Shown here: piece after piece, positions 1 to 64,000 of the stretch
How the letters are laid out: every line of letters begins with the position of its first letter
Numbering within the stretch: the first letter of the stretch is position 1
DNA from: a virus
Strand: one strand, 5' to 3'
Length of the DNA stretch: 64,000 bases
Virus record (IMG/VR): IMGVR_UViG_3300008111_000005
Location: 32,001-96,000 of that record
Made by a program: the position numbers and the translations under genes
The notes under the pieces: model-generated
Seen by the model: the letters and a program-made list of their open reading frames with translations, nothing else
Databases searched by the model: none
Told to the model about the DNA's origin: nothing

Positions 1-445
1 AATCCATTACATTGATAGGATTCTCGTACCACAAATCATATCTTGCACGAATCACCAAATCATATTCAAATCCATTTAACAGTTCGTATCGCTTCTTCAA
101 CATATTCGCTGTATAGATTGAATAGAAGATACTAGCCATACGTTCTTGATTTGCTTCTGGTGGTGATGTGAACCTACGTGCGAATGGAAATTCCTTCTGT
201 GGTTCAAAGATATAATCTTTTGGATTAAGACTGAGTAACATCTCTTCCGTTTGTGGATGAACCAATCCTACTCTACCTTGTTGATGTGCTTGCGCACTAT
301 CGTATGGTTGACCAATAGTATTTGGGTCAAACCATGCGTGTAAGAAGATATCCATATCTTCTATACCAACGAGGTTTGCCTTTAACATTTTTAATGACAA
401 AGGCAATCCACGAGGTTGACCAGATAAACAAAGTGCTATTTTCAT
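1..445 (-). CDS. Partial ORF (runs off left edge), 'MKIALCLSGQPR' family, putative glycosyltransferase-like protein
   Basis: Own translation from ATG at 445: MKIALCLSGQPRG...FEYDLVIRARYDL, open to position 1. Motif is common in viral glycan clusters; lies downstream of the GT11 and methyltransferase genes. Confidence 0.65.
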   Translation of the reverse strand, partial: MKIALCLSGQPRGLPLSLKMLKANLVGIEDMDIFLHAWFDPNTIGQPYDSAQAHQQGRVGLVHPQTEEMLLSLNPKDYIFEPQKEFPFARRFTSPPEANQERMASIFYSIYTANMLKKRYELLNGFEYDLVIRARYDLWYENPINVMD

Positions 446-446
446 A

Positions 447-1046
447 TTAATTAAAGAACTGTATTATAATCATCACATCATCTGCGAGTCCGTTCGGACG
501 CATGTGTTGATCTAGTATGGTTACTGCATAGTTACGGTCGGGTATCATATATACACCACGAGTTAAATAATCAAATAGATTTGGTAAGTACATATCCTCA
601 CAGATATAATATCCACCTGGTTTTACAAGTGCGTGGTATTTTAATATTGCTTTGACTTGGTTATCAATATCATGTGCACCATCTTCAATAAACACATCTT
701 GCTTCGGTAAGTTCTGTACTAGATAGTTACCATTATCTTCATTGTATGCGTCACCAAATATCATATTAACATTAGGTAACGTTGAAAGATAATCCTTTCG
801 TACAGGTTCTACAATATCAAGTCCGGTAATTATACCCTTTGTAAAATATTGCGACCACATCAACAGACTTGCACCAGATGCAATACCCAATTCCATCAAT
901 TGAACAGGTTCGTCTTTCCATGCAGAGAATAATGCATCGTACGTATCAATATAAAAATGCTTATGTAACGGATGCCTATCTCCTTTGTCAGACAAACCAA
1001 TATCAGGAATATCTTCCATTTGGTAGTAAAATTCTTTTAGTCTCAT
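447..1046 (-). CDS. Class I SAM-dependent (sugar O-)methyltransferase
   Basis: MELGIASGASL (motif I), FIEDGAH, VKPGGYYICED. Start placed at ATG 1046, which overlaps the GT11 stop (ATGA). Confidence 0.8.
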   Translation of the reverse strand: MRLKEFYYQMEDIPDIGLSDKGDRHPLHKHFYIDTYDALFSAWKDEPVQLMELGIASGASLLMWSQYFTKGIITGLDIVEPVRKDYLSTLPNVNMIFGDAYNEDNGNYLVQNLPKQDVFIEDGAHDIDNQVKAILKYHALVKPGGYYICEDMYLPNLFDYLTRGVYMIPDRNYAVTILDQHMRPNGLADDVMIIIQFFN

Positions 1047-1879
1047 ATCCAAAACCATTCACTTGGTAGAAGGTCTATAATACTGTTATGACGAAGGTTT
1101 GGTCCGAACCACTGTGACGGTGCGGTTACAATCTTCTTGGGGTTTGGATTTAACCATGCTCCCCACCAACTAAACGAACTATTTGCAATGATGTGATGGT
1201 CACACATACTCATCATACACATTTCTACATATGAGTTATTGATATCTACAATATATCCACCTTCGAACATTTCCTTACACCATTCTGGATCATCGGAGAA
1301 TACTACAAACCGATAAGGTTCTTTCGAGAAGAACTTGTTGATAGCCTCCGCATAGTATTCCATTCCAGTGACCGTATGGTTTGCAGAGTTTGCCACATAA
1401 TCTCCACGACGAACGTGGATAGATACTCGTGGTGCATCATCCTTTACCTTTGCCAGTTCTAATTCAGCTTGCTGTCGAATTTCTGGACGAAAGGTAAATA
1501 CTTCACGGACTTTTTGTTCTGCATGTTTGAAATATTTTTCACTTTGAAAGAACCCAGCAATATCAATATTATCTGGGATATCTAATGCTGCACCATTAAA
1601 ATGAAAGAATTGTTCTTGATATCGTTGCTTGACAACATCTGAAATTTCTGCCATTGGTGCAAAGTAACTGTCGGGAATAAGAAATGGTCTACGAAGTTCC
1701 ATACCAGTTGGTTCTGCTTGCTGCTTTGCCAAATCATAAAATACGAAGTTATCACCAGTATTTTCTATTGGAATTTTTACATCATATCCGTTCTTTTCTG
1801 CGATACCAATGAGTGCAGCCATTTGAAACATTTGGTTACCAAATCTCCCAGAGTTTCCTATACCGACATGCGTAATCAT
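1043..1879 (-). CDS. Alpha-1,2-fucosyltransferase-like, GT11 family
   Basis: GRFGNQMFQ, HVRRGDY, VFSDD and IIANSSFSWWGAWL are hallmark GT11 motifs. Confidence 0.92.
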   Translation of the reverse strand: MITHVGIGNSGRFGNQMFQMAALIGIAEKNGYDVKIPIENTGDNFVFYDLAKQQAEPTGMELRRPFLIPDSYFAPMAEISDVVKQRYQEQFFHFNGAALDIPDNIDIAGFFQSEKYFKHAEQKVREVFTFRPEIRQQAELELAKVKDDAPRVSIHVRRGDYVANSANHTVTGMEYYAEAINKFFSKEPYRFVVFSDDPEWCKEMFEGGYIVDINNSYVEMCMMSMCDHHIIANSSFSWWGAWLNPNPKKIVTAPSQWFGPNLRHNSIIDLLPSEWFWI

Positions 1880-2895
1880 ATAGAGGTAACCTGTTCGTTA
1901 ATCCAGTGATATGTTTTGGTAATGCCGTCAACCAATGGAGAATTTGGCTCCCAATTGAGGTGTTGACGAATTAACCGATTGTCAGAGGAACGTCCACGAA
2001 CCCCTAACGGACCTGGAATATGATTAATAGTTAACTTCTTACCAGCGATTCCCATAATCATATAAGCAAAATCGTTAATTGAAATCATTTCTTCCGAACC
2101 GATATTAACAGGACCAGTAAAATCTGAATGGGTTAACCGTAAGATGCCTTCGACACATTCATCTACATAAAGGAATGAACGGGTTTGCTTTCCGTCACCA
2201 AACATATCAATTGAACCACCTTCTGGTGTCTGCGCAATCTTTCTGCACATCGCAGCGGGTGCCTTTTCACGCCCACCTTCCCATGTCCCTTCTACACCAT
2301 ATACATTATGGAAACGAGCAATGCGTGGTTCTATGCCGAAGTTACGCTTGTACGACATATACAATCGTTCACTGAATAATTTTTCCCACCCATATTCACT
2401 ATCTGGGTTTGCTGGATATGCTGAACTTTCTTCACAGTTTGGATTATCTGGGTCTAACTGGTTATGCTCTGGATAGATACACGCCGATGACGAATAGAAT
2501 ACTCGTTTTAATCCCAACGTCACCATTGCTTTCAATGTATTTAAATTGATTAACGCCGAGTTGGTCATTACATTTGCGTCATGCTCACCAGTAAAGATGT
2601 ATGATGCTCCACCCATATCAGCAGCTAATTGATATACTTCGACATCGGTACGGCCCAAACTTAATGCGTTCAAGCATGTTTGATAATCCGATAAATCTCC
2701 GTGTACAACATCGTCTGCAAATGTGTTTACATCACAATGTTCTGGAAGTTTAATATCTGCCACACGAACCCAGTAACCTTCTTTCTGTAATCGTCGTGCG
2801 AGGTGGTGGCCTATAAAACCACAACCACCGAGTACCACAGCGACTTTATCCGCTGTGCTCAGTGGTTTTTTACTAACGTTACCTTCTTCTGTCAT
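1876..2895 (-). CDS. NAD-dependent epimerase, GDP-mannose 3,5-epimerase-like (extended SDR)
   Basis: GGCGFIG, QLAADMGG, YSSSACIYP, YGWEK (YxxxK), GGREKAPAAMCRK match the GME-like subfamily. Confidence 0.88.
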   Translation of the reverse strand: MTEEGNVSKKPLSTADKVAVVLGGCGFIGHHLARRLQKEGYWVRVADIKLPEHCDVNTFADDVVHGDLSDYQTCLNALSLGRTDVEVYQLAADMGGASYIFTGEHDANVMTNSALINLNTLKAMVTLGLKRVFYSSSACIYPEHNQLDPDNPNCEESSAYPANPDSEYGWEKLFSERLYMSYKRNFGIEPRIARFHNVYGVEGTWEGGREKAPAAMCRKIAQTPEGGSIDMFGDGKQTRSFLYVDECVEGILRLTHSDFTGPVNIGSEEMISINDFAYMIMGIAGKKLTINHIPGPLGVRGRSSDNRLIRQHLNWEPNSPLVDGITKTYHWINEQVTSI

Positions 2896-2919
2896 GTAAC
2901 CCTTCCTATTGTATTAGTT

Positions 2920-3066
2920 TTATTCTTTTGCTACTGCTACGTGCTTACCAGTACAGATGTAGTACCAAACAGTCCACCATTCTTTTTCTGGTATATATCT
3001 TTTTAAGTTTATTCTATCTTGTTTTGATTCCGTTAATGGGTGTTCTGTTATAACATTATTCCCCAT
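2920..3066 (-). CDS. Small hypothetical protein (48 aa)
   Basis: Own translation MGNNVITEHPLTESKQDRINLKRYIPEKEWWTVWYYICTGKHVAVAKE; fills the gap on the coding strand. Confidence 0.4.
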   Translation of the reverse strand: MGNNVITEHPLTESKQDRINLKRYIPEKEWWTVWYYICTGKHVAVAKE

Positions 3067-3439
3067 ACATATTCTCCGTTACTTTTTCTTCTGTCTTTAA
3101 CACAGTTTTCTTAATGAATACTTCACGTAACGTAGATATCTTCGTTAATAAATAGGTTCGATAGGGTCTGTCACCAACGAAATTTGAGTTTTTGAAACGG
3201 TCGTAAATTACCTGAGTATCAGTTTCATCACCAATCAATTTAAATATTTGACCAAGTTTTTCTGGTGTTAGAGAACCCAGTGACAAAGCGTGCATTTTAC
3301 CTTCCCAATTGGGATTGAGTACGAGTGCATATTTCTGCTCATTATCGTAGGTAAACTGCACCACTTTGCCAGTAGTCAAATCTTTTTGAGAAACGAAAGT
3401 ACGAACACCTAATGTACCTTTATACCCTTCTATTGCCAT
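3056..3439 (-). CDS. Hypothetical protein
   Basis: 127-aa ORF, TAATG-coupled to the upstream glycosyltransferase. Confidence 0.7.
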   Translation of the reverse strand: MAIEGYKGTLGVRTFVSQKDLTTGKVVQFTYDNEQKYALVLNPNWEGKMHALSLGSLTPEKLGQIFKLIGDETDTQVIYDRFKNSNFVGDRPYRTYLLTKISTLREVFIKKTVLKTEEKVTENMYGE

Positions 3440-4746
3440 TAGTTAATCTTCTTTAATGTTGGAAGAACCAATTTAGTTTCAACGGAAAATTGTGGAACAT
3501 ATTTGTCTAACAACTCAACTGTTCTGTTAAAAATAGTTTGATACGAGAACTTCTTAACATTTTGTTTTGCTAACAACTGTGCCTTCTTTTTAAAATTACT
3601 GTAATTCTTAAATACGGCGTACATTGCGTTTGCTGATTGGTTCATATCAGGAGCGAACCACGTAGACTCCCGAATCAATACACCGTCCCACACAGAACTT
3701 TCGTGGATAGGTTTGAGTTCACCACCAATTAGTAATGAATTGTCTTTATCCAAGAAATCAAGTTGACCACTCCATCCAGATGCGATTACGGGTTTGCCAC
3801 TAATTGATGCTTCAAGTAATGGTCTACCAAACCCTTCACCCTTGGTTAAACTTACGTGTGCTTTTACCTTTGAGTGGTTATATAAAGAATTCATTTCTTT
3901 GTCTGTTAACTCACCATGCAATAAATAAATATTCGGCATGCTCTGTCCAACGTTCAAAGTAACAGATTTCTTGATTTGTTCTATTTTCTTTAATATATCT
4001 TCTCTGTCCAAGATAGAAAATCCAGCACTACTAGTTTTTAAAATAAGCGCAGGCTTTTCTTTTTCTGGAATTTGTCGGAATGTTTCAAGGAATATTTTCA
4101 CCAACAGTGCAACATTCTTACGGTCCTCTCCAAATTCACCACGGAGCCAGTGACCAACGAAAAGATAACAGAACTTCTCTGGGATGCTATCCAATGTTTC
4201 TCGTATTTTTGGCTCTAAATTAAAATCATATTCGATTTTTTTAAATATGTTATTGTCAATACAATTGTGTAATACTTCAATTGGTTTGGTGACTGCTAGT
4301 TCACCAATGATATTACCTTGTTGATTTTGCTGTGAGTACTTTGAGAAATGAAAAACATTCTTTGAGTGTTCGGAAATAGTCAGTACTAAATCCATTTTAT
4401 TACATGCTTGTATCCATTCAGCAGAAGCCACGGTGGTTTCAATGCCGGCGGTTATACCGATATTGTACTTTCCTAACGGTTCAAATTCTGTTGGGATGGT
4501 AATTGTAACATACAATGATGGTTGTGGTAATTGTCCACCACGAATGATTCTATCCAAAATCATTTTGTCCTTTGGATTAGTTTCATCCAGTGCATTCATA
4601 GGAGTATCACCCCACGGTACACTGTGCACCTTCACATCAAACTTATCCCATTCAATGATGTGACGGATAATGTCTCTACTCATATCACCATAACCAGAAC
4701 GAGTCTGGCATGGTGCTCTAACTATACATAACGGTTTGCCTGTCAT
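3439..4746 (-). CDS. GT-B (GT4-like) glycosyltransferase
   Basis: TRSGYG at N-terminus; RKNV; GEGFGRPLLEA (EGFG...E); SGWSGQLDFL. Confidence 0.85.
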   Translation of the reverse strand: MTGKPLCIVRAPCQTRSGYGDMSRDIIRHIIEWDKFDVKVHSVPWGDTPMNALDETNPKDKMILDRIIRGGQLPQPSLYVTITIPTEFEPLGKYNIGITAGIETTVASAEWIQACNKMDLVLTISEHSKNVFHFSKYSQQNQQGNIIGELAVTKPIEVLHNCIDNNIFKKIEYDFNLEPKIRETLDSIPEKFCYLFVGHWLRGEFGEDRKNVALLVKIFLETFRQIPEKEKPALILKTSSAGFSILDREDILKKIEQIKKSVTLNVGQSMPNIYLLHGELTDKEMNSLYNHSKVKAHVSLTKGEGFGRPLLEASISGKPVIASGWSGQLDFLDKDNSLLIGGELKPIHESSVWDGVLIRESTWFAPDMNQSANAMYAVFKNYSNFKKKAQLLAKQNVKKFSYQTIFNRTVELLDKYVPQFSVETKLVLPTLKKIN

Positions 4747-4747
4747 A

Positions 4748-6148
4748 TTATGCCTTCACCAAAGTAAAACGTTCCCGTGGGGTCCAATTATCCCACGCAT
4801 TTTCCATATGTTCGATAAATAATTCACACATACGTTCTGCCGTAAATTGTCCAGCTCCAAGTGCGTATTGACGACCCAACTCACCACGGCGTTTACGTTC
4901 CTCACGCGACATCTTATACACTTCCATTATCTTCTCCGCTGCTTCTTCCCACGAACAACGGTCATCAAAAATGTACGGGGTCAACGGAGAACCTTGTAAA
5001 GAACGACTTACTGGAAATAATGGGAATGCCCATTCACCGTGATTCTTGAAACGTCCATCGTGATTACTACCCCAATCATAATTGAAATCACGTTCAGGGT
5101 CAAGGTACTCACCTTCATCATTTGTGAATCCACACTGGTCTTGCAATCCACCCGTGACATTAACAATGATTGGTGTACCAGCAACTAGACTTTCACACGT
5201 ACCCAAACCAAAACCTTCATTACTAGACATATTAATGGTAACGTCTGCGATGTTATACAGAATGTTGATATGCTTCGATTCGATGCGTTCGTTTGAGAAA
5301 ATAACATACTTTTCTAATTCTGGCATTACGTCACGAATCACCACAGGTAAGTCAGTACCGTGTTCATCAACGGGTTGTGTATGTAATACAAGACGGCACT
5401 TTGAACGTTCTTCTTCTGGTAGCTTTTTCATAAACGTGTTAAATGCCAACAGAATATCCGATGTCATCTTTCTACGAATATTTCTACTATTGTAGAACAC
5501 TACATATTTAACGTCTTGACCGTTAAACAATCGTTCACGAACTTCCAAGAGTTCTTTGTCATCTTCTGGTAGTGGATGGAACTTCTTTGTATCAATTCCA
5601 TGTGGAATGTAGGATAGTGACCACGGAGCACGTGGTTCCTTTCTTGATACGTGCTTTACGATATTGTAGGTTTGTTTACTAATACATCCAATCCAATCAT
5701 CGGAACGATAATAATTTTCATTATAGAATGGATACGGAAGGTCATCCCAAATAGCGTAGAAGAACATAGGAATCTTTTGACGAATCTCATGCTCAATCTG
5801 ATATAACCAAATCCAATATCTTGGGTCTGTGAAATGGAGAATAGCATCTGGCTTTTCTAATTCTATTAACTGACGAATCAATCTACTGTCACCGTATCCA
5901 TTATAGGGAACAATCTTAACACTAGCGTCAGTCAATCCAACTTCATTATTAATTGCGTCGGACATATCAATCATTTTACCGGCCTCAGGATGAGAAACCG
6001 CTGCACCTACCTGTACCCAATTAAATCTATGCGAAGTTCCTTCAATTATTTCACGGGACATAACACCAACACCTGATGTTACTCGCATATCGTCTGAGAG
6101 GAATAAAATCTTCTTACGTTGTTCTTTTGGAATATAACCGTGTTTCAT
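4748..6148 (-). CDS. GT-B (GT4-like) glycosyltransferase
   Basis: SGVG, IPHGID, RNIRRK, SSNEGFGLGTCESL, TGGLQDQ. Confidence 0.85.
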   Translation of the reverse strand: MKHGYIPKEQRKKILFLSDDMRVTSGVGVMSREIIEGTSHRFNWVQVGAAVSHPEAGKMIDMSDAINNEVGLTDASVKIVPYNGYGDSRLIRQLIELEKPDAILHFTDPRYWIWLYQIEHEIRQKIPMFFYAIWDDLPYPFYNENYYRSDDWIGCISKQTYNIVKHVSRKEPRAPWSLSYIPHGIDTKKFHPLPEDDKELLEVRERLFNGQDVKYVVFYNSRNIRRKMTSDILLAFNTFMKKLPEEERSKCRLVLHTQPVDEHGTDLPVVIRDVMPELEKYVIFSNERIESKHINILYNIADVTINMSSNEGFGLGTCESLVAGTPIIVNVTGGLQDQCGFTNDEGEYLDPERDFNYDWGSNHDGRFKNHGEWAFPLFPVSRSLQGSPLTPYIFDDRCSWEEAAEKIMEVYKMSREERKRRGELGRQYALGAGQFTAERMCELFIEHMENAWDNWTPRERFTLVKA

Positions 6149-6172
6149 CTAAACTCCTATAATATTTTTATT

Positions 6173-7270
6173 TTAAAATGCTATAATTTCACTGCCACCA
6201 CCACCTCCACCGCCACCACCACTATCTCCGTGTTGTATGTAGGTATCTGTGTGTGGAATTATTTCCGTATCGGAATGAGGAATGTCTGAGTGTGGTACAT
6301 ATGTGTCATTATGAACTGGTGTATCCGTATGCTGTGTGTCGGTGTGTTGCACCTGTGTATCATTATGCACCGTATCGTTGTGTGATGTATCTGCGTGTGT
6401 TGTGTCGTTGTGTGTGGTATCCGCGTGTTGAACAACAACGGTATCTAAATGCCCAGCTGCTCCATCAGCACCAGGCGTCCCTGCTGCACCGGCAGGTCCT
6501 GGTGGACCTGGTGGACCTGGGGTCATAGCCCTATCCAACGCTGCTTGTGCTGATTGTGCCGCTGCAGCTGCGGAAGCCGCTGCAGCTTGAGCCGTTGCAA
6601 GGGCTTGTTGTGCTAATGCACGTACAGGAGCAACTTGTGATTCTACGTACGCTACAATTCTACGCCAATACGGACCATCAAGATATTCATAAATTGGTGT
6701 ACCGACATCTTCTGCAAATATTCTGTTACCTTTTTTTGCCGTAGAATCTTCACGGGTACGTTGTGCTTGTGGAACGAATTTCGCATTTAAATGCGTTTCA
6801 ATCATATCATTCAATTCGTTATTTGTTCTGAATAATTGACCCGTTGCCTGTGTTAACGTAGGTGTTTGTGGTGGTGTAACCGTTACCGGAGTAGTATCCG
6901 TTACGGGTTGTGGTATTTCTTGTGCAGGTGTAAACGATTGTGGTGGATAGAAATTGGCACCAATACCCTTGTCAGGCAACAATCGTAGGTATACACCACC
7001 TGGAGCGATTTCATCATAATCACCAGTGAACAATCCACTTCTGTATGCATTGAATAGTTCCTCTGCATCAACATAGTCTGGATTAATGAACACCCAACCA
7101 CCCGAAGTTGTTGCGGTACTTAATACGTTGGCTGGTAAATTATTTAATTTACGAGTTTCCTCTGCACGTTCTGGTGTAATTACTATACGGCTGTATTTGC
7201 CAGAATTAAATTCGGCTACATCCCCGGCTCCAGCCGCAAAATATATATCTTGTTTTGTTGGTATAGCCAT
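6173..7270 (-). CDS. Putative virion/fibre protein: Ala-rich coil, short collagen segment, 13 H-x-D repeats, poly-Gly tail
   Basis: AQAAAASAAAAA, GPPGPPGPAGAAGTPGADGAAG, then HLD/HAD/HND/HTD/HSD/HGD motifs and a Gly9 run before SEIIAF. Confidence 0.75.
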   Translation of the reverse strand: MAIPTKQDIYFAAGAGDVAEFNSGKYSRIVITPERAEETRKLNNLPANVLSTATTSGGWVFINPDYVDAEELFNAYRSGLFTGDYDEIAPGGVYLRLLPDKGIGANFYPPQSFTPAQEIPQPVTDTTPVTVTPPQTPTLTQATGQLFRTNNELNDMIETHLNAKFVPQAQRTREDSTAKKGNRIFAEDVGTPIYEYLDGPYWRRIVAYVESQVAPVRALAQQALATAQAAAASAAAAAQSAQAALDRAMTPGPPGPPGPAGAAGTPGADGAAGHLDTVVVQHADTTHNDTTHADTSHNDTVHNDTQVQHTDTQHTDTPVHNDTYVPHSDIPHSDTEIIPHTDTYIQHGDSGGGGGGGGGSEIIAF

Positions 7271-7279
7271 ATAATTCTC

Positions 7280-7444
7280 TTATAAAGTGATACTACCGGA
7301 CATACTAGAAGAAATAAAATTAGACCATAACTTTTCTGTAATGGTACTTGCAACAAACCCGTTAAGTTTACAAAACTCACGAATGTGTTGATTTATTTCT
7401 TTCGTAATTTGCACGGTAGTATATGAATATTTATCTTTTCTCAT
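7280..7444 (-). CDS. Small ribbon-helix-helix-like DNA-binding protein (54 aa)
   Basis: Own translation MRKDKYSYTTVQITKEINQHIREFCKLNGFVASTITEKLWSNFISSSMSGSITL; strand-helix-G-helix pattern. Confidence 0.5.
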   Translation of the reverse strand: MRKDKYSYTTVQITKEINQHIREFCKLNGFVASTITEKLWSNFISSSMSGSITL

Positions 7445-7467
7445 GTTTGACCTTTTCTATAACCTTC

Positions 7468-7475
7468 TATAAATA
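7468..7475 (-). promoter_or_regulatory. TATTTATA motif (candidate phage late-promoter element)
   Basis: Exact TATTTATA on the coding strand about 24 nt before ATG 7444; recurs at 54107, 54120 and 61475. Confidence 0.45.
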
Positions 7476-7479
7476 GTGG

Positions 7480-8157
7480 TCAAACTGCCAAAAGTTCGTT
7501 TATATCCAAAATTCTATATGTCATTCCCTTAACAACCCTATGCATATGTCCTGAATAAACCATAGGTGTTCCCAGTGCATGCCATAAAGTTTCAATCTGC
7601 TTCTGCGTCGGATCTTCCCAATCCAATCCCACATCAAATTGAAGTTTTGCGGAGTTATCAAAATGTTCTTCGATAACACTGTTGGGTGGGCAATGCGTAA
7701 TAAACATATCAATAGTCTTACCCTCTGCATTATTCAGCATACGAGTATATTGTTCATCACTGATAAGTTCGTTTTCATCCCAATGCATTCCGTCCGCCAA
7801 TCTCCACTTTTTGTCAATGGATGCTGCACCACCCATAAATGCGATGGTCCGACCATCCAACTCCATTACTGTTCCACGAGGAATATAATAGAATGGAATG
7901 TCTGGATATACTTGTGAGACTTCCGTGTAACTAATCCAACGGGTGCAATCATCGTGGTTACCATCAATAAAATACACGGGAACTGATGACCTATTCAATA
8001 CATTTTTAAATTGCTCTTCATTATCCATTCCATGTCCACGGAACAAACAAAAATCACCGACTTGAATAATGGCAGCGGCACCGACTTGTCCAGCTAAATC
8101 AATAGCTCTCTCCATTACTTTGTAATCACCGTGAATATCACCTAATAGTAAAATCAT
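7480..8157 (-). CDS. Calcineurin-like metallophosphoesterase
   Basis: GDIHG, VGDF, DGNHD, THCPP, GHMH. Confidence 0.9.
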   Translation of the reverse strand: MILLLGDIHGDYKVMERAIDLAGQVGAAAIIQVGDFCLFRGHGMDNEEQFKNVLNRSSVPVYFIDGNHDDCTRWISYTEVSQVYPDIPFYYIPRGTVMELDGRTIAFMGGAASIDKKWRLADGMHWDENELISDEQYTRMLNNAEGKTIDMFITHCPPNSVIEEHFDNSAKLQFDVGLDWEDPTQKQIETLWHALGTPMVYSGHMHRVVKGMTYRILDINELLAV

Positions 8158-8159
8158 AA

Positions 8160-8519
8160 TTACCGTCCGTATCTGTCTTTTATTCGTACCAAATCATCCA
8201 AATGATTTGTAGATGCTTCTAATACTTGCATATCTTCAAACGCTTCAACGGAATGAACTTGTGTTGGTGGGATATGAATTGAATCTCCTGGATTCATAAC
8301 ATATACTGCTGTCAACACGGGTACGTTTTCTTCCATTGTATAAAATTTAACAATACCTTTACCAGACAACACATACATAGTTTCGTCTTTGTGGTGATGA
8401 TATTGAATACTCAAAGATTCACCACCGCGAATATTTAAAATTTTTCCTACATAATGTTCCGTATGTGCCCAAATGGTTTCACTTCCCCAGGGTTTATTTA
8501 TAAACTTAACTTCATTCAT
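8160..8519 (-). CDS. Cupin, mannose-6-phosphate isomerase type II C-terminal-like
   Basis: KPWG, SLSIQYHHHKDET, IHIPPTQVH. Confidence 0.8.
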   Translation of the reverse strand: MNEVKFINKPWGSETIWAHTEHYVGKILNIRGGESLSIQYHHHKDETMYVLSGKGIVKFYTMEENVPVLTAVYVMNPGDSIHIPPTQVHSVEAFEDMQVLEASTNHLDDLVRIKDRYGR

Positions 8520-8721
8520 CTTTGTTTAACTCATTTTCATAAAAGTAATTTACTACTGCATCATTAAATGCATCTTCGTCAAATGTCAGTCCCACCATCA
8601 AGGTTTTAAATGCCTCGAACACTTCATTTGAAGTACTATCCATAGGAATTTCAATACTGATTTTTCGATTGTAACTTGATGCCGTCAAAGTCAGTTCATT
8701 GTATTTATATTTTTCATACAT
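8512..8721 (-). CDS. Hypothetical protein
   Basis: Overlapping operon chain; start moved to MYEKYK. Confidence 0.55.
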   Translation of the reverse strand: MYEKYKYNELTLTASSYNRKISIEIPMDSTSNEVFEAFKTLMVGLTFDEDAFNDAVVNYFYENELNKDE

Positions 8722-8950
8722 CGGATTTAATATCTCCATTTCGGACGAGTTCACTGAACAAATTCATCGTACTATTAAACTTCTGATTATATAGTGTACG
8801 CATCCCAAACAACATATTCAACAACTGGTCTTGATGTACTGGTGAAATATCACTGTCTGCAATATACTCAGAAATCGTATCCATATCATCCGTCACATTC
8901 CAACACTGCATAATTTTCTGTTCCAGTAGAAATCGGTCACGCTTTTCCAT
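8714..8950 (-). CDS. Hypothetical phage protein
   Basis: MEKRDRFLLEQKIMQCWNVTDD; GGAG upstream of ATG 8950. Confidence 0.65.
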   Translation of the reverse strand: MEKRDRFLLEQKIMQCWNVTDDMDTISEYIADSDISPVHQDQLLNMLFGMRTLYNQKFNSTMNLFSELVRNGDIKSDV

Positions 8951-9197
8951 TGTTTTTCTCCTTTGGTAGATACACGGTGCCACCACACTCTTCAATAAAA
9001 GTAATAAACTCTTCAAGACTTGCTCCTGCAAACAACGCTTTGTCAGGCCACTTCGTCAACCACATAATCTTATTCCACTGCCACATCTGCCGAATGAAAT
9101 TGAAACATCCATCGGTATCCTGCCACGGCCAGGTCTTAATCAGTTCCAATGCATGTTCCGTAGGATATCCTTCTTCGTCATCATATTGTATCCGCAA
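8937..9197 (-). CDS. Hypothetical protein
   Basis: 86-aa ORF (DEEGYPTE) in the operon chain. Confidence 0.6.
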   Translation of the reverse strand: MRIQYDDEEGYPTEHALELIKTWPWQDTDGCFNFIRQMWQWNKIMWLTKWPDKALFAGASLEEFITFIEECGGTVYLPKEKNNGKA

Positions 9198-9576
9198 TTA
9201 GTTTTTTAAATTTGGTTGTTGACCAACCGTGGTCACGGTTAATCCAATAGACAGGACAAAATCCCTTACCAGTATAATTCTTGTCTTTATAATCTTCACC
9301 AAGAAATCTAATAGAAGGATTGTATAAAATCAATAGCCTCCACAAATCGTGTTCTGTATTATAAGGTACTATTTCATCAATATATCTAATACCTTGTAAT
9401 ATCTCTGTGCGTTCCTCTACCGATAAAATAGGCTTAATCTTTTCTGGTCGTTCAATAGTAGGGTCTGTATGAAGGAATACCATAAACTTATCACAGTTTG
9501 CCTTACACTCCTTGAACATCTTCATATAACCAGGATGTATGATGTCAAAGTTTCCGGCGATTACTCCCAACCTCAT
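9181..9576 (-). CDS. Cytidylyltransferase (TagD/RfaE-like, HIGH superfamily)
   Basis: GNFDIIHPGY, ER.EIL..IRYIDE, GEDY, WSTT. Confidence 0.85.
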   Translation of the reverse strand: MRLGVIAGNFDIIHPGYMKMFKECKANCDKFMVFLHTDPTIERPEKIKPILSVEERTEILQGIRYIDEIVPYNTEHDLWRLLILYNPSIRFLGEDYKDKNYTGKGFCPVYWINRDHGWSTTKFKKLIADTI

Positions 9577-10184
9577 AGATACATCTCCTTGACATAATCC
9601 CATACGATAATATTCATTGCGGCACTGACGTTGAACGACCTGAGGACTCCGCGTTGCGGAATACTGACTTTATAAAAATGTTCGTTGTTCACCACTACTT
9701 CTGGAAGTCCGTGACTTTCACTTCCGAACACAAACAACGGACGGTCTACTTCCTCTTTGTAGAGTTGCTTAGTCCGATATGAACCAATCTCTCGACCACC
9801 GTGTTCACAGAGTATCACACTATTCCATTTCAGCAAATACTCCAATCGTTCGTTGATTTCGGTATCCGCGTGTATCGGGTCATCAAACGTATACTGGACG
9901 ATATTAATATATTTCTCAGCCCCTACTGTGGACCGCTTATCGAATTTCTTTCGTCCAAAGATATAGAAGTTCTCTGCACCCAATAGACACGCAGACCGAA
10001 TCATCATTCCGATATTGAGTTCACCCGTAATATTGATACATCCCACGGAGAACCTACGTTGTTCACTAAGCGTTATAGCAACATTCTGTTCATAGGTATT
10101 GGTCTTGTATTCATCTCGAACATTAAAGTGATTACTCGCGGTATCTGCGATAATTTTACTATAATTGACCATTGGATTATCCAT
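9573..10184 (-). CDS. SpoU/TrmH-family (SPOUT) RNA methyltransferase
   Basis: NIGMMIRSA, FVFGSESHG, IPQRGVLRSFNVSAA. Confidence 0.88.
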   Translation of the reverse strand: MDNPMVNYSKIIADTASNHFNVRDEYKTNTYEQNVAITLSEQRRFSVGCINITGELNIGMMIRSACLLGAENFYIFGRKKFDKRSTVGAEKYINIVQYTFDDPIHADTEINERLEYLLKWNSVILCEHGGREIGSYRTKQLYKEEVDRPLFVFGSESHGLPEVVVNNEHFYKVSIPQRGVLRSFNVSAAMNIIVWDYVKEMYL

Positions 10185-11085
10185 TCAACACCTTTGCTTT
10201 TTTGATTTTGTAAAATGATTCAGAACAATACGTTTCCTTATCGTTATACACACAATACTTACAACTATCTTTACTTGGTGTCGCGGTAATCAAATCCGTA
10301 CGATAGTTTCCTTCACCATCAAAACACTCATTCAAGAACTTTTCAATATGTCCCCATGCACGGTTAACCGAAGGTTTTCCGTTAGACGGTTCGAAGGTGC
10401 TCACACGAGGAATGGGATATGGACTGTTCTCACTAATAATACGCTTGAGAATAATAAACTCCGTCCCAATCATTTCGAGTGGAGTATTAAACTTTTCAGA
10501 GATGAACTTCTTGTACAACAAAATCTGATTCAGTTTAATATGGTCACTCTTCTGTGCCTGCGTCCATCCAGACCGTGAGGTTTTCAAATCAATAATTGTA
10601 ACCTTGCCCGTCTTTTCATTCTTGGTAATGATATCCACATACCCAATAAAGGTCACACCAGGACGAACTTCCGTTTCAATAGGATATTCAATACCCGCAA
10701 GTACGGTGTCTTTTGACGGGAAAATCTTATTACGATGTTGCTGTACATACGACAGAATCTCACACCCTTGATTGTAAAACTCCATTAGGGTTTTCTTATC
10801 ACACAAGAATACTTTATTCCCGTTTGCATCAACCGTAGTGTTTTCTTGGAACAATGTAATGAACTTTGTTTTGAGGGGTTCACTGAGGTCCACACTCTTT
10901 GCAAGATTGTCCTTACCCGCATATACCGTAGTCTCCAACCATTCTTGGATAACTTCGTGCATGGCAGTACCGAACACGGTGTTAATTGATGCGTCATCAA
11001 ATCGGACACCATCAACGTACTTCAACTTCCACGAGAGTGGACAGTTTGCCCACAACGAATACTGCGAGTAGCTAATCTTATTCAT
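10177..11085 (-). CDS. PD-(D/E)XK nuclease, Cas4/RecB-like, with probable Fe-S staple
   Basis: ISYSQ...CP, FGTAMH, GYVD, IIDLKT, Q..LY, C-terminal CKYC...C. Confidence 0.85.
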   Translation of the reverse strand: MNKISYSQYSLWANCPLSWKLKYVDGVRFDDASINTVFGTAMHEVIQEWLETTVYAGKDNLAKSVDLSEPLKTKFITLFQENTTVDANGNKVFLCDKKTLMEFYNQGCEILSYVQQHRNKIFPSKDTVLAGIEYPIETEVRPGVTFIGYVDIITKNEKTGKVTIIDLKTSRSGWTQAQKSDHIKLNQILLYKKFISEKFNTPLEMIGTEFIILKRIISENSPYPIPRVSTFEPSNGKPSVNRAWGHIEKFLNECFDGEGNYRTDLITATPSKDSCKYCVYNDKETYCSESFYKIKKAKVLNG

Positions 11086-11324
11086 TCGATACCATCCAAG
11101 AGTTTCTGCATAGTTTTCTGTTCACGTTTATCGTAAGAGTTTACGGGCGTTTTATTGTTTGTGTGGTCTAGTATAACTTGTACAGCATCCTTCACCACTT
11201 GTAAATCATTCACTCGAAATTCAAGTGGTCCATGTCCTTCTAACTCAATAAGGATACTCATTTTACCTGTGAACTTCAAGTTAAGTTCTTTTTCTGATTT
11301 AGTTTTCTTCTTCGGCATCGTCAT
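11082..11324 (-). CDS. Hypothetical protein
   Basis: Start moved to MTMPKKK to avoid a long overlap. Confidence 0.55.
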   Translation of the reverse strand: MTMPKKKTKSEKELNLKFTGKMSILIELEGHGPLEFRVNDLQVVKDAVQVILDHTNNKTPVNSYDKREQKTMQKLLDGIE

Positions 11325-11652
11325 TTCCGTGTGTAAGGTCACCAGGTTTTGCGTGTTCAACACACGATGTATAATACCAACCTTTACCTCGTACTTCACC
11401 AGGTTTGCCGCAGGTTTCACAAATTTTAACACTTTCATATCCCACTTCACGAATTACTTGATCAAGTTCATCATTACCATAATCTGTGTAGATACGAAGT
11501 CCTCCAAACTTTTCCTTGACCTGTACAATCTTTACCGTACCTTTAATAGATTCCAGTACATCGTATACACGATTAATTAGGCCAGCCCACCCAGCACCAA
11601 CACTTGCAAGTGCATCTTCTCTGGTATATCCTTTATATTTCACAAATGACAT
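11299..11652 (-). CDS. Conserved phage protein (QVKEKFGGLR motif, C-terminal CETC)
   Basis: GAGG before ATG 11652; promoter immediately upstream. Confidence 0.75.
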   Translation of the reverse strand: MSFVKYKGYTREDALASVGAGWAGLINRVYDVLESIKGTVKIVQVKEKFGGLRIYTDYGNDELDQVIREVGYESVKICETCGKPGEVRGKGWYYTSCVEHAKPGDLTHGNDDAEEEN

Positions 11653-11679
11653 AGTTTCCTCGTGGGTAGATACATTTAA

Positions 11680-11708
11680 AATATAACAAAAAACCCACTC
11701 AAAGTCAA
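11680..11708 (-). promoter_or_regulatory. Sigma70-type promoter
   Basis: TTGACT-17 nt-TATATT with TG before the -10. Confidence 0.7.
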
Positions 11709-11715
11709 GTGGGTT
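11687..11715 (-). terminator. Intrinsic terminator overlapping the promoter
   Basis: AACCCACT-tgactttg-AGTGGGTT followed by a T run, right after the stop at 11714. Confidence 0.6.
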
Positions 11716-11941
11716 ATGCAATAATATCTATTTTTGAACCTATTGGAAATCTATTATATAACTCCTGTTCCAGTAATAATATATTATTATCTAAAAATTC
11801 TATGCTTGGTGGATTTTCAAAACCTTCGTATATTACGAAATCACCTTTACCAACACTTATGTGAAACATATTATTTTCTTGAAGTATAGAATACCAACAT
11901 CCAGTGTTAGTCGTTCCCTTTTTCTTCCCGTAATGTGTCAT
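11714..11941 (-). CDS. Hypothetical protein
   Basis: 75-aa ORF; start uncertain. Confidence 0.45.
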   Translation of the reverse strand: MTHYGKKKGTTNTGCWYSILQENNMFHISVGKGDFVIYEGFENPPSIEFLDNNILLLEQELYNRFPIGSKIDIIA

Positions 11942-12215
11942 ATAATCCCGTTAATTGTGATTCTTTGCTAAGTATGGCCAGTTTCCATCTTGCTTGGTCT
12001 TGGTTCCAATCACCAGTTAACCCAGGAAATAATTCCCAGAATAATCCAGAGGCAAGTAGTTCTGTGTATTCTTTATCAACATCATCATAACTTGCTGTGT
12101 GTGGGAGTCCACTATACTCACAGATGGGTGTACCGAAGGCACGTTCCCAGTTATTTGCGAATGTTTTTTGATCTACACTTAATGGTCTTGGGGAGTCACC
12201 TTTTCCATTACTCAT
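11907..12215 (-). CDS. Conserved phage hypothetical protein
   Basis: GKGDSPRP...F..NW..AFG N-terminal motif seen in small phage proteins. Confidence 0.7.
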   Translation of the reverse strand: MSNGKGDSPRPLSVDQKTFANNWERAFGTPICEYSGLPHTASYDDVDKEYTELLASGLFWELFPGLTGDWNQDQARWKLAILSKESQLTGLYDTLREEKGND

Positions 12216-12690
12216 AATAAAGTACCTCTACACCTGCTTCACTGAACATAATCATACTTCGTTTAATACTTTCTTCCCATATTGGGCCCTTTGCTCCATC
12301 TTGACTAAAATGCTCAATATAAATTTTCTTAATGCCGGCGTTTATAATTCCACGTGCACAATCTGCACACGGCATTCCACACGTAAGATACATTGTACAA
12401 CCTGTTGTAGATACACCAATTCGTGCTGCGTTGTATATCGCATTTCGTTCTGCGTGTTCAAACCAAAAATACTTCTCAGGACGTTCTTGCCGTTCAAGAA
12501 CATCATCGTTAATACCACGAGGAAACGAATTGTATCCAGTAGAAACAATTTCATTATCTTTACCAACAATCACCGCACCGATTTGTGTATACTTGTCTTT
12601 TGACTTTTGTTTTACATGCCCAGCAATTCCACGAAAATATCTGGCCCAACTCAGGTTAACCATTTTTATAATTTCCTCTGTTGTTGTCAT
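12208..12690 (-). CDS. dCMP deaminase
   Basis: STGYNSFPRG, HAERNAI, PCADC. Confidence 0.92.
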   Translation of the reverse strand: MTTTEEIIKMVNLSWARYFRGIAGHVKQKSKDKYTQIGAVIVGKDNEIVSTGYNSFPRGINDDVLERQERPEKYFWFEHAERNAIYNAARIGVSTTGCTMYLTCGMPCADCARGIINAGIKKIYIEHFSQDGAKGPIWEESIKRSMIMFSEAGVEVLYYE

Positions 12691-13166
12691 AGTTTAGCCT
12701 TCTTGATTACTTTTTCTTCCGTTCCGTACATTTGACACAACTTTCGTAATTCTTCTTTGTTGTGCTTGTAGTAGATTTCGAGGTAGTCTGTAGCTTCTGC
12801 TGCGCTAATGTCATAATGTTTCCTAACCAAGTCAACCATCCACGACTCATATACCGACTCCTTTTTACTCTTAATGTACTTATTAAACTGTCGCCCTTTC
12901 GGAATAACTCGGCTGAAGAAGGCGTAGTGTATATCATTTGGTAATGTGTATTTCTGCATCTCGTTCACGAACGGAGATTGATGCGGATTCATACTCAGAA
13001 ATTTATTGACCATATACACACTGTATGATTTCTTATCAGCATCGGACAATGTATCAAAATAGTCTGGATTCTGCCCAACATAAATTTGCTCTATGTGGTC
13101 AAACAGTCCCTTCGTTTTCGATTGATTCGTTTCCTTCGTCTGTGCTTGTTTCTTCTTCGGTGGCAT
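12687..13166 (-). CDS. Clamp-loader small subunit (T4 gp62-like)
   Basis: YMVNKFLSM...VNEMQ...PKGRQFNKYIK...A..YL pattern; near gp44/gp45-like genes. Confidence 0.7.
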   Translation of the reverse strand: MPPKKKQAQTKETNQSKTKGLFDHIEQIYVGQNPDYFDTLSDADKKSYSVYMVNKFLSMNPHQSPFVNEMQKYTLPNDIHYAFFSRVIPKGRQFNKYIKSKKESVYESWMVDLVRKHYDISAAEATDYLEIYYKHNKEELRKLCQMYGTEEKVIKKAKL

Positions 13167-13845
13167 TGGTTAGCTCTCGTTTAATTTCTTCTATTACATC
13201 ACGAAGTTTGTGGGCTTCAATGAAGGGTGTATAATCAATATACGTTGGATTTGAAATTTTGTCAACATCTTCTTGTGTAAAATCAATCCCCAAACGTTCA
13301 TTTAACTCTGGTAGATATTCCGTAGATGGTTTCTGCATCATTTCGTGGTCAACCATACTAACGTGTAATCCAGACTTTAATAAATGTGGTTTAATTACAT
13401 CGTAATAATATAGAATAGTTTCCAAAATATACTTTAATAAACTTCTGTCAAGTGGAATATTTTCGGGTGTTTCCAATTGCTCAGTTAAAAACTCTACCAG
13501 TGCTGCGTGTTCACCATTACCATTTTCCTGTGCATACGACAATAGTAACCAACTTGCAGCTTGTTGCGTGATATCCAATCTTTCGGCCAAAACAATTCTA
13601 TCAAATGCATGCCACGGAAATGTCTGGTAATCTAATATATTTTTATAACTTGTCAATGTGGTACTGGTAATCTTAACAGAAAAATCATCCGTGTTCGTCA
13701 TCATGTCTAATTTTTCTTCCACGGATTTTACAATCGGACCTTCGGAAAACAATTCCGAATAATCTGTTAAATTAAACTTTGTAGAGAAAAGTGTTCCCAA
13801 CATACTTGAACACGTACGTGGGGTCGAAACAATAGCTACTCTCAT
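13099..13845 (-). CDS. Sulfotransferase-like protein
   Basis: N-terminal IVSTPRTCSS resembles the PAPS-binding loop; later R.DI..QAAS motif. Confidence 0.55.
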   Translation of the reverse strand: MRVAIVSTPRTCSSMLGTLFSTKFNLTDYSELFSEGPIVKSVEEKLDMMTNTDDFSVKITSTTLTSYKNILDYQTFPWHAFDRIVLAERLDITQQAASWLLLSYAQENGNGEHAALVEFLTEQLETPENIPLDRSLLKYILETILYYYDVIKPHLLKSGLHVSMVDHEMMQKPSTEYLPELNERLGIDFTQEDVDKISNPTYIDYTPFIEAHKLRDVIEEIKRELTNATEEETSTDEGNESIENEGTV

Positions 13846-14669
13846 ACATTCTCCTTCAATTCTACTTTCTGAGGTTTCCACCCATTATCTACACCTTGAA
13901 TAACTTCGATGTTTTCCACAACTCCATCGGTAACAGTGACCTTTTGAATCAACTGTACGTATTCTTTAATATCGTTATATGGTATGACTGGAATTTTTAA
14001 GTTTTTCATCATACGCTTCTTTTCCTTCTTGTCACAGAGAAAATAAATATACCGATGTTTGGCTGTTTCCTCTTTTCTCCAAAACGTACGACCAATTCGT
14101 TTTGCTAGATTCTCCACGGATTTATTACCAAACTTTGCCCCCACTGTTCGTGAGTGCATCCACAATCCTCCTTCCTCTAAGAGAAGTGAGAAATCAGGCA
14201 TCAACTTGGAATATCCACATCCCTGATATATCCAATTCGTTGCTCGGTAAATACCACCCGTGTGTGATTGTTCTGGGTCTGCGTAACTGACCAATACTTT
14301 TACTCGTGAATCATTATCTCTCATCCAGTGGAAGGATTGTGCAATAGAATAACTTTCAATATTCTTTCCATACCCATCAAGAATAACCAATCTGGTGAGT
14401 TCTAATACTTCGTCTAGTTCTAATCCGTCTACAATACTATCAACCGTTCTATTACTTACAGGATGCCCATAAGTCATACAACCAATCAACTGTTCGTTTT
14501 CACCGGCAAAGAACATATGTTCAGTTTCCTCACGATAAAAAATCCCTAGGGCATATCGTGTGGAACTGAACTTATGTGTGTAATGATGCTTTTCGATAAA
14601 ATCCCGTGCCACAGCTTTACTAATTTCTCTAACTGAGACACGGGACTTATCAACAAACGTTTGTTCCAT
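13842..14669 (-). CDS. Mom-like (GNAT-fold) DNA-modification protein
   Basis: FIEKHHY, ELTRL, VSYADPEQSHTGGIYRATNW, KHRY. Confidence 0.75.
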   Translation of the reverse strand: MEQTFVDKSRVSVREISKAVARDFIEKHHYTHKFSSTRYALGIFYREETEHMFFAGENEQLIGCMTYGHPVSNRTVDSIVDGLELDEVLELTRLVILDGYGKNIESYSIAQSFHWMRDNDSRVKVLVSYADPEQSHTGGIYRATNWIYQGCGYSKLMPDFSLLLEEGGLWMHSRTVGAKFGNKSVENLAKRIGRTFWRKEETAKHRYIYFLCDKKEKKRMMKNLKIPVIPYNDIKEYVQLIQKVTVTDGVVENIEVIQGVDNGWKPQKVELKENV

Positions 14670-14672
14670 ATA

Positions 14673-15260
14673 TTACTTGATGTCCTGTACCTTATCACAG
14701 ATTTTATATTTCAACGCTTCCTGCGGAGCTAACCACACATCCTGCGGTGGAAGAAGTCGTTCACGAACAACCTTTTCTGCCAATCCAGTACACTTCTTGT
14801 AATGATTAATCATACGAATCGTAGTCAACTCAAACTCACGCATCGTTGCGATGAGTTCGTGCTCCTTACCTACCTGTCCCCACGACCACTGATGTGAGAG
14901 AATACTCGTATTCGGCGTAATGATACGATGTCCCTTCTCACCAGAAATGAATGTTAACAACCCAGCCGATGCGATACATCCAAGACCAATCGTACGAACA
15001 GGGATTGCACTACCTCGCATTACGTCAATAATAGCGAATGCAGCTGACAAGTCACCACCATAACTGGTAATCATCAATGTAAGATGGTCATGCTTCTTAC
15101 TTTTCTGAATGTTTGAATCTAGTATCCACGTAACGACATCTTTTGCTACATTGGTATTAAACTCATCACACAAGTAATAAATTCCAGCATCTCGCATAGT
15201 TGTTACTGGTGCTGCTGGTGCCGATACAATTGGTGCTACTGCGTTAGTAGTTTTTGACAT
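14673..15260 (-). CDS. clpP: ClpP-family protease subunit
   Basis: SYGGD, GLGCIASAG (catalytic Ser), SHQ (His), DVWL..QEAL. Confidence 0.85.
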   Translation of the reverse strand: MSKTTNAVAPIVSAPAAPVTTMRDAGIYYLCDEFNTNVAKDVVTWILDSNIQKSKKHDHLTLMITSYGGDLSAAFAIIDVMRGSAIPVRTIGLGCIASAGLLTFISGEKGHRIITPNTSILSHQWSWGQVGKEHELIATMREFELTTIRMINHYKKCTGLAEKVVRERLLPPQDVWLAPQEALKYKICDKVQDIK

Positions 15261-15261
15261 A

Positions 15262-15579
15262 TTACTTCTCTAAAATGAGTGAGGGCTTGCTCGGAGCCTT
15301 TTCCACTTCGGTTGCTGCTTCCTCTTCCATTCCCTTGGGAATTACAGGAAGAAATGACTTATTAATATGACCACATGCATTACACGAAAAGGTAGGAATG
15401 GGTACAATTGCTTCCTTACCAGTTGGTGAAATAAGTGCAGACATCCGCTTCATCAACATCACTTGTTCAAAGGTGTAATTACCACAACGTTCACAGGAAA
15501 CATCGTCTGCCTTTGACAAATCCACATTCAACTGCGGCTGTTGCGGTGGTGGTCCACCAAATCGGTTATTCTTTGACAT
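15262..15579 (-). CDS. Zn-ribbon hypothetical protein
   Basis: CERC ... CNAC. Confidence 0.7.
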   Translation of the reverse strand: MSKNNRFGGPPPQQPQLNVDLSKADDVSCERCGNYTFEQVMLMKRMSALISPTGKEAIVPIPTFSCNACGHINKSFLPVIPKGMEEEAATEVEKAPSKPSLILEK

Positions 15580-15585
15580 AATTCC

Positions 15586-16500
15586 TCAACCATTTAAAAT
15601 GTTATACAACGCTGCTACAAAATTAATTTCCTTATCTACTACAAAACTATCACGATACTGTCCCTCTGCGATTTCTCGGATAGTATGTGGTACTTTTGCC
15701 GGTGCGTAATCAGTTACCTTATCAAAGAGTAATCTATACAGTTCAGCAAAATCCTTTACATTACTATCTGCCACAATCTGTCTTATTTCATTAACCTTAT
15801 CTTTCAATGGAAGATTACTCATCAAGACATCTAACACCTTCAACTTGTAATCCCCAGCGATTACTTCCTCAACGTTGAGTTCCAGTCTACCGCCACTTGT
15901 TTGATTTTGCGAAGTATTAATAATCCGGCGAATGTCTGGGTAATATGCGTTAACCAGGGTTGCGATAACAGACTTATCAAATCCAACATGTTCCTTCTCC
16001 AAAATTTTCATTAAGTGAACTGCCACCTCTTTTTTAGATGGTGGGGTCAACTTGAATACTTGTGCTCTACTAATCAGAGGATCAATAATACGTTCCACAT
16101 AATTACAGGTCAAGATGAAACGAGTATTCTTACTGAACACTTCCATCAAGTTACGAAGTGCTGCCTGTGCCTGTGGGGTAATGTAATCCGCCTCGTCGAG
16201 TACGATAATCTTCAAGGGTTTAAAACTCATTGTTGCTGCGAAGTTCTTAATCTTAGTACGAATCGTATCTACGGAGTTTTCATCCGATGCATTGATAAAC
16301 AAGTAATCACAATCAATATTCTTGACCAGAATCTTTGCTGCGGTAGTCTTACCAGTACCAGCTGTACCGCAGAAGAGTAGATGCGGTACATCTTGCTCTG
16401 CGATAAATTGAGTTAATTTGTTCTTTACGTGTTCGTTACCAATGTAATTCTCCAACGTATCAGGCCGGTAGCGTTCTGCCCAGATTGTATTATCAATCAT
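15586..16500 (-). CDS. Clamp-loader AAA+ subunit (T4 gp44/RFC-small-like)
   Basis: WAERYRP, GTAGTGKTT, NASD, LDEAD, AQAALR, SR, DIRR. Confidence 0.93.
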   Translation of the reverse strand: MIDNTIWAERYRPDTLENYIGNEHVKNKLTQFIAEQDVPHLLFCGTAGTGKTTAAKILVKNIDCDYLFINASDENSVDTIRTKIKNFAATMSFKPLKIIVLDEADYITPQAQAALRNLMEVFSKNTRFILTCNYVERIIDPLISRAQVFKLTPPSKKEVAVHLMKILEKEHVGFDKSVIATLVNAYYPDIRRIINTSQNQTSGGRLELNVEEVIAGDYKLKVLDVLMSNLPLKDKVNEIRQIVADSNVKDFAELYRLLFDKVTDYAPAKVPHTIREIAEGQYRDSFVVDKEINFVAALYNILNG

Positions 16501-17936
16501 TATCTTCCAACCTCATTCAAGTAAGTGTTCTTGGTTTCATCCCAAGTCATCTGAACCATTTTACGATAATATAATGTTTCACCATTTAAACGGTTATTAT
16601 CAAATAGATTCAAATATCTTTTGATTGCTTTATCTCTCCACCATAACATAACACTCTCAACATCATTTGTCAACTTCTGTGATAATATTAGTTTATCTTC
16701 GTTGATTTCTCCACGAAGAAATTCACGAGTATTTTCATAGACAGGTGCGAAGTATACACCACGTTGAAAACCATGCTCATAATCACTTGCTTTAATACCT
16801 AATATCTTAAACAACAATAACATCGTCTGTTGCTTTGGTCCCGTTGGTGGGAATTTGTGTCGTGATTTTTTATCGTATACTTCACCAGATGTATGAACAG
16901 AATAATTGTCTGCTTCTAATTTAGCAATCAATTCTTCTTTGGTGGTTGCAGTGATACGGATAAACTCGTCCGCACATACCCATTCTTCACCTTCTTGTGT
17001 AATATCTGCGACATACGGAATTGTTGCTTTATCAAATCCTTCCGAATGATTAACTTTTAGATAGTTTGCCCACTCTTGGAAAATATCATCGTCTGGTTTC
17101 AATGCAATCTTACCGGCGGTAACTCCTAATTCTTTCCAGAATGGAATTCGTTGGTACATACTGTGTGAACCATACAACGATGTGGTGGTTAATCCCACAA
17201 GGATGTTTCCAAATTTAGAATTCCAGTAATCACGGACAGACTTCGTTGCCAACAACGATGCAACCAATTTACCACCAAGGAAATTATACCCAAACGGTTG
17301 TGTTGGTACGATGGTGGTTCCGATTGATGTTGAGTTGAGTAATCCATCTTCAAATTTATTCTCCTTAGTCCATCCAATCCATTTATCACGAACACCAACA
17401 GAGGCAACATCAGAACCCAATGCACAAACGCCAAGGTACTTACCAGAGTTCTTGTCACGAATAAGAATACGAACAAGACGACCTGGATTTGCCGTAAACT
17501 CAAACGTAGAACACATAACACGAAGATATTTCCAATCACTAAATAACGAAGTATTATCGGGTTCAACAATAACAACTTCTGGATCTAATTTATTGATTTC
17601 TTCAACAGTTAAATCTTTGTTGAGAATATCTGTTGGCCGCCATATTTTGGCTTCAACAATTTGTGCAAGCTGAATATCTTTTGTATTATTAAAATCCGTT
17701 GTTAGTTCTTTCCACTTCTTATACAACGTATTTTCTTGCACCGATTGATTTTTCAACATACCCATATGTTGAACAAACTTATTTTTTTCTACATCAAAAT
17801 CAAACGATGTACCTTCACCACTGAAAAAATCAGTGGCACTGGTGTTCAAGACAACACCACCCTTCGGCGGTTTCTTCGCAGAAGGGGGTGTATACTGTGC
17901 TTGCTTTGGAGTATCGTTGAACTCAAAGAATGACAT
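16500..17936 (-). CDS. DUF4338/DruA-like protein
   Basis: PGR, VRD.WIGW, PTQPFGYNFLGGKL, TTTSLYG..S.Y.R. Confidence 0.65.
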   Translation of the reverse strand: MSFFEFNDTPKQAQYTPPSAKKPPKGGVVLNTSATDFFSGEGTSFDFDVEKNKFVQHMGMLKNQSVQENTLYKKWKELTTDFNNTKDIQLAQIVEAKIWRPTDILNKDLTVEEINKLDPEVVIVEPDNTSLFSDWKYLRVMCSTFEFTANPGRLVRILIRDKNSGKYLGVCALGSDVASVGVRDKWIGWTKENKFEDGLLNSTSIGTTIVPTQPFGYNFLGGKLVASLLATKSVRDYWNSKFGNILVGLTTTSLYGSHSMYQRIPFWKELGVTAGKIALKPDDDIFQEWANYLKVNHSEGFDKATIPYVADITQEGEEWVCADEFIRITATTKEELIAKLEADNYSVHTSGEVYDKKSRHKFPPTGPKQQTMLLLFKILGIKASDYEHGFQRGVYFAPVYENTREFLRGEINEDKLILSQKLTNDVESVMLWWRDKAIKRYLNLFDNNRLNGETLYYRKMVQMTWDETKNTYLNEVGR

Positions 17937-18655
17937 TAGGAAGCTGTCTGAATCTGAACGAGGTAGTAGTCGGTGTTGTAATCAGTGACACCAAACTTGA
18001 CATATGCCAATCCCTTACTACTAACCTTCAAGACACCACTAGCTGCTTCCTTATTGGCAGCGATGATTTCCTTGAAGTATCGTGCAGAGAAATTGATGGG
18101 AGTAATCTTTGCATTCTTTGTAGTTTCTACATCAAGAGTGATACGATTGGTATTCATATCAGAATATCCAAGAACAATCTGTGCAGAATCACCATCACTA
18201 AGGACGGTAAAAGTTTCTACATCGGACAATGCACCACGAGCCTTCAAGAAGGTATTCATCACCTTCTGGTCCAGCTTGATTTCAATATCAAATGCGGGGA
18301 GTTGCTTCAAATCAGGCGCAGCGGGGATAACTGCGGAATCCGCCAATACGTAATCAACCTTTGCGTTACTATCGGTGAGGTGGATAGCAGAAACTCTATC
18401 ACCGACCTTCTTAGTGGTAATCGTAACAGCTTCACCAAGAACTGATAGCATTGATGACAACTGCTTAGTATCAAAGATACCATAGTCACCTTCGTCCAGC
18501 TTGGCGTCCTTAACCGTGACGATACCAAGTACATTCTTGTCGTCGGAAATACACTTTACGGTGATATCATTACCGTCCGACTTCCACAACACACTTTCAC
18601 AAGAACCACCAAGAGAATACTTACTAATGAACTTTTCTAACTTTGTCTTTTCCAT
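17936..18655 (-). CDS. Sliding clamp (T4 gp45-like)
   Basis: About 239 aa; GIFD..QL..L; C-terminal LKVSSKGL....F...YYL; adjacent to clamp loader. Confidence 0.75.
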   Translation of the reverse strand: MEKTKLEKFISKYSLGGSCESVLWKSDGNDITVKCISDDKNVLGIVTVKDAKLDEGDYGIFDTKQLSSMLSVLGEAVTITTKKVGDRVSAIHLTDSNAKVDYVLADSAVIPAAPDLKQLPAFDIEIKLDQKVMNTFLKARGALSDVETFTVLSDGDSAQIVLGYSDMNTNRITLDVETTKNAKITPINFSARYFKEIIAANKEAASGVLKVSSKGLAYVKFGVTDYNTDYYLVQIQTAS

Positions 18656-18674
18656 AACCGTTAACCTCTGTTGT

Positions 18675-19343
18675 TTAATTAAAACCAAACCAATCACCGT
18701 AATGTGATGGGCGTACCGTACCAAAATCTGCACTTATACTTGCTGACAATCGTTTACTTCTTGGAATACACTTATGATACCTTCTGTATGGAATATACAA
18801 CACATCCCCAGGATGTAAAGTGTACACCAAATCTTTTTTTAATAAATCATCATTTAAACAAATAACTTCATTTGGATTTCCGTTCCAAGTTTCTGCGTAT
18901 ACTGTCCAATCGGAAATTCCATCTAATTGTAATATTAACACATATTGGGAATCTGCGTGTGCGTGGAATGACTTGGAAGTATTTTTCAATCCACCGTAAA
19001 TATTTGTACTGACATATCTATTTTGTATCTGTGAAAATATATTTGATGCGTAGAATAGTCCTTTGGTATACCGTTCCATTGCATTTAATATAAATGATTT
19101 ACCATCATAAATTTCAGAAGCTATAGTTTTAGTAGGTGTACTACTTGTTTCTGTACTTCTGTATGTTTCTATTTTTGATTTATTATCACCAATAATAACA
19201 ATATCGGAATTGTGGTAATTATCATTTATATAACTTTCTACATTACTCCACGTAAATATAGATTTGGGTGTACAAGAATTGGTAAGAACAAATGTACGTT
19301 CTTTATCTTCAATAATTTTTTCAAAAACTACATCGTTTACCAT
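18675..19343 (-). CDS. JmjC/cupin 2OG-Fe(II) oxygenase
   Basis: SFHAHAD (HxD), LQLDG..W, LHPGDVLYIP...H. Confidence 0.8.
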   Translation of the reverse strand: MVNDVVFEKIIEDKERTFVLTNSCTPKSIFTWSNVESYINDNYHNSDIVIIGDNKSKIETYRSTETSSTPTKTIASEIYDGKSFILNAMERYTKGLFYASNIFSQIQNRYVSTNIYGGLKNTSKSFHAHADSQYVLILQLDGISDWTVYAETWNGNPNEVICLNDDLLKKDLVYTLHPGDVLYIPYRRYHKCIPRSKRLSASISADFGTVRPSHYGDWFGFN

Positions 19344-19699
19344 CTATCCCACTCCCGCATCCACAATCTGTCAAGTTTACCATAACTAAATCGTGCGAAG
19401 TAATCGTATTTTTTCCCGTCTATCGGAATACCATTGTAAAATCTAATATCACCGTGCAAATCTGTCAAGTAGTCCCTGCGATAAGTACCTTCTACTTTTT
19501 TTAAATATCCTTTTACAATAGGTCGTGTTTCATCGTCTACCCATTCATAATCCCACTTCTCACAATATATCTGACCCTTTGCAGTAATAACATATTGTTC
19601 CATAACATTATCAAATGATTTTGTTTGGAATTCTTCGTTAGTAATAAAGGAATATCCCGGTAATTGTATTTCACATTTTATATAATCAAACATTCCCAT
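19337..19699 (-). CDS. Conserved phage hypothetical protein
   Basis: MGMFDYI...FQTK motif. Confidence 0.7.
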   Translation of the reverse strand: MGMFDYIKCEIQLPGYSFITNEEFQTKSFDNVMEQYVITAKGQIYCEKWDYEWVDDETRPIVKGYLKKVEGTYRRDYLTDLHGDIRFYNGIPIDGKKYDYFARFSYGKLDRLWMREWDRW

Positions 19700-19702
19700 A
19701 CT

Positions 19703-20308
19703 TTACTCCTTTACAAAAGCAGTTTCTTCTGGATTAATTCCTATACTTTCTACATAATATATTTTGTGATTCACTTTTAATTTTATTGGTAATTTCCAAT
19801 TAGTGAAGCTATCTTCCCACCATCGTACCCGATTGTTTGGCATGGCTGCGAGATACCCCTCTTCCGACACCAACATATTAAAACTTTTATCTTGTTGTGG
19901 TGCGTTGGAATAACCATCATCATAAAATTCGATTGCCCATCCCAATCCACGGCCGGAAAATTTGTTACCGTGCGAATCCACCCACTCAGCACTTAATCCT
20001 TTGGAAAACTTCATATCTATAATACCAAATTCTGCACCGAAGCATCCCCACACTTGATGAGTATGTAAATTTTTTGCAGGAGGTATTTGTTTGGTGGTAT
20101 CTTGTCCAATAACAAGTCCGTGAATGGGTACACCACGATATTGTGCACCATTTTCCAATAACACAGAAAATGTCAACGCTTGGGTGGGTCTAACTGAGAC
20201 TGCATGAATAATACAATTATCTAGTCCAGTGTCCGTTCCATTGGTAATAAATTCACGACGAACTTTACCATATAAGTGATACGGAAGAGATGCGGTCAAC
20301 GAATACAT
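19703..20308 (-). CDS. Conserved phage hypothetical protein
   Basis: 201-aa ORF; GA.YR.VP.H and A.PNNR motifs. Confidence 0.65.
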   Translation of the reverse strand: MYSLTASLPYHLYGKVRREFITNGTDTGLDNCIIHAVSVRPTQALTFSVLLENGAQYRGVPIHGLVIGQDTTKQIPPAKNLHTHQVWGCFGAEFGIIDMKFSKGLSAEWVDSHGNKFSGRGLGWAIEFYDDGYSNAPQQDKSFNMLVSEEGYLAAMPNNRVRWWEDSFTNWKLPIKLKVNHKIYYVESIGINPEETAFVKE

Positions 20309-21162
20309 TACATTAATTTGGATAATGTTTTAAGTGTGTCTTTATATTCTTCTTGATAATCACGAGTCCATCGGTACAATCCAAGAAGTAATTGTGCTCC
20401 CTTTTCCGTGGTATGTGCCTTTAACATCAAAGCCTCCAAGGATTCGTTCAATCTGTCTCCCCACTTCTTCGCGTAACCCAACCAATGGTAATGTGCTTTA
20501 AAATCGTGTTGTACGAAACGTAGAGATACTTCAGCTTCACCTAAGAATGAGGCATATGCATGAAGTGACGCACTAATGGGACGGCCTGATGCTTTGTGTC
20601 CAACAGCAGCTTGTGCTGTGTCATCATAACTATTCACAATAGAGTGATGTAGTTCTTCAACTGGATTTAAGACAAATTCATTATTGTGATGTAACATATC
20701 GAATACTTCTGGTGTACATCCCTTTCCAAATCCTAGTGCTGTAAATTTCCAATGAATCATTTCGTGATACATGTTTCGAACCGTAACCACTGCATCACCA
20801 GGAAGAGGAGCCATAACAATCCAAGAATTTGGATATTCAACTGCCGCCAACTGACATGAGAATTCGTTCCTATCGGCTGCAAGTTCGATTGGAGTGAATA
20901 CATCCACTAAATTTGTTATGGTATTCCATATAGTAGGTACTGCTCGTGGAGCAATTTGTGCCAATGTATTTAAGTGAGAATCGTTATTGGCAAATGAGGT
21001 GGGTAATGTAGATGGATTAAAAGAATGAACATACATACCAGAAACTTTCTTATATGGAAATTCTTTTTTAACAAATCCCTTTTGCAACTTAATTTGTTTA
21101 AACACCTCTACATCATAACCATCGGGTTGTGCTTGGATAACCCTACTATAATCTATTGTCAT
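20308..21162 (-). CDS. aKG-HExxH-type peptide-modifying (beta-hydroxylase-like) protein
   Basis: YHEMIHWKF followed by GRPISASLHAYASF, the HExxH...RP...LHA..F pattern of this family. Confidence 0.65.
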   Translation of the reverse strand: MTIDYSRVIQAQPDGYDVEVFKQIKLQKGFVKKEFPYKKVSGMYVHSFNPSTLPTSFANNDSHLNTLAQIAPRAVPTIWNTITNLVDVFTPIELAADRNEFSCQLAAVEYPNSWIVMAPLPGDAVVTVRNMYHEMIHWKFTALGFGKGCTPEVFDMLHHNNEFVLNPVEELHHSIVNSYDDTAQAAVGHKASGRPISASLHAYASFLGEAEVSLRFVQHDFKAHYHWLGYAKKWGDRLNESLEALMLKAHTTEKGAQLLLGLYRWTRDYQEEYKDTLKTLSKLM

Positions 21163-21533
21163 AAAACCTCTTCCCATGCATACTGGGCGTTTAATTTAAA
21201 GGTACCGACATATCCACCCCAGAACGCTTGAGCAGGATTTACCAGTGATATAAAAGCAGATCCATTTTGCTTCTTATATAGATAGTAAGTATCCCCAATA
21301 TTCGGCTTAAAACTTATTGAACTTTCATACAACATTTTATTGATAGAATATTCTCGTACCAACTTTTCATAATCCCGTACAACAACATCATACCGTTCTT
21401 TAAAATAATGTTTAAACGTGGGAGACACTTCTGCTTTCCAAGTATCAACATCAACTGGATGAATTGTTGCTGGTGCGTTAGGTGTGATTCCATACGTTAA
21501 TGCGTTTGGATTTTTATTTTCATCATCGTTCAT
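21159..21533 (-). CDS. DUF2452-like protein
   Basis: LTYG...AP, F.P.IG..YYLY, FISL..P..W. Confidence 0.65.
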   Translation of the reverse strand: MNDDENKNPNALTYGITPNAPATIHPVDVDTWKAEVSPTFKHYFKERYDVVVRDYEKLVREYSINKMLYESSISFKPNIGDTYYLYKKQNGSAFISLVNPAQAFWGGYVGTFKLNAQYAWEEVL

Positions 21534-22114
21534 AATGCGTAGGTATAGATGTGTTTTGGTTTGGTTTTTATTACCTGTACGCCTGGGTCACCACGTTTGT
21601 ATCTGTTATTGATTTCCACCCCGTATGGTCTATCCACCATAGTAAGTGTGCGAACGTGGAACGATTTTCCGTCTACCATCAATGTAGTTCCTGGCGCAGT
21701 CATACCTTCGTATTTAAAGTTTGCTGCTTTATAAATAATACCTTTGTGTCCTTGCTGTTCGTCTGCATAGCTGACTACGAATTTCCACTCACTATTTTTT
21801 CGTAACCATTTTAATGTCCTACCTACAAAAAAACTTTCAGCGTTCTTTGGCGTGTCATCAATTAAACATAATCTACGAAGTTCTAAACATTTGTCAGGAT
21901 TGGTGGGATAATATTTCTGTGCCGCAGAAGCACCTGCTGGACGGGTATAAACGCAAACACCCACCAATTCTGGCAGGAATGTTCCTTCGCGAAATAATCC
22001 AAATGTTTCTTTTTCTTGTATATTCACATAATCCGAATAATGCCAACGACGAAGAAAATTTCTAACTGTTTCCGAAAAACTGATATGCTCTACAAAATAG
22101 TTTTCTAATGCCAT
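21530..22114 (-). CDS. Second Mom-like (GNAT-fold) DNA-modification protein
   Basis: WHYS, ELRRL, PKNAESFF, VSYADEQQGHKGIIYKAANF, KHIY. Confidence 0.75.
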   Translation of the reverse strand: MALENYFVEHISFSETVRNFLRRWHYSDYVNIQEKETFGLFREGTFLPELVGVCVYTRPAGASAAQKYYPTNPDKCLELRRLCLIDDTPKNAESFFVGRTLKWLRKNSEWKFVVSYADEQQGHKGIIYKAANFKYEGMTAPGTTLMVDGKSFHVRTLTMVDRPYGVEINNRYKRGDPGVQVIKTKPKHIYTYAL

Positions 22115-22127
22115 AATCACCTCATAG

Positions 22128-22244
22128 TGGCGGTGGGGGATTCGAACCCCACATAGGTTTCCCTAAGTCCTTGGCTAGCGTAGTAAAAGATATAACGAGT
22201 AGCGAGCCCAATTTACTACCGTCGTCCCGACCGACTGCACCGCC
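22128..22244 (-). ncRNA. tRNA-like RNA (117 nt) with non-canonical, enlarged anticodon region
   Basis: GGCGGTG/CACCGCC-A acceptor, GTCG/CGAC D-like stem, TAGG-GAAA-CCTA variable arm, GGGG-TTCGAAT-CCCC T arm; no standard 7-nt anticodon loop. Confidence 0.65.
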
Positions 22245-22250
22245 TGTATT

Positions 22251-23351
22251 TTAAAAGTCTCCCAATTCTCTAATACCGACTCCCACTGGGAAGATGGGTA
22301 TACCATCTCTGGATAATTCTTGATACCTCACAGTCACATATAAACCAATCAGTTTAGAGCGGTTCTTGTAAAGTTCTCTACGATTTTCTTGTGATCCTTC
22401 CGGACGGCAATTAAAATGCTGTCCATCATCGGTTTCGAGAATAAATATGGCGAGATTCTTATCGCTTCCATCACCGTCAATAATATCAACAATACGATAT
22501 TCAGCATCAATAAAATCCTTTAATTTAAGTAGTGAATATGACCGTTTTCCAATTTCATACTGCATATCTGGATTTCGAATCATCGTTCCTTCAAACCCAT
22601 CACGAGTGAATGACTTATGCCAGACCAACACATCCGCCTCATTGAAAGCTTCCCACGTAGGAACACGAACAACGTTGGGGGGAGCATCGTGGAGAATATC
22701 ATGAATAATCTGCTGACGTTTCGCATAAGGAAGTTCACTATCCACAATATCATATACGTGATATAAAAGATTTGGTGACAATTCTGGACGATATTTCTTG
22801 ATTGCCGTCATACTCTCCTGCAACAGTACGTTGTTCGGCAACATCAGCTCACCATCAAGAATAAACCCGCCTGCATCAAACTTCAAGTGCTGAATCACTT
22901 CGGGAATGACTTCCTTGTTTCCCCGACTCCAACCGTTCTCACCATCGAACAGCATTCGCATCCCGTTCAACTTGGGCTGAACGTAAACAGGAAACTCCAC
23001 CTTTCCCTTGTGGTCGGAGAACTTATGGGCGAGCATCGGCATTGGACGAACATCTTTCCGTTCACCCTTTGCACGGAATCCCTTGTCACGTTGCTTCTTG
23101 ATAACGGCATCATACTCAAAGTCTGCCTGCTCTTGGGAATTTCGTTCATTTGCACGACCAACGTTCGTGGGAGCAGCAAAGTATGGTTCGGAGGTCTGAC
23201 GTTTCGTTTCACGACCAGTCTTACTAATCTGGTACCATTCAGTCTGCGTGTAATAGTCTGCACCGTCCTTGACGATGTGTAAACGCCAGAACTTTTCACC
23301 ACCATTCTTGTTTTCGGAAATTAACCATTCACTTGACTTGACGATTTTCAT
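22251..23351 (-). CDS. lig: ATP-dependent DNA ligase
   Basis: PMLA, QPKLNGMR (motif I), LDGEL, FEGTMIR, LLKLK, OB-fold ending in IPIFP. Confidence 0.9.
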   Translation of the reverse strand: MKIVKSSEWLISENKNGGEKFWRLHIVKDGADYYTQTEWYQISKTGRETKRQTSEPYFAAPTNVGRANERNSQEQADFEYDAVIKKQRDKGFRAKGERKDVRPMPMLAHKFSDHKGKVEFPVYVQPKLNGMRMLFDGENGWSRGNKEVIPEVIQHLKFDAGGFILDGELMLPNNVLLQESMTAIKKYRPELSPNLLYHVYDIVDSELPYAKRQQIIHDILHDAPPNVVRVPTWEAFNEADVLVWHKSFTRDGFEGTMIRNPDMQYEIGKRSYSLLKLKDFIDAEYRIVDIIDGDGSDKNLAIFILETDDGQHFNCRPEGSQENRRELYKNRSKLIGLYVTVRYQELSRDGIPIFPVGVGIRELGDF

Positions 23352-23431
23352 TTGATAACCCTGTCGAGGATGAACATAATGATTAAAGAAATCAGAAACA
23401 ACTTTGCACCGAATAACCAGTCCCATGTCAT
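23348..23431 (-). CDS. Tiny hydrophobic peptide (27 aa)
   Basis: MTWDWLFGAKLFLISLIIMFILDRVIK; ATGA overlaps at both ends. Confidence 0.5.
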   Translation of the reverse strand: MTWDWLFGAKLFLISLIIMFILDRVIK

Positions 23432-23550
23432 GAAATATCCCTCTCCGAATCCATCTTCATAATAGCATAACTGATATGGGCATATATTGCACTAATCAAC
23501 ACGAAGATTGCGAACAATCCCACAATGATAACACTGGTTTTGAATAGCAT
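23428..23550 (-). CDS. Small membrane peptide (40 aa)
   Basis: MLFKTSVIIVGLFAIFVLISAIYAHISYAIMKMDSERDIS; GGAG RBS; directly after a promoter. Confidence 0.55.
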   Translation of the reverse strand: MLFKTSVIIVGLFAIFVLISAIYAHISYAIMKMDSERDIS

Positions 23551-23580
23551 GTTAATCTCCAAGGAATAGGGGATGTATGA

Positions 23581-23609
23581 AATATATCACACATCCCACA
23601 AAATGTCAA
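23581..23609 (-). promoter_or_regulatory. Sigma70-type promoter
   Basis: TTGACA-17 nt-TATATT. Confidence 0.75.
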
Positions 23610-23624
23610 GTCCTTTATTAAATA

Positions 23625-24887
23625 CTATTTAAGAACTTCTAACTTAGGTTTAGTATTTTCTAATTTATAAGTACCCAAAATTTCTTCACCCAAACTAATA
23701 TCTTTTAATGCTTTTCCTGTGTTGGAATCCACGTTACCATTTTCTTCTGCGGTGTTCATATACACATAGGGATTAGCTAAGTTAAAACAACCGTCTTTAT
23801 GTAACTTGAACCAATAGAAATTTTCTTTGGTATTTTCATACGATTTCAGAATAATATTCTGCACGTATGTTGGCAATGCATTAAATTCTTTTGGGGTTAC
23901 ACCATATGTACCACTTTCACCCGTCCATTTTGGAAATACTTCTTCACCTTTTTTAATATCACAGAGAGCAAACGTCCCGATACCATGAATTGGACTTGGC
24001 GCTGTATCGGTTTTGATACAGTCTCGTACATACTCGTATGCTGTCTTTTTCACTTCATTTACATTGACAAACGTATCGGTGTGATTGTGATTATATTGGG
24101 TGTTAGTTACGATAACAGTGTTGGACACCAATTTTTGATCTTTGGGATCAACCAAGTTTAATTTGATAGCGTGTCTGTCCTCACCGATTTCCGTATTATT
24201 TCCTACTTCCATTCCATTAAAATAATGCCGCTGCCAATCCTTGTTATGCTTTCCAGCTTTTTTATCTGCACTGAATTGCATACGTGAATTATTATACGTA
24301 TGAAATTTTTCATACAACTCAGGATTTTCATCCAAATGTTTGATTTCAAAATCAAACGTTTCCGCATAATTGTGTGGAATTGGTTGAATGAAACAGATGG
24401 GGTCACCCTTTTTAAACTTTACAATTTTATTTATTTCTGTAACACGCCAGTTCATTGTAAATGTGTAGTTTAACCAATCTGTTTCAACTACACCCTCCAA
24501 AGGATGTGCCCCATCAATAAAGAAATTCGGTGCACCACGAACCAACATATTAACTTTTTCGTTTGTTTTAACTAAGAAATCAAATTCAAACGTGATAACT
24601 CCGCCAACAAAATGACACTTCACCCACTGATTTGATACGTTATATTCTGGGTCCAACCAAAAGTGCATAGAACGTTTGTCTTGTCCACCAAACCAAACAG
24701 CACTGATGTCACACGGACATTCAATAACCCATCCGTTTTGATTTGCGATAGTCATTGGAAGGCATCGGTACATATGCTTATACTCGTCCATCCACGTTCT
24801 TTTTGGTGATGCAGAACGAACGTTCCACCCAGGGATTAACTTATTTCTTTGATTTCTATAAAACGTAATCTTGTTTGGTCGTTCCAT
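23625..24887 (-). CDS. DUF6065-like domain fused to a SET-like domain
   Basis: YRCLPMTIANQNGW, GVVETDW, F.KGDP at N-terminus; SPIHGIGTFALCDIKKGE...ALKDI..GEEI...Y at C-terminus. Confidence 0.7.
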   Translation of the reverse strand: MERPNKITFYRNQRNKLIPGWNVRSASPKRTWMDEYKHMYRCLPMTIANQNGWVIECPCDISAVWFGGQDKRSMHFWLDPEYNVSNQWVKCHFVGGVITFEFDFLVKTNEKVNMLVRGAPNFFIDGAHPLEGVVETDWLNYTFTMNWRVTEINKIVKFKKGDPICFIQPIPHNYAETFDFEIKHLDENPELYEKFHTYNNSRMQFSADKKAGKHNKDWQRHYFNGMEVGNNTEIGEDRHAIKLNLVDPKDQKLVSNTVIVTNTQYNHNHTDTFVNVNEVKKTAYEYVRDCIKTDTAPSPIHGIGTFALCDIKKGEEVFPKWTGESGTYGVTPKEFNALPTYVQNIILKSYENTKENFYWFKLHKDGCFNLANPYVYMNTAEENGNVDSNTGKALKDISLGEEILGTYKLENTKPKLEVLK

Positions 24888-24896
24888 AATAACCTC

Positions 24897-27419
24897 TTAG
24901 AATGAAAAGAATTCATCTGCTTTTTGATTGACATCAGTAGGAAGAAGTCCCCATCCTAATGCACTGTAAAAATCTTCTAGTTTTGTTTTTAATTCGTTCA
25001 CAAACAATGCCTCGTAATCAATATACTGCGAAGCGATATCCGTAATTTCCTTCGGGTCATTGTATCCCTTTACGGCAATGGTTTCTAGATTCCACGGATT
25101 TGTTTTGAGATACACATACTTAATCTTTTCACCGTCTGAAATTTTTTCATACTTGTTTTGTATGTTAAAATGACGCAACATTCGGTTGTATGTAATACAC
25201 GCCTTTACGTGTGCGGGAGTTCCCTTCTTAAACTCACCCAATTGTTTACCAGCACCCTTTTCATATTCTGAGATGTTTTTAACCGATGTGTTTCTAGCAA
25301 CGTTGATATAGTTCTCATTATCCAACGCGACACGAAAATCTAATACTTTTTTATCCATATCACCCTTGGTGATGCCACCTAGTACGTCCTTCAATACCCC
25401 ATTCATAAACGTACGGAATGCCGGCGGAAATGTTGACCGTACTACATCCAATCCCTTAATCTTGATTTTATTATCAACATCTAGGTTAGATTCCAAATCA
25501 TACACCGCGTTCATAGCGTATCGCTTCTTAGCAATCCACACACCCTTACTGGCGACAGACTCACCCTTAATATAGAACCTGTGCTTATCACAGAAAAACA
25601 ATTCCTTCGACATTACGTTATAGTAGTCGTTCAACTTGTTTTCCACCGCACGAGCCAATTTAATAGTAAAGTCCTTTGGTTCTGCGTTTTCTGGTAGTAG
25701 TGCTTTGGATGAAAAGTATAACGAGTCGGTATCAATATAGATACAATAATCCTTATCGTCTTTCAGTCTGTCGTTATACAAATTATTTGCAAACTCTGCA
25801 CTATTCTTAATAACATCTTGTCCCGTTGCTGTAACGGCCAATGCGTTGTCAATGTCAAAGAAACGGAAGATAGGAAGTCCAAGAACACCATACAAGGAAT
25901 TCAAGAAAATCTTCTGAATGTGTTGACGACGATCGTAATAGTCTGCCAACTCTGCGTTACCTTCGTTCTTATACTTCTTCATCAAATTCTTATATTCTAC
26001 TCGTTCTGCGAACCAACGGTCAAGTACTTCTGGAATAATACCCGTCTTGTTAGCATCATACAATACACCATTAGAACTGATGTACATATTTGCCGTGTTC
26101 ATAAACTTAATAAAGTTTTCACGAGGCAAACGAGTAATCGCGTCCGTGTCCTTATCACGTACCAGATAGATATCAATTTCACCCTTACGGTGCTTCTCAA
26201 CGTCCCAATTCGTCACAAACCCGCGTTTAGTCTCTGGACTAATATTGAGACTCATAATGATACTTGGGTATAGTGATTGCAAGTCGAGTGAATAAATCCA
26301 ATCGTACAAACCTGGTACAGGAGGTTTCACGTATGCACCAGAGAATCCTTCATCATTATTCTCTACACGGTCATTCATCAACTGCCGACCATCGGCAGGC
26401 TTGTTGCTTACCACCAATCCCTTGCGGTGTAGATAGGTAATGATTGTTCCTTCGAGGAACTTGGAGCTGTAACAATAATCTTCGTATTGTACATGACCAA
26501 CGTGACAAATACCACGAACCAACTCAATCAACTTCATTTTCTTGTCAATTTCCACGATGATACGTACGTCTTGCACGTTATAATCAATAAACTTATCAAG
26601 GTCATTTTCAAACAGGTCATCAAGTGACCCTTCGTATTCTACCTTACCCATACCAACTTCAATACGACCAATCGTATCCAGACGGTAGTTTTGCTGTTGT
26701 CCGTAGGTGAACTTCTTATAAAGGTCAAGATAATCCAGTGATGTCACACCGGCAATCATCCACTTCTTTCGAAACTTGGAATACTTCAACTTTCCAATAG
26801 GGGACAGTCGGTTTGCAATACCGTTTCCACACTGTTGCTTTAACCGATTGTAAAGATAAGGTACGTCAAAATAATCACTATTCCATCCCGTAATAATAGT
26901 GGGACCGATAGCTTCATATACATCAATGAACTTGTAAAGTAAGTCTAGTTCGTTATCAAAGAAGTACGTGTCAATATCACCCTTCTTATAGTTTTGTCTA
27001 GACCCTGTTTTGTCTAGTACCAATACCGTATATTCCTTCGTGACATTATCATAAAGGGTAACGGCGGTAACTTCATTGTTCGGGTTTTCAATATTCGGAA
27101 TACCATTTTCCATTGACACCTCAATGTCAAAGAAAATAACTTTGTGACCCTTTGATGGTTCGTCACTATCCAAATATAAATCTGTGATTACACGAGTTTC
27201 ACGGGGAATATCACTTTCAAATAAGGTTGGGTCATCCCACTTATACATCTTGGTTTTACTAACACGAACACCTGTCATACTCAACTTAGACCCATTACGG
27301 TCAGCCTTATATGCATAATCAAACTGTGAAAACGGCAACGTGGTATAGCCTTCCTGGTCATCCCAGAGATGTACTATACCACGACCTTCACCATCTTCAA
27401 TAAAAATATTCTGATACAT
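24897..27419 (-). CDS. Family B DNA polymerase (T4 gp43-like)
   Basis: Exo FDIE and GWNSDYFD; DLQSLYPSII, KIFLNSLYG, YIDTDS, KKRY. Confidence 0.96.
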   Translation of the reverse strand: MYQNIFIEDGEGRGIVHLWDDQEGYTTLPFSQFDYAYKADRNGSKLSMTGVRVSKTKMYKWDDPTLFESDIPRETRVITDLYLDSDEPSKGHKVIFFDIEVSMENGIPNIENPNNEVTAVTLYDNVTKEYTVLVLDKTGSRQNYKKGDIDTYFFDNELDLLYKFIDVYEAIGPTIITGWNSDYFDVPYLYNRLKQQCGNGIANRLSPIGKLKYSKFRKKWMIAGVTSLDYLDLYKKFTYGQQQNYRLDTIGRIEVGMGKVEYEGSLDDLFENDLDKFIDYNVQDVRIIVEIDKKMKLIELVRGICHVGHVQYEDYCYSSKFLEGTIITYLHRKGLVVSNKPADGRQLMNDRVENNDEGFSGAYVKPPVPGLYDWIYSLDLQSLYPSIIMSLNISPETKRGFVTNWDVEKHRKGEIDIYLVRDKDTDAITRLPRENFIKFMNTANMYISSNGVLYDANKTGIIPEVLDRWFAERVEYKNLMKKYKNEGNAELADYYDRRQHIQKIFLNSLYGVLGLPIFRFFDIDNALAVTATGQDVIKNSAEFANNLYNDRLKDDKDYCIYIDTDSLYFSSKALLPENAEPKDFTIKLARAVENKLNDYYNVMSKELFFCDKHRFYIKGESVASKGVWIAKKRYAMNAVYDLESNLDVDNKIKIKGLDVVRSTFPPAFRTFMNGVLKDVLGGITKGDMDKKVLDFRVALDNENYINVARNTSVKNISEYEKGAGKQLGEFKKGTPAHVKACITYNRMLRHFNIQNKYEKISDGEKIKYVYLKTNPWNLETIAVKGYNDPKEITDIASQYIDYEALFVNELKTKLEDFYSALGWGLLPTDVNQKADEFFSF

Positions 27420-27456
27420 TAACGAGTTCTCCTTGATAGTCTCTCTTAATATATCC

Positions 27457-27675
27457 TTAGTCGGCGTCTTTGTCAACTCCGAATTTTATCCATCTATACC
27501 AAACTCTCTCGTGAATATAATATTGTATTGGTTTCCACAATAATTCTGCTATACCAAACGCAGCACCAACTTTTATAGATCCACTAACAACCCATATAGT
27601 AAAAAATCCAATAGTAGTACTAAGAATTCTATAACTTATTGTTTTTGCTATATGTCGTTTTGGGTGAATCATCAT
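27457..27675 (-). CDS. DUF2061-like small membrane protein
   Basis: KTISYR ... YYIHERVW. Confidence 0.75.
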   Translation of the reverse strand: MMIHPKRHIAKTISYRILSTTIGFFTIWVVSGSIKVGAAFGIAELLWKPIQYYIHERVWYRWIKFGVDKDAD

Positions 27676-28400
27676 ATCACATCCTTGTATATAGAACAAT
27701 ATTTGTTCCAGTTTTTATTAAATTCATCTATATTTGTTATTTTAGCTACTAAATTATTATCTATCGTTTTTTGAACTACTTTGGAATAATTATCTAATTC
27801 TGGTAAATCTAAATATTTTAACAATTTTTCTGGATCGTTTACATAATCTTCAATATAAAACACATAATCCGTTAATTGTTTTATTCTGTGTAATCTGCAC
27901 AACCACTCAAACCACATAGTAAACATATCTTCGGAAACATATATGCCCGACATCATCTGTCTTTTTTGGTGTATGATATGTGGATCTCCGTGAAATGTTT
28001 TTGTGTACATAGACAAAATAAAACTTAAAAATTGTTGTCGCAAATCTCGTCTTAGTAGGGTTATAGTCTTGTATCTTTGGTTTTTTATAAATTTATTTAT
28101 TATGTTATACGACTTACCAACTTTTAAATTAATTATTGGGAGTGGTGTAGTGTCAATTATCTGCTCATACAGTACATACGGACTGATTTGTTCATATACC
28201 GAATTTTCTCTATGTAATATATTTTCTACACCAGCTTTATATTCAAATATTTCTATACTTTTTTGAAAAATTTCAGGAGTAGTATTTAATAAATTATCAG
28301 CATATTGTTTGTATTCCGGATACTTTATACTCAAACTTTCTAATATCCACGAATGTATTGCAACACTGCTTGCCCTTGGTAAGCTTATAATGCAGAACAT
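27672..28400 (-). CDS. Sulfotransferase-like protein
   Basis: IISLPRASS loop, RRDLRQQFLS, YIED; very AT-rich. Confidence 0.55.
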   Translation of the reverse strand: MFCIISLPRASSVAIHSWILESLSIKYPEYKQYADNLLNTTPEIFQKSIEIFEYKAGVENILHRENSVYEQISPYVLYEQIIDTTPLPIINLKVGKSYNIINKFIKNQRYKTITLLRRDLRQQFLSFILSMYTKTFHGDPHIIHQKRQMMSGIYVSEDMFTMWFEWLCRLHRIKQLTDYVFYIEDYVNDPEKLLKYLDLPELDNYSKVVQKTIDNNLVAKITNIDEFNKNWNKYCSIYKDVI

Positions 28401-28509
28401 TATAATTGCAGTTGTTTAGGAATATTTATTGCGGAAATAATTTCAATTTTATCATCTAATTTAACATGTACCATTATAAAATATCCTTATGTCGCTTTGG
28501 ATGAACCAT
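28400..28509 (-). pseudogene. Relics of the DUF2061 5' end and the nucleotidyltransferase 3' end
   Basis: MVHPKRH(KDIL*) vs MIHPKRH; MVHVKLDDKIEIISAINIPKQLQL* vs VEQIKLDDEIESISATQIRKELGI* (12/24 identical, no gaps). Confidence 0.7.
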
Positions 28510-28511
28510 AA

Positions 28512-29174
28512 TTAATCAGTTAAATAATTTAATGGGTAATTAAATGTAATAAAATCTTCGTGGAACAAATGCTCCGCCAACTCAATAAATTCAGGGTCAG
28601 TAAAGTCTAGGTTATTCAAAGGATCGGTTTCTATCAAGTCCAATGCTTCAAGTTTACTGATGTCATATGTAAAATTATTTGTTATCCAGTTATTAAATTC
28701 AGATATGTTTTCATATTTAAACACAGTGATTTCCGAACTGCTTGCCCAGAACTTTTGTGTTTTAAAGAATGCACCAATAAACCATTCAGATTGCGTATTA
28801 AATATTTCACTTAATGTGTTTCCTTTTGGTTGACAATTTCTATTGAAATTTTCATAGAAAAAAGTAACCATATTGTGAATAGTATCATGTGGAAGCACAA
28901 AAGAAATTCGCGGGTCTGTTGCTTTACGTTCAAACATATAACGTAAAGAAGAAATAAATCTATCAACAGGATTTCTAACTACTGTGAAGTACTTAACAGA
29001 ACTATCATTGACTGTTGATAATATACTGTATGATGAATGACCCAGTGGATAAAATTTATTAGCTTTCAATTCACTTGCAAATGATTCATCAAATAAACTG
29101 TTATATGCTTTCGTACCAGTTCGTGGTATTTTTACATAGCACCACTGGTTACCGTTCGTATCATTTATAATCAT
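28512..29174 (-). CDS. Sulfotransferase family 2 protein
   Basis: VKIPRTGT, VRNPVDRFIS, KYEN, EDF..F.Y. Confidence 0.8.
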   Translation of the reverse strand: MIINDTNGNQWCYVKIPRTGTKAYNSLFDESFASELKANKFYPLGHSSYSILSTVNDSSVKYFTVVRNPVDRFISSLRYMFERKATDPRISFVLPHDTIHNMVTFFYENFNRNCQPKGNTLSEIFNTQSEWFIGAFFKTQKFWASSSEITVFKYENISEFNNWITNNFTYDISKLEALDLIETDPLNNLDFTDPEFIELAEHLFHEDFITFNYPLNYLTD

Positions 29175-29527
29175 ATTCCGAGTTCCTTACGAATTTGGGT
29201 TGCACTAATTGATTCAATTTCATCATCCAACTTAATTTGTTCGACTTTATAACCAACATCACGACCATAGTATACACCAGAAATATTTGGCAATTGCCAA
29301 ATGGTATACTTACCTGCGTAATCTTGTTCTAAATCTTCGTGGATTCTAGAAATAACATCTTCGATTGGCAATGGGTCTTTTTCGGTTGTTCCGTGAGTAT
29401 CACGAACGCCGATACATACTTGTCCGGCAATAGACAAAATCTTTTCAAATAGAGCACGATGACCTCTGTGCCAGGGTTGATATCTTCCCACCATAAGTCC
29501 AGTGGGTGCTTTGGGGTTAAACTGCAT
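29171..29527 (-). CDS. HIGH-superfamily nucleotidyltransferase domain
   Basis: GRYQPWHRGH, YGRDVGY, ISATQIR. Confidence 0.8.
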   Translation of the reverse strand: MQFNPKAPTGLMVGRYQPWHRGHRALFEKILSIAGQVCIGVRDTHGTTEKDPLPIEDVISRIHEDLEQDYAGKYTIWQLPNISGVYYGRDVGYKVEQIKLDDEIESISATQIRKELGI

Positions 29528-30179
29528 GTTCACCTCTGTGTTTTTTCTTTAAGGTTTCACTAATTTTTCTTTTCGTTTCTTCCGATACATGTTTTGTTTT
29601 TCGTTGCCCACTTTTCCATGCATCTTTTTGTTTTTTTCGCATCATTTCTTTATTTTTTGGATTGCTCCAAAATTCTTTAATTTTTTCTGATCGTTTTTGT
29701 ATGGTTTCATCACTCTGTTTTTTTCCAGTTAAACTATCAGATATTTTATTTTTCCAATCTTCGGTTCTTCGTAAATTTGCTTCTTTTATTTTTTCACGAG
29801 TTTCCAGTGAATGTTTGTAATTTTTACTCAATCTACTTTTAGTCACTTTTTCAATATGCTCTTTTGTTTTGTATTTCATAGCATATGTTAGATTACCAGT
29901 TCCAAAACACCCTTCATTCAGCCAATTTGTGTTATGTATTAAATTACATTTCTTTATTAATTTTTGTTCCCACGCAAATGCTTCTTCTGGGGTATCAAAT
30001 AGTTTTCTAACCTCTGCTATAAAACTATCCTTACCATATGATTTTATTAAATCTTTTACTATTTTAGAACTTGAAAAATAAGTAATCCATAAATTTTCTG
30101 GATGTGAGTTTTTACCGTATTTTACACCATAGTATCGTTTTCCAGTGGGTATGTGAGTTAATAAATAAGTATAAGCCAT
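29517..30179 (-). mobile_element. Free-standing GIY-YIG-like homing endonuclease with NUMOD3-type repeats
   Basis: YTYL......KRYYG, A..WE, WLN; repeats HSLETREKI, QSDETIQKRS, VSEETKRKIS. Confidence 0.8.
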
Positions 30180-30254
30180 GTGTATCTCCAAAAATACCAT
30201 ATACTTATACTTATCATTAAGCCTCTCAAAAACACCGATTTTTACAAAAAATCA

Positions 30255-30692
30255 TTAACACTGTTGATGCTTTAGAATTAAATTGCATATTCTCTGTGCC
30301 TCTTCCTCTACGGGATTAAATTGTGTAATACGATCGTTATATTCGTTATCAGTAGGTACTTGCCACACTTTGTTAGTATCTTCAAACCGACCCTCTGTAA
30401 TAGTGTCCATCCATACTGCAAAGTGTGGTTCGTAGATAGCACGGAGTTCTGCGGTTGGGGCCACGAAATCAGATACTACATATTGCACCCGACCCTCTTC
30501 CAAAATATTGTCGGACATGGTTCTCATACGAAGTGCTTGTCGTGCTCGTCCGGCAGGACTAAAATCCCAATCTTCAAATGCTTTACGGATGGCGTCTGCG
30601 TTCAGATGACCTGCGTTTGGAAGTAACTTAACCAACTCTTGTGCTAATGTAGTTTTTCCAGAACCAGGTAAACCAAATAGTAAAATTCTCAT
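30255..30692 (-). CDS. cysC: Adenylylsulfate (APS) kinase-like protein
   Basis: GLPGSGKTT, LNADAIR, DFS..GR.RQA.RM, DFVAP. Confidence 0.75.
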   Translation of the reverse strand: MRILLFGLPGSGKTTLAQELVKLLPNAGHLNADAIRKAFEDWDFSPAGRARQALRMRTMSDNILEEGRVQYVVSDFVAPTAELRAIYEPHFAVWMDTITEGRFEDTNKVWQVPTDNEYNDRITQFNPVEEEAQRICNLILKHQQC

Positions 30693-31075
30693 GACCCCTC
30701 ATCTAATTTAATATGTTTCTTTATTTTTGATTGAACAATTTTCGGATTATTTCTAATGTCATTTTCCCATAAACATAAAAATTTAAATCCCATCTGCTCA
30801 AATTTTTTCTTTCGTTCATTATCACGTTGCCAAATTTCTTCGGCTGTCTTTTTCTTACCTTTATTAAAATAGGAAGAAGTATATTGCTGCGGGTTACAGT
30901 GCCAAAAGTCACCATAACATTCCACGATATATTTTTTATTTACCAAAAAATCAACGGTGTATCTATCCACCGAAACTTGTTCTTCAAAAGGAAGATTAAG
31001 TCTTGTTAATATTGTAGAAACCGTTTGTTCAATTTTATTACTTGTACACTTAGTTTCTTTTTTCTTACGACTCAT
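30689..31075 (-). CDS. Vsr/DUF559-like endonuclease
   Basis: VDF, VECYGDFWH, D..R, LWE.D. Confidence 0.75.
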   Translation of the reverse strand: MSRKKKETKCTSNKIEQTVSTILTRLNLPFEEQVSVDRYTVDFLVNKKYIVECYGDFWHCNPQQYTSSYFNKGKKKTAEEIWQRDNERKKKFEQMGFKFLCLWENDIRNNPKIVQSKIKKHIKLDEGS

Positions 31076-31644
31076 AAGTTATATTGTGTATTGAAACTCA
31101 ACGTAATTCTCATATTGGTTTTATTTGGTGGAACGTAATGTTGAACCCAACTTGGAAATAATACTAACTGTCCTGTTTTCGACTCCACGTTTTCTATATT
31201 AGATGTATACATACCAGGTGCATCTTTTCTTGTATGCTGTACGTCCAACATTCTAAATCCTTCCGTTGCACTTACAAATGTAATTGGTGCGCTTCCTTCG
31301 TCCACATAAGGATAATATGCTCCACTAATTACACTATCATAATGTCTATGAACACCAACAGAACCATTCATACTTAGAATATTCATCCAGCTTTCATAAA
31401 TATAACTGGTGTGAATTCCAATTCTATTTGAGTACTCGTCAATACACTCTTGGAATTTATTGTATAATGGTTTTAGTGCGGGTATCTTACTTGGGTCTGC
31501 GTCACCACGAATTCCATCTACTAAACTATTCGTTGTGTATCCAATATTTTGTAATGCGTGGTTTACATCATCGGTGACGAAATCCGATAAATTAAAAATT
31601 GCTACTGGTGTGGAAAATAACCATAGAGTATTTATTTCTGTCAT
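31072..31644 (-). CDS. 2OG-Fe(II) oxygenase (TIGR02466-like)
   Basis: WMN, HRH, ISGAYY, LFPSW..H.V, RITLSFN. Confidence 0.8.
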   Translation of the reverse strand: MTEINTLWLFSTPVAIFNLSDFVTDDVNHALQNIGYTTNSLVDGIRGDADPSKIPALKPLYNKFQECIDEYSNRIGIHTSYIYESWMNILSMNGSVGVHRHYDSVISGAYYPYVDEGSAPITFVSATEGFRMLDVQHTRKDAPGMYTSNIENVESKTGQLVLFPSWVQHYVPPNKTNMRITLSFNTQYNL

Positions 31645-31653
31645 ATAGATTTC

Positions 31654-32004
31654 TTATGCGGAAAAACTACTTCCACATCCACATTTAGCAGTAGCGTTTG
31701 GATTTTTAAAGGTAAACCCAGATCCCATCATGTCTATGACATAATGAACCAATGTACCATTTAAGTAAGAGCTGGAAAAGGGGTCTATGACAATCTTCAA
31801 TCCATTTTCCTGCTCTACAACAACATCATCCTCTTCTGGATTATCAATGATATTGAAGTTATACTTAAATCCCGAACAACCACCAGGTAATACCGAAATA
31901 CGGAAATATTCACTATTTTCCGCTTCGGAAAACTTTTTCATTTCACCCAATGCCGCGTTGGTGAAGGTAATACTAAAATCAGCCGCCTGTTGAACCGAAT
32001 CCAT
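31654..32004 (-). CDS. iscA: A-type Fe-S carrier (IscA/SufA/ErpA, HesB family)
   Basis: GGCSGFKY, F.NPNA..KCGCGSSF. Confidence 0.9.
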   Translation of the reverse strand: MDSVQQAADFSITFTNAALGEMKKFSEAENSEYFRISVLPGGCSGFKYNFNIIDNPEEDDVVVEQENGLKIVIDPFSSSYLNGTLVHYVIDMMGSGFTFKNPNATAKCGCGSSFSA

Positions 32005-32398
32005 TGCTCCCCCTTCCATCTTCCGATGTGAGTTCAGTAACCTCTTCTACTGCAAAATCCACTGTTGGTATTAAGATTAGTTGTGCAATCTTGTCACCAA
32101 TGTAAACTGTCTTAATATCTGGTCCACCGTTGTGTAATGCTACCTGAATTTCACCTGTATATCCGTTATCAATTATACCCGCTACTACAAATAATTTTTT
32201 CTTCGTAGCGATGGAAGAACGATCACGAATAATACCACCATACCCAGCGGGAAATCCTATAGCGATACCGGTCTTTACCAATAATGTTTCATCTGGATAT
32301 ATTGAGACTTGTGCATTGGCGTATAAATCATACCCCAAATCTCCAGCGTGTGCTTTTGATGGGAGTATAGCCGTGTCATATAATCTTTGTACTTTCAA
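31979..32398 (-). CDS. dut: Trimeric dUTPase
   Basis: GYDL, RSS, GIIDNGYTGE, IAQL, RGSNGFGSTG. Confidence 0.95.
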   Translation of the reverse strand: MKVQRLYDTAILPSKAHAGDLGYDLYANAQVSIYPDETLLVKTGIAIGFPAGYGGIIRDRSSIATKKKLFVVAGIIDNGYTGEIQVALHNGGPDIKTVYIGDKIAQLILIPTVDFAVEEVTELTSEDGRGSNGFGSTGG

Positions 32399-32427
32399 GT
32401 TAGTGCTCCTGATATAATTAGTTTTAA

Positions 32428-32706
32428 TTATTTGTCAAATTTACCATTTATAACATCATTAATTAATTCGGTATATCCAGCTTTTGAATTTGCACCTGTT
32501 AACGATACAACATCAATATCATTTTTAAAGATAATAATTGTTGGAACTGATCGAACTTTATACTGCGTTGCCAAATCAGGACTTGCATCAACATCAACTG
32601 TTTCAAATGTAACTGCTGGCATTTCTTCCTGCAATTGCTTAAAAATAGGAGCAATCATTTTACACGGCGCACACCACGGTGCGGTAAATCTCATTACTTT
32701 AATCAT
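32428..32706 (-). CDS. trxA: Thioredoxin
   Basis: WCAPC, VPT. Confidence 0.92.
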   Translation of the reverse strand: MIKVMRFTAPWCAPCKMIAPIFKQLQEEMPAVTFETVDVDASPDLATQYKVRSVPTIIIFKNDIDVVSLTGANSKAGYTELINDVINGKFDK

Positions 32707-32715
32707 ATTAACCTC

Positions 32716-35700
32716 TTAAAAATTAATTCGGATACCTGCTTGCATTTGCCAACGTGATAACAAATCATCGTACTGATATGTTTTTACGGTTGGGTCGAAA
32801 CTATACGTAGGTGTTCCACCCACTGCGCGTCCAGAACGGTATTGTAACGGATATACGTTTTGGTTATTGAGATTAGGAACGAAATACGACCTGCCCCACG
32901 AATCATTCAGTAAATTACCAATATTCGCTATATCAAATGTATACTGCATTCTACCATGCGTTTCTGTTACACGAACATCTACTCTATGGTTCCACGGTGT
33001 TCTTCCACCATTACGTTCCGTGTACTGTCCTCGACGACTGTTTAAATATACATCATTTGATATAAACTTGTCAAGGTCTGCCCAGATTTGTGCTTCCGTT
33101 CGTGTATCGGTTTGTCCAGTAGGTCGTGCTGAAGGGACCAATTTAATTTCCGAGGCGTTTCGTGGTACATATAATAAGTCATTATGACTGGACCCATCTC
33201 CATTCAAATCACCCGAATACACATATGAGAACGGTGAACCAGATGCTCCTGTATACACTGCGGAAATTACGGTATTCTTTTTTACATTCCACGAGGCGTT
33301 AGACACGATTCTATGACGAACATCATAGTTGGACCATGTTAATTCATATTCATTAGCTTTCACTAATTGATTATATTCTACGTGCGATTGAAATGAGTTA
33401 CGTTGACCATTGGCCAAATCCTTTGCTTGACCATAGCTATACGCTGTCATCATATCCCACCGATTCCACTTTTTACTAAGATTTGCTGTTAAATTATACC
33501 GATATCCTAGATTGGTATTTTGTAATGCAAACACCGATGTGTAGGGATTTGTTGCCGTTGTGGACAATCGCGTTGAGGTGTATACAGGACGAGTATCAGC
33601 TCCTCCCAAATTACCCGCAGCTCCAGGTAATCCCACATTGGTGAATAAAATATCATTCAATGTTTTTGTATAGGTTCCATCTAACACCAACAATGCATCA
33701 CCAGGAAGTTTAATATCCAATGCCAAATTTCCACGTACCATTTGTGGTTGTACATATTTGTCCGTGATGATGTTCATTTCATAGTTGGTTGTACTACTCA
33801 CGGAACGTTGACGTAGTGGGTCAACAATTAAAGGAACTGTGGTTGTTGGTCGGGCATCCACATTTCCTACCACCAAACCATTATGAATGAAGGGGTAAGC
33901 AAACCATGCGAATGGCATACGTCCTTGGAACAATCCTGCACCACCACGAACAGTAACTTTATTTGTTTCCCAAATGAATCCCGCACGAGGCGCAATCATT
34001 AATGACGTACCATAATTGTTAGTAAACTTGGTATATGGTTGTGTCCCGTCCGTTAATGTTAGATTGGTAAACTCTGTCGCCTGTGTTGGTGTATCAATGA
34101 TGTTCCAATCCGCACGAATGCCCAGACTTACTTTCAATCTGTCGGTTAGTGTAATTTCATCTTGCAGATACACGCTTGGTACTGCGATATTGAAATTCGC
34201 TCCAGGATTATTCAATACATAATCTAAACTGTTATCCGTTAAATCAAAAGTGGAACGAATACGATTAGGTCTGTTAGCAAAGAATGATGCAATGTTTGAA
34301 TATTGCCAACGTCCCGCATATCCATTCACGAATGTGTACTGGACATTATAGAATTCATTGTGTGTACCCAAAGTAACTGTATGATTGTTCTTGGACCAGA
34401 TTAAATTATCTGTGAGTTCAAACGTGCTAGTTCGGGTACGATACACCACGCCTTCACGATCTGCGCCAGCATTAATTTGTCCAAATTGAATATCTTGGAT
34501 TTCAATCTGTGGTGCGTATTCTGAACCGTAAGGGTCACGATGGTCATTTACCAACGAATATCCTGCTAGTAAACTATTGGACACACCCACACCTAATTGT
34601 GATTTCAACTCTGCTACTGTGCTCAATGTTCTACTGATGTGATTGAAATCTTGTGAGGCAAGTTTATTTAATGCTTGACCACGTTCTAAATTACCTGCCG
34701 ATGCATTAACAAAATTACTTCGAACTGTGAGAATGGAATTACCAACGTTCCAATCTAACCGCCCGAAGTATTTTTCACTATTTGCCTGAATGTTGTATGC
34801 TCCAATCGTACCAGGATCAAAGTTTGATATACCTGATTTTGCTGCAAATGAAATTAAACTATCTTGAATTTGTTGTGCAATTTCTTTACTTAACAATGCA
34901 CCTTGACTTCCTGGTGCGAATAGCACAGGGTCCGTTCTACGAGAAATTTCCGTATTGAAGAAATAGAACAATTTATCTTTGATTACAGGACCACCAATAC
35001 GACCGCCGAATTGATATTCATTGAATGATGATGGAATATCACCCGACAATCCATTTCCCACCAATTGCGGTGCTCTTCCAAAACTATAAATTGATCCTTC
35101 TTGTTTGTTTGTTCCCGAACGAGTCACCGCATTAACACTACCGCCTGTGAAGTTACCAATCTTTACATCATATGGAGCAATAGCAACAGACACTTGTTCG
35201 ATAGCATCTAATGAAATAGGTTGGGTACGTGATAGTGAACCTGGGGTTCCAGTAGGTACAGATGCAGTAGATTGACCAGATGACTGACTAAATCCGAATG
35301 CATCATTAGATGCTGCACCATCAATAGTTAAGTTGTTATACCGATAATTGGAACCTGCAAATGACACACCATTACCTTGTGGTGTCATTCTGGTCATATC
35401 CTGCAAACTACGACCCAACGTTGGTAATACTTCCAACTTATCTCTATTTAACTGTGCAGTCACCCCATCTTTTCTTGCCTGCGCCGCTACATCGGAAACA
35501 ACTTGTACACCCTCTAACTGTACAACAATCTTATCTAAAATAATTTCTTTATTAGTTGTTCTACCCAACTCAACGGAAATATCGCCCAAAGACTTTGGAC
35601 GATATCCCAATGAAGTTATAGAAATAACATAAGGACTTCCTGGTTTCAGGTTAGTAATACTAAACTTACCGTATTCATTTGTACGTGTCATCACCTTTTG

Positions 35701-35856
35701 TGATGTTGGAACAAATGTGACTGTAACCGTTGCATTACTAATAACATTACCAGTATTATCTTTTGTTATACCGCTTAAAGTTCCACTCGTAACCTGTGCG
35801 AAGGATGCGTTGGCGCACAATACTGTCAGCGCAAGAATGCTCTTCAAAAATCTCAT
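32716..35856 (-). CDS. TonB-dependent outer-membrane receptor (Oar-like, N-terminal carboxypeptidase-regulatory-like domain)
   Basis: Signal peptide MRFLKSILALTVLCANASFA; plug NNLTIDG...QPISLDAI...GNFTGGSVNAVTRSG; beta-barrel ending QAGIRINF. Confidence 0.88.
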   Translation of the reverse strand: MRFLKSILALTVLCANASFAQVTSGTLSGITKDNTGNVISNATVTVTFVPTSQKVMTRTNEYGKFSITNLKPGSPYVISITSLGYRPKSLGDISVELGRTTNKEIILDKIVVQLEGVQVVSDVAAQARKDGVTAQLNRDKLEVLPTLGRSLQDMTRMTPQGNGVSFAGSNYRYNNLTIDGAASNDAFGFSQSSGQSTASVPTGTPGSLSRTQPISLDAIEQVSVAIAPYDVKIGNFTGGSVNAVTRSGTNKQEGSIYSFGRAPQLVGNGLSGDIPSSFNEYQFGGRIGGPVIKDKLFYFFNTEISRRTDPVLFAPGSQGALLSKEIAQQIQDSLISFAAKSGISNFDPGTIGAYNIQANSEKYFGRLDWNVGNSILTVRSNFVNASAGNLERGQALNKLASQDFNHISRTLSTVAELKSQLGVGVSNSLLAGYSLVNDHRDPYGSEYAPQIEIQDIQFGQINAGADREGVVYRTRTSTFELTDNLIWSKNNHTVTLGTHNEFYNVQYTFVNGYAGRWQYSNIASFFANRPNRIRSTFDLTDNSLDYVLNNPGANFNIAVPSVYLQDEITLTDRLKVSLGIRADWNIIDTPTQATEFTNLTLTDGTQPYTKFTNNYGTSLMIAPRAGFIWETNKVTVRGGAGLFQGRMPFAWFAYPFIHNGLVVGNVDARPTTTVPLIVDPLRQRSVSSTTNYEMNIITDKYVQPQMVRGNLALDIKLPGDALLVLDGTYTKTLNDILFTNVGLPGAAGNLGGADTRPVYTSTRLSTTATNPYTSVFALQNTNLGYRYNLTANLSKKWNRWDMMTAYSYGQAKDLANGQRNSFQSHVEYNQLVKANEYELTWSNYDVRHRIVSNASWNVKKNTVISAVYTGASGSPFSYVYSGDLNGDGSSHNDLLYVPRNASEIKLVPSARPTGQTDTRTEAQIWADLDKFISNDVYLNSRRGQYTERNGGRTPWNHRVDVRVTETHGRMQYTFDIANIGNLLNDSWGRSYFVPNLNNQNVYPLQYRSGRAVGGTPTYSFDPTVKTYQYDDLLSRWQMQAGIRINF

Positions 35857-35896
35857 AAATCTCCGATGTATGGGTAATATAACCCGTTATTGTTTA

Positions 35897-37747
35897 TCAA
35901 ACAACTTCACAGGCACCACCACCACATGCTACCTCGCCAGACAGATTAGTACCATCTACGAATTCTACTACATCGTCTAGGTTGATATCGTGTAAATGCC
36001 CAATAAGTTCATTATAGGTTTCTTCGTTTACATCTTCGAATGGTGCTTGAATATATGAGTGGTCGGAATACGGGAGTACTGACAATGCTGTGAAGTTCTC
36101 ACGGTTTTCCCACATCCACTCACCCACTTCTTGCCATTCACCATCCTTAATAGACACGGTAACGGATACATTATTCTTATTTGCACCCTTACGATGACCT
36201 GGCTTCACCCATTCCTTCCATACCTTAGATACACGCTTCAACAAATCCAATGCGGATTCCTGACGAGTGACCGCGCCTTCGGGTGCCTTTTGTGGCACTT
36301 CAATGACAGCTTGAAGATTTGGTTTAAAATACTCGTCTGTAATTAATTCTGGGTGATTAATTTTTAGATAGCTATAGATACTTTCATTCTTTCCAACACG
36401 GATACGACGAATGTAGTGCTTGTTATGCCAAGCGTGGATACCACTACTCGTACCCAAAACGAGGGACGATGTGCCTTCCGGCTTCACGGTTGTGCAACGG
36501 GCCGCTGGCATCGTACCAATTATGGACGATACACGTGCATTCTCTTCCTTTACCATATTTGCAGCTTCCTTCATGTCGAGTTTCAACACTCCACCCGATG
36601 CGATTCCAGTCATACTCACGCCGATTAACGCTTCCTTCTCCGTGGTTCTCTTCCATATATCTCTCAAATAGTGAAAATCTGTGTACGATGCTTGTAAAGT
36701 GCCAATAAATGCTGCTGCCTTTGCACGCGCATTCAAATCATCTTGATCAACAACATCACCAGCATGAATAGTGGTAAGATTACAGAATTGGAAAGGACGA
36801 AGTGAAATTTCTGCACACGGGTTCATGCCCCAATCCTTGTCATTTGTAAAGAAGAATCCAGGTTCACCAGAACCAGAGAGTTCAATCTTCTTCCACAATT
36901 CAAAGAATGTTTCTTCTTCAACCTTTGAACGAACAATAACTGCGGAATTATTTGCACGACCACGTTGTGGATTATTTTCCCACCAGTTGCCGAACTTACA
37001 AGTCAACATATCATCATCGTCAATGTCGAACAACGAAATCATAGCGGAACGACGAATTCCACCAGCAAGTACAGCGTCAGCAATATAGCATAGAATATCG
37101 TGGACTTCAATTGTGGTGAGCTTTTCACCATTTTGCTTACGGTCAAGAACTTTTTGAACATTATGTAAACAATCCTTTAATGGTTCTGGTCCTGGTGCCT
37201 TGCCACCGGAAGTGATAAGTTGTGCACCCTTTGGACGAATATCGGAAAAATCATATACTGGTAATGCCTTGCCCTTCATATACGCAGTAATCATTACCTT
37301 CACTGCATCTGCCCAACCTTCAATACTATCACCGACGAGATAACGACGGGACTTGGTGGGCTTATTAATTTCTGGGAGTTGCTCAATGTGATGACGTTGG
37401 ACAGAATATCCTACACCTGTTCCAGACAACAACAGGAACATTACTTCACTGAATGCGTCTACATTATCAATTGGTAAAAAGCAGCAATTGTATAAACGTG
37501 CATTGTTAATAGCAATTGGCTTACCAGCGAATTGTAAACTACGCATGGATGGAAGAATCTTTTTATCGTAAACAAATTTATAGGCGCTTTCTATTTCATC
37601 CTTTAAGTTTGGATACTTCTCCAAATGCATTTCTTTATTTCTATCAACTAATTCTTTCCAGTTTTCTCTACGTTGTAGTTCTGGATTATATTTTGCATAC
37701 TTCATAAACACTGTAATATCACTTAAAATCTTTGCTTCAATCTGCAT
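35897..37747 (-). CDS. nrdJ: Class II (adenosylcobalamin) ribonucleotide reductase
   Basis: PSMR, NCC, GTGVG, RRSA, NPCAEI, TTVKPEGT, C-terminal CGGGAC; no NrdB gene in the window. Confidence 0.9.
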   Translation of the reverse strand: MQIEAKILSDITVFMKYAKYNPELQRRENWKELVDRNKEMHLEKYPNLKDEIESAYKFVYDKKILPSMRSLQFAGKPIAINNARLYNCCFLPIDNVDAFSEVMFLLLSGTGVGYSVQRHHIEQLPEINKPTKSRRYLVGDSIEGWADAVKVMITAYMKGKALPVYDFSDIRPKGAQLITSGGKAPGPEPLKDCLHNVQKVLDRKQNGEKLTTIEVHDILCYIADAVLAGGIRRSAMISLFDIDDDDMLTCKFGNWWENNPQRGRANNSAVIVRSKVEEETFFELWKKIELSGSGEPGFFFTNDKDWGMNPCAEISLRPFQFCNLTTIHAGDVVDQDDLNARAKAAAFIGTLQASYTDFHYLRDIWKRTTEKEALIGVSMTGIASGGVLKLDMKEAANMVKEENARVSSIIGTMPAARCTTVKPEGTSSLVLGTSSGIHAWHNKHYIRRIRVGKNESIYSYLKINHPELITDEYFKPNLQAVIEVPQKAPEGAVTRQESALDLLKRVSKVWKEWVKPGHRKGANKNNVSVTVSIKDGEWQEVGEWMWENRENFTALSVLPYSDHSYIQAPFEDVNEETYNELIGHLHDINLDDVVEFVDGTNLSGEVACGGGACEVV

Positions 37748-37829
37748 TTGCTTACTCCAAACTTACTCTATGTTAAATGGTTATGGTAAAATAAATAGGT
37801 TGCTTCTGTCTGAAAAAATTATATGTTAC

Positions 37830-39236
37830 TTAATCATCCAAACTTTCTAGTCCACTCATTTCTGCTAGCTTTTTTCTCAAATTACTTCGTTCATCATTTG
37901 CTTGATTATCCATTTGTTTTTTCAAAAGGATACCCTTTGTGGACTTCTCATCATAAATATTGATTTGACCGATACTTGTATCCATTACGACAGGGAAAGT
38001 TTGTCCGTCTGCGCCAAATCTATTTTTAATGATATGGGCACGTCCTGTCTTATTGACTTTATCCTCTAACTTTCTGCTCAGAGAAATAACCAAGTCTGCC
38101 GTCATAATCTTATTATAACTTTCGGAAATCTTATCTGCTTGAATTACATCGTCTTGAATAGAACTTCTCTGCGTCTGCGAAGCAGTCCAACACGGAATAT
38201 TCAATTCTCCAGCGATACCACGAAGTTCTTCGTAAATTGCACCAAGTTCTTGATACCGTGCATCTACTCGTTCTGCTGACCTCAATAGGTCTGCGTAGTC
38301 AACCAACATAATATCTGGTTTATATCCCAATGCAGTTAACTGTTGCACGTGTGCCATTAGTGTATTACACGTTGCACTTCGAGCAGGATAATACTTAATA
38401 ATTAATTGTCCGTTAATCTGTGACACCACATCTTTGACTGTATCAACGTTATCTGGAATCTTACCAGGTTCAATACCAGTGAAAATAGTATCATAACGAA
38501 TACCGACATAATTTTCATTTAGTTCAAGTGTGTAATGAACAACACGTTTTCCTTTCTTCAATGCGTTTGCACCGATGGTAGACAATGCCCAACTCTTACC
38601 AATACCCGATGGAGCAGCGATAACACCAAGTTCACCACCACCCAATCCACCACCAGTAATTGCATCAATTACGTCCCAACCAGTTGCCACAGTATCACGA
38701 GAAATGCGAGCCAAACGACCCTCAATATCTTCTGACCAGTTTAGACCGATTTCCTTTGGTTGACCACTACGAAGGGCATTATCAACTACGGTTTTAATTG
38801 CATTATAGTCGCCACTTTGCAATAAATCTACCGATTTAATAATTGCTGATTTAAGTGATTGGTTACGAGCGAAATCAAGAAACTTATCACGAACATATTG
38901 TGCATCGCTGTCTGTAACCTTGGTGACAACCTTTCTGAGCAGTTCGATAGTTCCCGCACGAAGAGAATCATCACTCTCGTGCGATAGTTCGATCTTAAAA
39001 TATTCTAATGTTGGTAAAGTGCGGTATTCGTTGTAATATGTTAATGTTTTCTTCGCAAGCCATTTACCGGAATCACTGTCAAAGAAGTATGGATTGATGA
39101 CATCAAACGATTGCTCTAAAAAGTCAGGAGCTGAAATAATAGATGCTAATACTTTTGTTTGGAATTCAATTCCATACTTTGAAAGATTGTCTACATTACT
39201 ATCATAGTTTTGTGGTGCTGCTACTATTGGAACCAT
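37830..39236 (-). CDS. Replicative helicase (T4 gp41/DnaB-like)
   Basis: APSGIGKS, TLEL, VDYADL, TASQ, KNRFG. Confidence 0.92.
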   Translation of the reverse strand: MVPIVAAPQNYDSNVDNLSKYGIEFQTKVLASIISAPDFLEQSFDVINPYFFDSDSGKWLAKKTLTYYNEYRTLPTLEYFKIELSHESDDSLRAGTIELLRKVVTKVTDSDAQYVRDKFLDFARNQSLKSAIIKSVDLLQSGDYNAIKTVVDNALRSGQPKEIGLNWSEDIEGRLARISRDTVATGWDVIDAITGGGLGGGELGVIAAPSGIGKSWALSTIGANALKKGKRVVHYTLELNENYVGIRYDTIFTGIEPGKIPDNVDTVKDVVSQINGQLIIKYYPARSATCNTLMAHVQQLTALGYKPDIMLVDYADLLRSAERVDARYQELGAIYEELRGIAGELNIPCWTASQTQRSSIQDDVIQADKISESYNKIMTADLVISLSRKLEDKVNKTGRAHIIKNRFGADGQTFPVVMDTSIGQINIYDEKSTKGILLKKQMDNQANDERSNLRKKLAEMSGLESLDD

Positions 39237-40278
39237 TAGAGAACCTCGTTAGTGGAACAAATGTGGATGTTAACCACATATCGTAATTCGGGAAGTTAGA
39301 TATAACTTTACTGCGTATGAGCAACTTTGTCAAGTCCATCTTGCGTAAATCTGTCTTAGTTGTATCCAACTTATGAATAATTTTCATCTTTGCATCAGTA
39401 GAAATATTCACATCACGTAATTGCATTAATTGCATATTACGTTCTATAACATCTTTATTATCTAAAATATTTTCAATTAATTTTGGTTTCTTTTTTACAT
39501 CAGTATATTTTTGTTCTATAAAATTGTAGTCTACCATGTCGGAATTATCTAACAATTCTGGTAATAGTTTAAGAACTGTTTTTTCTCCCGCCCCACGGAT
39601 ACCATCAATATTATCACTCTTGTCACCAAGTAACGCTCGATAATGTACGAAATTATCGGGATGAACGCCGTATGCTTCTATTACGGTATTTACATCAAAC
39701 GTCTTTTTCTTAACAGGATTATATACTCTGGTAGTTTCTGTAACCATCTGCAAGAAATCTTTATCTGTTGAGTAGATAATAGATTGTCCACCTTGTGCGG
39801 TAACCATTTCCGATGCATATGCAATCACATCATCCGCTTCGATGTTGTCCATAGTAAATACCGTTACTGGTAAACACTCCAACATTTCTACCAACGTTAC
39901 CAGTTGATATTTCATATTTTCCGTTTCTTGCTGTTCGGTTGTCATATCATATTGACGATTCAACCGAGTTGGTGGTTTACGATTTGCCTTGTAGTCAGGA
40001 TAAATTTTTCTTCGTCGTTGACTACCACCCTTACCATCAAACACAATAACAACACGAGTGGGTTTAAAATCACGTATAACCGAACCAATACTTTTTAGAA
40101 ATCCAGACATTCCACCAATATGATTTCCATTGTCATCCAATGTTGGAATTGCTGCATAACTTCTAAGGAAGGTGTTCAAAGCGTCAATCAGGAGGACACG
40201 ACTGTTGTAGGTCATTCCCTCCTGATTGTTATTTTCGAAATTCATTGATGCAAAAACCTTTTGTAGATCACTCATCAT
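39202..40278 (-). CDS. 5'-3' exonuclease/RNase H (T4 rnh-like)
   Basis: LIDALN, VFDG, YKANR, EADD, DKDFLQ, GDKSDNIDG. Confidence 0.92.
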   Translation of the reverse strand: MMSDLQKVFASMNFENNNQEGMTYNSRVLLIDALNTFLRSYAAIPTLDDNGNHIGGMSGFLKSIGSVIRDFKPTRVVIVFDGKGGSQRRRKIYPDYKANRKPPTRLNRQYDMTTEQQETENMKYQLVTLVEMLECLPVTVFTMDNIEADDVIAYASEMVTAQGGQSIIYSTDKDFLQMVTETTRVYNPVKKKTFDVNTVIEAYGVHPDNFVHYRALLGDKSDNIDGIRGAGEKTVLKLLPELLDNSDMVDYNFIEQKYTDVKKKPKLIENILDNKDVIERNMQLMQLRDVNISTDAKMKIIHKLDTTKTDLRKMDLTKLLIRSKVISNFPNYDMWLTSTFVPLTRFSNGSNSSSTTKL

Positions 40279-40573
40279 TACTCTCTGCCGTCGAGTTCAT
40301 AAACCCCAATTTTTGTGCAAGTGCAATAATTTCAGTATCATTCATTGCGTTAATATCCAATCCTTCAAGTTCTTGAAGAATGGGGTCATTTGCAGTAACC
40401 GATAAGTTTGCTTCAAACGGAACTGGTACCACAGGTTGCGAAATTGCAACCTGTGGCGTCATTACATTATTGTATGACATTAGTTTCCGTCGAAGTTGTA
40501 ATTCAAACTTATCTACATCACCCGATGCGTTGGTAAATGCTTCAAGTGCAATAGATATGAATTCTTCTAACAT
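40268..40573 (-). CDS. Hypothetical protein
   Basis: 101-aa ORF in the operon chain. Confidence 0.65.
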   Translation of the reverse strand: MLEEFISIALEAFTNASGDVDKFELQLRRKLMSYNNVMTPQVAISQPVVPVPFEANLSVTANDPILQELEGLDINAMNDTEIIALAQKLGFMNSTAESNDE

Positions 40574-40576
40574 ATA

Positions 40577-41740
40577 TTAATCCAGTAAGAGTTCTTTCTT
40601 ATCTTCTTCACCAGTATCTAACGACATCGCATCTGGATCGTATTCCGTCTTGTATTTCATAATCAGTGCGTCACAAATCTTCTGGTAGATAGATTCCTTT
40701 CTATCCATATCTTCATCCAAAATCTTTGGGAAATCCTTAGACTGGAATTTCAATTCTTCACCAGTAGTGTCATCAACCAGAGTATACCATGCACCCGATT
40801 GCTTGACCAAACCATTGTCCTTCAAGACATCCAACCAGCTACCATAGTCATCAATACCACGGTCGAAGTAGATATCAAATTCCGCGACACGATGCGGTGG
40901 ACCAAGACGATTCTTTACCACTACCGCCTTTACCTTAACACCAACCACATTTTTACTTGAATCGTTGATTTTACCAATCAATGACAAACGAATACGAGTA
41001 GATGCGTGGAATGCGATAGCCTTACCACCCGAAGTAGTCCACGGGTCACTGAACGCAGGAGCGTTCATCTTCTGACGAAGTTGATTGGTAAAGACTAGTG
41101 CGATTCGCTCTCGTCCAAGAAGTCCTGTAATCTTACGCATCGCTTTGGAGATAATGATTGCTTTATCTGTTGCATATCCGTCTTTTCCAAAATCGGCTTC
41201 CATTTCTTTCTTGGTAGACGCAGCGGCAACGGAGTCAACGATAATCGTGACAAGCTTATCCTTTTCCTTACCAGTTCTAACTTTTTCAATAATGTTTGTA
41301 ATCGCATCGAAGATATCTTCTACGGTAGAAAGATGAACATATACTAGTTTATTCATATTGATACCCACCGCCTTGAAGAAGTCAGGATTGACTGCGGTTT
41401 CGGTATCAATAAGTACTGCCACACCACCACGTTTCTGCGTGTTAGCGATAAGCTGTGCACCAACCAATGACTTACCAGAACCTTCAAGACCAGTAAGTTC
41501 AGTAATACGACCGACTGCGATACCTCCATACGGACGATTGCTCACCGCAATGTCCAACATAGTTGCACCAGTAGAAATAAAATCGGTAAAGTCGGTTGGT
41601 GTTTCTTCTTGCCCATCAAGGAAATAAGCAACCTGATCGGAATCCTTATTTAACTTGTTGAGTGAGTCTGCGATGACTTGTGCCAATTCGTCACGATTTG
41701 CTGACGGCATTGGTTTCTTAGTTTTCTTTTCGGTACTCAT
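40577..41740 (-). CDS. recA: RecA/UvsX recombinase
   Basis: GRITELTGLEGSGKS, IDTE, VDSVAA, NQLR, GGKAIAFHAS, VKNR. Confidence 0.93.
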   Translation of the reverse strand: MSTEKKTKKPMPSANRDELAQVIADSLNKLNKDSDQVAYFLDGQEETPTDFTDFISTGATMLDIAVSNRPYGGIAVGRITELTGLEGSGKSLVGAQLIANTQKRGGVAVLIDTETAVNPDFFKAVGINMNKLVYVHLSTVEDIFDAITNIIEKVRTGKEKDKLVTIIVDSVAAASTKKEMEADFGKDGYATDKAIIISKAMRKITGLLGRERIALVFTNQLRQKMNAPAFSDPWTTSGGKAIAFHASTRIRLSLIGKINDSSKNVVGVKVKAVVVKNRLGPPHRVAEFDIYFDRGIDDYGSWLDVLKDNGLVKQSGAWYTLVDDTTGEELKFQSKDFPKILDEDMDRKESIYQKICDALIMKYKTEYDPDAMSLDTGEEDKKELLLD

Positions 41741-41752
41741 AATGATTACCGA

Positions 41753-42571
41753 TTAATTGTCGAATAGCTTATCAAATTCATCAAGCGCGTTCTTGACCTG
41801 TGCCGATTCAGAAATCTCTGTCTTAACGTCGAGAATTTCCGCCGTCACACTCTTAACCTCAGGACTACCCTTTGCAGGTGCGGGGGTTGGTGTTGTGCTA
41901 TCAGGATCGAGATACTTTTCCAGAACCACACGAAGTTCCTCGTACGAAGGTTCCTTGTACAGGGAGAAAATATCGGGCTGCTCAGAAAGAAGCTTCTTTG
42001 CAAGGTCCACATCAGCAACAACAGGAGTCTGATTCGGCTTCACCTTAACTGAGGTCTTAGCGAAGTTCGTGTCCGACTTTTCCTGCGGAATGTACTCTAC
42101 TACAATGTCACGACCAGCCTTCGGGTCGGTGATATCACCGTAGTCAGGGTCAGCGATGTACGAAAGAAGGTCCTGATAGACTGTCTTACCGAATGAGAAG
42201 AAACGAACACCCTTGCTCTCTTCACCACGAACGATGATAGGAACATACGTACGGAGCTTCGGACGGAAAGCACGTGACTGCGAATACGCAGCCTTCTCGG
42301 CGTCACGACCCTCACGGCGTGCATCTTCAACTAGCTTGTCTGCGAATTCCGCGATAGGGTCACGGCGCCCAAACGAAAGAGGTGAGATGTAGGTCTTATT
42401 ACCAAGATAATGGAAATAGAGCTCAATAAAGGGATTCTCACGATTCTGCACCCACGGGACGATACGGATAGTCGTCTTACCTTCGGTGGGCTTCCAAATG
42501 GATTCACTGCGGTCAGTCTGCTTAGTGAATGTGTTCAGCTTTGCCTTTAGGGCATTAAAATCCAGTGCCAT
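41753..42571 (-). CDS. Single-stranded DNA-binding protein (T4 gp32-like)
   Basis: WKPTEG...IRIVP, FGKTVY, DITDP..GRD, acidic tail DEFDKLFDN; AAGGAG RBS before ATG 42571. Confidence 0.88.
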   Translation of the reverse strand: MALDFNALKAKLNTFTKQTDRSESIWKPTEGKTTIRIVPWVQNRENPFIELYFHYLGNKTYISPLSFGRRDPIAEFADKLVEDARREGRDAEKAAYSQSRAFRPKLRTYVPIIVRGEESKGVRFFSFGKTVYQDLLSYIADPDYGDITDPKAGRDIVVEYIPQEKSDTNFAKTSVKVKPNQTPVVADVDLAKKLLSEQPDIFSLYKEPSYEELRVVLEKYLDPDSTTPTPAPAKGSPEVKSVTAEILDVKTEISESAQVKNALDEFDKLFDN

Positions 42572-42625
42572 ACTTTTACTCCTTTTAGTGTTTAGTGTTG
42601 AGAGTTTAAAACTCCTCGTCATAGT

Positions 42626-42654
42626 ATTATAACGAGGTACTGCTTATTTGTCAA
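42626..42654 (-). promoter_or_regulatory. Perfect-consensus sigma70 promoter
   Basis: TTGACA-17 nt-TATAAT. Confidence 0.85.
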
Positions 42655-42664
42655 GTAGTGATTT

Positions 42665-43066
42665 TTATAAATTAATTATATTAGAAATTTTAGTATTTAC
42701 TTTTTTCAAACGACCATATGCAGTCACCAATACAGTGTTCTGCAATTCAGACCAATCAATCTTATATGATTTATCTAATACACCACCATTCTTTTCTTCA
42801 ATTAACTTGTTAATTGCATTAATTGTGTAAATGGTATTTGTTTGTTTCTTTCTATGAACTGAAATTGTAGATTCCGGTGCTGCACCACGAACAGGTTTCG
42901 ACATATCAATGTTGTAGGTTAATATGACTTGATTTTCATCATTCACATTGTCCAACACATATACTGAATTAAATGCAAGAGTATAAACTTTCTTAATCTG
43001 TTCGATTGTTACTTCTATGTCTTTCTTTGCACAAAAAGTACAGAGTAATTGCGTTTCTGCTTTCAT
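42665..43066 (-). CDS. Conserved phage hypothetical protein
   Basis: QLLCTF...HRKKQTNTIYTINA.N motif. Confidence 0.75.
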   Translation of the reverse strand: MKAETQLLCTFCAKKDIEVTIEQIKKVYTLAFNSVYVLDNVNDENQVILTYNIDMSKPVRGAAPESTISVHRKKQTNTIYTINAINKLIEEKNGGVLDKSYKIDWSELQNTVLVTAYGRLKKVNTKISNIINL

Positions 43067-43137
43067 AATATAAACTCATTAGGGTAAAGCTTTCCAGCGT
43101 TAATCTCCTAATAAATATTATTATGTACGGTGAAACC

Positions 43138-44448
43138 TTATATTTTTATCATCTCCAACTCATCATAATTTCTACCTTTATACATTCTTGTTGGATATCC
43201 ACCTTCTTCCAACAAACTCTTGATACGGGGAAGCATAGCGGTTTCTGACCTATGTAAATCCAATAGTAATGCATCGTATGTATATAGAATTGGTTTGGTC
43301 AATTTACCTTCCAATAATTGACACACCATAGATACTTTGGACAATGCTTCTTCTGTTTCCAACCATTGTACGGAATAATTAAATACTTTGTTGGGTGAGG
43401 GTTCATCTACTATTATACGTTTTCCACTGTTTGTTTTAATAAACCCCATAACCTTATAAAAATCCCATAACTGTTCAGAGTATTTTCGTACATTATGGAA
43501 AAACTCTACTCCACCAAAATCCTCGTTCATACCATACATTAGTGCGAATGTACGCGCCTTTGACTGCTCGTACTCGTCTGGCGTCACTTCCTGCTTGCCG
43601 TAGTATTGTTGGGCGAGATAGGTGTGTACAGAACTCGTGGGCAGGTTATAATTGATTTGTGCCCCAACCAATCGAAGATGAAACGCCTCATAGTCAAATT
43701 GGATAAGTAAACCATCATCACCATATCTACTGGTAAATGCTCGTCGAGTACCATCGTTTTTATTGATTGCCGCGAAGTTAATTCCACCATACTTGTTACT
43801 TGGACGACCTGTTGATGTATAGGGATTGTACTCAGAATATATAGTATTATTGTTTATATACTTTTTCACATCACCATAATGTTCCATCAACACAGCAGAA
43901 TCAACATAAATACCAGATTTCTCAATAGTAGTTAATGTTGGTATAACTTTATTATTAACAAAATCATACCCATCTGGAATTTTATTATAAAAAGATTCTT
44001 TTAGAAACTGAGTTAGTTTGTATCCATATTCGACCCACATCATAAGTGGAACACTCAGATGTAAATTCTTAAACTGGAATTGTTGCAACATTCTGGTGAT
44101 AATCGGGGTATAGTATTCTCGTATTTCGGGAATGACTTTACTGGATAGATGTAGTATTGTTGCAACATCATGCACACGTTCCTGCGGGATGTTGAACGTG
44201 TGAAGAATTTCTCTTTTATAAAGTGTGATTACTTTAAATGCACGTTCCAATGAAATGGACATTGGTATTGCGTCGGGATGATTAAATGGAACGCAGTAGT
44301 AATCTTTATCAATAAGAATGTGAAGTGACGAGATGGTATTTATTGCGGGATGTGAGTGTTGATCGACAAAAATAGGCACCACGACTGATGCCTCAGTTTC
44401 AATTCTGTTTTGTAGTTTTTGTAACTCCGTAACCGATTGAACGACCAT
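43138..44448 (-). CDS. Divergent, short family A DNA polymerase-like protein
   Basis: TSTGRPS, DYEAFHLR (motif A), K..TF..MYG (motif B), YTYDALL (motif C). Confidence 0.75.
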   Translation of the reverse strand: MVVQSVTELQKLQNRIETEASVVVPIFVDQHSHPAINTISSLHILIDKDYYCVPFNHPDAIPMSISLERAFKVITLYKREILHTFNIPQERVHDVATILHLSSKVIPEIREYYTPIITRMLQQFQFKNLHLSVPLMMWVEYGYKLTQFLKESFYNKIPDGYDFVNNKVIPTLTTIEKSGIYVDSAVLMEHYGDVKKYINNNTIYSEYNPYTSTGRPSNKYGGINFAAINKNDGTRRAFTSRYGDDGLLIQFDYEAFHLRLVGAQINYNLPTSSVHTYLAQQYYGKQEVTPDEYEQSKARTFALMYGMNEDFGGVEFFHNVRKYSEQLWDFYKVMGFIKTNSGKRIIVDEPSPNKVFNYSVQWLETEEALSKVSMVCQLLEGKLTKPILYTYDALLLDLHRSETAMLPRIKSLLEEGGYPTRMYKGRNYDELEMIKI

Positions 44449-44862
44449 TTACTCCCCCGACCAAAACTCCATATAGTTTCGTAAGTGATTCGTGATACCA
44501 GGTAACTTTTCCTCTGCAAGCGATAAAAGTTCTTTGTTTTGGCTAATCACTCCCTTGATTAATATATTGTCCCCACTTGGCAAAGTCAAGATGGTATCTT
44601 CCAATTTACCACGTATTATCCAATCAATGGTAGTTTTTCTAAATAAGTTATTATCTTCAATAGCTGCGTACTGCCCACCATCCAATTCATATATCAAACC
44701 ATTACGTTGCGCAGTATACTTGGCAAAATATCGTGGTTTGACACGTTTATCAATATCTTCTTGTGTAAGTGTAGGAATAACATTTTGTATACTGGCAAGC
44801 AAGGTTTTCTTTACATCCGTGTTTCCTAGTATGTCAAATAATCCAGTAGGTATACTATCCAT
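44449..44862 (-). CDS. Hypothetical protein, probably baseplate-associated
   Basis: Last gene of the tail module. Confidence 0.6.
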   Translation of the reverse strand: MDSIPTGLFDILGNTDVKKTLLASIQNVIPTLTQEDIDKRVKPRYFAKYTAQRNGLIYELDGGQYAAIEDNNLFRKTTIDWIIRGKLEDTILTLPSGDNILIKGVISQNKELLSLAEEKLPGITNHLRNYMEFWSGE

Positions 44863-44875
44863 AAATTATTTACGG

Positions 44876-46171
44876 TTAAGTTTGATTTCTAAAATACGGT
44901 GCCATAATATTAAATGGTATGATATTCAATCTAGCATAAATATTAGTTGTCCATCCTCTATCCATTGTAATAGTTTCTGTAAGACCGAATACTTGGAAAG
45001 CGCCTATCTTTTTGTATTGCTCAGAAATTCTATCCACCCAAAATATCTGTCCAATACTAAATCCTGCTACACCAGGTATGGTTAATTCTACCGTTGTTGC
45101 TAGTTTACCAGGTGCTCTCCATGCATGAGGATTTGCGGGAGTTATAGTATTAATACCCAGCTTACCACTCGGCATTTCCGTTTCCGATGCCATTTCTTCT
45201 CGCATTCTATCTGGAAAGAATTCAAATAAATTTTGTGCCACGAGGAAATATTGTTCCGATGGAATGAAATTACCAATGTTGGTTATAATATTTTGCGTCT
45301 GTTGTCTATATTCCGTAAGTGCCTGATCTGTGTTATCCAGTAATGCCAGTTCACCAGCCAGTTGTTGTTCATTAATAATGACTTGATTTAACGCAATACG
45401 ATTTTTTAAGTCTTGTAAAAATGTAATGGTACTAGGTGTAGTTGCACCACCTGCATTTGTATATGCTGACCGTGGAGCGGATGGAACTGTTAATAGTTTT
45501 AATATTTCATCATCATTTATTGGTGTGACGTATGTTGTTCGTTCATAATCACTAACACTTAAAAAAGTTCCCGATGTAACAGTGTATGATGGTATACTTA
45601 ATCCAACAGTCGTATAATAATTTTGAAGTAACGGTAATGCAGCGTCATTGTTATCTTTCAACCTGCCATCGTTCCATTTCGAACGTTCTGTATTTACTGT
45701 ATCTACGATAGTTGTAACTTTATCTTGTGGTGGACGTAAAATAACAAATGGTATTGCTCGTTTATCTTGTAATGACGTTGAGGTAATTCCACCATTTACC
45801 AATGTTAAATTATTATTGAATCCAACCGTGTCCGATAAATTTCCACCAATAATTCTTGCACTCGTAGGACTTACAGATACAACGATATCACCGTGCGAAA
45901 CACCAGTCCAAGAAGTTGTCTGTGTATATGTTTGGGTGTTCCATACGTTATTTTCACTTCTGTTTGCTACTACTATATCGCCAACTTGTAGTTTGGAGTT
46001 GAGAGGATTTAATACTTGAAATCCTCTACTATTTCGTCGTAAGTCTTGTGCGTACGCCGTATGAGAAGTTCTCGCAGGAAAATCAACACCGGCAGTTTTC
46101 ATAACATAACTTATGAACGCTGCACTCCACGCTGTATTATTGATAAATGTTTGTTGTGATGTTGTTGGCAT
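44876..46171 (-). CDS. Tail/baseplate protein with DUF2272 (CHAP-like) cell-wall hydrolase domain
   Basis: AWSAAFISYVM, GDIVV, SHGDIVV, IGGNLSDTV; C-terminal hub-like LTIPGVAG...F.V...GWTT. Confidence 0.7.
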   Translation of the reverse strand: MPTTSQQTFINNTAWSAAFISYVMKTAGVDFPARTSHTAYAQDLRRNSRGFQVLNPLNSKLQVGDIVVANRSENNVWNTQTYTQTTSWTGVSHGDIVVSVSPTSARIIGGNLSDTVGFNNNLTLVNGGITSTSLQDKRAIPFVILRPPQDKVTTIVDTVNTERSKWNDGRLKDNNDAALPLLQNYYTTVGLSIPSYTVTSGTFLSVSDYERTTYVTPINDDEILKLLTVPSAPRSAYTNAGGATTPSTITFLQDLKNRIALNQVIINEQQLAGELALLDNTDQALTEYRQQTQNIITNIGNFIPSEQYFLVAQNLFEFFPDRMREEMASETEMPSGKLGINTITPANPHAWRAPGKLATTVELTIPGVAGFSIGQIFWVDRISEQYKKIGAFQVFGLTETITMDRGWTTNIYARLNIIPFNIMAPYFRNQT

Positions 46172-48657
46172 TATCGTATCTTACTATTTACAATGTTTAC
46201 TAAATTAGCTTGCGACTGCGTTATTTTGTCTACCACTTTTTTCTTTCTCTCATCGGTAAATAATGCCTTGTTAATTCCCGTCGTACTGGTGGCATCTGCA
46301 GCAAATCCAGGTCTTGCTCTACTTTGCGTACTTCCTCCCGATGCTTGTGTATCATACGCGGATACGAATTTATCAAGTTCATCTTTCTTGAAGTTATTAA
46401 TCAATGATACCGTGCGTGCAGCAAATATTTTTTTCAATGCGGTTAATTGTTGCGGTGTTAGTTTTGGATTGAGAGTATTTAATTCTTGATTAATTGCAGC
46501 AGCTTCGGCGGTAGTTAACAAATTTTTGTTTGCAAACAATCGTTTTAAAATACTTTCAATTGGTGCTGGTATGTTAGTTGCTCCAAATCCAGCTTCGTTC
46601 AAACTATTTTGTACAACACTACTTAATCCAGAAAATTGTGTTTGTTTTAAATTTGCGTCAATAAATGCACTGACCGTGGCTCCCGTTGCTGCGGCTGATG
46701 CCTGTGCCTGTGGTTGTGTCTGTCTGGTTTGTTGTACATCCACTGTTGGTGAAAATATGTCATCAACTACTCGTGCCCGAACAAAGTCTGTTTCTCGTCG
46801 TTCTGGTGAACTTACGTTATTATTTAATGCCGATATAGCTAATTGTGAAAACACCGCTTTCGGATAATCGGTTTTAACTTCAACATTAAGAACATCTGGT
46901 CCGATTGTATCCTCATCCAAACTACTTAATTTTTTATTGAATGTATATATTGGTTGCGTTCTATTTCCAGCTTGTGGTCTACGTACATTATCATCCAATA
47001 TACGGAACCCTGCAACATCGTCGTCAAAGAAAAGTTTTAAATCCCAGTAGTTTTCAGTTGCGGAATTCATATTTCGTAATAGTGTTTCGAATCCATCCAT
47101 CCACGTTCTTGCATTTAAAAACGCATTCTGTACTGCTTTACTGTTTACGAATACACCACTGGATAATGGGATAGCATCACTAACTCTTCCAACTGATTGA
47201 AATTGCGAAACATTTAATTTACTAAATACTTGATTTACCCCACCCACTTGGGTACCTGCGGCAGCATTAACATCATTAAATCTATTGGATGCTGATCCAG
47301 ATTCAATCTTACCCAATACAGAGGTTTTAAGTGTATAATCACGACTATTGGAATTACTTTTATTAATCTTGTCTAGATTATAGATAATCATTGTAGCCGG
47401 TTGTGTAGATCGTAAATCTTTATGGAATCCAATATATGTATCTGCCGCTTTATTGATTAAAAACGGTAGTTTATCTGTTGGTTTAATTCCGCTATTTACA
47501 ATTTTGAGTAAACCGTCATTTACATCGTTTATGAAATAATCAATGAAAAAATCAAATCGAATGAAAAATGTATCTTCGAATCCAAGGTCATTAGTTACGT
47601 TGAGTGTCTGTGATGTAGGCAATGCATCCTTGATAGCTTTGACATCATCTGGATCGTTAAATTGTAACACCGCCAATGCCTTTACATCACTTGGAGGTAA
47701 TGCTGCGATTTCGTGTAGTAATTTAGAAAACTTTCCATTCAATTTAAAATATTGATTTATGGAAGTATTATCTTGATTACCTGTTTGTCCAGAAGTTAGT
47801 GGATTATTTGTTGCGTATGCCGACACATACATAATATTATCCGCTTGACCGAACGCAGTAATTGTTACTTTGTATACATTATTTTCTAATGTTGTTTTTA
47901 CATTGGCGATTCGTGCTACGGAAAAATCATAGTTGAAATTATTTGGCTTACACCATTCTTCTATTATCTTTGTTCTTGATGTTTTATTAAAATCACGAAT
48001 GACTTGTAAATCTCTATTGTTCTTAAAATCTAAAATCTTCGTTAGTGATTTTGTACCAGTTGGTGTTGTAGATACTGATCCCCATTCAAGTATAGCTGTC
48101 ATTCCAGGTACAAATGATAATATCTCCAACAATTCCAATTGTTGTTGGGTATAACAACTTACTTCAAGTGTAAATTTTAATACATTACCATTTCGTGTAC
48201 GTTCTATTCTTGCACTTGTAATACCAGGTGGTGGAAAATTCTTATTGGATTCTCTTCCCCCCTCTGTTACTAATGTAGGTAAGGTTCCTCTACCCCCTGT
48301 GTTTGCTAACGTATACGAGCTATCTTGTTGTACATGTGTGTACACTAATTTCTGTTCACCGGTATTATATGTTGTTCCGATAACCAATCCATTATTTGCA
48401 GCTGTACCGTACAGGTCGGACGTAGAATAATTTAAATTATCCCACCCATGCAATCCCAACGTAAATAAACGATATCCTTTGTAAATTGAGTATCTTGTGC
48501 CCAATCTAGCTTCCAGATCAGACATATCGGCACCAGTAGTAAATCGTAAAAACGGAGCACGTGTACGTACTAGTTCTTTTGAACGAGAACGTTTATTTAA
48601 TTCCGTTTGTAAATCTTCTCGAAAAACATTTAGTGTTTCTACTGGGTTTATTGACAT
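46171..48657 (-). CDS. Baseplate hub/tail structural protein
   Basis: 828 aa; PPPGITS, PG.T.ILEWG; between the LysM-like and hydrolase genes. Confidence 0.6.
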   Translation of the reverse strand: MSINPVETLNVFREDLQTELNKRSRSKELVRTRAPFLRFTTGADMSDLEARLGTRYSIYKGYRLFTLGLHGWDNLNYSTSDLYGTAANNGLVIGTTYNTGEQKLVYTHVQQDSSYTLANTGGRGTLPTLVTEGGRESNKNFPPPGITSARIERTRNGNVLKFTLEVSCYTQQQLELLEILSFVPGMTAILEWGSVSTTPTGTKSLTKILDFKNNRDLQVIRDFNKTSRTKIIEEWCKPNNFNYDFSVARIANVKTTLENNVYKVTITAFGQADNIMYVSAYATNNPLTSGQTGNQDNTSINQYFKLNGKFSKLLHEIAALPPSDVKALAVLQFNDPDDVKAIKDALPTSQTLNVTNDLGFEDTFFIRFDFFIDYFINDVNDGLLKIVNSGIKPTDKLPFLINKAADTYIGFHKDLRSTQPATMIIYNLDKINKSNSNSRDYTLKTSVLGKIESGSASNRFNDVNAAAGTQVGGVNQVFSKLNVSQFQSVGRVSDAIPLSSGVFVNSKAVQNAFLNARTWMDGFETLLRNMNSATENYWDLKLFFDDDVAGFRILDDNVRRPQAGNRTQPIYTFNKKLSSLDEDTIGPDVLNVEVKTDYPKAVFSQLAISALNNNVSSPERRETDFVRARVVDDIFSPTVDVQQTRQTQPQAQASAAATGATVSAFIDANLKQTQFSGLSSVVQNSLNEAGFGATNIPAPIESILKRLFANKNLLTTAEAAAINQELNTLNPKLTPQQLTALKKIFAARTVSLINNFKKDELDKFVSAYDTQASGGSTQSRARPGFAADATSTTGINKALFTDERKKKVVDKITQSQANLVNIVNSKIR

Positions 48658-48660
48658 AAA

Positions 48661-48933
48661 TTATAGTAACCCTGCTGATGGAATAATAAGTTCAATACCG
48701 CCAGGAATGAAAACAGTTCCATTGACATATCCGTTGGCTTTGGCAATAATCCACCACTTAGATGCGTCTTTATAATATCGTGTTGCCAACGAATCAAAAC
48801 GATCACCATCTTGCGTTACAACTTTAAATTGAAACGCATCGGGAGTAATTGGGGACGGTAGTATAGTGGTATAATACTGTACCCCCTTATCAGTTTTTTC
48901 AATTTCTAAGTTAGTAGTATATCGTGATAACAT
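48661..48933 (-). CDS. LysM/gpX-like baseplate wedge protein
   Basis: GDRFDSLA.RYY.D...WWIIAKAN...G..L.IP. Confidence 0.8.
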   Translation of the reverse strand: MLSRYTTNLEIEKTDKGVQYYTTILPSPITPDAFQFKVVTQDGDRFDSLATRYYKDASKWWIIAKANGYVNGTVFIPGGIELIIPSAGLL

Positions 48934-48939
48934 ATTATA

Positions 48940-51093
48940 TTATGGGTTAATTATTGGATTTCCACTTTCATCAAGAGGAACAGTGCCTTCATTATTTAAA
49001 ACTGCTGTTGTTCTACCAATCAAATCAGCATATGATGCTGGTGTGGGATTGTCTGCACGTTCTAAACGAGGTAGTGATATAGTATTCTTTGATACGGTGT
49101 TTACACCCGATGGTCGTGGTGCAAGTTGTCGTGCTAATGCGTTTAGTCCTGGAATTTGTGATTGTACGTATGCTTTTTGTTTGTTCAAGAATTCTTGTGC
49201 AGCAATTCTACTGTCTGATATTCCTGTGTTTGCGATTACATCATCACCGAACAATTGTGTAGTGAGTATTGGACTTGTATCCAATTGTTTTATGTATTCC
49301 TTTTCAATAATATTGTATGTCATATTCAACTTAATTGCTTGTGGGAGTTCTTTATCTATATCCCATGGAATTTCTTGAAAACGCATGTCAATATTTTCTA
49401 CATACCCAGGTTGATTAACTATTACATTTCCTATTGTAATCCTTGCAAGTGGTGGAACCATAAAACCACCCGCATTATCTATTGGGTAAACTAATTTGTT
49501 TAACATATTTGCACGAGTCCAAATAGTTTCCAATTCTGCTTCACTAAATGCAATAAGGTACATACTGAACGTTAAGGTTCTGTTCATACCTTTGTATGTG
49601 ATGAATCGTTCTGGTCGTCCAACGTATCGAACTTCGTCGTATTGACCCTTTGCATTGTGATTGATATCTTCAATAAATGCACGAAAATTAATACCATTAT
49701 CAAATACGCCAGGAACAGCTATTTTGAATTTAATATAGTCTGCGTTTTCGTTTTGTCCATCCAAAAATGTTGCATCTACTACCGCTCTATTATTTTGTAA
49801 ATTAAAGTTATCTTTAATATAGGTTGCGGTAGTTATACCATTAAATGTTTTTGGTGTTGTTGCACTACGAACAGAATCGGTATAATCTGCTGAACTACGA
49901 TAATCATTTCGTGGATCTACACCATATGCAACTGTTGCTTTATTTGTATTGTTTAAATCCTTTACCTTAGCAATTGCCAACGTTGCACGTTCTAAATAGG
50001 CAGATTTCTCACCTTGATGGCTACGTATAACACCATCATTTTCTTTCATTATTGGCCACAAATCAGCTGCGTATAATGAATCGTATGCAGTTTGGTCTTT
50101 GGTCAATGTTGAATTTGACGCATTCAATCCTCGTAGTATTGCATTACCCGTTGCAGCAACGGTTTGTATACCTCTACCTATTTGACCCAAGTTGACTGTA
50201 TTACCGATTGAAAAATTCGTTCCCAATCTACTATTCAACCAACTGGTTCCTCTGCGAATAATTCCAGGTACAGGAATATTTGTTCTATTTGCAATACCAC
50301 GTAACGCGTTATTAACTACACCACCTGCTGCGTTAATCAATCGTGATTGTAATGTACGTTGTGCACCACCAACGAACTTTAAACGTAATCTGTCTTGGGT
50401 ACTGATTACCGTTTCCTTTTGTATTCTTCCCCACAAATCTGAGTTAATTGTGGCGTCATTTGGTACAATACGTGATACACGTGCCAATGGATTATTTAAA
50501 TTTGCATTTGCATAGTTACTAACTGCAAGGGGAACAGATAATGGATTGTATGCACGAGTTTGACCAAACGTATTACCCGCCTGTAATCGTTGTTGTAGTG
50601 CGAGAAAGCTAATTCCTTCACCACTCAACAAGTATTTTCTCATACGTGTAATATCACGAGGGCCTGATACTATTGGTAATGCTTGTGAATTTTGGCGAAT
50701 AAAACTACTTTCCGCAACATCACTACTGTATGGTTTTATTTCAATTAACGTATTGTTTGTTGGAGTATTTTTATTTGTGATTAATCCATTACTTAACGGA
50801 AAATCATCATACAACAAAGTTGGTCGTTTTCTTGTATAGGTGGAAGGGGTACGTAAAGGATTTCCAGAAAACGTAATACTTTGTCTTGGTGGTACAGTAT
50901 TGTACGTATCATATATTGGACTAATACGACGAATATCTATTAAATTTTGTGGTGCATCTGGTACGCCAATCGTTTCCGAAACGCGGTCACGTATAGCAAC
51001 AAATGCAGTGTTATCATTATTTACAGTAGAATCGGCATATATGTTTCCTATACCTTTATTGTTATTTGCAATATTTTGGAAAAGTTTAGCCAT
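48940..51093 (-). CDS. Baseplate/tail-tube-initiator-like protein
   Basis: C-terminal FRAFI..I...Y.GRPE.F..Y.G..R.L.FS...P..R.TIG tube-like domain; follows the tape measure gene. Confidence 0.6.
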   Translation of the reverse strand: MAKLFQNIANNNKGIGNIYADSTVNNDNTAFVAIRDRVSETIGVPDAPQNLIDIRRISPIYDTYNTVPPRQSITFSGNPLRTPSTYTRKRPTLLYDDFPLSNGLITNKNTPTNNTLIEIKPYSSDVAESSFIRQNSQALPIVSGPRDITRMRKYLLSGEGISFLALQQRLQAGNTFGQTRAYNPLSVPLAVSNYANANLNNPLARVSRIVPNDATINSDLWGRIQKETVISTQDRLRLKFVGGAQRTLQSRLINAAGGVVNNALRGIANRTNIPVPGIIRRGTSWLNSRLGTNFSIGNTVNLGQIGRGIQTVAATGNAILRGLNASNSTLTKDQTAYDSLYAADLWPIMKENDGVIRSHQGEKSAYLERATLAIAKVKDLNNTNKATVAYGVDPRNDYRSSADYTDSVRSATTPKTFNGITTATYIKDNFNLQNNRAVVDATFLDGQNENADYIKFKIAVPGVFDNGINFRAFIEDINHNAKGQYDEVRYVGRPERFITYKGMNRTLTFSMYLIAFSEAELETIWTRANMLNKLVYPIDNAGGFMVPPLARITIGNVIVNQPGYVENIDMRFQEIPWDIDKELPQAIKLNMTYNIIEKEYIKQLDTSPILTTQLFGDDVIANTGISDSRIAAQEFLNKQKAYVQSQIPGLNALARQLAPRPSGVNTVSKNTISLPRLERADNPTPASYADLIGRTTAVLNNEGTVPLDESGNPIINP

Positions 51094-51096
51094 AGA

Positions 51097-53160
51097 TTAT
51101 CCCACCACAGATAGACGGTCCATTGGTGACCGTGCGTTTAATGAAACCCGTCCTACTGTGTTACCGTCCATTTCAATCTTAATACCTGCAAATGCTGATG
51201 CCAATCTATCTAATTTAGCTTCTAATTTAGACATATCTACATTGACAGTATTTGTTACTGCCGGTGCTTGTTGTTGTGCTGTCATTGGTGACGTAAGTGT
51301 ACCAGCGGATAATAACTTTGTACCGGCCATTACAGTATCTTTGTTATTTAATGAGATAGTTTCATTTGGTGTTACCAGTACACGACTACCATACCCAGGA
51401 GAAGAAATGACATCATCTCCTTCTTCTGACTTCATACCCATCGCAGCGTATCCACCACCCGCTAACGCACCTGCCCCCAATAGTGCTAAGGATGCTCCAC
51501 CACTGGGTATTGCTCCTAGTATAGCAGCAGCTGTGAGTAATGTACCTATTCCTCCACCTATTGCACCAAGTCCAATACCTGTTTTTGTATTACCTTGTTC
51601 AACAAGTTCTCTACCAGCCATAGCACTACCAACCCCAACAGTAAGACCTGCTGCACCAAGACCGACTCTACCAGCTGTGCCTCCTAATAATTTTCCAAAC
51701 ATTCCAGAACTTCCCATCATAGCAGTATTTGCTACTAACGCAGCAGTATTTGCTATTAATGCCAAAGTTTGTGGATTTACAACAGATACCAATCCACCAA
51801 TTCCAGTTAAGAGTGGTCCTAGTCCTTTAATAATACCTTGATTAATACCATCTTGTATTTTTTCTTCTTGGGTCTTTTCTGCTGGTAGTGCTTCTTCACC
51901 TTTTGCCAATCGTGTTATTTCCCCAATGTCCAATCCTAAATCTCGTTCTAACGAGACTTTGAGGAAACGATTACGTTGTAATTCATTTAGTAATTGTTGA
52001 TTACCACCGAATTGTGCCGAAAGTTCTTTTTGAACTTCTTCGGGAGTACCAGTCCCAGCAACCTGTGCAAGTTTATTAAAGTCAATATTGAAGCCCATTG
52101 CATTAAGTTCTGCAAAGTTCTCCAAAGCCCCTTCAAAGTTACCAACCAAATTGTCAGCAAACTGTTCTGTTTTATTTAAGCTTACTCCAATTCGTTGAGC
52201 ATTGGCTGCTGCTCTTGCTAAGGAATCTGCGTATTTAACACCGGCTATTGCAACAAGATTTGCATTATTTGCTGCAAATGTTAAAGCTTGGTTTGCTGTT
52301 AATCCTGCATTTCTAAATTGTGTGATGAACTGTGATTGTAATTTTGCTTGATTAGCTAATCCACCAGCACCCAAAAATGCACGTTGTGCGCGTACAAATA
52401 TTTCTACACTAGTACCAAAACTTTTTGAACTTTGTGCAATATCTTGTGCTGCTCCACGCGTCAATATTGTACCAAATTCTTTTTGGTACGCATTTATGGC
52501 GGATATTGTATCTTCGACTTTAAGTTGTGGTCCTTTACTAAAATATGATGTAATTACGTTGGTATAGGCACCTGCCAATGCACTAATAGACGTATCAAAT
52601 GTTACTCCCAGCTTTTCTTGGGTACGGTAGATAGTATCACGTAATTTCATCAACGCTTCACCAGCTCGCATTAAAATTTCACCAAATATTAACATTTTAA
52701 CGCCAGGAATATTTGCAGCAAATAATTTGGATTTTTCTTCTACTGTTTTTAGAACAGAAGTTAATCTATTAAATCCCATAGCCGAATTTATTTGTTGTTT
52801 TGCTAATTCGAATTGGGCGTCCATGAGATAAGCTTCTTCTTCAAGATTTACTCTATCTTGTATAACTTTTATTAAATCTGTTAGTTCATTAATATAAAGT
52901 TGTTCTAAGTCTGCTACACGACTTTGCAACCCATTTAACGTACCTGCAACAATCTTTTTTCGTTTACCTTCGTTGTTAATATAACTTGCTAATCCAGCAG
53001 CTTCTGCTTTCATCACACGTAATAAGTTTTCCTGTGCGGAACGTAAATCAGACGCAGATGATTGTAATATATTTTGTTGCTGTATAATATCTTGATATTT
53101 CCCAGATAACTGTGATAATATCGAACTATATTCTTTTTCTGCTTCGTCAACTGTTGCCAT
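51097..53160 (-). CDS. Tape-measure-like protein
   Basis: Ala-rich helical sequence with Gly/Ala hydrophobic segments; downstream of the chaperone pair. Confidence 0.7.
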   Translation of the reverse strand: MATVDEAEKEYSSILSQLSGKYQDIIQQQNILQSSASDLRSAQENLLRVMKAEAAGLASYINNEGKRKKIVAGTLNGLQSRVADLEQLYINELTDLIKVIQDRVNLEEEAYLMDAQFELAKQQINSAMGFNRLTSVLKTVEEKSKLFAANIPGVKMLIFGEILMRAGEALMKLRDTIYRTQEKLGVTFDTSISALAGAYTNVITSYFSKGPQLKVEDTISAINAYQKEFGTILTRGAAQDIAQSSKSFGTSVEIFVRAQRAFLGAGGLANQAKLQSQFITQFRNAGLTANQALTFAANNANLVAIAGVKYADSLARAAANAQRIGVSLNKTEQFADNLVGNFEGALENFAELNAMGFNIDFNKLAQVAGTGTPEEVQKELSAQFGGNQQLLNELQRNRFLKVSLERDLGLDIGEITRLAKGEEALPAEKTQEEKIQDGINQGIIKGLGPLLTGIGGLVSVVNPQTLALIANTAALVANTAMMGSSGMFGKLLGGTAGRVGLGAAGLTVGVGSAMAGRELVEQGNTKTGIGLGAIGGGIGTLLTAAAILGAIPSGGASLALLGAGALAGGGYAAMGMKSEEGDDVISSPGYGSRVLVTPNETISLNNKDTVMAGTKLLSAGTLTSPMTAQQQAPAVTNTVNVDMSKLEAKLDRLASAFAGIKIEMDGNTVGRVSLNARSPMDRLSVVG

Positions 53161-53168
53161 CTAGTATC

Positions 53169-53339
53169 TCATTTACGAGGTTTTTTTGTAACCTTTTCTA
53201 TTTCTGCGTTTGCTTTTTCTACTGTGTCGTTCATTTCCTTCAAATAGAAGCCGCGCAAGAACACGGGCATATTATATAAATCTTGAAATGTAAAACCACC
53301 TTTTCCGTGATACACCATAGAAAAGATGACTTTATGCAT
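53169..53339 (-). CDS. Small tail-assembly ORF (56 aa), probable frameshift extension of the upstream chaperone
   Basis: Own translation MHKVIFSMVYHGKGGFTFQDLYNMPVFLRGFYLKEMNDTVEKANAEIEKVTKKPRK; frame open back to the T7 run at 53367-53373. Confidence 0.7.
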   Translation of the reverse strand: MHKVIFSMVYHGKGGFTFQDLYNMPVFLRGFYLKEMNDTVEKANAEIEKVTKKPRK

Positions 53340-53346
53340 TTGTAAC

Positions 53347-54090
53347 CTATATTCTTGCGTCAGGCCAAAAAAAGTTCAAGCCTATGGAAATAGGTAGTGT
53401 TGTTGCATTATCACACTTTTCACACGTATACGGTGCTTCGAACTTCACATCTGGTGTAACTGTTTTATAAAATTCACGAAGTGCTCGTGTGTCTGCAACC
53501 AACATATTATCTACTGTTTCACGGATAAGTTTTGGTTCAGACGACCCATCCACTTCTGCGATAAGATAACGTAATCTCGTAGATGCTTCTGGTTCTACCT
53601 GCATCCCCACCTTCTTCAATGCATCTAGTTCCTTTTGAATATCCTTTTCAATTTTACGAGTTAACACCCGTACTTTAATAGTTTTCTTACTAATTGGTAG
53701 TGTAACCGTTACATTTTCTTCCGTAACATCTTTGGATTCTAATTGTGACAAATCCACAACGTGTTCTGCCGAAGTACCACATTTTGGACAGGTAACATTC
53801 ACAGGATAATCTTTACCATACCCAAGAATACGTGATGCGACCATTACTGCGTTTAAGTCACCCAACAATAAATCTTCGTGGGTCACTCCCTTTGTAACAA
53901 TTAAACTATCAATTAATTTATCAAGAACGATACCCTTTTGAATAAGGTTCTGTGAGGTCAGAATATCTTCTTCCTTGGCGGTCATATACTTCAACTCAAT
54001 TTGACCTGATGCCAATGGATGTCCTACTGGGTAAAACTTGCCCTTACTTGGTAAATCAATTACTTCCGTAGGGAATGTAACATTTGACAT
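53347..54090 (-). CDS. T4 gp26-like baseplate/tail assembly chaperone
   Basis: LPSKG, MTAKEEDIL, CPKC, CEKC, ends NFFWP. Confidence 0.75.
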   Translation of the reverse strand: MSNVTFPTEVIDLPSKGKFYPVGHPLASGQIELKYMTAKEEDILTSQNLIQKGIVLDKLIDSLIVTKGVTHEDLLLGDLNAVMVASRILGYGKDYPVNVTCPKCGTSAEHVVDLSQLESKDVTEENVTVTLPISKKTIKVRVLTRKIEKDIQKELDALKKVGMQVEPEASTRLRYLIAEVDGSSEPKLIRETVDNMLVADTRALREFYKTVTPDVKFEAPYTCEKCDNATTLPISIGLNFFWPDARI

Positions 54091-54106
54091 AAGTAACTCC
54101 TTGTGT

Positions 54107-54127
54107 TATAAATACTTGATATAAATA
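54107..54127 (-). promoter_or_regulatory. Two tandem TATTTATA motifs before the tail module
   Basis: Exact copies at 54107-54114 and 54120-54127, upstream of AAGGAG and ATG 54090. Confidence 0.5.
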
Positions 54128-54130
54128 TCG

Positions 54131-56020
54131 TTAATCTACATTTTCATCGGTAAAATGTGTATTATAGTGGGTATTAATTCGTCGAACAAATTCTCTAAAA
54201 AATGATTTATTACTATCCGGCGTGACCAATGCTCCGTCTACAATGAGGTCCGCAATTTGCTGTTTATCCTTCAAGATATCCCGCATGTACTCGTCTATAC
54301 TTTCTTCACAAATCATATAGTATGCTTGGACTTGGTTCGTTTGACCGATACGATGGGTTCTGTCCTCTGCCTGTTCGTGATTCGCAGGTACCCAATCCAT
54401 ATCCAAAAAGACAACTGTATCTATGATTTTCTGTAATCCGTCAATACCCATACCTGCGGCACGAATACTAAATAATCCTACTTTTGCTTCTCCGTTGGTT
54501 AATTTATCAATCGTTTCTTGACGTTGATTACGATTCATTTCTCCCGTCAATATTGCTGCTTTATTACCATAATGTTCCAACAAAAATTTTAATGGTTGAA
54601 TATAGCAACTGAATATTAATATTGATCTATCATTATCCAAGAACTCATCAATCATTTCTATAAGACGAGGCATTTTCTTTTGTATAAGAAATGCTTGGAG
54701 TTTTGGCATGTGGGTAACTGATGGTTTTCCATCCATTTTCCACTTCCCAAAAACTTCTTTTAATAGTGCTTGGTATTCTTTCTTTTCATCTTTGGTGAGT
54801 TCTACATACAAATCATTACGTTGCTTCTTTGGTAACTCTTTCAATACTTCATCTTTTTTACGACGAATGACCAAATCTTTTGTGCGGTCATGTAGGTCTT
54901 GCAGGTTACGAGGTGCGTCCCCCTTCCATCCACCATAACGTTCTACAAAGTGATAGAAGTTATTAAATCTATCCTTATCCAAAAAGTTTAATAGTGAGAA
55001 CGCCTCAATAGGACGAGACATAACAGGAGTACCCGTTAAAAATATCGAATATTTTGTTTTAATTCCAGGATATTTTCTTCGTTCTTTCCACGACCCCAAT
55101 ACTGATTTTGCTCGAATAGTTTGACGATTTTTAAGAAACGTTGCTTCGTCACATACCAAGAGATCAAATTTTTGGTCACGAAGTGCTTTATTAATCTTTG
55201 GTACTGCATCATAATGTACGATATGAAACTGATTATCCAGTTCCCCATCGTAATGTTTACTATCCCAGATAGTAGATTTCTTACCAGTAAACTTTTTAAT
55301 CTCACGTTGCCAGTTAATTGTTACGGACAACGGACACACAATTAATGTTTTAAGATTGTGAAGTTGTGCATATCCAATTGCCTGTACGGTTTTACCCAAC
55401 CCAGGCGCATCTGCGATAAGACATCGACCCCCAGCTCTATCTACGAATTTCACACCAACTTTTTGATACGGATATAAAGTAAGCTTCATTCCTTTGATAT
55501 CAAACTCTGTATCTTCCAAAGAACGAATTTCGTCAAGGTCGTGTCTACGAGATTTAAGTTCTTCAACTTTATCCAATACTTTCTTATCGCATTTGATATT
55601 ACTGAAAATAGTAAATACTTTTGGAAGATGTACTAATGGGAACTCCCAATGTTTATCATCGTTGTTCCACTTTCGACCATCTATCTCGTACTTGAACTTT
55701 GCCAACATCGCTTTGTCATATGGCATGACAATGGCAGCGGTCTTATTATCTACTAATAATACCTCTACTTTATCACTTGATGTTTTTGGTAAATCTTTAT
55801 ATGAGATAGTTGGATTGTTTGTTCGTGGTAAATCTAATTCACTAACATCCTCTCCCATTAGAGTTTTTGCCGCGGCAATTCTCCATACTTCTGGCAATCC
55901 CTCTTGCCCAGACATCCATTCTAAATACGAAGGAACACTCCTCGCAACGTGTGCTAAGGAGTGTCCTTTGAATCTACCCCACGTAAAGATTACGTGTTCA
56001 ACCGACTTGTGGAGTTCCAT
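54131..56020 (-). CDS. SNF2-family (HARP/SMARCAL1-like) helicase
   Basis: DAPGLGKT, CDEA, LTGTP, RRKK, GMGIDG, QAEDRTHRIGQ. Confidence 0.9.
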   Translation of the reverse strand: MELHKSVEHVIFTWGRFKGHSLAHVARSVPSYLEWMSGQEGLPEVWRIAAAKTLMGEDVSELDLPRTNNPTISYKDLPKTSSDKVEVLLVDNKTAAIVMPYDKAMLAKFKYEIDGRKWNNDDKHWEFPLVHLPKVFTIFSNIKCDKKVLDKVEELKSRRHDLDEIRSLEDTEFDIKGMKLTLYPYQKVGVKFVDRAGGRCLIADAPGLGKTVQAIGYAQLHNLKTLIVCPLSVTINWQREIKKFTGKKSTIWDSKHYDGELDNQFHIVHYDAVPKINKALRDQKFDLLVCDEATFLKNRQTIRAKSVLGSWKERRKYPGIKTKYSIFLTGTPVMSRPIEAFSLLNFLDKDRFNNFYHFVERYGGWKGDAPRNLQDLHDRTKDLVIRRKKDEVLKELPKKQRNDLYVELTKDEKKEYQALLKEVFGKWKMDGKPSVTHMPKLQAFLIQKKMPRLIEMIDEFLDNDRSILIFSCYIQPLKFLLEHYGNKAAILTGEMNRNQRQETIDKLTNGEAKVGLFSIRAAGMGIDGLQKIIDTVVFLDMDWVPANHEQAEDRTHRIGQTNQVQAYYMICEESIDEYMRDILKDKQQIADLIVDGALVTPDSNKSFFREFVRRINTHYNTHFTDENVD

Positions 56021-56246
56021 CTGTTGTTTGGGTTGGAATCTTTACATACTTCATAGATTCCATATCTAAACGCCATCCTTCTTGTGGAAGTAATCCCATC
56101 ATTACCATCAATTCCACATTAGCATCTTGAAGTTCTCGTAATGAGGTTTGTTGGTATTCACGAATACGACTATTGTGGAGTTCAACCAGTTGTCGGATTG
56201 CTAGTGGTACAGGAACTTCTGTTACTTCACGTTTCTCTTCCGTCAT
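55998..56246 (-). CDS. Hypothetical protein (last gene of the rSAM unit)
   Basis: 82-aa ORF starting 1 nt after the methyltransferase-fusion stop. Confidence 0.65.
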   Translation of the reverse strand: MTEEKREVTEVPVPLAIRQLVELHNSRIREYQQTSLRELQDANVELMVMMGLLPQEGWRLDMESMKYVKIPTQTTDGTPQVG

Positions 56247-56247
56247 A

Positions 56248-57720
56248 TTATACCTTACGTTTAAAGAGTTGCGCCATATCGTCTTGACGATGGATTAATT
56301 TACCTTCCGGTTCCCATTCTTGGTCAAGACCAGTGACCTTCATAATATTATCAATCGAACCATACTGCTGTGTCCAATCACAGGTCAGATTAATTAACAA
56401 TAGGTCTGTCTTTTCATAAAGTTGCTTACGAACTTGTTCTGCTACTATCTTTGTTGTTTCCAACAATCGACCTGGCATTAGGAGAACCAGACTGTATGCT
56501 TTTTCATTCCACGTATGTAAGTCAAATATACTACCCATTGTAAAGATTCCCCAATGGATTGTTGTTGCTGCCGACATACAACGTTGCTTATCCATTTCCA
56601 CACCATGCGGAATTAAATCTTGTCTATCTCCCACCACACGACCTAACAAGACACCATTACCACACCCAAGGTCAAGCACATTTCCACTTGGAATATACTT
56701 CATATCTCCAACTGCATCAAGAATAACTTGATGGAAATGATCCATTGCACCCTTGTTACTAAATCCGTTCTCTTCCCAAACAGAAGTATCTTCCAACGAC
56801 TTAGCAAAGGATAGAGTCTTAGTAATAGGTTTAATTTTAGTTTTCTTTTGGTTATACGGATATGTAATACCCGACATACCATCTTCTGGATATGAATGAC
56901 TGAGCTTTTGTACCGTGTATTTCCACGGTGTCATATCTGTACGTGATGATATCTTATTGATTGGGGTACGAATTTCCGCGATGCCGTGCAACGCTGACCA
57001 TTCCACGGGCCACGAAAGAATTTCATAAATCCAATCAATTTCCTTATTATATCCAAGTGTACGACCAAGTTCTGCCATTTTCATACCAAGTTCTTCTGTT
57101 GCTTTACAATCAAATGAACATGGAAGATGTGAGACTAGTCGAATACCCTGCCACCGCCAAAGAATATTGGATTCTGGTGGAGTGTCTGCATTAATATGAA
57201 TAGTGTGATCGTTGTCGGTTAACGTCAGCTTATCAGCTGCCATTGTCCACGTAGAATCTACATATCCTTGGTTTACCCAATATTTGTTGAAATGTTCAAT
57301 ACAACATGTAGGGTATCCAAGTAATCTTCCCGCTTCACGGTCACGAATAGATGATGGGGAATTCCATATACTGAACCATTCTTCAGCCAATCGTTCTGAC
57401 TTTGTAAAAACAACTCGTATATTATAATCTCCACCAGCATATGGAATTGTAGTAGAGGAATATTGCCCAGTAATTCCTTCCTTTGCCAAGGCAACAATTT
57501 TTACACCATACTTACCATACTCTTCTTGCAACGACATCAATTCCGATGGACGGATGATATCTAGTGCAGATGGTCGAATGTCATGAACCACAGACATACG
57601 TTCTATATGTCTCCATGCACTGGAAATTGCCGAAATAATCGGTTCGTATTTATTTTTGTTTTCCATACTCGTCCACTGCACACGAGTCCAATCTGGTAAA
57701 ACGTGTTTAATTCTTTGCAT
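56248..57720 (-). CDS. DUF483-like Cys-motif domain fused to a class I SAM methyltransferase
   Basis: GRLLGYPTCCIEHF and HLPCSFDC; C-terminal VLDLGCGNG and GVEMD. Confidence 0.7.
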   Translation of the reverse strand: MQRIKHVLPDWTRVQWTSMENKNKYEPIISAISSAWRHIERMSVVHDIRPSALDIIRPSELMSLQEEYGKYGVKIVALAKEGITGQYSSTTIPYAGGDYNIRVVFTKSERLAEEWFSIWNSPSSIRDREAGRLLGYPTCCIEHFNKYWVNQGYVDSTWTMAADKLTLTDNDHTIHINADTPPESNILWRWQGIRLVSHLPCSFDCKATEELGMKMAELGRTLGYNKEIDWIYEILSWPVEWSALHGIAEIRTPINKISSRTDMTPWKYTVQKLSHSYPEDGMSGITYPYNQKKTKIKPITKTLSFAKSLEDTSVWEENGFSNKGAMDHFHQVILDAVGDMKYIPSGNVLDLGCGNGVLLGRVVGDRQDLIPHGVEMDKQRCMSAATTIHWGIFTMGSIFDLHTWNEKAYSLVLLMPGRLLETTKIVAEQVRKQLYEKTDLLLINLTCDWTQQYGSIDNIMKVTGLDQEWEPEGKLIHRQDDMAQLFKRKV

Positions 57721-57738
57721 AACCCCTTCGTGTTTAAA

Positions 57739-58095
57739 TTAAATCTTCAGCTTACTTTTTTCTTCTGCAATAATCTGTTGCAAAAATGCCTTCCACGAAT
57801 TTCCAGCAGTAGCCTGTGCTGTGTCGGTATCCGTACTTACTACTCCAAACTTGGCTTCATACGCTTCACGATACCGACCAGTTTCATCAACGTGGTCTGC
57901 ATGTCCGTTTGTCATATCAAACTCTTCACCAACAATTGTTTGTGATGTAGTTACTACTGGTACGGATTCGGTATCTCGAAATTCTTCTGGAATTTCCTTT
58001 AATATTCCCTTTTCCAAAAGTTCTTTTACTACTTCGAACTTTTGAGCGTAAGCTCCCGATGAGTCTACATGGTCAGCATGTAATCCTTGAATCAT
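57739..58095 (-). CDS. Small acidic protein with two HADHVD motifs (rSAM partner or substrate candidate)
   Basis: LHADHVDSSGAYAQKF and GHADHVDETGRYREAYEAKFG; GAGG RBS. Confidence 0.75.
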   Translation of the reverse strand: MIQGLHADHVDSSGAYAQKFEVVKELLEKGILKEIPEEFRDTESVPVVTTSQTIVGEEFDMTNGHADHVDETGRYREAYEAKFGVVSTDTDTAQATAGNSWKAFLQQIIAEEKSKLKI

Positions 58096-58115
58096 TTGTT
58101 TATCCTCTACTATTA

Positions 58116-59429
58116 TTAAGGTAAAAATCCATATTGTTCGTTAAACTCTTTTGAATATCGTCCTGTTTCGTCTGTATGATCGGCGTGTGGTATTTTACCA
58201 CCGTTTTTCATTACGATTTTTTGTTGTTTGATAAACTTATCAATATCAAACTGTCCTTCCAAATATCGTTTAATCTGCGCCAATCGTAACTCAACACCTT
58301 GACTGTATCCGTACATCAATGCATCTTCGTATTTTTGTCTATCTGGATGTAGTGACAATGGTGTTTCTCCTTTATGCACCATTAACTTTTCAAATATACC
58401 GAATGCCACTTTCCAATTCAAGCAGGTGTCTGTACGATTTCTCCAATCCATATCAATACCTGTACCAGGACAATGTGCCTTACAAGTTAAGAAGAAACGA
58501 CATCCTTGACATCCACCGTGTTCCTGCGGTGTGTGGTATAACGCCATTTGACGTTCAAATCCATCATATTGGGCTTTAATCCAATTAATACCTTCTTTAT
58601 TTCCACGACCACAATTTGCTTGGTTTCCTTGTGAATCAATACCTTGCACTGCGTGGGTAGTATATGGGTCACACGATAAGAAGGTACATGTTGCATTATT
58701 ATCTTGTGCCTTTAACATATCTTCTACGTCACGGAAAATATCGAATCGAAATGACCGTTTACCAGGACCATTTAATTCATTAATTTCAAACTCCCACATA
58801 TCCAGTAAGAATTCAATATTTTGTTCTGGTGTTAACGCAAGTGATTCCCCAATTGAACTGTGGTCAATTTCTAACGGATGGAGGCGAGCGCCATCAACAC
58901 CCCACGATTGAAGTTCTTTTACCCATGCCTTAAATCGGTCACGGTATTTTGGAAGTCCATTCTTTTTGTGAACAGTGATAATTAAACCAAGAGAAATTTT
59001 ATTAGCTAATAGTTTCTTAATTGCTTCAAATGATTTACGAGTAGCTTCTCTGGTTTTTTCCAATGACCCCGCCCAACGAGTATCATTCATTTCATCGGGT
59101 CCGTCGAGGGACACACCAACGTGAACGTTATACTTCTTGAACATTTCAATGTGGCGGTCGGTGATTAAAACACCATTTGTTTGGATACCATTTGCTTTAT
59201 AGCGTTCGTATCCCCACTTAAAAATAGTTTCTAAATCGTCAATATCAGTTAATAATGGTTCACCACCAAATAGAGTAAAGTTACCACCCTCTTTGGCCAA
59301 ACCTTCTAACATTTTTTCAACAGAATATGTTTTTTGACGGAAGTTACCCGCGTCACGCATAGGATGTTCGTAACAATACGGACAACTTAAATTACATACT
59401 ACTCCAACTGGTTCCAATTCAATCGTCAT
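58116..59429 (-). CDS. Radical SAM enzyme with SPASM domain (anSME/peptide-maturase type)
   Basis: CNLSCPYC, FGGEPLL, IQTNG, VSLDG; SPASM cysteines CTFLSC...C...CQGC.....C...C...C. Confidence 0.92.
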   Translation of the reverse strand: MTIELEPVGVVCNLSCPYCYEHPMRDAGNFRQKTYSVEKMLEGLAKEGGNFTLFGGEPLLTDIDDLETIFKWGYERYKANGIQTNGVLITDRHIEMFKKYNVHVGVSLDGPDEMNDTRWAGSLEKTREATRKSFEAIKKLLANKISLGLIITVHKKNGLPKYRDRFKAWVKELQSWGVDGARLHPLEIDHSSIGESLALTPEQNIEFLLDMWEFEINELNGPGKRSFRFDIFRDVEDMLKAQDNNATCTFLSCDPYTTHAVQGIDSQGNQANCGRGNKEGINWIKAQYDGFERQMALYHTPQEHGGCQGCRFFLTCKAHCPGTGIDMDWRNRTDTCLNWKVAFGIFEKLMVHKGETPLSLHPDRQKYEDALMYGYSQGVELRLAQIKRYLEGQFDIDKFIKQQKIVMKNGGKIPHADHTDETGRYSKEFNEQYGFLP

Positions 59430-59458
59430 ATAACCTCGTGATTAATAAATCATTTTAT

Positions 59459-59487
59459 AAGTTACTACATTCCACCCACATTGTCAA
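59459..59487 (-). promoter_or_regulatory. Sigma70-type promoter for the rSAM unit
   Basis: TTGACA-17 nt-TAACTT in the 64-nt gap. Confidence 0.55.
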
Positions 59488-59493
59488 GCCCCA

Positions 59494-60264
59494 TTATGGA
59501 CCAACAAATACTGGTTGGTCACTATGTGGTGTGGTATTATCTGTATGAGCAGCGGGAGTAGTGTTATCGGTGTGTGCAGCCGGTGTGGTATTATCCGTAT
59601 GAGCAGCGGGAGTAGTGTTATCGGTGTGCGCAGCCGGTGTGGTATTATCCGTATGTGCTGCTGGAGTCGTATTGTCCGTATGTGCTGCATTGATAGTAGT
59701 ATTTGTGTGTGCCGCGGCAATGTCTGTGTGGCTGGTAGCAATGTCTGTGTGACTCGCTGGTGTGGTATTGTCCGTATGTGCTGCGTTGGTAGTATTATCC
59801 GTGTGTGATGCGTTAATAGTGGTATCAGTATGTGCTGCTGGCGTGGTGTTGTCGGTGTGTGCAATGTTAGTGTGGGATGTAGCAATATCAGTATGAGATG
59901 TTGCTATATTCGTGTGGGATGTTGCGATGTCGGTATGCGCAGCATTCGTAGTGTTGTCTGTATGTGATGCGTTAATAGTGGTGTTAGCAAACGCAATATT
60001 CGTGTGTGAATTTCCAGTGTAATTGTCTGTGTGCGCAGCTGCGATATTAGTATGCGATGCAGCAACATTGGAATGTGGTGTAGTGCTGTTACTAAACGCA
60101 ATATTACTGTGTGCAATATCGGAATGTGAAGATATTGTCGCAATATTACTATGCGCAATATCTGTATGTGCTGACGACGCAGCGGCATTACCGTGTGCGA
60201 TATTTGTATGTGATCCAGCCACATTGCTATGACCGCCGGGAGAATAACTATCGGAATGTGCCAT
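59494..60264 (-). CDS. [H/F]-x-[D/N] repeat protein B (256 aa, 33 motifs)
   Basis: Almost entirely HTDNTTPAA, HTDIATS and HTNIA units; AGGA RBS. Confidence 0.88.
   Translation of the reverse strand: MAHSDSYSPGGHSNVAGSHTNIAHGNAAASSAHTDIAHSNIATISSHSDIAHSNIAFSNSTTPHSNVAASHTNIAAAHTDNYTGNSHTNIAFANTTINASHTDNTTNAAHTDIATSHTNIATSHTDIATSHTNIAHTDNTTPAAHTDTTINASHTDNTTNAAHTDNTTPASHTDIATSHTDIAAAHTNTTINAAHTDNTTPAAHTDNTTPAAHTDNTTPAAHTDNTTPAAHTDNTTPAAHTDNTTPHSDQPVFVGP
59521..59690 (-). repeat. 27-nt coding tandem repeat (HTDNTTPAA, about 6 copies)
   Basis: Units differ at synonymous positions. Confidence 0.85.
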
Positions 60265-60281
60265 AAAATATTATTCCTGAA

Positions 60282-61442
60282 TTATGAGCAGAGTTCGTTG
60301 GTACCACCACATACTTGATAATTAGAACACGCTAGGTAATAAAAACAACCCGAACATGTAACCAAATTGATACCATCACATACACTAGTACCATCGGTGC
60401 AACAATAATTATTTGTATGAGAGGCATTTGCCGTACTGTCTTGGTGGGATATTGAAGTATTAGTGAATGCAATATTATTATGCGCAATATCAGAATGTGA
60501 AGATATCGCCGCAATATTACTATGTGCTATATCCGTATGTGCGGAAGAAGCTGCAATGTTACTATGCGCAATATTAGTATGTGCCGCAGCGATATTTGAA
60601 AAGTTTGTAGTACTATCCGTATGACCTATTGATGTATTCGTATGTGCTGCGTTGGTAGTACTATCCGTGTGTGCGATATTTGTATGTGAATTTGGTATAT
60701 AACTGTTTGTATGTGCAGCAGGTATTGTACTATCGGTATGCGGAATTGTGGTATTCGTGTGTGGTATTGTGGTGTTGGTATGTGGAACTGTGGTATTGAC
60801 GAACGCAATATTTGTGTGAGCTGCTGGTGTGGTATTGTCCGTATGTGCTGCATTGATAGTAGTATTTGTATGTGCTGCGTTGATAGTAGTATCTGTATGT
60901 GCTGCTGGTATCGTAGTATTTGTGTGAGGAATAGTGGTATTTGTGTGTGGAGTTGTATTATCTGTATGTGATGATGGTGTGGTGTTATCTGTATGTGCAG
61001 CAATCGTGGTATTGTCTGTGTGTGCAGCAATTGTTGTATTATCGGTGTGTGCAGCAATCGTGGTATTATCGGTGTGTGCTGCGTTGATAGTAATATCAGT
61101 ATGTGCTGCTGGAGTGGTGTTATCGGTGTGTGCCGCAGTTACGTCGGTGTGACCACGAATTTCACTACCTGTACCAGAAATCCAATGCCAAAAAGTACTT
61201 TCAACCCACACAGAACCAGCCTTTGCACCTGCCGCAGCACCTAAGTTTGTATATGCAATTGTACGGTCAACCCCTGTAGCGGAGATATAATGGAAATCAT
61301 TTCCATCTACCCACACCGATCCAGGTTTAGCTCCCGCTGGTGATGTACCGGCGGTACCAGTATAATAATATTCATTTCCCGAGCCGTCTATGAAACGAAA
61401 CGTTTCACCATCAACCCAGATACTACCAGGTGCCTTTGGCAT
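60282..61442 (-). CDS. [H/F]-x-[D/N] repeat protein A (386 aa, 33 motifs) with a 3x GSxWV N-domain and an 8-Cys C-terminal tip
   Basis: PGSIWVDG/PGSVWVDG/AGSVWVES repeats, HTD array, YCCTDGTSVC...ELCS. Confidence 0.88.
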   Translation of the reverse strand: MPKAPGSIWVDGETFRFIDGSGNEYYYTGTAGTSPAGAKPGSVWVDGNDFHYISATGVDRTIAYTNLGAAAGAKAGSVWVESTFWHWISGTGSEIRGHTDVTAAHTDNTTPAAHTDITINAAHTDNTTIAAHTDNTTIAAHTDNTTIAAHTDNTTPSSHTDNTTPHTNTTIPHTNTTIPAAHTDTTINAAHTNTTINAAHTDNTTPAAHTNIAFVNTTVPHTNTTIPHTNTTIPHTDSTIPAAHTNSYIPNSHTNIAHTDSTTNAAHTNTSIGHTDSTTNFSNIAAAHTNIAHSNIAASSAHTDIAHSNIAAISSHSDIAHNNIAFTNTSISHQDSTANASHTNNYCCTDGTSVCDGINLVTCSGCFYYLACSNYQVCGGTNELCS

Positions 61443-61474
61443 ATATTAAAATCTCCACATAACGATAACTTTCA

Positions 61475-61482
61475 TATAAATA
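61475..61482 (-). promoter_or_regulatory. TATTTATA motif before repeat protein A
   Basis: Exact copy about 33 nt upstream of ATG 61442, followed by GGAG. Confidence 0.45.
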
Positions 61483-61485
61483 GAG

Positions 61486-62349
61486 TTATACACAAGTAAA
61501 TGTTCCTAAACAACCAACTGGCCGTGCTGCACATACTACTGCGTAGACACTACTATTGGGATTTGTATAAAAATTTGACCCAGATGATGGACTACCATCG
61601 GCACAAGTTACATATCCTGCGGGACACGATGCATCCACACCACGAGTTCCTTGTGGACCTGTTGGTCCTTGTACACCAGTAATTCCCTGTACTCCAGCCG
61701 ACCCCGTGGATGCCGCTGGTGCAGAAATACCTGTAACTCCTACAACACCCGTTGCTCCTTGTGGTCCCGATGGTCCTGTTGCACCCGCTGTGGGTAATCC
61801 TACAACACCACCTACACCCGTAGCACCCACCACGTTTGTTAATCCCGATGGTCCTGTTTGTCCAATAATTCCTGTTATACCAAGAATTCCTTGAATACCT
61901 GTTGCACCTGTTGGTCCTGTTGCACCCGTTGCGCCTGTTGACCCAGACACTAGTGAACCGATACCTGTAGCACCCGTTGGTCCTGTAATACCAATAGACC
62001 CCGATGCTCCTGTTGGCCCTGTTGGTCCCGTAGACCCAGTAACACCAGTTGGTCCAATAACTCCTGTTGGCCCTGTTGGTCCTAGTGGTCCTGTTGGTCC
62101 AGTTGGACCTGAGGTAGTTAATCCCGTTACCCCAGATACTCCTGTTGGTCCAGTAGACCCAGACCCAGCTATACCTACCAAACCAATTGGACCTGTTGGA
62201 CCTCTATCACCTATAACTCCTGTTGCACCAGGTCCATATGATGCGGTTAATACATTTACTCCCGCAGCGTATGTTGCAGTAAATGCTAAATTACTATATA
62301 ATGCAACGCTTGCAGTAGTTGGTGTACCAAGTGGAAAAAATGTGGTCAT
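61486..62349 (-). CDS. Collagen-like fibre protein with Cys-rich C-terminus
   Basis: G-x-T triplets (GPT/GAT/GIT) with interruptions; 5 Cys in the last about 46 aa. Confidence 0.88.
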
Positions 62350-63908
62350 AGGAATGCGTTACTGTGAGCGGCAGCGACATTTGAATGTGCTGCGGTGATA
62401 TTGGAGAAATTGGTGGTATTGTCTGTATGTGCGGCGGTAATATCCGTGTGTGCTGCGGTTATATCCGTGTGTGCTGCTGCAATGTTACTATGTGCAATAT
62501 TTGTGTGTGCTGCTGCAACATTTGAAAATGCGATGTTACTGTGTGCGATATCAGTATGTGATGCGTTGGTAGTATTATCAGAATGTGATCCTGGTGTAGT
62601 ACTATCAGTAAATGGAATATCGGTATGTGACGACGGTGTAGTACTATTTACGAATGCCGCATCGGTATGCACACCTATTATATCACTGTGATCATTAAAT
62701 GGACTACATGGTGTACCAGATGGACAAGAAGAATATCCGAAATAAAATAAACATCCAGGCCCCGCATCACCATCTAAACAATAAACACCAGTCGCTGCAT
62801 CATCACCATGCCCGATTGTACTGTCCGAATGTGGTTGATCAGTATGTGAGGCCGGCGTGGTACTAGATATTGCCGCAATATTAGTATGTTCTGTGTTAAT
62901 AGTAGTATTTGTGTGTGCTGCGTTAATAGTACTGGAACTTCCCGCAATATTTCCGTGTGAAATATTTGAATGTGGTGTGGTACTAGTAATTCCAGCAATA
63001 TTGGTATGTGCTGTATAATTGTTTGTGTGTGGTATTGTGATATTTGTAAAGTTTGTAGTACTGTCGGTGTGTGCTGCAGTAATATTAGAATGTGGTGTAG
63101 TACTATCACTATGTGGGACCGTAATATCGGAATGTGTTTGATTACATGATCCCGTGACGAAAAATGCAGCTCTTCCCGCAGCACCTTGTGGTCCTGTTGG
63201 ACCGACTGGCCCAGAAGGACCGGTAATACCTGTAACACCAGCGGAACCGAAGGTATTAGGACCACTAATACCCTGTGAACCTGCTGCACCCGTTGCTCCT
63301 GTTGGTCCTACTGGTCCTGTTGCTCCAGCACTACCAGATGGACCGATTGGCCCCGTAGAACCAACTGGCCCCACACCTGTTGGTCCTGTACTACCTTGTG
63401 GTCCTGTTGGACCTGTTGAACCTGTTGGTCCAGTTGCTCCAGCAACACCCGCTACACCACCAAATATACCAACACTACCTGTTGGACCTGTTGCACCAAT
63501 TGCCCCTGTTGGACCTGTTATACCTCGACTACCTGTTGGTCCCGTAACACCGATTACACCAGTGCTACCAGTTGGACCTGTTGGACCCGTGGGGCCTGTA
63601 GATCCTGTGATGCCACTTGGTCCAGTTGGACCTGTTGACCCAGATGTTTGTGGTCCAGTTGATCCTGTGGGTCCAGTTATACCGATAGAGCCGGACACGC
63701 CAGTTGGACCTGTTGGACCTGTTGGCCCCGTTGCTCCTGTTGGTCCTAGTGGTCCTGATGGTCCTGTAAATCCACCTATAGCGAACGATGCAGTAGCATA
63801 TCCAGACCCACTATTTACCGCAACTGACGCTGTAAACGTCAGTACACTTGCAGATAATGCGAATGAACTAGTAGTTGGTGTTCCGTATGGGAAAAACTTA
63901 AACGTCAT
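62346..63908 (-). CDS. Collagen-like fibre protein with C-terminal H-x-[D/N] hairpin and Cys loop
   Basis: About 200 aa of G-x-T, then 13 His motifs, a 4-Cys loop and 13 His motifs. Confidence 0.88.
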
Positions 63909-63923
63909 AACACTTACTCTCTA

Positions 63924-64000
63924 TTACGGTGTATTTGCACCTGTTGGTCCTGTTGCTCCTACTGCACCTGTTGGTCCTGTTGCTCCCGTAGCACCCGTAG
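63924..64000 (-). CDS. 3' end of another collagen-like gene (partial)
   Basis: ...[24 protein letters not shown]. Confidence 0.75.
   Translation of the reverse strand, partial: TGATGATGPTGAVGATGPTGANTP

Follow-up and report, generated by a model that had tools for sequence, protein, structure and literature searches.

Why should a phage carry the gene for a radical SAM/SPASM maturase next to genes for fibre proteins crowded with aromatic-x-Asp/Asn triplets? Maturases of this kind are familiar from their action on small secreted peptides and in activating sulfatases, and we know of no description of the enzymatic modification of a virus structural protein at multiple sites. The locus lies in a window of 64,000 nucleotides (positions 32,001 to 96,000 of the IMG/VR virus record IMGVR_UViG_3300008111_000005); an earlier note on this DNA had proposed that the phage applies RiPP-like chemistry to its fibres. 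Drawing on direct observation of the gene set, the motif statistics, the conservation of an enzyme–partner–substrate trio, the fusions of enzyme with partner and with motif, and the mirror-image spacing of the motifs, we think it probable, though well short of assured, that this phage has its own copy of a widespread protein-maturation module, in which a SPASM-type radical SAM enzyme is joined by a Cys-rich DUF483-like partner (here with an added methyltransferase) and by aromatic-x-Asp/Asn substrates, whose triplets would be cyclised in the manner of triceptides.

The array genes

All the genes of the module are on the minus strand between positions 55998 and 63908, where the earlier note had placed them, and its description of array genes directly upstream of genes for a radical SAM/SPASM enzyme, a 118-aa HADHVD protein, a DUF483–methyltransferase fusion and an 82-aa ORF was accurate. 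It had spoken of three fibre genes: the array genes are indeed there, but a collagen gene among them went uncounted, and a fourth array gene outside the range considered was missed.

The first of the series encodes a fibre protein of 520 aa (62346..63908, minus strand; Pfam Collagen, PF01391, 80 bits against a cut-off of 27.2), in which collagen-like Gly-X-Y sequence (residues ~45–250) is followed by two array arms (259–369 and 404–517) flanking a Cys-rich apex loop, with 26 H-x-[D/N] and six F-x-[D/N] motifs. The adjacent gene (61486..62349, minus strand) determines a collagen-like fibre protein of 287 aa (Pfam Collagen, 84 bits, cut-off 27.2) with a Cys-rich C-terminal end; having no His at all, it is not a candidate substrate, and it is kept between array genes in relatives (58–100% identity in loci L004–L014). 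Motif counts and N-domain homology define the 386-aa array protein (60282..61442, minus strand): three PGSxWVxG-type repeats form its N-terminal domain (residues 1–95), which is homologous to Cumys_13 of the Thermus phage Cumys and to proteins of loci L032, L035 and L023, and then come an outgoing array from His98 to His342 (30 H and three F motifs) and a Cys-rich knob (~345–386). The 256-aa protein (59494..60264, minus strand) is nearly all array (His3–His247, 31 H and two F motifs), and ends in HSDQPVFVG, an end motif identical to that closing single-chain hairpin homologues.

Together the three array genes (59494–63908) specify 26 + 30 + 31 = 87 H-x-[D/N] motifs, 82 of them H-[T/S]-[D/N], and 6 + 3 + 2 = 11 F-x-[D/N] motifs; the resulting 98 agree well with the previous estimate of about 100. 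Within the arrays, every His (87/87), 11 of 13 Phe and 52 of 55 Asp residues are inside a motif. When the array regions were shuffled 2000 times with their composition kept, 4.4, 5.4 and 6.2 motifs were obtained (SD ~2, maximum 13), against the 26, 30 and 31 observed. At the DNA level the repeats have diverged (periods of 21, 27, 42 and 54 nt, with 75–89% matches).

The fourth array protein (365 aa; 6173..7270, minus strand), recognized by its 13–14 HxD motifs, is encoded ~50 kb from the radical SAM gene, and two GT4 glycosyltransferase genes come next; its sequence combines an N-domain and an Ala-rich coil with a short collagen stretch and a poly-Gly end. The candidate substrates (four array proteins, ~100 triplets) sit in a tail-fibre gene cluster, a placement that supports their description as long structural proteins.

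Mirror-image spacing of the motifs

The earlier note made no mention of a mirror-image layout of the arrays. The arrays of the 386-aa and 256-aa proteins are each 244 residues long and, if one of them is read backwards, 31 of 33 motif positions coincide (mean 6.1, maximum 22 in 20000 shuffles). Likewise, the motif spacings in the two arms of the 520-aa protein are mirror images over 108 residues each. In relatives, outgoing and returning arrays are joined as one hairpin protein, and the array of Cumys_13 also has internal mirror symmetry.

This mirror code suggests an antiparallel pairing of the arrays, comparable to the T4 gp37 needle, which goes out and back. From it we infer that each array extends as far as a Cys-rich tip and then turns back, the return strand being provided either in the same chain (the 520-aa protein) or by a second one (386-aa plus 256-aa proteins); by its sequence, the 256-aa protein would be the return strand of a hairpin divided between two genes. 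Taken with the collagen segments, the mirror code points to a trimeric antiparallel rod resembling the gp37 needle. The latter (PDB 2XGF) runs out to its tip and doubles back, and has ~7 HxH motifs that bind Fe (PMC12609058). Short His-containing i/i+2 motifs along both strands, and what is here a probable trimeric context, are common to the two systems, but gp37 has HxH motifs and no maturation enzyme, whereas here the motifs are HxD/N and each strand can come from a gene of its own; gp37 and the array proteins showed no similarity in sequence. A metal-binding needle like gp37 would also be expected to have the i/i+2 pattern, a trimeric context and an out-and-back layout. As a sequence-level rule for array assembly, the mirror code lends itself to testing through the naturally occurring split and fused variants.

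The enzyme, its partner and two small proteins

The 437-aa enzyme (58116..59429, minus strand) matches the Pfam Radical_SAM model (PF04055) with 60 bits against a cut-off of 29.5, and its cluster motif, C12-x3-C16-x2-C19, is invariant in nine homologues. Further Cys residues (C248; C253-x14-G268-x4-C273; C307-x2-C310-x5-C316-x3-C320; C336), invariant in the homologue alignment, provide the pattern for two auxiliary clusters that marks the SPASM subgroup. No match to the Pfam SPASM model was reported at E 0.01. Positions 2–340 of the enzyme profile align to residues 5–357 of anSME (4K36), SPASM domain included, and these features together bear out the assignment as radical SAM/SPASM. The nearest solved relatives are anSME itself (E 2e-16) and the triceptide synthase ChlB (E 2e-10). 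There is no N-terminal RRE, the cluster motif starting at residue 12 as in the YhhB, XyeB, GrrM and FxsB models; nor did Pfam and NCBIfam profile matches reveal a leader peptide, transporter or peptidase in the locus, in keeping with what had been noted before.

To which family might the enzyme belong? Matches to the NCBIfam triceptide models are confined to its N-terminal 160 residues, and fall far below the cut-offs (YhhB 68 bits against 445, AmcB 64/425, GrrM/OscB 55/310, FxsB 50/370, XyeB 39/450). An anaerobic sulfatase maturase (TIGR03942) was considered and rejected: the score was 76 bits against 349, and the locus has neither a sulfatase gene nor a Cys/Ser-x-Pro-x-Arg motif. Models of the His-Xaa-Ser (Hxs) system are not among the best 25 NCBIfam matches. 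By these profile scores the enzyme is a member of no defined family and, since it is so far below the named-family cut-offs, a reaction type cannot be transferred to it by homology. Its C-terminal tail (58119..58196, minus strand) contains HADHTD, two back-to-back HxD motifs, followed by GRY...YGF, and is conserved in loci L005, L008, L010 and L011.

The partner, a protein of 490 aa (56248..57720, minus strand), was dissected by Pfam, conserved columns, models and Foldseek into a DUF483-like domain (residues 1–285), with conserved GYPxCC ... HxPCxxxC, and a class I SAM methyltransferase domain (residues 315–490). The match to DUF483 (PF04467) is borderline and partial (25.7 bits against a gathering score of 25.0; residues 125–213, profile positions 33–102 of 122), and comparison of the DUF483 fold yielded no functional assignment. 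The methyltransferase domain has the Gly-rich SAM motif VLDLGCGNG and resembles TehB-like, NodS and PrmA methyltransferases in Foldseek (E ~1e-6), its matches to Pfam and NCBIfam methyltransferase models being below the cut-offs; it is fused to the DUF483 partner in several clades.

Two small proteins complete the set. One, of 118 aa (57739..58095, minus strand), stands out by sequence motifs and synteny: it has two HADHVD-xx-G-x-Y modules, of the kind also present in the tail of the enzyme, all four of its His residues are in HxD, and its gene lies between those for the enzyme and the DUF483 protein in all close relatives (L003–L014), though it is absent from distant modules. The 82-aa ORF (55998..56246, minus strand), which overlaps the start of an SNF2 helicase gene by 23 nt, is likewise found in L003–L014 (43–100% identity) and absent from distant modules; judging from this distribution, it is probably outside the core module.

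Conservation of the trio

The module was found in 22 contigs of viruses, in three Thermus phages and in 10 genomes of cellular organisms, eight of the last with an HxD-rich ORF. Every viral locus with enough flanking sequence holds all three parts, even at 42–56% identity and with gene order changed, and the DUF483 gene is directly downstream of the enzyme gene in all 10 orthologous cellular loci. Clear HxD arrays are encoded in five of these (L027, L029, L030, L032 and L035); L034 specifies an 89-aa peptide with three motifs, L036 has a run of motifs at the C-terminus of a 1370-aa protein, L028 is a weak case (seven of nine His in a motif), and L031 and L033 have no HxD ORF within 8 kb. A DUF483 or HxD part was present in none of 70 more distant control SPASM loci. 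The trio thus found spans phages, bacteria and an archaeon, with changing neighbours.

Among 141 full-length representatives of the enzyme family, 28 are fused to DUF483, and 67 have at least three HxD motifs in their own C-terminal tails, where 89% of His residues are in a motif (compared with 14% of core His). Because of the recurrence of the trio, these fusions and the HxD tails, the link between enzyme and motif is, at the sequence level, much stronger than adjacency alone. Conserved synteny and gene fusion extend to other genomes the tie to HxD proteins claimed for this phage, and the concern expressed in the earlier note, that homologues might mostly occur without such proteins, is answered by the eight cellular and all the well-flanked viral loci.

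What happens to the triplets?

Within arrays, Phe replaces His in register and Asn replaces Asp; the arrays of L023 are almost only HxN, and the middle residue varies freely across clades. In the clade of this phage, 155 of 741 motifs have Phe, and in 118 of 356 mirror pairs FxN is opposite HxN. Such exchange of His with Phe and of Asp with Asn fits a chemistry of ring plus C-beta better than metal ligation, and the combination of 98 H/F-x-[D/N] motifs in adjacent genes with an enzyme free of an N-terminal RRE is that looked for in triceptide systems. From the sequences, then, it is most likely that the enzyme pair modifies every triplet chemically, and our best guess, by analogy, is a triceptide-like crosslink between ring and C-beta, which may stiffen or armour the fibre. 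In triceptides this bond costs 2 Da per motif.

Before or during assembly, the enzyme would abstract a C-beta hydrogen from the Asp or Asn at +2, and that carbon would be joined to the His or Phe ring to give the kind of three-residue cyclophane present in triceptides. The DUF483 partner could be a substrate handler or a second catalyst, its methyltransferase domain could add a methyl group, and the part of a leader peptide may be taken by the enzyme's HxD tail and the 118-aa protein, docking on the arrays. A bolder version, possible but in our view doubtful, is that virion fibres are covalently stapled rods, in which each of ~100 triplets, in register on antiparallel strands, is turned into a cyclophane, the giant leaderless substrates being found by the enzyme's HxD tail and the small HxD protein zipping onto the array; RiPP chemistry would then serve particle architecture widely in phages of bacteria and archaea.

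Might the same enzyme act on the same motif in some other way, by epimerization, by beta-hydroxylation or oxidation of Asp/Asn, by modification of His followed by methylation, or by crosslinking of strands to each other? We think this unlikely, although the enzyme is in no characterized family, its nearest solved relative, anSME, oxidizes C-beta with no crosslinking, several clades have the methyltransferase domain on the partner, and the mirror pairing, in setting motifs of two strands side by side, makes an inter-strand link conceivable. A first position open to His, Phe or Tyr, with D/N retained at +2, is the signature of ring-to-C-beta triceptides (PMC11499958), and the free variation of the middle residue implies that it is not the target. 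More improbable still is a metal-binding needle, in which ions would be held by His (i) and Asp (i+2) residues contributed by three chains and the enzyme and DUF483 protein would aid assembly with no covalent change to the triplets. The out-and-back mirror layout with a tip domain at its apex, the trimers implied by collagen segments, the conserved Cys4/His site in the DUF483 partner and the example of gp37, which doubles back at its head domain with six strands and HxH–Fe sites (PMC12609058), would all suit such a needle; but the Phe of about one-fifth of the clade's motifs cannot ligate metal, the carboxylate is absent from the roughly one-third of mirror pairs with FxN opposite HxN, and the nearly all-HxN arrays of L023 also tell against it. 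Moreover, the short secreted three-motif substrate of L034 and the non-mirrored arrays of L027 and L029 could not form a needle, yet keep the enzyme pair. To our knowledge, no radical SAM/SPASM enzyme is a metallochaperone.

An idea from work on Thermus phages, that the enzyme and DUF483 protein modify DNA or a nucleotide, with the HxD neighbours coincidental, seems to us very improbable. Homologues do occur near deazapurine DNA-modification genes in some cyanobacteria (10.1101/2024.08.14.607894), and an SNF2 helicase gene follows the module in our window, but that gene is adjacent to the module only in close relatives, roughly half of the family have HxD arrays within the enzyme chain itself, and the trio persists across domains of life while its neighbours change.

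Relation to known systems

The presence of the module in Thermus phages is already known: an 'rSAM module' (Cumys_13/12/11) was reported for Cumys and phiMa (bioRxiv 10.1101/2024.08.14.607894), a listing that the earlier note missed. In that preprint only the radical SAM and DUF483 genes are named and the third gene is listed as unknown; the HxD repeats go unmentioned, and the function put forward is DNA modification (10.1101/2024.08.14.607894). Our locus has the same adjacent parts (a Cumys_13-homologous HxD protein, the radical SAM enzyme and DUF483), arranged in the same order and likewise placed where the tail/baseplate genes end, with 46% identity for the enzyme, ~32% for the DUF483 protein and ~33% for the substrate N-domain; it differs in having four candidate substrates, collagen fusions, a split hairpin, Asn and Phe variants, the added methyltransferase domain and the 118-aa protein.

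Triceptide enzymes acting on His motifs include HaaB (HAA), YhhB (HNR) and HtkB (HTK, His C2 to Lys C-beta) (PMC11499958). Like our module, triceptide systems combine an RRE-less radical SAM/SPASM enzyme with repeated aromatic-x-x motifs in which His is exchangeable for Phe, and by analogy the C-beta of the third residue is a plausible site of attack here. Unlike them, our enzyme scores far below the HMM cut-offs and has an obligatory DUF483 partner, Asp or Asn invariably occupies the third position, and the substrates are leaderless structural proteins with 13–100 sites. Known triceptide substrates are short leader-bearing peptides; the array proteins, with 250–870 aa and 30–100 sites, are unlike them, and we counted this against the crosslink reading. 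The nearest solved relative, anSME (PDB 4K36–4K39), aligns through its SPASM domain; it has no RRE and modifies a protein, not a leader-bearing peptide, by abstraction of a C-beta hydrogen, but at one site per substrate rather than dozens, and its Cys/Ser-x-Pro-x-Arg target is lacking here. In the Hxs system, a His-x-X repeat protein is encoded beside radical SAM genes, but the motif is different, and there are two radical SAM proteins and HxsD.

Since cultured Thermus phages carry the module, the question is directly testable. If the triplets are crosslinked, phages would have a novel means of producing fibres resistant to heat, proteases and force; cyclophane synthases would acquire a new class of substrate, leaderless proteins with up to 100 sites; and DUF483 would gain a role.

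Organization and setting of the locus

The radical SAM/SPASM gene (58116-59429) belongs to a run of minus-strand genes (55998-63908) that are separated by gaps of no more than about 65 nt or overlap slightly. Read in the direction of transcription, the run begins with a gene for a 520-aa protein, in which a collagen-like Gly-X-Y region precedes repeat arrays. Next come a 287-aa collagen-like protein, Cys-rich at its C-terminus and devoid of His; a 386-aa protein, in which three PGSxWVxG-type repeats form an N-terminal domain ahead of a long array and a knob rich in Cys; a 256-aa protein consisting of array nearly throughout; the radical SAM enzyme itself (437 aa); a protein of 118 aa that contains two HADHVD units; a 490-aa protein with a DUF483-like and a methyltransferase domain; and an 82-aa ORF, beyond which lies an SNF2 helicase gene. 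The shared strand and close spacing suggest that these genes are co-transcribed; a scan of the locus for promoters and terminators gave results at chance level. Long plus-strand open frames opposite the collagen and array genes (63154-63999, 59515-59808 and 60711-61244), with Pro/Val/Gly or Cys/Ile/Arg repeats, were rejected as genes and are regarded as by-products of repeat composition.

The source virus record (104,871 bp, rated about 55% complete), of which the window covers positions 32001-96000, continues past the window end with further minus-strand genes: a collagen gene, a gene for a Cys-rich 232-aa protein, one for a 283-aa protein, and two for large fibre-like proteins (1185 and 731 aa), the larger having weak PHROG matches to structural and minor tail proteins. 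On its other side the module adjoins replication genes (UvsX-like recombinase, DnaB-like helicase, ribonucleotide reductase and DNA polymerase). The module thus closes a fibre gene cluster and abuts replication genes. The two large proteins (L026:5249-11093, in this genome's continuation) are made of a recurring GTVSSSAQYPGWVTASSQIDYN-type unit and lack any Pfam match, and the 232-aa protein (L026:3688-4386), encoded between them and the collagen genes, has a Cys-rich C-terminal CxxC...CxxCxC region and weakly matches DUF6171. When 24 kb of the window was compared by megablast with a phage collection, no match was found.

Triplet arrays in the fibre-like proteins

The 520-, 386- and 256-aa proteins contain 26, 30 and 31 H-x-[D/N] motifs (HxD motifs), 82 of the 87 having the form H-[T/S]-[D/N]. 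Shuffled array regions averaged 4.4-6.2 motifs and never exceeded 13 across 2000 trials, and the arrays that the earlier note had described in three fibre-like genes are therefore real. Within them, every His (87/87), 11 of 13 Phe and 52 of 55 Asp belong to an aromatic-x-[D/N] triplet, the two exceptional Phe residues both being in a Cys-rich apex loop. Successive motifs are 5, 7, 9, 12 or 14 residues apart, and the underlying DNA repeats (21, 27, 42 and 54 nt) are just 75-89% matched. A Protein Atlas search with the N-terminal domain of the 386-aa protein gave scores of only 0.82, within chance.

A fourth array protein (6173-7270; 365 aa) has a short run of collagen repeat and 13-14 HxD motifs, and it ends in poly-Gly. 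Its gene is followed directly, on the minus strand, by genes for two GT4 glycosyltransferases (4748-6148 and 3439-4746) and for a nucleotide-sugar epimerase (1876-2895); the array proteins are also abundant in N-T-T and N-x-T sequons, and glycosylation of a fibre protein is possible. Small segments with 6-9 Cys per about 40 residues (60282-60410, 61486-61650 and 62750-62850) lie C-terminally in the 386- and 287-aa proteins and, in the 520-aa one, at the hairpin apex. A partial ORF at the end of the contig (L026:11567-11872) is likewise Cys-rich. Such segments may be receptor-binding tips knotted by disulfides.

Mirror symmetry of the arrays

Both the array of the 386-aa protein and that of the 256-aa protein cover exactly 244 residues. 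When the latter is read from C to N terminus, 31 of 33 motif positions coincide with those of the former, compared with 12 in the forward reading and with a mean of 6.1 (maximum 22) in 20000 trials with shuffled spacings. In the 520-aa protein, the two arms flanking the Cys-rich loop, each 108 residues long, mirror one another if a spacing of 12 is read as 5+7 and one of 14 as 5+9. Relatives show the same property, in split pairs (47/47, 44/45, 38/39 and 44/44 positions matched) and in internally symmetric single proteins (102/103, 56/57, 40/40, 24/25 and 16/17). Weaker but significant symmetry was found in proteins of the Thermus phages Cumys (Cumys_13) and phiLo, in a haloarchaeal protein and in others, and was absent from the bacterial signal-peptide substrates tested.

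Single-chain hairpin homologues, among them an 869-aa protein at locus L010, start with the PGSxWVxG domain and end with HxDQPVxVG; as the 386-aa protein carries the former and the 256-aa protein the latter, the two appear to be halves of a split hairpin. The terminal motif, H-x-D-Q-P-[VE]-x-V-G (59494-59530 in the window), ends the returning arm at the homologous loci L010, L011, L018, L001 and L035, its holders including phage, Thermus phage and haloarchaeal homologues, and it may dock back onto the N-terminal domain.

How could such spacing arise? Neither duplication nor DNA inversion produces a mirrored protein spacing, which must therefore be selected. We conclude from the mirror spacing that the arrays probably pair antiparallel and in register, an arrangement that, with the collagen segments, would imply a trimeric out-and-back rod with a Cys-rich tip. 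A complex prediction for three copies each of residues 94-206 of the 386-aa protein and 139-256 of the 256-aa protein scored 0.00, with the partner poorly folded, and so weighs neither for nor against such pairing. Among the mirror pairs in this clade (which come from related sequences, so that counts are not independent), 150 of 155 Phe motifs have Asn as third residue, FxN lies opposite HxN 118 times and opposite HxD 25 times, and one Phe motif faces another only once.

The radical SAM enzyme and its partner

The 437-aa protein has CxxxCxxC at residues 12-19 and a full SPASM Cys pattern that is invariant in nine homologues. It has no N-terminal RRE, since the NCBIfam models for anSME, DynA, YhhB, AmcB, GrrM, FxsB and XyeB align with it from their own first 5-15 positions; their scores are far under the curated cut-offs, and only the first 160 residues are covered. 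The closest solved relatives are anSME (E 2e-16), in an alignment that takes in the SPASM domain, and ChlB, a triceptide synthase (E 2e-10). Judged by sequence, the enzyme represents a distinct family near anSME and the cyclophane synthases, outside every named family. Its C-terminal tail carries HADHTD, a module of which the 118-aa protein has two copies in the form HADHVD.

In the 490-aa protein, residues 1-285 barely pass the DUF483 threshold (25.7 bits vs 25) and contain conserved GYPxCC and HxPCxxxC motifs, which may constitute a Cys4/His metal or cluster site. The predicted model of this domain (pLDDT 91.7) had no Foldseek match in the PDB at E 0.001, the best being NleE (E 0.04); a wide VIA-align comparison gave 2GUK (Z 9.1; function unknown) and NleE (Z 6.0; residues 31-153 only). 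We treat these model-based matches as leads rather than assignments. Searching the PDB with a profile of the domain found no match. Residues 315-490 are a class I SAM methyltransferase, and the full 490-aa model matches only methyltransferases, by way of this C-terminal domain.

Conservation of the association between enzyme and motif

Because adjacency in a single genome is weak evidence, the link was probed beyond the window. The order in Cumys is tail collar fibre, a 343-aa protein (sharing the N-terminal domain and having 54 HxD motifs), radical SAM enzyme (46% identity) and DUF483 protein; in phiLo, the radical SAM-DUF483 pair is 4 kb away from two ORFs that contain 75 and 102 motifs. An IMG/VR scan gave 22 loci, and all three parts were present in every locus with sufficient flank, including distant ones (42-56% identity) with altered gene order. 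One locus, on a 156-kb viral contig (L023:8001-13545), has two radical SAM paralogues, two DUF483 genes and a 228-aa array protein with nearly only H-x-Asn.

A search of one genome per prokaryotic species gave only 10 orthologous cellular loci, in Acidobacteriota, Bacteroidota, Gemmatimonadota, Actinomycetota, Bacillota, Alphaproteobacteria and one haloarchaeon. DUF483 is directly downstream of the radical SAM gene in all 10, and eight have an HxD-rich ORF, some with signal-peptide-like N-termini: five are clear arrays (L027, L029, L030, L032 and L035), and the others are a precursor-like peptide of 89 aa (L034), a run at the C-terminus of a protein of 1370 aa (L036) and the weak case of L028 (7/9 His). 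At L034 (Solirubrobacteraceae), the 89-aa peptide (L034:10271-10540) follows the radical SAM-DUF483 pair and precedes a P-loop protein gene; it has a signal-like segment and three HxD motifs, confined to its C-terminus. This minimal, RiPP-like form of the system would be convenient for biochemistry.

Neither the DUF483 nor the HxD part occurred at any SPASM locus in a set of 70 more distant ones. When 1.84 billion representatives were searched with a profile, 410 qualified as family members at E 1e-30; among the best 150 of these, 141 were full length, of which 28 were radical SAM-DUF483 fusions and 67 had at least three HxD motifs in their own C-terminal tail. In the same 141 proteins, 89% of tail His residues lay within a motif, against 14% of core His residues. 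Homologues of the enzyme thus do not occur mostly without HxD proteins, the outcome that, by the earlier note, would have counted against its proposal. The conserved trio, the fusions and the HxD tails make a functional link between enzyme and motif well supported.

Possible chemistry of the arrays

In triceptides, a radical SAM enzyme takes the C-beta hydrogen of residue 3 and joins that carbon to an aromatic ring; the motifs HAA, HNR and HTK are known, and HtkB also accepts Phe (PMC11499958). The arrays resemble triceptides in exchanging His and Phe at position 1 and Asp and Asn at +2, with the middle residue free. This match to aromatic-x-x logic favours, by analogy, a cyclophane at every aromatic-x-[D/N] triplet: the enzyme would remove the C-beta hydrogen of Asp or Asn and bond the carbon to the His or Phe ring. 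The DUF483 partner might handle the substrate or carry out a second step, the methyltransferase domain might methylate the product, and the HxD tail of the enzyme and the 118-aa protein might dock onto the arrays in place of a leader peptide. An anSME-like attack on the middle Ser/Thr was rejected, as other clades have G, A, Y, N, V, I or L there.

A different reaction at the same aromatic-x-[D/N] motif is possible. That the arrays are purely a metal needle would account for their geometry, but leaves unexplained the Phe/Asn layers and Asn-only arrays, the short non-mirrored bacterial substrates and the conserved enzyme pair. The suggestion that the radical SAM and DUF483 proteins modify DNA (bioRxiv 10.1101/2024.08.14.607894) fits poorly with the presence of HxD arrays in the enzyme's own chain.

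Significance

The same preprint lists the module as an 'rSAM module' of unknown function. A literature search found no paper tying it to HxD repeats, fibre modification or the mirror code, and searches for HxD repeats with radical SAM enzymes, and for these enzymes with tail fibres, returned nothing relevant. The window is a rich example of the module: its four putative substrates include collagen fusions and a split hairpin and show Phe and Asn variants of the motif, its enzyme has an HxD tail, and there is an additional HxD protein.

What the first reader, a model, noticed from the sequence alone, without database searches (positions are those of the whole stretch)
57739..58190. The rSAM carries its own substrate-like tail, repeated twice in the next gene
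The enzyme ends ...IPHADHTDETGRYSKEFNEQYG. The downstream 118-aa protein contains LHADHVDSSGAYAQKF and GHADHVDETGRYREAYEAKFG. The shared H-A-D-H-[T/V]-D-x-x-G-x-Y motif is two back-to-back HxD units. It ties the enzyme to the HxD motif by sequence, not only by position. Possible roles: self-modification, autoinhibitory pseudo-substrate, docking or metal site, or the true short precursor.
Basis: partly seen in the sequence, partly recalled or inferred. Interest (0 to 1): 0.8.

Follow-up and report, generated by a model that had tools for sequence, protein, structure and literature searches.

The report
Radical SAM enzyme with substrate-like tail
A phage enzyme that probably cross-links His-x-Asp triplets in tail-fibre proteins carries two such triplets on its own floppy tail, and the next small gene carries four more. 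The tail is kept across most of this undescribed enzyme family, so purifying the enzyme alone could reveal what chemistry it performs.

Summary
The radical SAM (rSAM) enzyme (58116-59429, minus strand) ends in ...IPHADHTDETGRYSKEFNEQYGFLP. The 118-aa ORF 20 nt downstream holds LHADHVDSSGAY and GHADHVDETGRY. HADHxD occurs nowhere else in six frames of the window or in the 105-kb virus record.

A profile built only from small-protein homologs finds the rSAM tail at E=6.7e-9. The three copies are about 55% identical in DNA, so they are old and kept by selection.

Of 167 distinct homologs, 125 have H-x-D triplets in the tail and 108 have the double unit P-H-[G/A]-D-H-[T/W/Y]-D, in 1 to 25 copies. 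The Thermus phages Cumys and phiLo are among them. At least four clades lost the tail yet keep HxD substrates.

Tail triplets follow the substrate grammar: 82% of tail His sit in H-x-D, and Glu and HH are excluded. They differ in detail: Gly at x, no Asn, spacing 3. One clade has an almost all-Phe fibre but keeps the His tail.

The tail and the small protein are predicted disordered. Most likely the module enters the enzyme's own pocket as a cis or trans substrate, but this is untested. Metal chelation or docking is the main rival.

This scan noted the same tail earlier in another genome (e1-5791208).

The parts
58116..59429 (-). rSAM/SPASM enzyme, 437 aa. CxxxCxxC at C12/C16/C19; eight further invariant Cys (C248, C253, C273, C307, C310, C316, C320, C336).
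   Evidence: Pfam PF04055 E=4e-16. Invariant columns. AF2 model mean pLDDT 77; best PDB matches are anSME 4K36-4K39 and the triceptide synthase ChlB 9GM3.
58128..58190 (-). C-terminal tail module of the rSAM, residues 414-434: P-HAD-HTD-ETGRY followed by a short predicted helix (424-433).
   Evidence: pLDDT is under 50 over 413-426 and 432-437 and low throughout the tail. It is an island of 88-100% conservation inside a variable linker. It is hit by the small-protein module-2 profile at E=6.7e-9.
58107..58118 (-). Four consecutive in-frame stop codons (TAA TAA TAG TAG) ending the rSAM gene, followed by a Shine-Dalgarno-like AGAGGA and the small ORF's ATG.
   Evidence: Sequence read directly.
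57739..58095 (-). 118-aa disordered protein: module 1, linker, module 2, linker, conserved C-terminal amphipathic helix.
   Evidence: 97 homolog clusters at 39-98% identity. Always 19-31 nt after the rSAM stop and before the DUF483 gene in 13 loci. AF2 pTM 0.24 with helices 15-28, 74-83 and 94-115. No Pfam, NCBIfam or PHROG hit.
58048..58080 (-). Module 1 core, HADHVDSSGAY (small ORF residues 6-16), at the extreme N-terminus.
   Evidence: L5, H6, A7, D8, H9, D11, G14 and Y16 are at least 90% conserved in 97 sequences.
57871..57903 (-). Module 2 core, HADHVDETGRY (small ORF residues 65-75). This is the copy closest to the rSAM tail.
   Evidence: H65, A66, D67, H68, D70, T72, G73 and Y75 are at least 90% conserved. 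Absent from three short variants, P0218-P0220.
57742..57816 (-). C-terminal helix ...NSWKAFLQQIIAEEKSKLKI (residues 94-118). It is the most conserved part of the small protein and is not found in any other protein.
   Evidence: Invariant W101, K102, F104, L105, I109, E111-K113, K115 and L116 in 24 sequences. The profile hits only small-protein homologs.
56248..57720 (-). DUF483-like Cys-motif domain fused to a class I methyltransferase, 490 aa. Third conserved member of the module.
   Evidence: PF04467 E=1.2e-5, with weaker MetW/MTS matches below Pfam's cutoffs. Present next to the rSAM in nearly all loci. Natural rSAM-DUF483 fusions exist: P0125 and L007.
59494..60264 (-). 256-aa H-x-D/N array protein (31 triplets), presumed substrate.
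60282..61442 (-). 386-aa H-x-D/N array protein (30 triplets) with an N-terminal triple GSxWVxG...Y.D domain, presumed substrate.
62346..63908 (-). 520-aa collagen-like tail fibre with 26 H-x-D/N triplets, presumed substrate.
   Evidence: PF01391. PHROG tail-fibre families. Triplet count.

Best explanation
SHOWN. The rSAM/SPASM enzymes of this phage fibre module carry, after the SPASM domain, a flexible C-terminal arm made of the same H-x-D triplets as their presumed substrates. The core element is the double unit P-H-[G/A]-D-H-[T/V/W/Y]-D. In the window's clade the arm is reduced to one double unit plus a short helix. A separate 118-aa disordered protein, encoded directly downstream, supplies two more copies plus an invariant C-terminal helix.

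INFERRED.
1. A floppy enzyme tail and a folded fibre ladder have only one thing in common: the enzyme. The shared triplet grammar therefore most likely reflects fit to the enzyme's catalytic pocket.
2. The arm would then fold back, or reach into a neighbouring enzyme molecule, and occupy the pocket as a built-in substrate.
3. It is probably cross-linked there: His ring to Asp C-beta, minus 2 Da per triplet, giving two fused three-residue rings per double unit.
4. The small protein would be a free-standing substrate of the same kind, brought to the enzyme or to its DUF483 partner by its C-terminal helix.

This layout parallels the fused and split precursors of borosins. Its purpose (placeholder, primer or a separate product) is not known.
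For: Conservation:
- 125 of 167 distinct homologs have tail triplets and 108 have the double unit. Triplet density is 67-fold higher in the tail than in the core.
- The tail occurs in all major clades of the tree, including Thermus phages Cumys and phiLo.
- In the window's clade the motif is as conserved as the catalytic core (0.87 against 0.86), while the linker is at 0.59.

Same grammar as the substrates:
- 82% of 725 tail His sit in H-x-D, against 9.7% expected from composition.
- There are only 11 H-x-E although Glu is abundant, and only 6 HH.
- In 68 substrate proteins 78% of His are followed by x-D, 15% by x-N and 0.2% by x-E.
- Generic His-rich metal tails do not follow such a rule.

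Enzyme type:
- The closest solved structures are anSME and the triceptide synthase ChlB.
- Characterised relatives cross-link His-C2 to C-beta of the third residue on HAA, HNR and HTK motifs and also accept Phe (PMC11499958). This matches the His/Phe interchange seen in the fibres.

Accessibility and architecture:
- The tail and the small protein are predicted disordered and therefore accessible.
- The small protein has the look of a precursor peptide: short, disordered, next to the enzyme, with conserved motifs and a conserved helix.
- Precedent for a core peptide fused to the C-terminus of its modifying enzyme, and for split versions, comes from the borosins (PMC7878506; bioRxiv 10.1101/2021.12.24.474128).
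- Long-tailed members carry 10-12 regularly spaced IPHGDHTD units, like multi-core precursors.
Against: - There is no experimental evidence for any modification in this family.
- AF2 gives the tail no docked position; pLDDT is below 50. No complex prediction could be run.
- The tail differs from the substrates in detail. Gly is at x in 53% of tail triplets against 10% in substrates. Asn at the third position occurs 3 times in 253 against 15%. Spacing 3 dominates, against 5, 4, 7 and 9.
- The L107 clade has a fibre with about 100 F-x-N/Q/S triplets and only 3 His, yet keeps HLDHSD in the tail. The tail therefore does not track the substrate.
- At least four clades lost the tail and still have HxD substrates, so the tail is not needed for the core reaction.
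- No core residue co-varies cleanly with tail loss.
- A tethered substrate should compete with the real one, which is an unexplained cost.
Confidence: 0.4

Rival explanations
1. Metal-chelating or docking arm that works outside the catalytic pocket. Each H-x-D-H-x-D unit would bind a divalent metal (Fe, Zn, Ni or Mn). Alternatively it would pair with H-x-D rungs of the fibre array, tethering the enzyme to long arrays or handling metal for the fibre. The small protein would act as a trans adapter through its C-terminal helix.
For: - Asp only, never Asn, at the third position (250 of 253), Gly at x, and spacing 3-5. All favour chelation.
- The tail is kept in the L107 clade, whose fibre is almost all Phe. 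That fibre still begins and ends with an H-x-D triplet.
- Loci with tailless enzymes have fewer substrate triplets: median 12 against 47.5, Mann-Whitney p=0.0009, not corrected for phylogeny.
- In T4 gp37, fibre histidines (H929, H931) bind iron and dedicated chaperones are needed (PMC6957217).
Against: - The grammar is strictly H-x-D. Glu is excluded (11 H-x-E against 591 H-x-D) and HH is almost absent, unlike generic His-rich metal tails.
- The number of tail units does not correlate with the number of substrate triplets (rho=-0.06).
- Tailless enzymes also sit next to long arrays: L006 with 53 and L108 with 62 triplets.
- An all-Phe fibre needs no metal, yet its enzyme keeps the tail.
Confidence: 0.3
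2. Autoinhibitory pseudo-substrate. The arm plugs the pocket without being turned over. This would protect the clusters and limit uncoupled SAM cleavage until the fibre displaces it.
For: The grammar is the same as in the substrates. The arm is disordered and tethered. The distinct features (Gly at x, back-to-back units) could make it bind without reacting.
Against: One unit would be enough, yet tails reach 25 units. A separate small protein carrying two more copies is an odd way to inhibit in cis. The tail was lost repeatedly without loss of the system.
Confidence: 0.12
3. The small protein is a fibre-assembly chaperone or nucleator. It lies downstream of the fibre genes, roughly where phages often encode tail-fibre chaperones, though here it comes after the rSAM gene rather than directly after a fibre gene. 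Its HADHxD arms would mimic rungs to register the ladder. The enzyme tail would be a related handle for the same complex.
For: - Its position is downstream of four fibre genes.
- It is disordered and has a possible oligomerising C-terminal helix.
- T4 gp37 needs the chaperones gp38 and gp57A (PMC6957217).
Against: - No similarity to any PHROG chaperone family.
- The small protein exists in only one clade, whereas tails are family-wide.
- It is always placed after the rSAM gene, not after a fibre gene.
Confidence: 0.1
4. Chance or neutral low-complexity leftover with no function.
For: The tail is dispensable in several clades. Its length is very variable.
Against: - Conservation of individual residues is as high as in the catalytic core.
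- Synonymous divergence among the three copies is near saturation.
- Triplets are 67-fold enriched in the tail over the core.
- Profile E=6.7e-9.
Confidence: 0.03

Closest known systems
Phage 'rSAM module' of Thermus phages Cumys, phiMa and phiLo (bioRxiv 10.1101/2024.08.14.607894)
   Same: The rSAM is 46-48% identical to the window enzyme. It sits next to a DUF483 protein and, in Cumys (tail/baseplate region), an HxD-array protein. Their rSAMs also end in HxD tails, for example ...HGDYTDHGDAPHGDHWDG.
   Different: The paper guessed a role in DNA modification and does not mention histidine. These phages have no small HADHxD protein. Their tails have 4-9 units instead of one double unit.
Triceptide (three-residue cyclophane) synthases: HaaB, YhhB, HtkB, ChlB (PMC11499958; PDB 9GM3)
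   Same: They are rSAM/SPASM enzymes and the ChlB fold is among the best matches. They cross-link an aromatic residue to C-beta of the third residue in aromatic-x-x motifs, including His motifs, and tolerate His-to-Phe swaps.
   Different: All NCBIfam scores are far below the curated cutoffs, for example YhhB 68 against 445. The substrates here are whole virion proteins with 26-31 triplets each in this window (up to 97 in related loci). None of the literature searched here describes a tail on those enzymes that carries the motif.
Borosins: fused (OphMA type) and split precursor architectures (PMC7878506; bioRxiv 10.1101/2021.12.24.474128)
   Same: The core peptide sits at the C-terminus of its own modifying enzyme and is modified autocatalytically. 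Split versions with a separate precursor also exist. This matches 'tail plus small protein'.
   Different: The borosin enzyme is an alpha-N-methyltransferase, not an rSAM. Self-modification here is only inferred. The main substrates here are other proteins.
HXS anti-phage system (HxsA-D; PMC13128918)
   Same: An rSAM-matured protein with His-x-small-residue repeats. The modification maps to a His/Ser motif.
   Different: It is a host defence system with two rSAM enzymes and HxsD. The repeats are HxS rather than HxD. It has no DUF483 partner, and no substrate-like enzyme tail is reported.
T4 gp37 needle with iron-binding histidines and its chaperones gp38/gp57A (PMC6957217)
   Same: It is a phage fibre in which regularly spaced His residues face the trimer axis and bind metal, and in which helper proteins are needed.
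   Different: The motif is HxH, not HxD. No rSAM is involved. No sequence similarity was found or tested beyond the PHROG scans.

Membership tests
rSAM/SPASM peptide or protein maturases | CxxxCxxC cluster motif and radical SAM core | tested here: met
   C12, C16 and C19 are invariant. PF04055 E=4.3e-16, above the cutoff.
rSAM/SPASM peptide or protein maturases | SPASM Cys pattern (C-x2-C-x5-C-x3-C plus upstream and downstream Cys) for two auxiliary clusters | tested here: met
   C307, C310, C316 and C320, plus C248, C253, C273 and C336, are all invariant in 28 sequences. Full-length fold match to anSME 4K36-4K39.
Named triceptide/cyclophane synthase families (YhhB, AmcB, GrrM/OscB, XyeB, FxsB) | Score above the curated NCBIfam cutoff | tested here: not met
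   YhhB 68 against 445, AmcB 64 against 425, GrrM 55 against 310, XyeB 39 against 450. Only the N-terminal core aligns.
Named triceptide/cyclophane synthase families (YhhB, AmcB, GrrM/OscB, XyeB, FxsB) | Substrate with aromatic-x-x motifs next to the enzyme | tested here: met
   87 H-x-D/N triplets in three neighbouring proteins. A Phe version exists in L107.
Named triceptide/cyclophane synthase families (YhhB, AmcB, GrrM/OscB, XyeB, FxsB) | Cross-link of minus 2 Da between the aromatic ring and C-beta of the third residue | not testable with these tools
   Needs mass spectrometry and NMR.
Phage rSAM module (HxD-array protein + rSAM + DUF483) | All three genes adjacent, with the rSAM orthologous to Cumys_12 | tested here: met
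   46-48% identity to the Thermus phage enzymes. The trio recurs in about 60 loci.
Borosin-like enzyme-substrate fusion | Substrate-type motif at the C-terminus of the modifying enzyme | tested here: met
   Tail triplets follow the substrate grammar. This is family-wide.
Borosin-like enzyme-substrate fusion | Autocatalytic modification of the fused peptide | not testable with these tools
   Needs the intact mass of active enzyme.
Borosin-like enzyme-substrate fusion | The enzyme is an alpha-N-methyltransferase | tested here: not met
   The enzyme is an rSAM. The resemblance is architectural only.
HXS system (HxsA-D) | Two rSAM enzymes plus HxsD and an HxS-repeat effector | tested here: not met
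   There is one rSAM, a DUF483 partner and HxD/N repeats. No Hxs model appears among the 25 best NCBIfam hits.
Generic His-rich metal-binding tails (HypB, UreE, SlyD or ZnuA-loop type; recalled from general knowledge) | Irregular clusters of His with Asp/Glu, including HH and HxH runs | tested here: not met
   82% of tail His are in H-x-D. There are only 6 HH and 11 H-x-E in 8,497 tail residues.
Generic His-rich metal-binding tails (HypB, UreE, SlyD or ZnuA-loop type; recalled from general knowledge) | Measured metal binding | not testable with these tools
   Needs ITC or ICP-MS.

The most novel reading that the evidence does not exclude
The enzyme modifies itself and thereby reports its own chemistry. 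It would cross-link the two back-to-back triplets of its own tail into a fused bicyclic His-Asp knot. It would do the same to the 118-aa protein, which would then be a phage-encoded precursor-like protein with a role of its own, for example a metal-binding cap or a nucleator for the fibre ladder. This would be the first rSAM maturase with both a fused and a split built-in substrate.
Probability: 0.25. Interest if true: 0.8.

Novelty: new variant of a known kind. Interest (0 to 1): 0.62.

Why it matters
The phage module of an HxD-array fibre, an rSAM and a DUF483 protein is widespread and has no biochemistry. The only paper I found guessed DNA modification. The fibres are large, repetitive and hard to analyse.

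If the enzyme's pocket acts on its own tail, a much simpler experiment becomes possible. Expressing the enzyme alone, or with the 118-aa protein, and weighing one short C-terminal peptide would reveal the reaction of the whole family.

A conserved substrate-type arm on an rSAM/SPASM maturase would also be a new way for such enzymes to handle leaderless, highly repetitive protein substrates. If instead the arm binds metal or docks on the ladder, it points to how the fibre arrays are assembled. In either case the tail and the small protein are the most tractable way into this system.

Tried and rejected
I took neighbourhoods from the search for related loci instead.

2. AF2 of the full enzyme gave no docked tail; pLDDT was below 50. 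No coordinates or complex prediction were available, so tail-in-pocket could not be tested.

3. AF2 and the ESM Atlas show the small protein has no fold. The structural neighbours returned were meaningless.

4. I looked for fused forms of the rSAM with the small protein and found none. This is weak evidence.

5. I looked for small HxDHxD proteins in other clades and found none. The hits were only substrate fragments.

6. I looked for core residues that track tail loss across four tailless clades. Only W339 (3 of 5 clades) and two Asp-to-Glu changes came up, so there is no clear binding patch.

7. I considered an open iron site on an auxiliary cluster that the tail might ligate. I rejected it because all eight SPASM Cys are present, as in anSME.

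8. I tested whether tail copy number scales with substrate size. It does not.

9. I tested whether the x residue of the tail copies that of the local substrate. It does not: tails use Gly, substrates use Thr or Ser.

10. The tail peptide has no match among PDB sequences.

11. Literature searches for a described phage fibre rSAM system found only the Thermus phage preprint.

Full report
**The locus**

The window lies in a 104,871-bp virus record that CheckV rates about 55% complete. On the minus strand, 63908-56248 forms a tight operon:
- a 520-aa collagen-like tail fibre with H-x-D/N triplets;
- a 287-aa collagen-like protein;
- a 386-aa H-x-D/N array protein;
- a 256-aa H-x-D/N array protein;
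- a 437-aa rSAM/SPASM enzyme;
- a 118-aa ORF;
- a 490-aa DUF483-plus-methyltransferase protein.

The rSAM gene ends with four in-frame stop codons. The small ORF starts 20 nt later behind an AGAGGA site, and the DUF483 gene starts 18 nt after the small ORF.

**The observation**

The enzyme ends ...IPHADHTDETGRYSKEFNEQYGFLP. The small protein begins MIQGLHADHVDSSGAY... and has GHADHVDETGRYREAYEAKFG at residues 64-84.
- HADHxD occurs only at these three places in six frames of the window.
- Its coding pattern occurs only three times in the whole virus record.
- A profile built from module 2 of the small-protein family, with no rSAM sequence in it, finds the rSAM tail at E=6.7e-9 in 20,074 ORFs. 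It also finds the tails of all close homologs.
- The copies share only 34-41 of 72 nucleotides, so they are old and held by selection on the peptide.

**Conservation in the close clade**

In 34 enzymes of 73-100% identity, P414, H415, D417, H418, D420, T422, G423 and G434 are 94-100% conserved. The preceding linker is mostly 15-45% conserved.

The small protein has 97 homolog clusters. In every locus of this clade it lies 19-31 nt after the rSAM stop. Its near-invariant parts are module 1 at the extreme N-terminus, module 2, and above all the C-terminal helix ...SWKSFLQxIIAEEKSKL.

A search of 1.84 billion representative proteins found only 13 relatives. These include distant ones with LHGDHVDDTGRY, which link the HADH and HGDH forms of the motif. 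No fused longer form was found.

**Conservation in the family**

I collected 167 distinct enzymes from protein hits and from about 70 viral and genomic loci.
- 125 have H-x-D triplets after the conserved core and 108 have the back-to-back unit.
- Triplet density is 6.0 per 100 aa in tails against 0.089 in cores.
- The consensus is P-H-[G/A]-D-H-[T/W/Y]-D.
- Thermus phages Cumys (...HGDYTDHGDAPHGDHWDG) and phiLo have such tails.
- Some enzymes of 556-673 aa carry 7-11 back-to-back units, many written IPHGDHTD.
- On a tree of the cores the tail occurs in all major clades and at least four losses are forced.
- Tailless enzymes still sit beside HxD-array proteins and DUF483. The arm is therefore an accessory, not part of the minimal system.

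**Same grammar, different details**

In tails, 82% of 725 His are in H-x-D, against 9.7% expected. H-x-E occurs 11 times although Glu is common, and HH occurs 6 times. In 68 substrate proteins, 78% of His are followed by x-D, 15% by x-N and 0.2% by x-E. A generic His-rich metal tail would not obey this rule.

The tails nevertheless differ in detail:
- Gly at x in 53% of triplets, against 10% in substrates;
- Asn at the third position in 3 of 253 triplets, against 15% in substrates;
- spacing 3, against 5, 4, 7 and 9 in substrates.

In locus L107 the fibre homolog has about 100 F-x-N/Q/S triplets and only 3 His, yet its enzyme keeps ...NHLDHSDSNG. The arm is therefore substrate-like but not a copy of the local substrate.

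**Structure**

AF2 models the enzyme well (mean pLDDT 77), but the tail is low-confidence, under 50 over most of its length. The best solved matches are anSME and the triceptide synthase ChlB.

The small protein has no fold (pTM 0.24; Atlas pLDDT 0.40). It has three predicted helices, one after each motif and one at the C-terminus. The unit is thus a short linear motif followed by a helix, which is typical of a peptide that folds on binding.

**Mechanism**

Characterised relatives cross-link His-C2 to C-beta of the third residue on HAA, HNR and HTK motifs and also accept Phe (PMC11499958). This fits the His/Phe interchange in the fibres.

The only thing a disordered enzyme tail and a fibre ladder share is the enzyme. 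I therefore read the shared grammar as fit to the catalytic pocket. On this reading the arm is a built-in substrate, probably cross-linked, and the small protein is a free substrate with a docking helix. This is analogous to fused and split borosins. I put this at about 0.4.

The main rival, at about 0.3, is a chelating or docking arm that works outside the pocket. In its favour:
- the Asp-only rule and the spacing of 3;
- retention of the tail with a Phe fibre;
- fewer substrate triplets in loci with tailless enzymes (median 12 against 47.5, p=0.0009, not corrected for phylogeny).

Against it:
- the exclusion of Glu;
- no correlation between tail copy number and substrate size;
- tailless enzymes that sit beside long arrays.

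A pure pseudo-substrate plug, a fibre-chaperone role for the small protein, and chance are less likely.

**Novelty**

The Thermus phage preprint described the three-gene module and guessed DNA modification. It does not mention histidine. No other paper on a phage fibre rSAM system was found.

Within this scan the same idea was noted earlier in another genome (e1-5791208). What is new here:
- the reduced module-plus-helix form of the tail;
- the separate small gene carrying two further copies;
- the profile-level proof of homology;
- the grammar comparison between tails and substrates;
- the Phe-fibre counter-example;
- the loss pattern on the tree.

Noticed in passing
L107:8196-9986 (+): This fibre homolog has the usual N-terminal GSxWVxG triple domain and the usual ...TPHVDQPVYVGP end. 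Its array, however, consists of about 100 Phe-x-Asn/Gln/Ser triplets with only 3 His in 596 aa. An H-x-D triplet is kept at the start and at the end of the array. The rSAM and DUF483 genes are still present.
   Followed up: partly
L136:9998-11941, L144:103-2124, L124:10001-11725, L128:10001-11671: These rSAM enzymes of 556-673 aa have tails holding 14-25 H-x-D triplets, many as regularly spaced IPHGDHTD units. Three of the four (L124, L128, L144) end in a conserved ...G-K-[KR]-[IVL]-V-L-W.
   Followed up: partly
window 58107-58118 (-): Four consecutive in-frame stop codons (TAA TAA TAG TAG) end the rSAM gene, just before the ribosome-binding site of the small ORF.
   Followed up: no
P0125 (694 aa) and L007:6-1781: These are natural fusions of the rSAM enzyme with the DUF483 domain. 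The P0125 linker contains no HxD triplets.
   Followed up: partly
L142:10001-15545: One viral locus carries two rSAM genes, two DUF483 genes and an H-x-N array protein (HSNY... repeats), that is, a duplicated module. Neither rSAM has a tail.
   Followed up: no
window 59494-59530 (-) and the C-terminal ends of array proteins in L001, L102, L107, L109: Array proteins across the family end in a shared motif, H-x-D-Q-P-V-[F/Y]-V-G-P or a near variant. Most also start with three GSxW[V/I]xG...Y.D repeats. Either could be the element that the enzyme or DUF483 recognises.
   Followed up: no
L102:8054-9621 and L109:9372-10004: In the tailless clade with gene order array, DUF483, rSAM, one or two extra genes of unknown function (about 210 and 310 aa) lie between DUF483 and the rSAM.
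   Followed up: no
L008:12829-13302: In an actinobacterial MAG the HxD protein is a 157-aa protein with a twin-arginine-like signal (RRQILRAG...). Its rSAM also has a short HGDIPHGD tail, so the tail is not confined to phage fibre contexts.
   Followed up: no
window rSAM residue W339 (about 58413-58415): W339, three residues after the last SPASM Cys, is 81% conserved in tailed enzymes. It is replaced by Y, Q or L in three of five tailless clades. This is a weak lead to a tail contact site.
   Followed up: partly
P0222 (98 aa): A database protein shares the first 23 residues of the small protein (MIQGLHADHVDSSGAYAQKFEVV) and then continues as an unrelated sequence with a Pfam PF17236 hit. It is probably an assembly or frameshift chimera.
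   Followed up: no

Follow-up and report, generated by a model that had tools for sequence, protein, structure and literature searches.

Mirrored motif spacing in two adjacent phage genes suggests a fibre shaft split at its tip

Genes at the locus

The window is a 64,000-nucleotide stretch of viral DNA (IMG/VR record IMGVR_UViG_3300008111_000005, positions 32,001 to 96,000). Two adjacent genes in it, A and B, encode long arrays of [His/Phe]-x-[Asp/Asn] motifs. Their features are as follows, in window coordinates, with parts named after their putative roles.

60282..61442, minus strand: gene A, 386 aa, coding for the attachment domain, the outgoing arm and a tip knob rich in Cys (from ORF, motifs and relatives)
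61158..61442, minus strand: A residues 1-95, all-beta N-terminal domain with three 'GSxWV..G..F.[FY]ID..G' repeats (from alignments, and AF2 in relatives)
60411..61151, minus strand: A residues 98-344, outgoing arm, 33 [H/F]x[D/N] motifs in 5/7/9-residue units
60285..60410, minus strand: A residues 345-386, Cys-rich knob with 8 Cys, putative distal tip (from ORF and relatives)
60265..60281, minus strand: A-B intergenic spacer, 17 nt, with an AGGA ribosome-binding-like site
59494..60264, minus strand: gene B, 256 aa, return arm alone (from ORF and motifs)
59518..60258, minus strand: B residues 3-249, returning arm, 33 motifs mirroring the arm of A
59497..59526, minus strand: B residues 247-256, 'HSDQPVFVGP', base tail

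A and B are truly separate genes. The TAA stop codon of A is followed by the 17 nt with AGGA, and then by the ATG of B in a different frame. The N-terminal domain of A is conserved across the whole family in alignments. B has no attachment domain of any kind, and the conserved tail in which it ends is found at the C-terminus of relatives in which both arms are fused. This tail is invariant in every return arm and in the fused relatives shown, the Thermus phage ending being 'HADQPVRG'. The Cys-rich knob is missing in some relatives, sits in the hairpin loop in others, or is N-terminal on the return-arm protein.

A collagen-like fibre gene and a set of enzyme genes flank the pair, and a baseplate hub gene lies near A, B and C.

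62346..63908, minus strand: gene C, 520 aa, collagen-like fibre with a single-chain hairpin (collagen PF01391, tail-fibre PHROGs)
62802..63134, minus strand: gene C residues 259-369, out arm, with a Cys-rich loop next
62358..62699, minus strand: gene C residues 404-517, return arm
58116..59429, minus strand: radical SAM enzyme (PF04055)
57739..58095, minus strand: 118-aa ORF carrying twice the 'HADH[TV]D' tail found at the C-terminus of the radical SAM enzyme
56248..57720, minus strand: protein with DUF483-like (GYPxCC) and class I methyltransferase parts, the module's third conserved component

All 14 outgoing motif heights of gene C are mirrored in its return arm. The neighbours of A and B belong to the collagen-like phage tail fibres (PF01391; PHROG 5073/6320), which are built on a collagen repeat that A and B lack. 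One of these neighbours has the hairpin array at its distal end, and the HxD/N hairpin is a module separate from the collagen repeat.

The C-terminal half of the radical SAM enzyme is SPASM-like by resemblance to SPASM maturases, the SPASM domain itself not being called. Among the best 25 of its 58 NCBIfam matches, the nearest models are sulfatase and cyclophane-type peptide maturases, below cutoff. Matches to the YhhB, AmcB, GrrM/OscB, FxsB and XyeB models reached 39-68 bits, compared with cutoffs of 310-450, and were confined to the N-terminal half. Wherever the fibre occurs, the radical SAM and DUF483 genes occur with it, although their order varies.

Spacing of the motifs in A and B

A has 33 motifs (30 His, 3 Phe) at residues 98-342, and B has 33 (31 His, 2 Phe) at residues 3-247, so that each array spans 244 residues. 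From N- to C-terminus, the spacings in A are 7,9,9,9,9,9,9,7,7,9,9,9,9,5,7,7,7,9,9,5,9,7,7,7,5,9,5,9,5,5,7,9. Read from C- to N-terminus, the first 25 spacings of B are identical to these, the next five are reordered with an equal sum, and the last two are again identical. An earlier note on this DNA had given the same motif numbers, spans and spacing lists from a hand count, and computation reproduced them exactly.

When A and B were laid antiparallel at zero offset, 31/33 motif heights coincided. This is far beyond chance by the permutation test that the earlier note had proposed: 100,000 shuffles of the B spacings gave a mean of 6.1 coincident heights (sd 2.6) and a maximum of 23. No parallel alignment, at any offset, matched more than 13 heights.

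The motifs out of register in the window, two per arm, are close to the tip. There, A 272-333 and B 1-64 form a colinear segment with ~55% identity over the aligned stretch, including a core of ~46 aa with much higher identity. Judged by alignment, this segment is a direct duplication across the tip, and its own spacing of 5,9,5,9,5 is palindromic, which explains the five reordered spacings. An inverted repeat in the DNA was considered as a source of the mirror and rejected; the longest one at the A/B locus is 22 nt at 73%, which is not meaningful and bears out what had been said of the DNA before.

Covariation and complementarity across related loci

Five further loci have spacing patterns that differ from one another. 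Within a locus, A and reversed B agreed at 47/47, 44/44, 38/40, 44/44 and 11/13 heights, as opposed to just 3-16 when A was compared with the reversed B of another locus. Spacing strings lay 8-21 edits apart when loci were compared with one another, but only 0-2 apart inside one locus.

In one locus (L009), A and B share a tandem duplication of 40 aa that occupies heights 101-141 and 141-181 in each, the copies of the block being 89% and 93% identical. Its close relative L008 has a 40-aa deletion in A alone, uncompensated in B, and is otherwise 100% identical to L009. The L008 mismatch may be tolerated, may be a defect that arose recently, or may come from collapse of the tandem repeat during assembly. 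Compensated repeat changes in orthologous pairs, which the earlier note had named as a check, are thus found in five loci, with L008 as the one exception.

Residues at the same level of the two arms are complementary as well, in counts drawn from related loci whose events are not independent. Facing aromatics are H/H in 97 cases, F/H in 64, H/F in 53 and F/F in 1 (16 F/F expected). Phe motifs are almost always FxN (121, vs one FxD), and HxD stands opposite HxD, FxN opposite HxN; the rung types are HD.HD (51), FN.HN (103) and FN.HD (14). The seven-residue linkers are of a 'TTP' or an 'IAAA' type, and 81/82 unit pairs are unlike. Covariation (whether His faces His or Asp) was also considered as a guide to the register offset and dropped, because it is confounded by unit periodicity.

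The comparison of loci strongly supports antiparallel, in-register pairing of A and B.

Fused and split relatives

Many relatives are single chains that would run out and back and whose spacing is mirrored internally. Among them is Thermus phage Cumys gp13, whose gene comes after those for the baseplate and the tail collar fibre. This fused form is the commonest architecture of the fibre family. All heights are mirrored internally in a fused protein of 869 aa (L010, 51/51) and in one of 288 aa (L011, 12/12). For distant homologues with 4/5-residue spacing the rigid mirror test was uninformative and was replaced by an alignment-based score. With this score, 13/21 distant fused homologues lay above their shuffles (at most 17/500 shuffles attained the observed score), and in 8/21 distant homologues with 4/5-residue spacing the mirror was indistinguishable from shuffles.

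The internal mirror of the fused relatives points to the A/B pair of the window as a hairpin shaft split at its tip. The family also offers other divisions. In the split pair L013 the knob is at the N-terminus of the return-arm protein, and the collagen-fused paralogues come in one, two or three pieces. In a three-piece collagen fibre, two outgoing pieces both find their match in a single return arm (36/37 and 35/36). Unit lengths differ by clade (5/7/9, 6/7/9 or 3-6) and show no fixed parity, so a regular beta-ladder is not implied. The family comprises about 300 representative clusters at 50% identity from uncultured phages. The HxD/N hairpin, a putative fibre module so far undescribed, is widespread in these phages and missing from Pfam and PHROGs.

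Homology searches and structure prediction

The array in A, B and the fused relatives had no match in Pfam, PHROGs, NCBIfam or PDB sequences. B and the fused relatives matched no Pfam family at E up to 10, A matched no gp37 model, and the locus had no blastn match among phage records. A word-index protein search returned 12 matches, swamped by low complexity. The fold search with the N-terminal domain gave weak beta-prism II lectin-like matches (Z 4.7), and a viral structure library returned one homologue and nothing else.

AF2 predicted the N-terminal domain of relatives with a pLDDT of about 90. The arrays came out unstructured in monomers (pLDDT about 44 in the 288-aa fused relative, 45-67 in a 170-aa mini relative), so no hairpin model was obtained. 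A complex of three A 1-202, three B 143-256 and four Zn, predicted without controls, had ipSAE values of 0.14 and 0.12, under a mark of 0.32, which speaks neither for nor against binding. Since structure prediction gave no model, we infer the trimer stoichiometry, the exact register with its absolute offset and the rung chemistry, as we do the physical pairing of A and B.

Proposed architecture of the fibre

A and B probably make up, half each, the out-and-back shaft of a fibre on a large tailed phage, with the arms antiparallel. In most relatives, the chain would lead from an N-terminal attachment domain through the [His/Phe]-x-[Asp/Asn] array out to the tip, turn, and come back to the base, where it would end in the conserved 'H.DQPV.VG' tail. 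In the phage of the window, this chain would be broken at the tip: A would supply the attachment domain, outgoing arm and knob, and B the return arm in trans. Each motif of A would lie level with a motif of B, forming a rung, and from one rung to the next both arms would have the same number of residues. A unit gained or lost in one arm would then need a match in the other, and the spacing would stay mirrored. The rungs would behave as cooperative four-residue clusters, HxD with HxD or FxN with HxN, and the linkers between them would pack on one another.

The earlier note had concluded that the mirror implies selection for antiparallel, in-register pairing of two chains, and had suggested a molecular zipper or ruler. 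Covariation, the mirrors of the fused forms and same-level complementarity all argue for such pairing. The case is unusually clean evidence, from sequences alone, for the way in which two polypeptides pair: length covariation and residue complementarity between two genes persist through many repeat gains and losses.

In gene C the array is joined to a collagen triple helix, and the assembly is for this reason probably trimeric, with three A, three B and six strands. The radical SAM and DUF483/methyltransferase proteins probably mature the rungs, through three-residue cyclophane-type cross-links on aromatic-x-Asp/Asn or through a modification related to metal sites. More tentatively, the whole may be a new type of virion fibre, a heteromeric zipper with its register in a mirrored spacing code, in which a return strand acts in trans as a splint joining two polypeptides and the rungs are enzymatically stapled or metal-loaded at dozens of sites, in a RiPP-type reaction. 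The rungs of such a zipper would be cooperative 2His/2Asp or Phe/His/2Asn clusters, covalently stapled or metal-loaded, and its enzymes the phage-encoded radical SAM protein and the DUF483/methyltransferase partner.

Alternative explanations

The motifs might instead serve chiefly as substrate sites of the radical SAM enzyme, forming a RiPP-like poly-cyclophane, with the mirror arising from stacking of modified units or from the reading of both proteins by the enzyme module, and not from A-B strand pairing. The aromatic-x-Asp/Asn motif fits the triceptide motif, and such enzymes tolerate a change from His to Phe (PMC11499958). The genes for the radical SAM and DUF483 proteins are constant companions of the fibre, and cyclophane synthases are among the nearest families of the enzyme (in the best 25 of 58 matches). 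However, an enzyme acting on single three-residue motifs explains neither a mirrored order nor equal arm spans, and it leaves the compensated duplications and the same-level linker complementarity unexplained. We consider this explanation unlikely as a replacement for the pairing of A and B, with which it is compatible as a maturation step.

It is very improbable that A and B form separate homotrimeric fibres and that the mirror merely resulted from mutation or common descent, for instance through an old rearrangement. B does have its own start codon and ribosome-binding-like site, and repeat arrays evolve fast by slippage. But slippage yields direct and not mirrored order, the DNA has no inverted repeat, and A and B are on one strand with their units in the same N-to-C orientation. 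The mirror is also re-established in every lineage despite 8-21 unit changes, and B, lacking an attachment domain, ends like the fused forms.

That A and B are a single hairpin gene, broken by sequencing or assembly error or joined by recoding, is hardly credible even with fused forms so common, given that six independent contigs, each assembled from a different metagenome, all have the stop, a spacer and a new ATG. The spacers and frames vary among them (L007 has a 130-aa ORF between both genes), the A proteins finish in either a whole Cys-rich domain or a conserved end of the 'GGNPP' type, and collagen paralogues are split too.

Comparison with known systems

The needle of phage T4 gp37 is the closest working analogy to the putative A/B fibre, with no detectable sequence relation: no relevant match to the gp37 needle or its trimerisation region was found in Pfam or PDB sequences. 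An Atlas feature match, from a language model, to a PF20744-bearing cluster scored 0.83, which is chance level. Bartual and colleagues reportedly described the crystal structure of this needle domain, the tip of the T4 long tail fibre, in 2010; each chain is said to reach the tip and return, so that the needle has six antiparallel strands. The needle is trimeric, and His-containing three-residue motifs along the shaft face the axis and hold the shaft together, with seven Fe ions bound by the HxH motifs of three chains (PMC6957217, PMC11705849).

Out-and-back antiparallel arms, as in gp37, are suggested for the A/B family by the mirrored spacing of both fused and split forms, and homotrimers by the fusion of array and collagen in gene C. 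The two differ in motif (HxH in gp37; HxD, HxN and FxN, with Phe substitution, in the family) and in number of rungs (7 vs 33-51 per arm). Unlike gp37, the family has shafts split into two or three polypeptides and a dedicated radical SAM/DUF483 module. Its split and fused variants are a natural kit for designing register-encoded fibres of set length.

A second comparison is with peptide maturation systems. The His-Xaa-Ser repeat system consists of HxsA-D in NCBIfam, with HxsA as its repeat protein and HxsB/C as its maturases. A and B had no NCBIfam match, and Hxs models were absent among the best 25 of the 58 matches of the enzyme. Triceptides are three-residue cyclophanes made by the radical SAM/SPASM synthases HaaB, YhhB and HtkB, which cross-link His-x-X3 motifs from His-C2 to X3-C-beta and accept Phe for His (PMC11499958). 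These systems have aromatic-X-X3 repeats beside a SPASM-type maturase, and A and B have 33 + 33 [H/F]x[D/N] motifs, in which Phe can stand for His in register, next to a radical SAM gene. Whereas triceptide precursors are short and leader-bearing, the candidate substrates here are virion fibre proteins of 256-869 aa with dozens of motifs and with attachment or collagen domains. Asp or Asn as X3 with His is absent from the triceptide examples in PMC11499958, and the enzyme here is under the cutoff of every named NCBIfam family among the best 25 of 58 matches. If the rungs are enzymatically cross-linked or metal-loaded, RiPP-type radical chemistry would here be used for the first time at large scale on a structural protein of a virion.

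A published counterpart of the locus is the 'rSAM module' of the Thermus phages Cumys and phiMa, for which DNA modification was suggested and the third protein left uncharacterised (Viruses 2024, PMC11437467). It has the same three genes, for a repeat protein, a radical SAM enzyme and a DUF483 protein, and the repeat protein Cumys gp13 is a fused A+B homologue. PMC11437467 mentions no HxD array, no mirrored hairpin and no role in fibres for this module, which may now be re-read as a fibre-maturation system instead of one for DNA modification.

Genomic context

The minus strand encodes every gene in the window, among them a T4-type baseplate hub (PF12322, phrog_150), an SNF2 helicase, a family B DNA polymerase, a ribonucleotide reductase and a DnaB-like helicase. 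The source is a large tailed phage. Two neighbouring glycosyltransferase-like genes (phrog_2170) are found at 3439-6148.

Features of the fibre locus (window positions).
62346-63908, minus: gene C, collagen-like fibre, upstream of A/B
61486-62349, minus: collagen-like fibre gene, upstream of A/B
60282-61442, minus: gene A, 386 aa
59494-60264, minus: gene B, 256 aa
58116-59429, minus: radical SAM enzyme, downstream of A/B
minus: 118-aa ORF, downstream of A/B
56248-57720, minus: DUF483-like and methyltransferase protein, downstream of A/B

The stop codon of A (TAA) is followed by 17 bases including AGGA, and then by the start of B in another frame.

Mirrored motif spacing in A and B

The motifs were located by a script search for [H/F/Y/W]-x-[D/N] in both proteins. 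It returned 33 motifs per protein over a 244-residue span, with three Phe in A and two in B, and the spacing lists matched the earlier hand count digit for digit. Heights were measured from the first motif of A toward the C-terminus, and from the last motif of B toward the N-terminus. In this antiparallel arrangement, at zero offset, 31 of 33 motif heights agreed. Across 100,000 shuffles of the spacings of B, an average of 6.1 heights agreed and never more than 23; superposed in parallel, the two reached 13 at the best offset. The mirrored spacing is thus confirmed. As the earlier note had stated, the DNA is not an inverted repeat: no significant one was found at A/B. The units run in the same N-to-C direction in both proteins (e.g. 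HTDNTTPAA), and the mirroring is confined to the order of the unit lengths.

Residues 272-333 of A and 1-64 of B form a colinear segment (~55% identity over the aligned stretch), a direct duplication that spans the A/B junction. This is the simple cause of the one imperfect stretch of the mirror: because the spacing of the segment (5,9,5,9,5) is palindromic, only two motifs per arm are out of register. Unit lengths are 5, 7 or 9 residues in the clade of the window, and 6, 7 or 9 in the clade of loci L010 and L011; Thermus-type relatives have 3-6. Because parity is not kept across these groups, the lengths do not imply a regular beta-ladder.

Covariation in related split pairs

With the radical SAM protein as query, a scan of viral contigs retrieved 22 loci. 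A-like and B-like genes lie directly upstream of the enzyme in five of them (L005, L006, L007, L009 and L013), as well as in the near-identical copy L004. The spacing patterns of the five are far from that of the window and from one another (8-21 edits between strings). Nevertheless, each A matched its own reversed B, at 47/47, 44/44, 38/40, 44/44 and 11/13 heights, whereas A of one locus and B of another shared 3-16. Changes in repeat number are thus compensated between partners, as the pairing proposed earlier would predict, with locus L008 as the sole exception. L009 provides a dated case: the same 40-residue block is tandemly duplicated in both genes (heights 101-141 and 141-181; copies 89% and 93% identical). 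Both are metagenome contigs, and L008 (A at 5936-7009) is 100% identical to L009 (A at 5816-7009) over the compared flanks, but its A lacks exactly one 120-nt tandem copy, in frame, which leaves it 40 residues short of its partner B. The difference could be a deletion of very recent date, a mismatch that is tolerated, or a collapse in the assembly. In L007 only, a 130-aa ORF of unknown function (6666-7058) lies between the A-like and B-like genes.

Single-chain relatives and split hairpins

With HMMER, 297 relatives were recovered from 1.84 billion representatives. Among the complete ones examined, most are single chains with an N-domain, an array and a 'QP..(V/I)G' tail. Gp13 of Thermus phage Cumys (343 aa) shares the triple 'GSxW' domain at its N-terminus; the HxD array after it has a palindromic cumulative spacing if 3+3 is taken as 6. 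The C-terminal end of gp13 ('HADQPVRG') resembles that of B ('HSDQPVFVGP'). The internal mirror is complete in an 869-aa protein of L010 (51/51) and a 288-aa protein of L011 (12/12). When mirroring was scored by alignment, 13 of 21 single-chain relatives exceeded shuffles (at most 17 of 500 reaching the observed value), and the mirror score was higher than the parallel score in nearly all those tested. Gene C of the window also carries the hairpin, within a single chain and with 14 of 14 outgoing heights mirrored. The single-chain relatives indicate that one chain running out and back is the ancestral and common form and that it is cut at the tip in the clade of the window; A and B are probably a split hairpin.

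The cut takes several forms. In L013 (1-1936), a gene for a fused hairpin fibre is immediately followed by a split pair. The Cys-rich knob is at the C-terminus of A in the window and L007, at the N-terminus of the return arm in L013, and absent in L005, L006 and L009. L008 and L009 have their collagen fibre in two pieces, L005 and L006 in three.

Three-gene collagen fibres (collagen and short outgoing arm; second outgoing arm and Cys knob; one long return arm).
L005, 1968-4709
L006, 2243-4831

There, two successive outgoing polypeptides, sharing roughly 25-40 residues of height, match one return arm (36/37 and 35/36 motifs). A 'GGNPP(F/T)' or 'GGPSA'-like motif recurs at the ends of broken chains, and A of L005, L006 and L009 has this ending too.

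Complementarity at the same height

Spacing alone is silent on a constant register offset (His opposite His versus His opposite Asp). Same-height residues were pooled over six pairs; since the loci are related, the counts are not independent events. Facing aromatics were H/H (97), F/H (64), H/F (53) and F/F (1, with 16 expected under independence). Motif pairs were FxN.HxN (103), HxD.HxD (51), HxN.HxD (36), FxN.HxD (14) and HxN.HxN (10), and Phe motifs ended in Asn 121 times and in Asp once. By these pair counts, Asp is present essentially only where both arms provide His. Each rung, a motif of A with one of B, behaves as a cooperative four-residue unit, as would be expected of a metal site with balanced charge or of a His/Asp network. 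A neutral Phe/His/Asn/Asn plug would replace such a site or network in other rungs. Five-residue units are all of the 'I/V-A-A-x' type and nine-residue units all of the 'N-T-T-P' type; paired seven-residue units place one type opposite the other in 81 of 82 cases. Phe/Phe avoidance is the same in paralogous and fused arrays (1 in about 42).

Covariation, the fused and split forms and the same-level complementarity together strongly support the predicted antiparallel pairing of A and B.

Probable fibre role and enzyme module

C matches tail-fibre PHROGs, Cumys gp13 comes after baseplate and tail-collar-fibre genes, and a tail-fibre role is likely. That the array is fused to a collagen triple helix suggests a trimer, with three outgoing and three returning strands. 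Structure prediction yielded no model of the array, whether run on a monomer or, with zinc, on a 3+3 complex. The N-domain (A residues 1-95, 61158-61442) is confidently folded in AF2 models of relatives and has weak beta-prism II neighbours (monocot lectin/LlpA bacteriocin, Z 4.7). In some relatives the N-terminus is extended by a further 100 aa, or there is a LamG-like insert.

Fibre, radical SAM enzyme and DUF483-like protein occur together in all loci that have sufficient flanking DNA, including clades whose enzymes are just 42-56% identical, with shuffled gene order. In the distant relative L023 (7941-13542), a DUF483-like gene lies between two radical SAM genes, followed by the fibre gene, an order unlike that of the window. 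This 'rSAM module' was described in 2024 in Thermus phages and prophages, with DNA modification as the guessed role (PMC11437467). Among curated families, the enzyme comes closest to sulfatase maturases and cyclophane-forming peptide maturases, scoring far below the cutoff for each. Triceptide synthases, which act on H-x-X3 motifs and tolerate Phe in place of His, link His-C2 to X3-C-beta (PMC11499958). By analogy with this chemistry, stapling of each [H/F]x[D/N] motif by the enzyme is a reasonable guess, and it would complement the pairing model, not compete with it. At 57739-58191, the window enzyme ends in 'HADHTD...GRY', a piece consisting of HxD triplets that the next ORF (118 aa) repeats twice; the L013 enzyme has the same tail.

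Comparison with known systems

Neither this fibre family nor mirrored spacing was found described in a literature search. The T4 gp37 needle is the closest working analogy. In its 2010 structure, the needle reportedly has an out-and-back six-strand topology. The needle, a trimer in which HxH motifs bind the seven Fe ions that hold it together, is essential for folding (PMC6957217, PMC11705849). Sequence searches showed no membership of the A/B fibre in this group, and a language-model lead to a gp37-trimer cluster was at chance level. The A/B fibre differs from the needle in its motif, its number of rungs, its splitting in trans and its dedicated enzymes.
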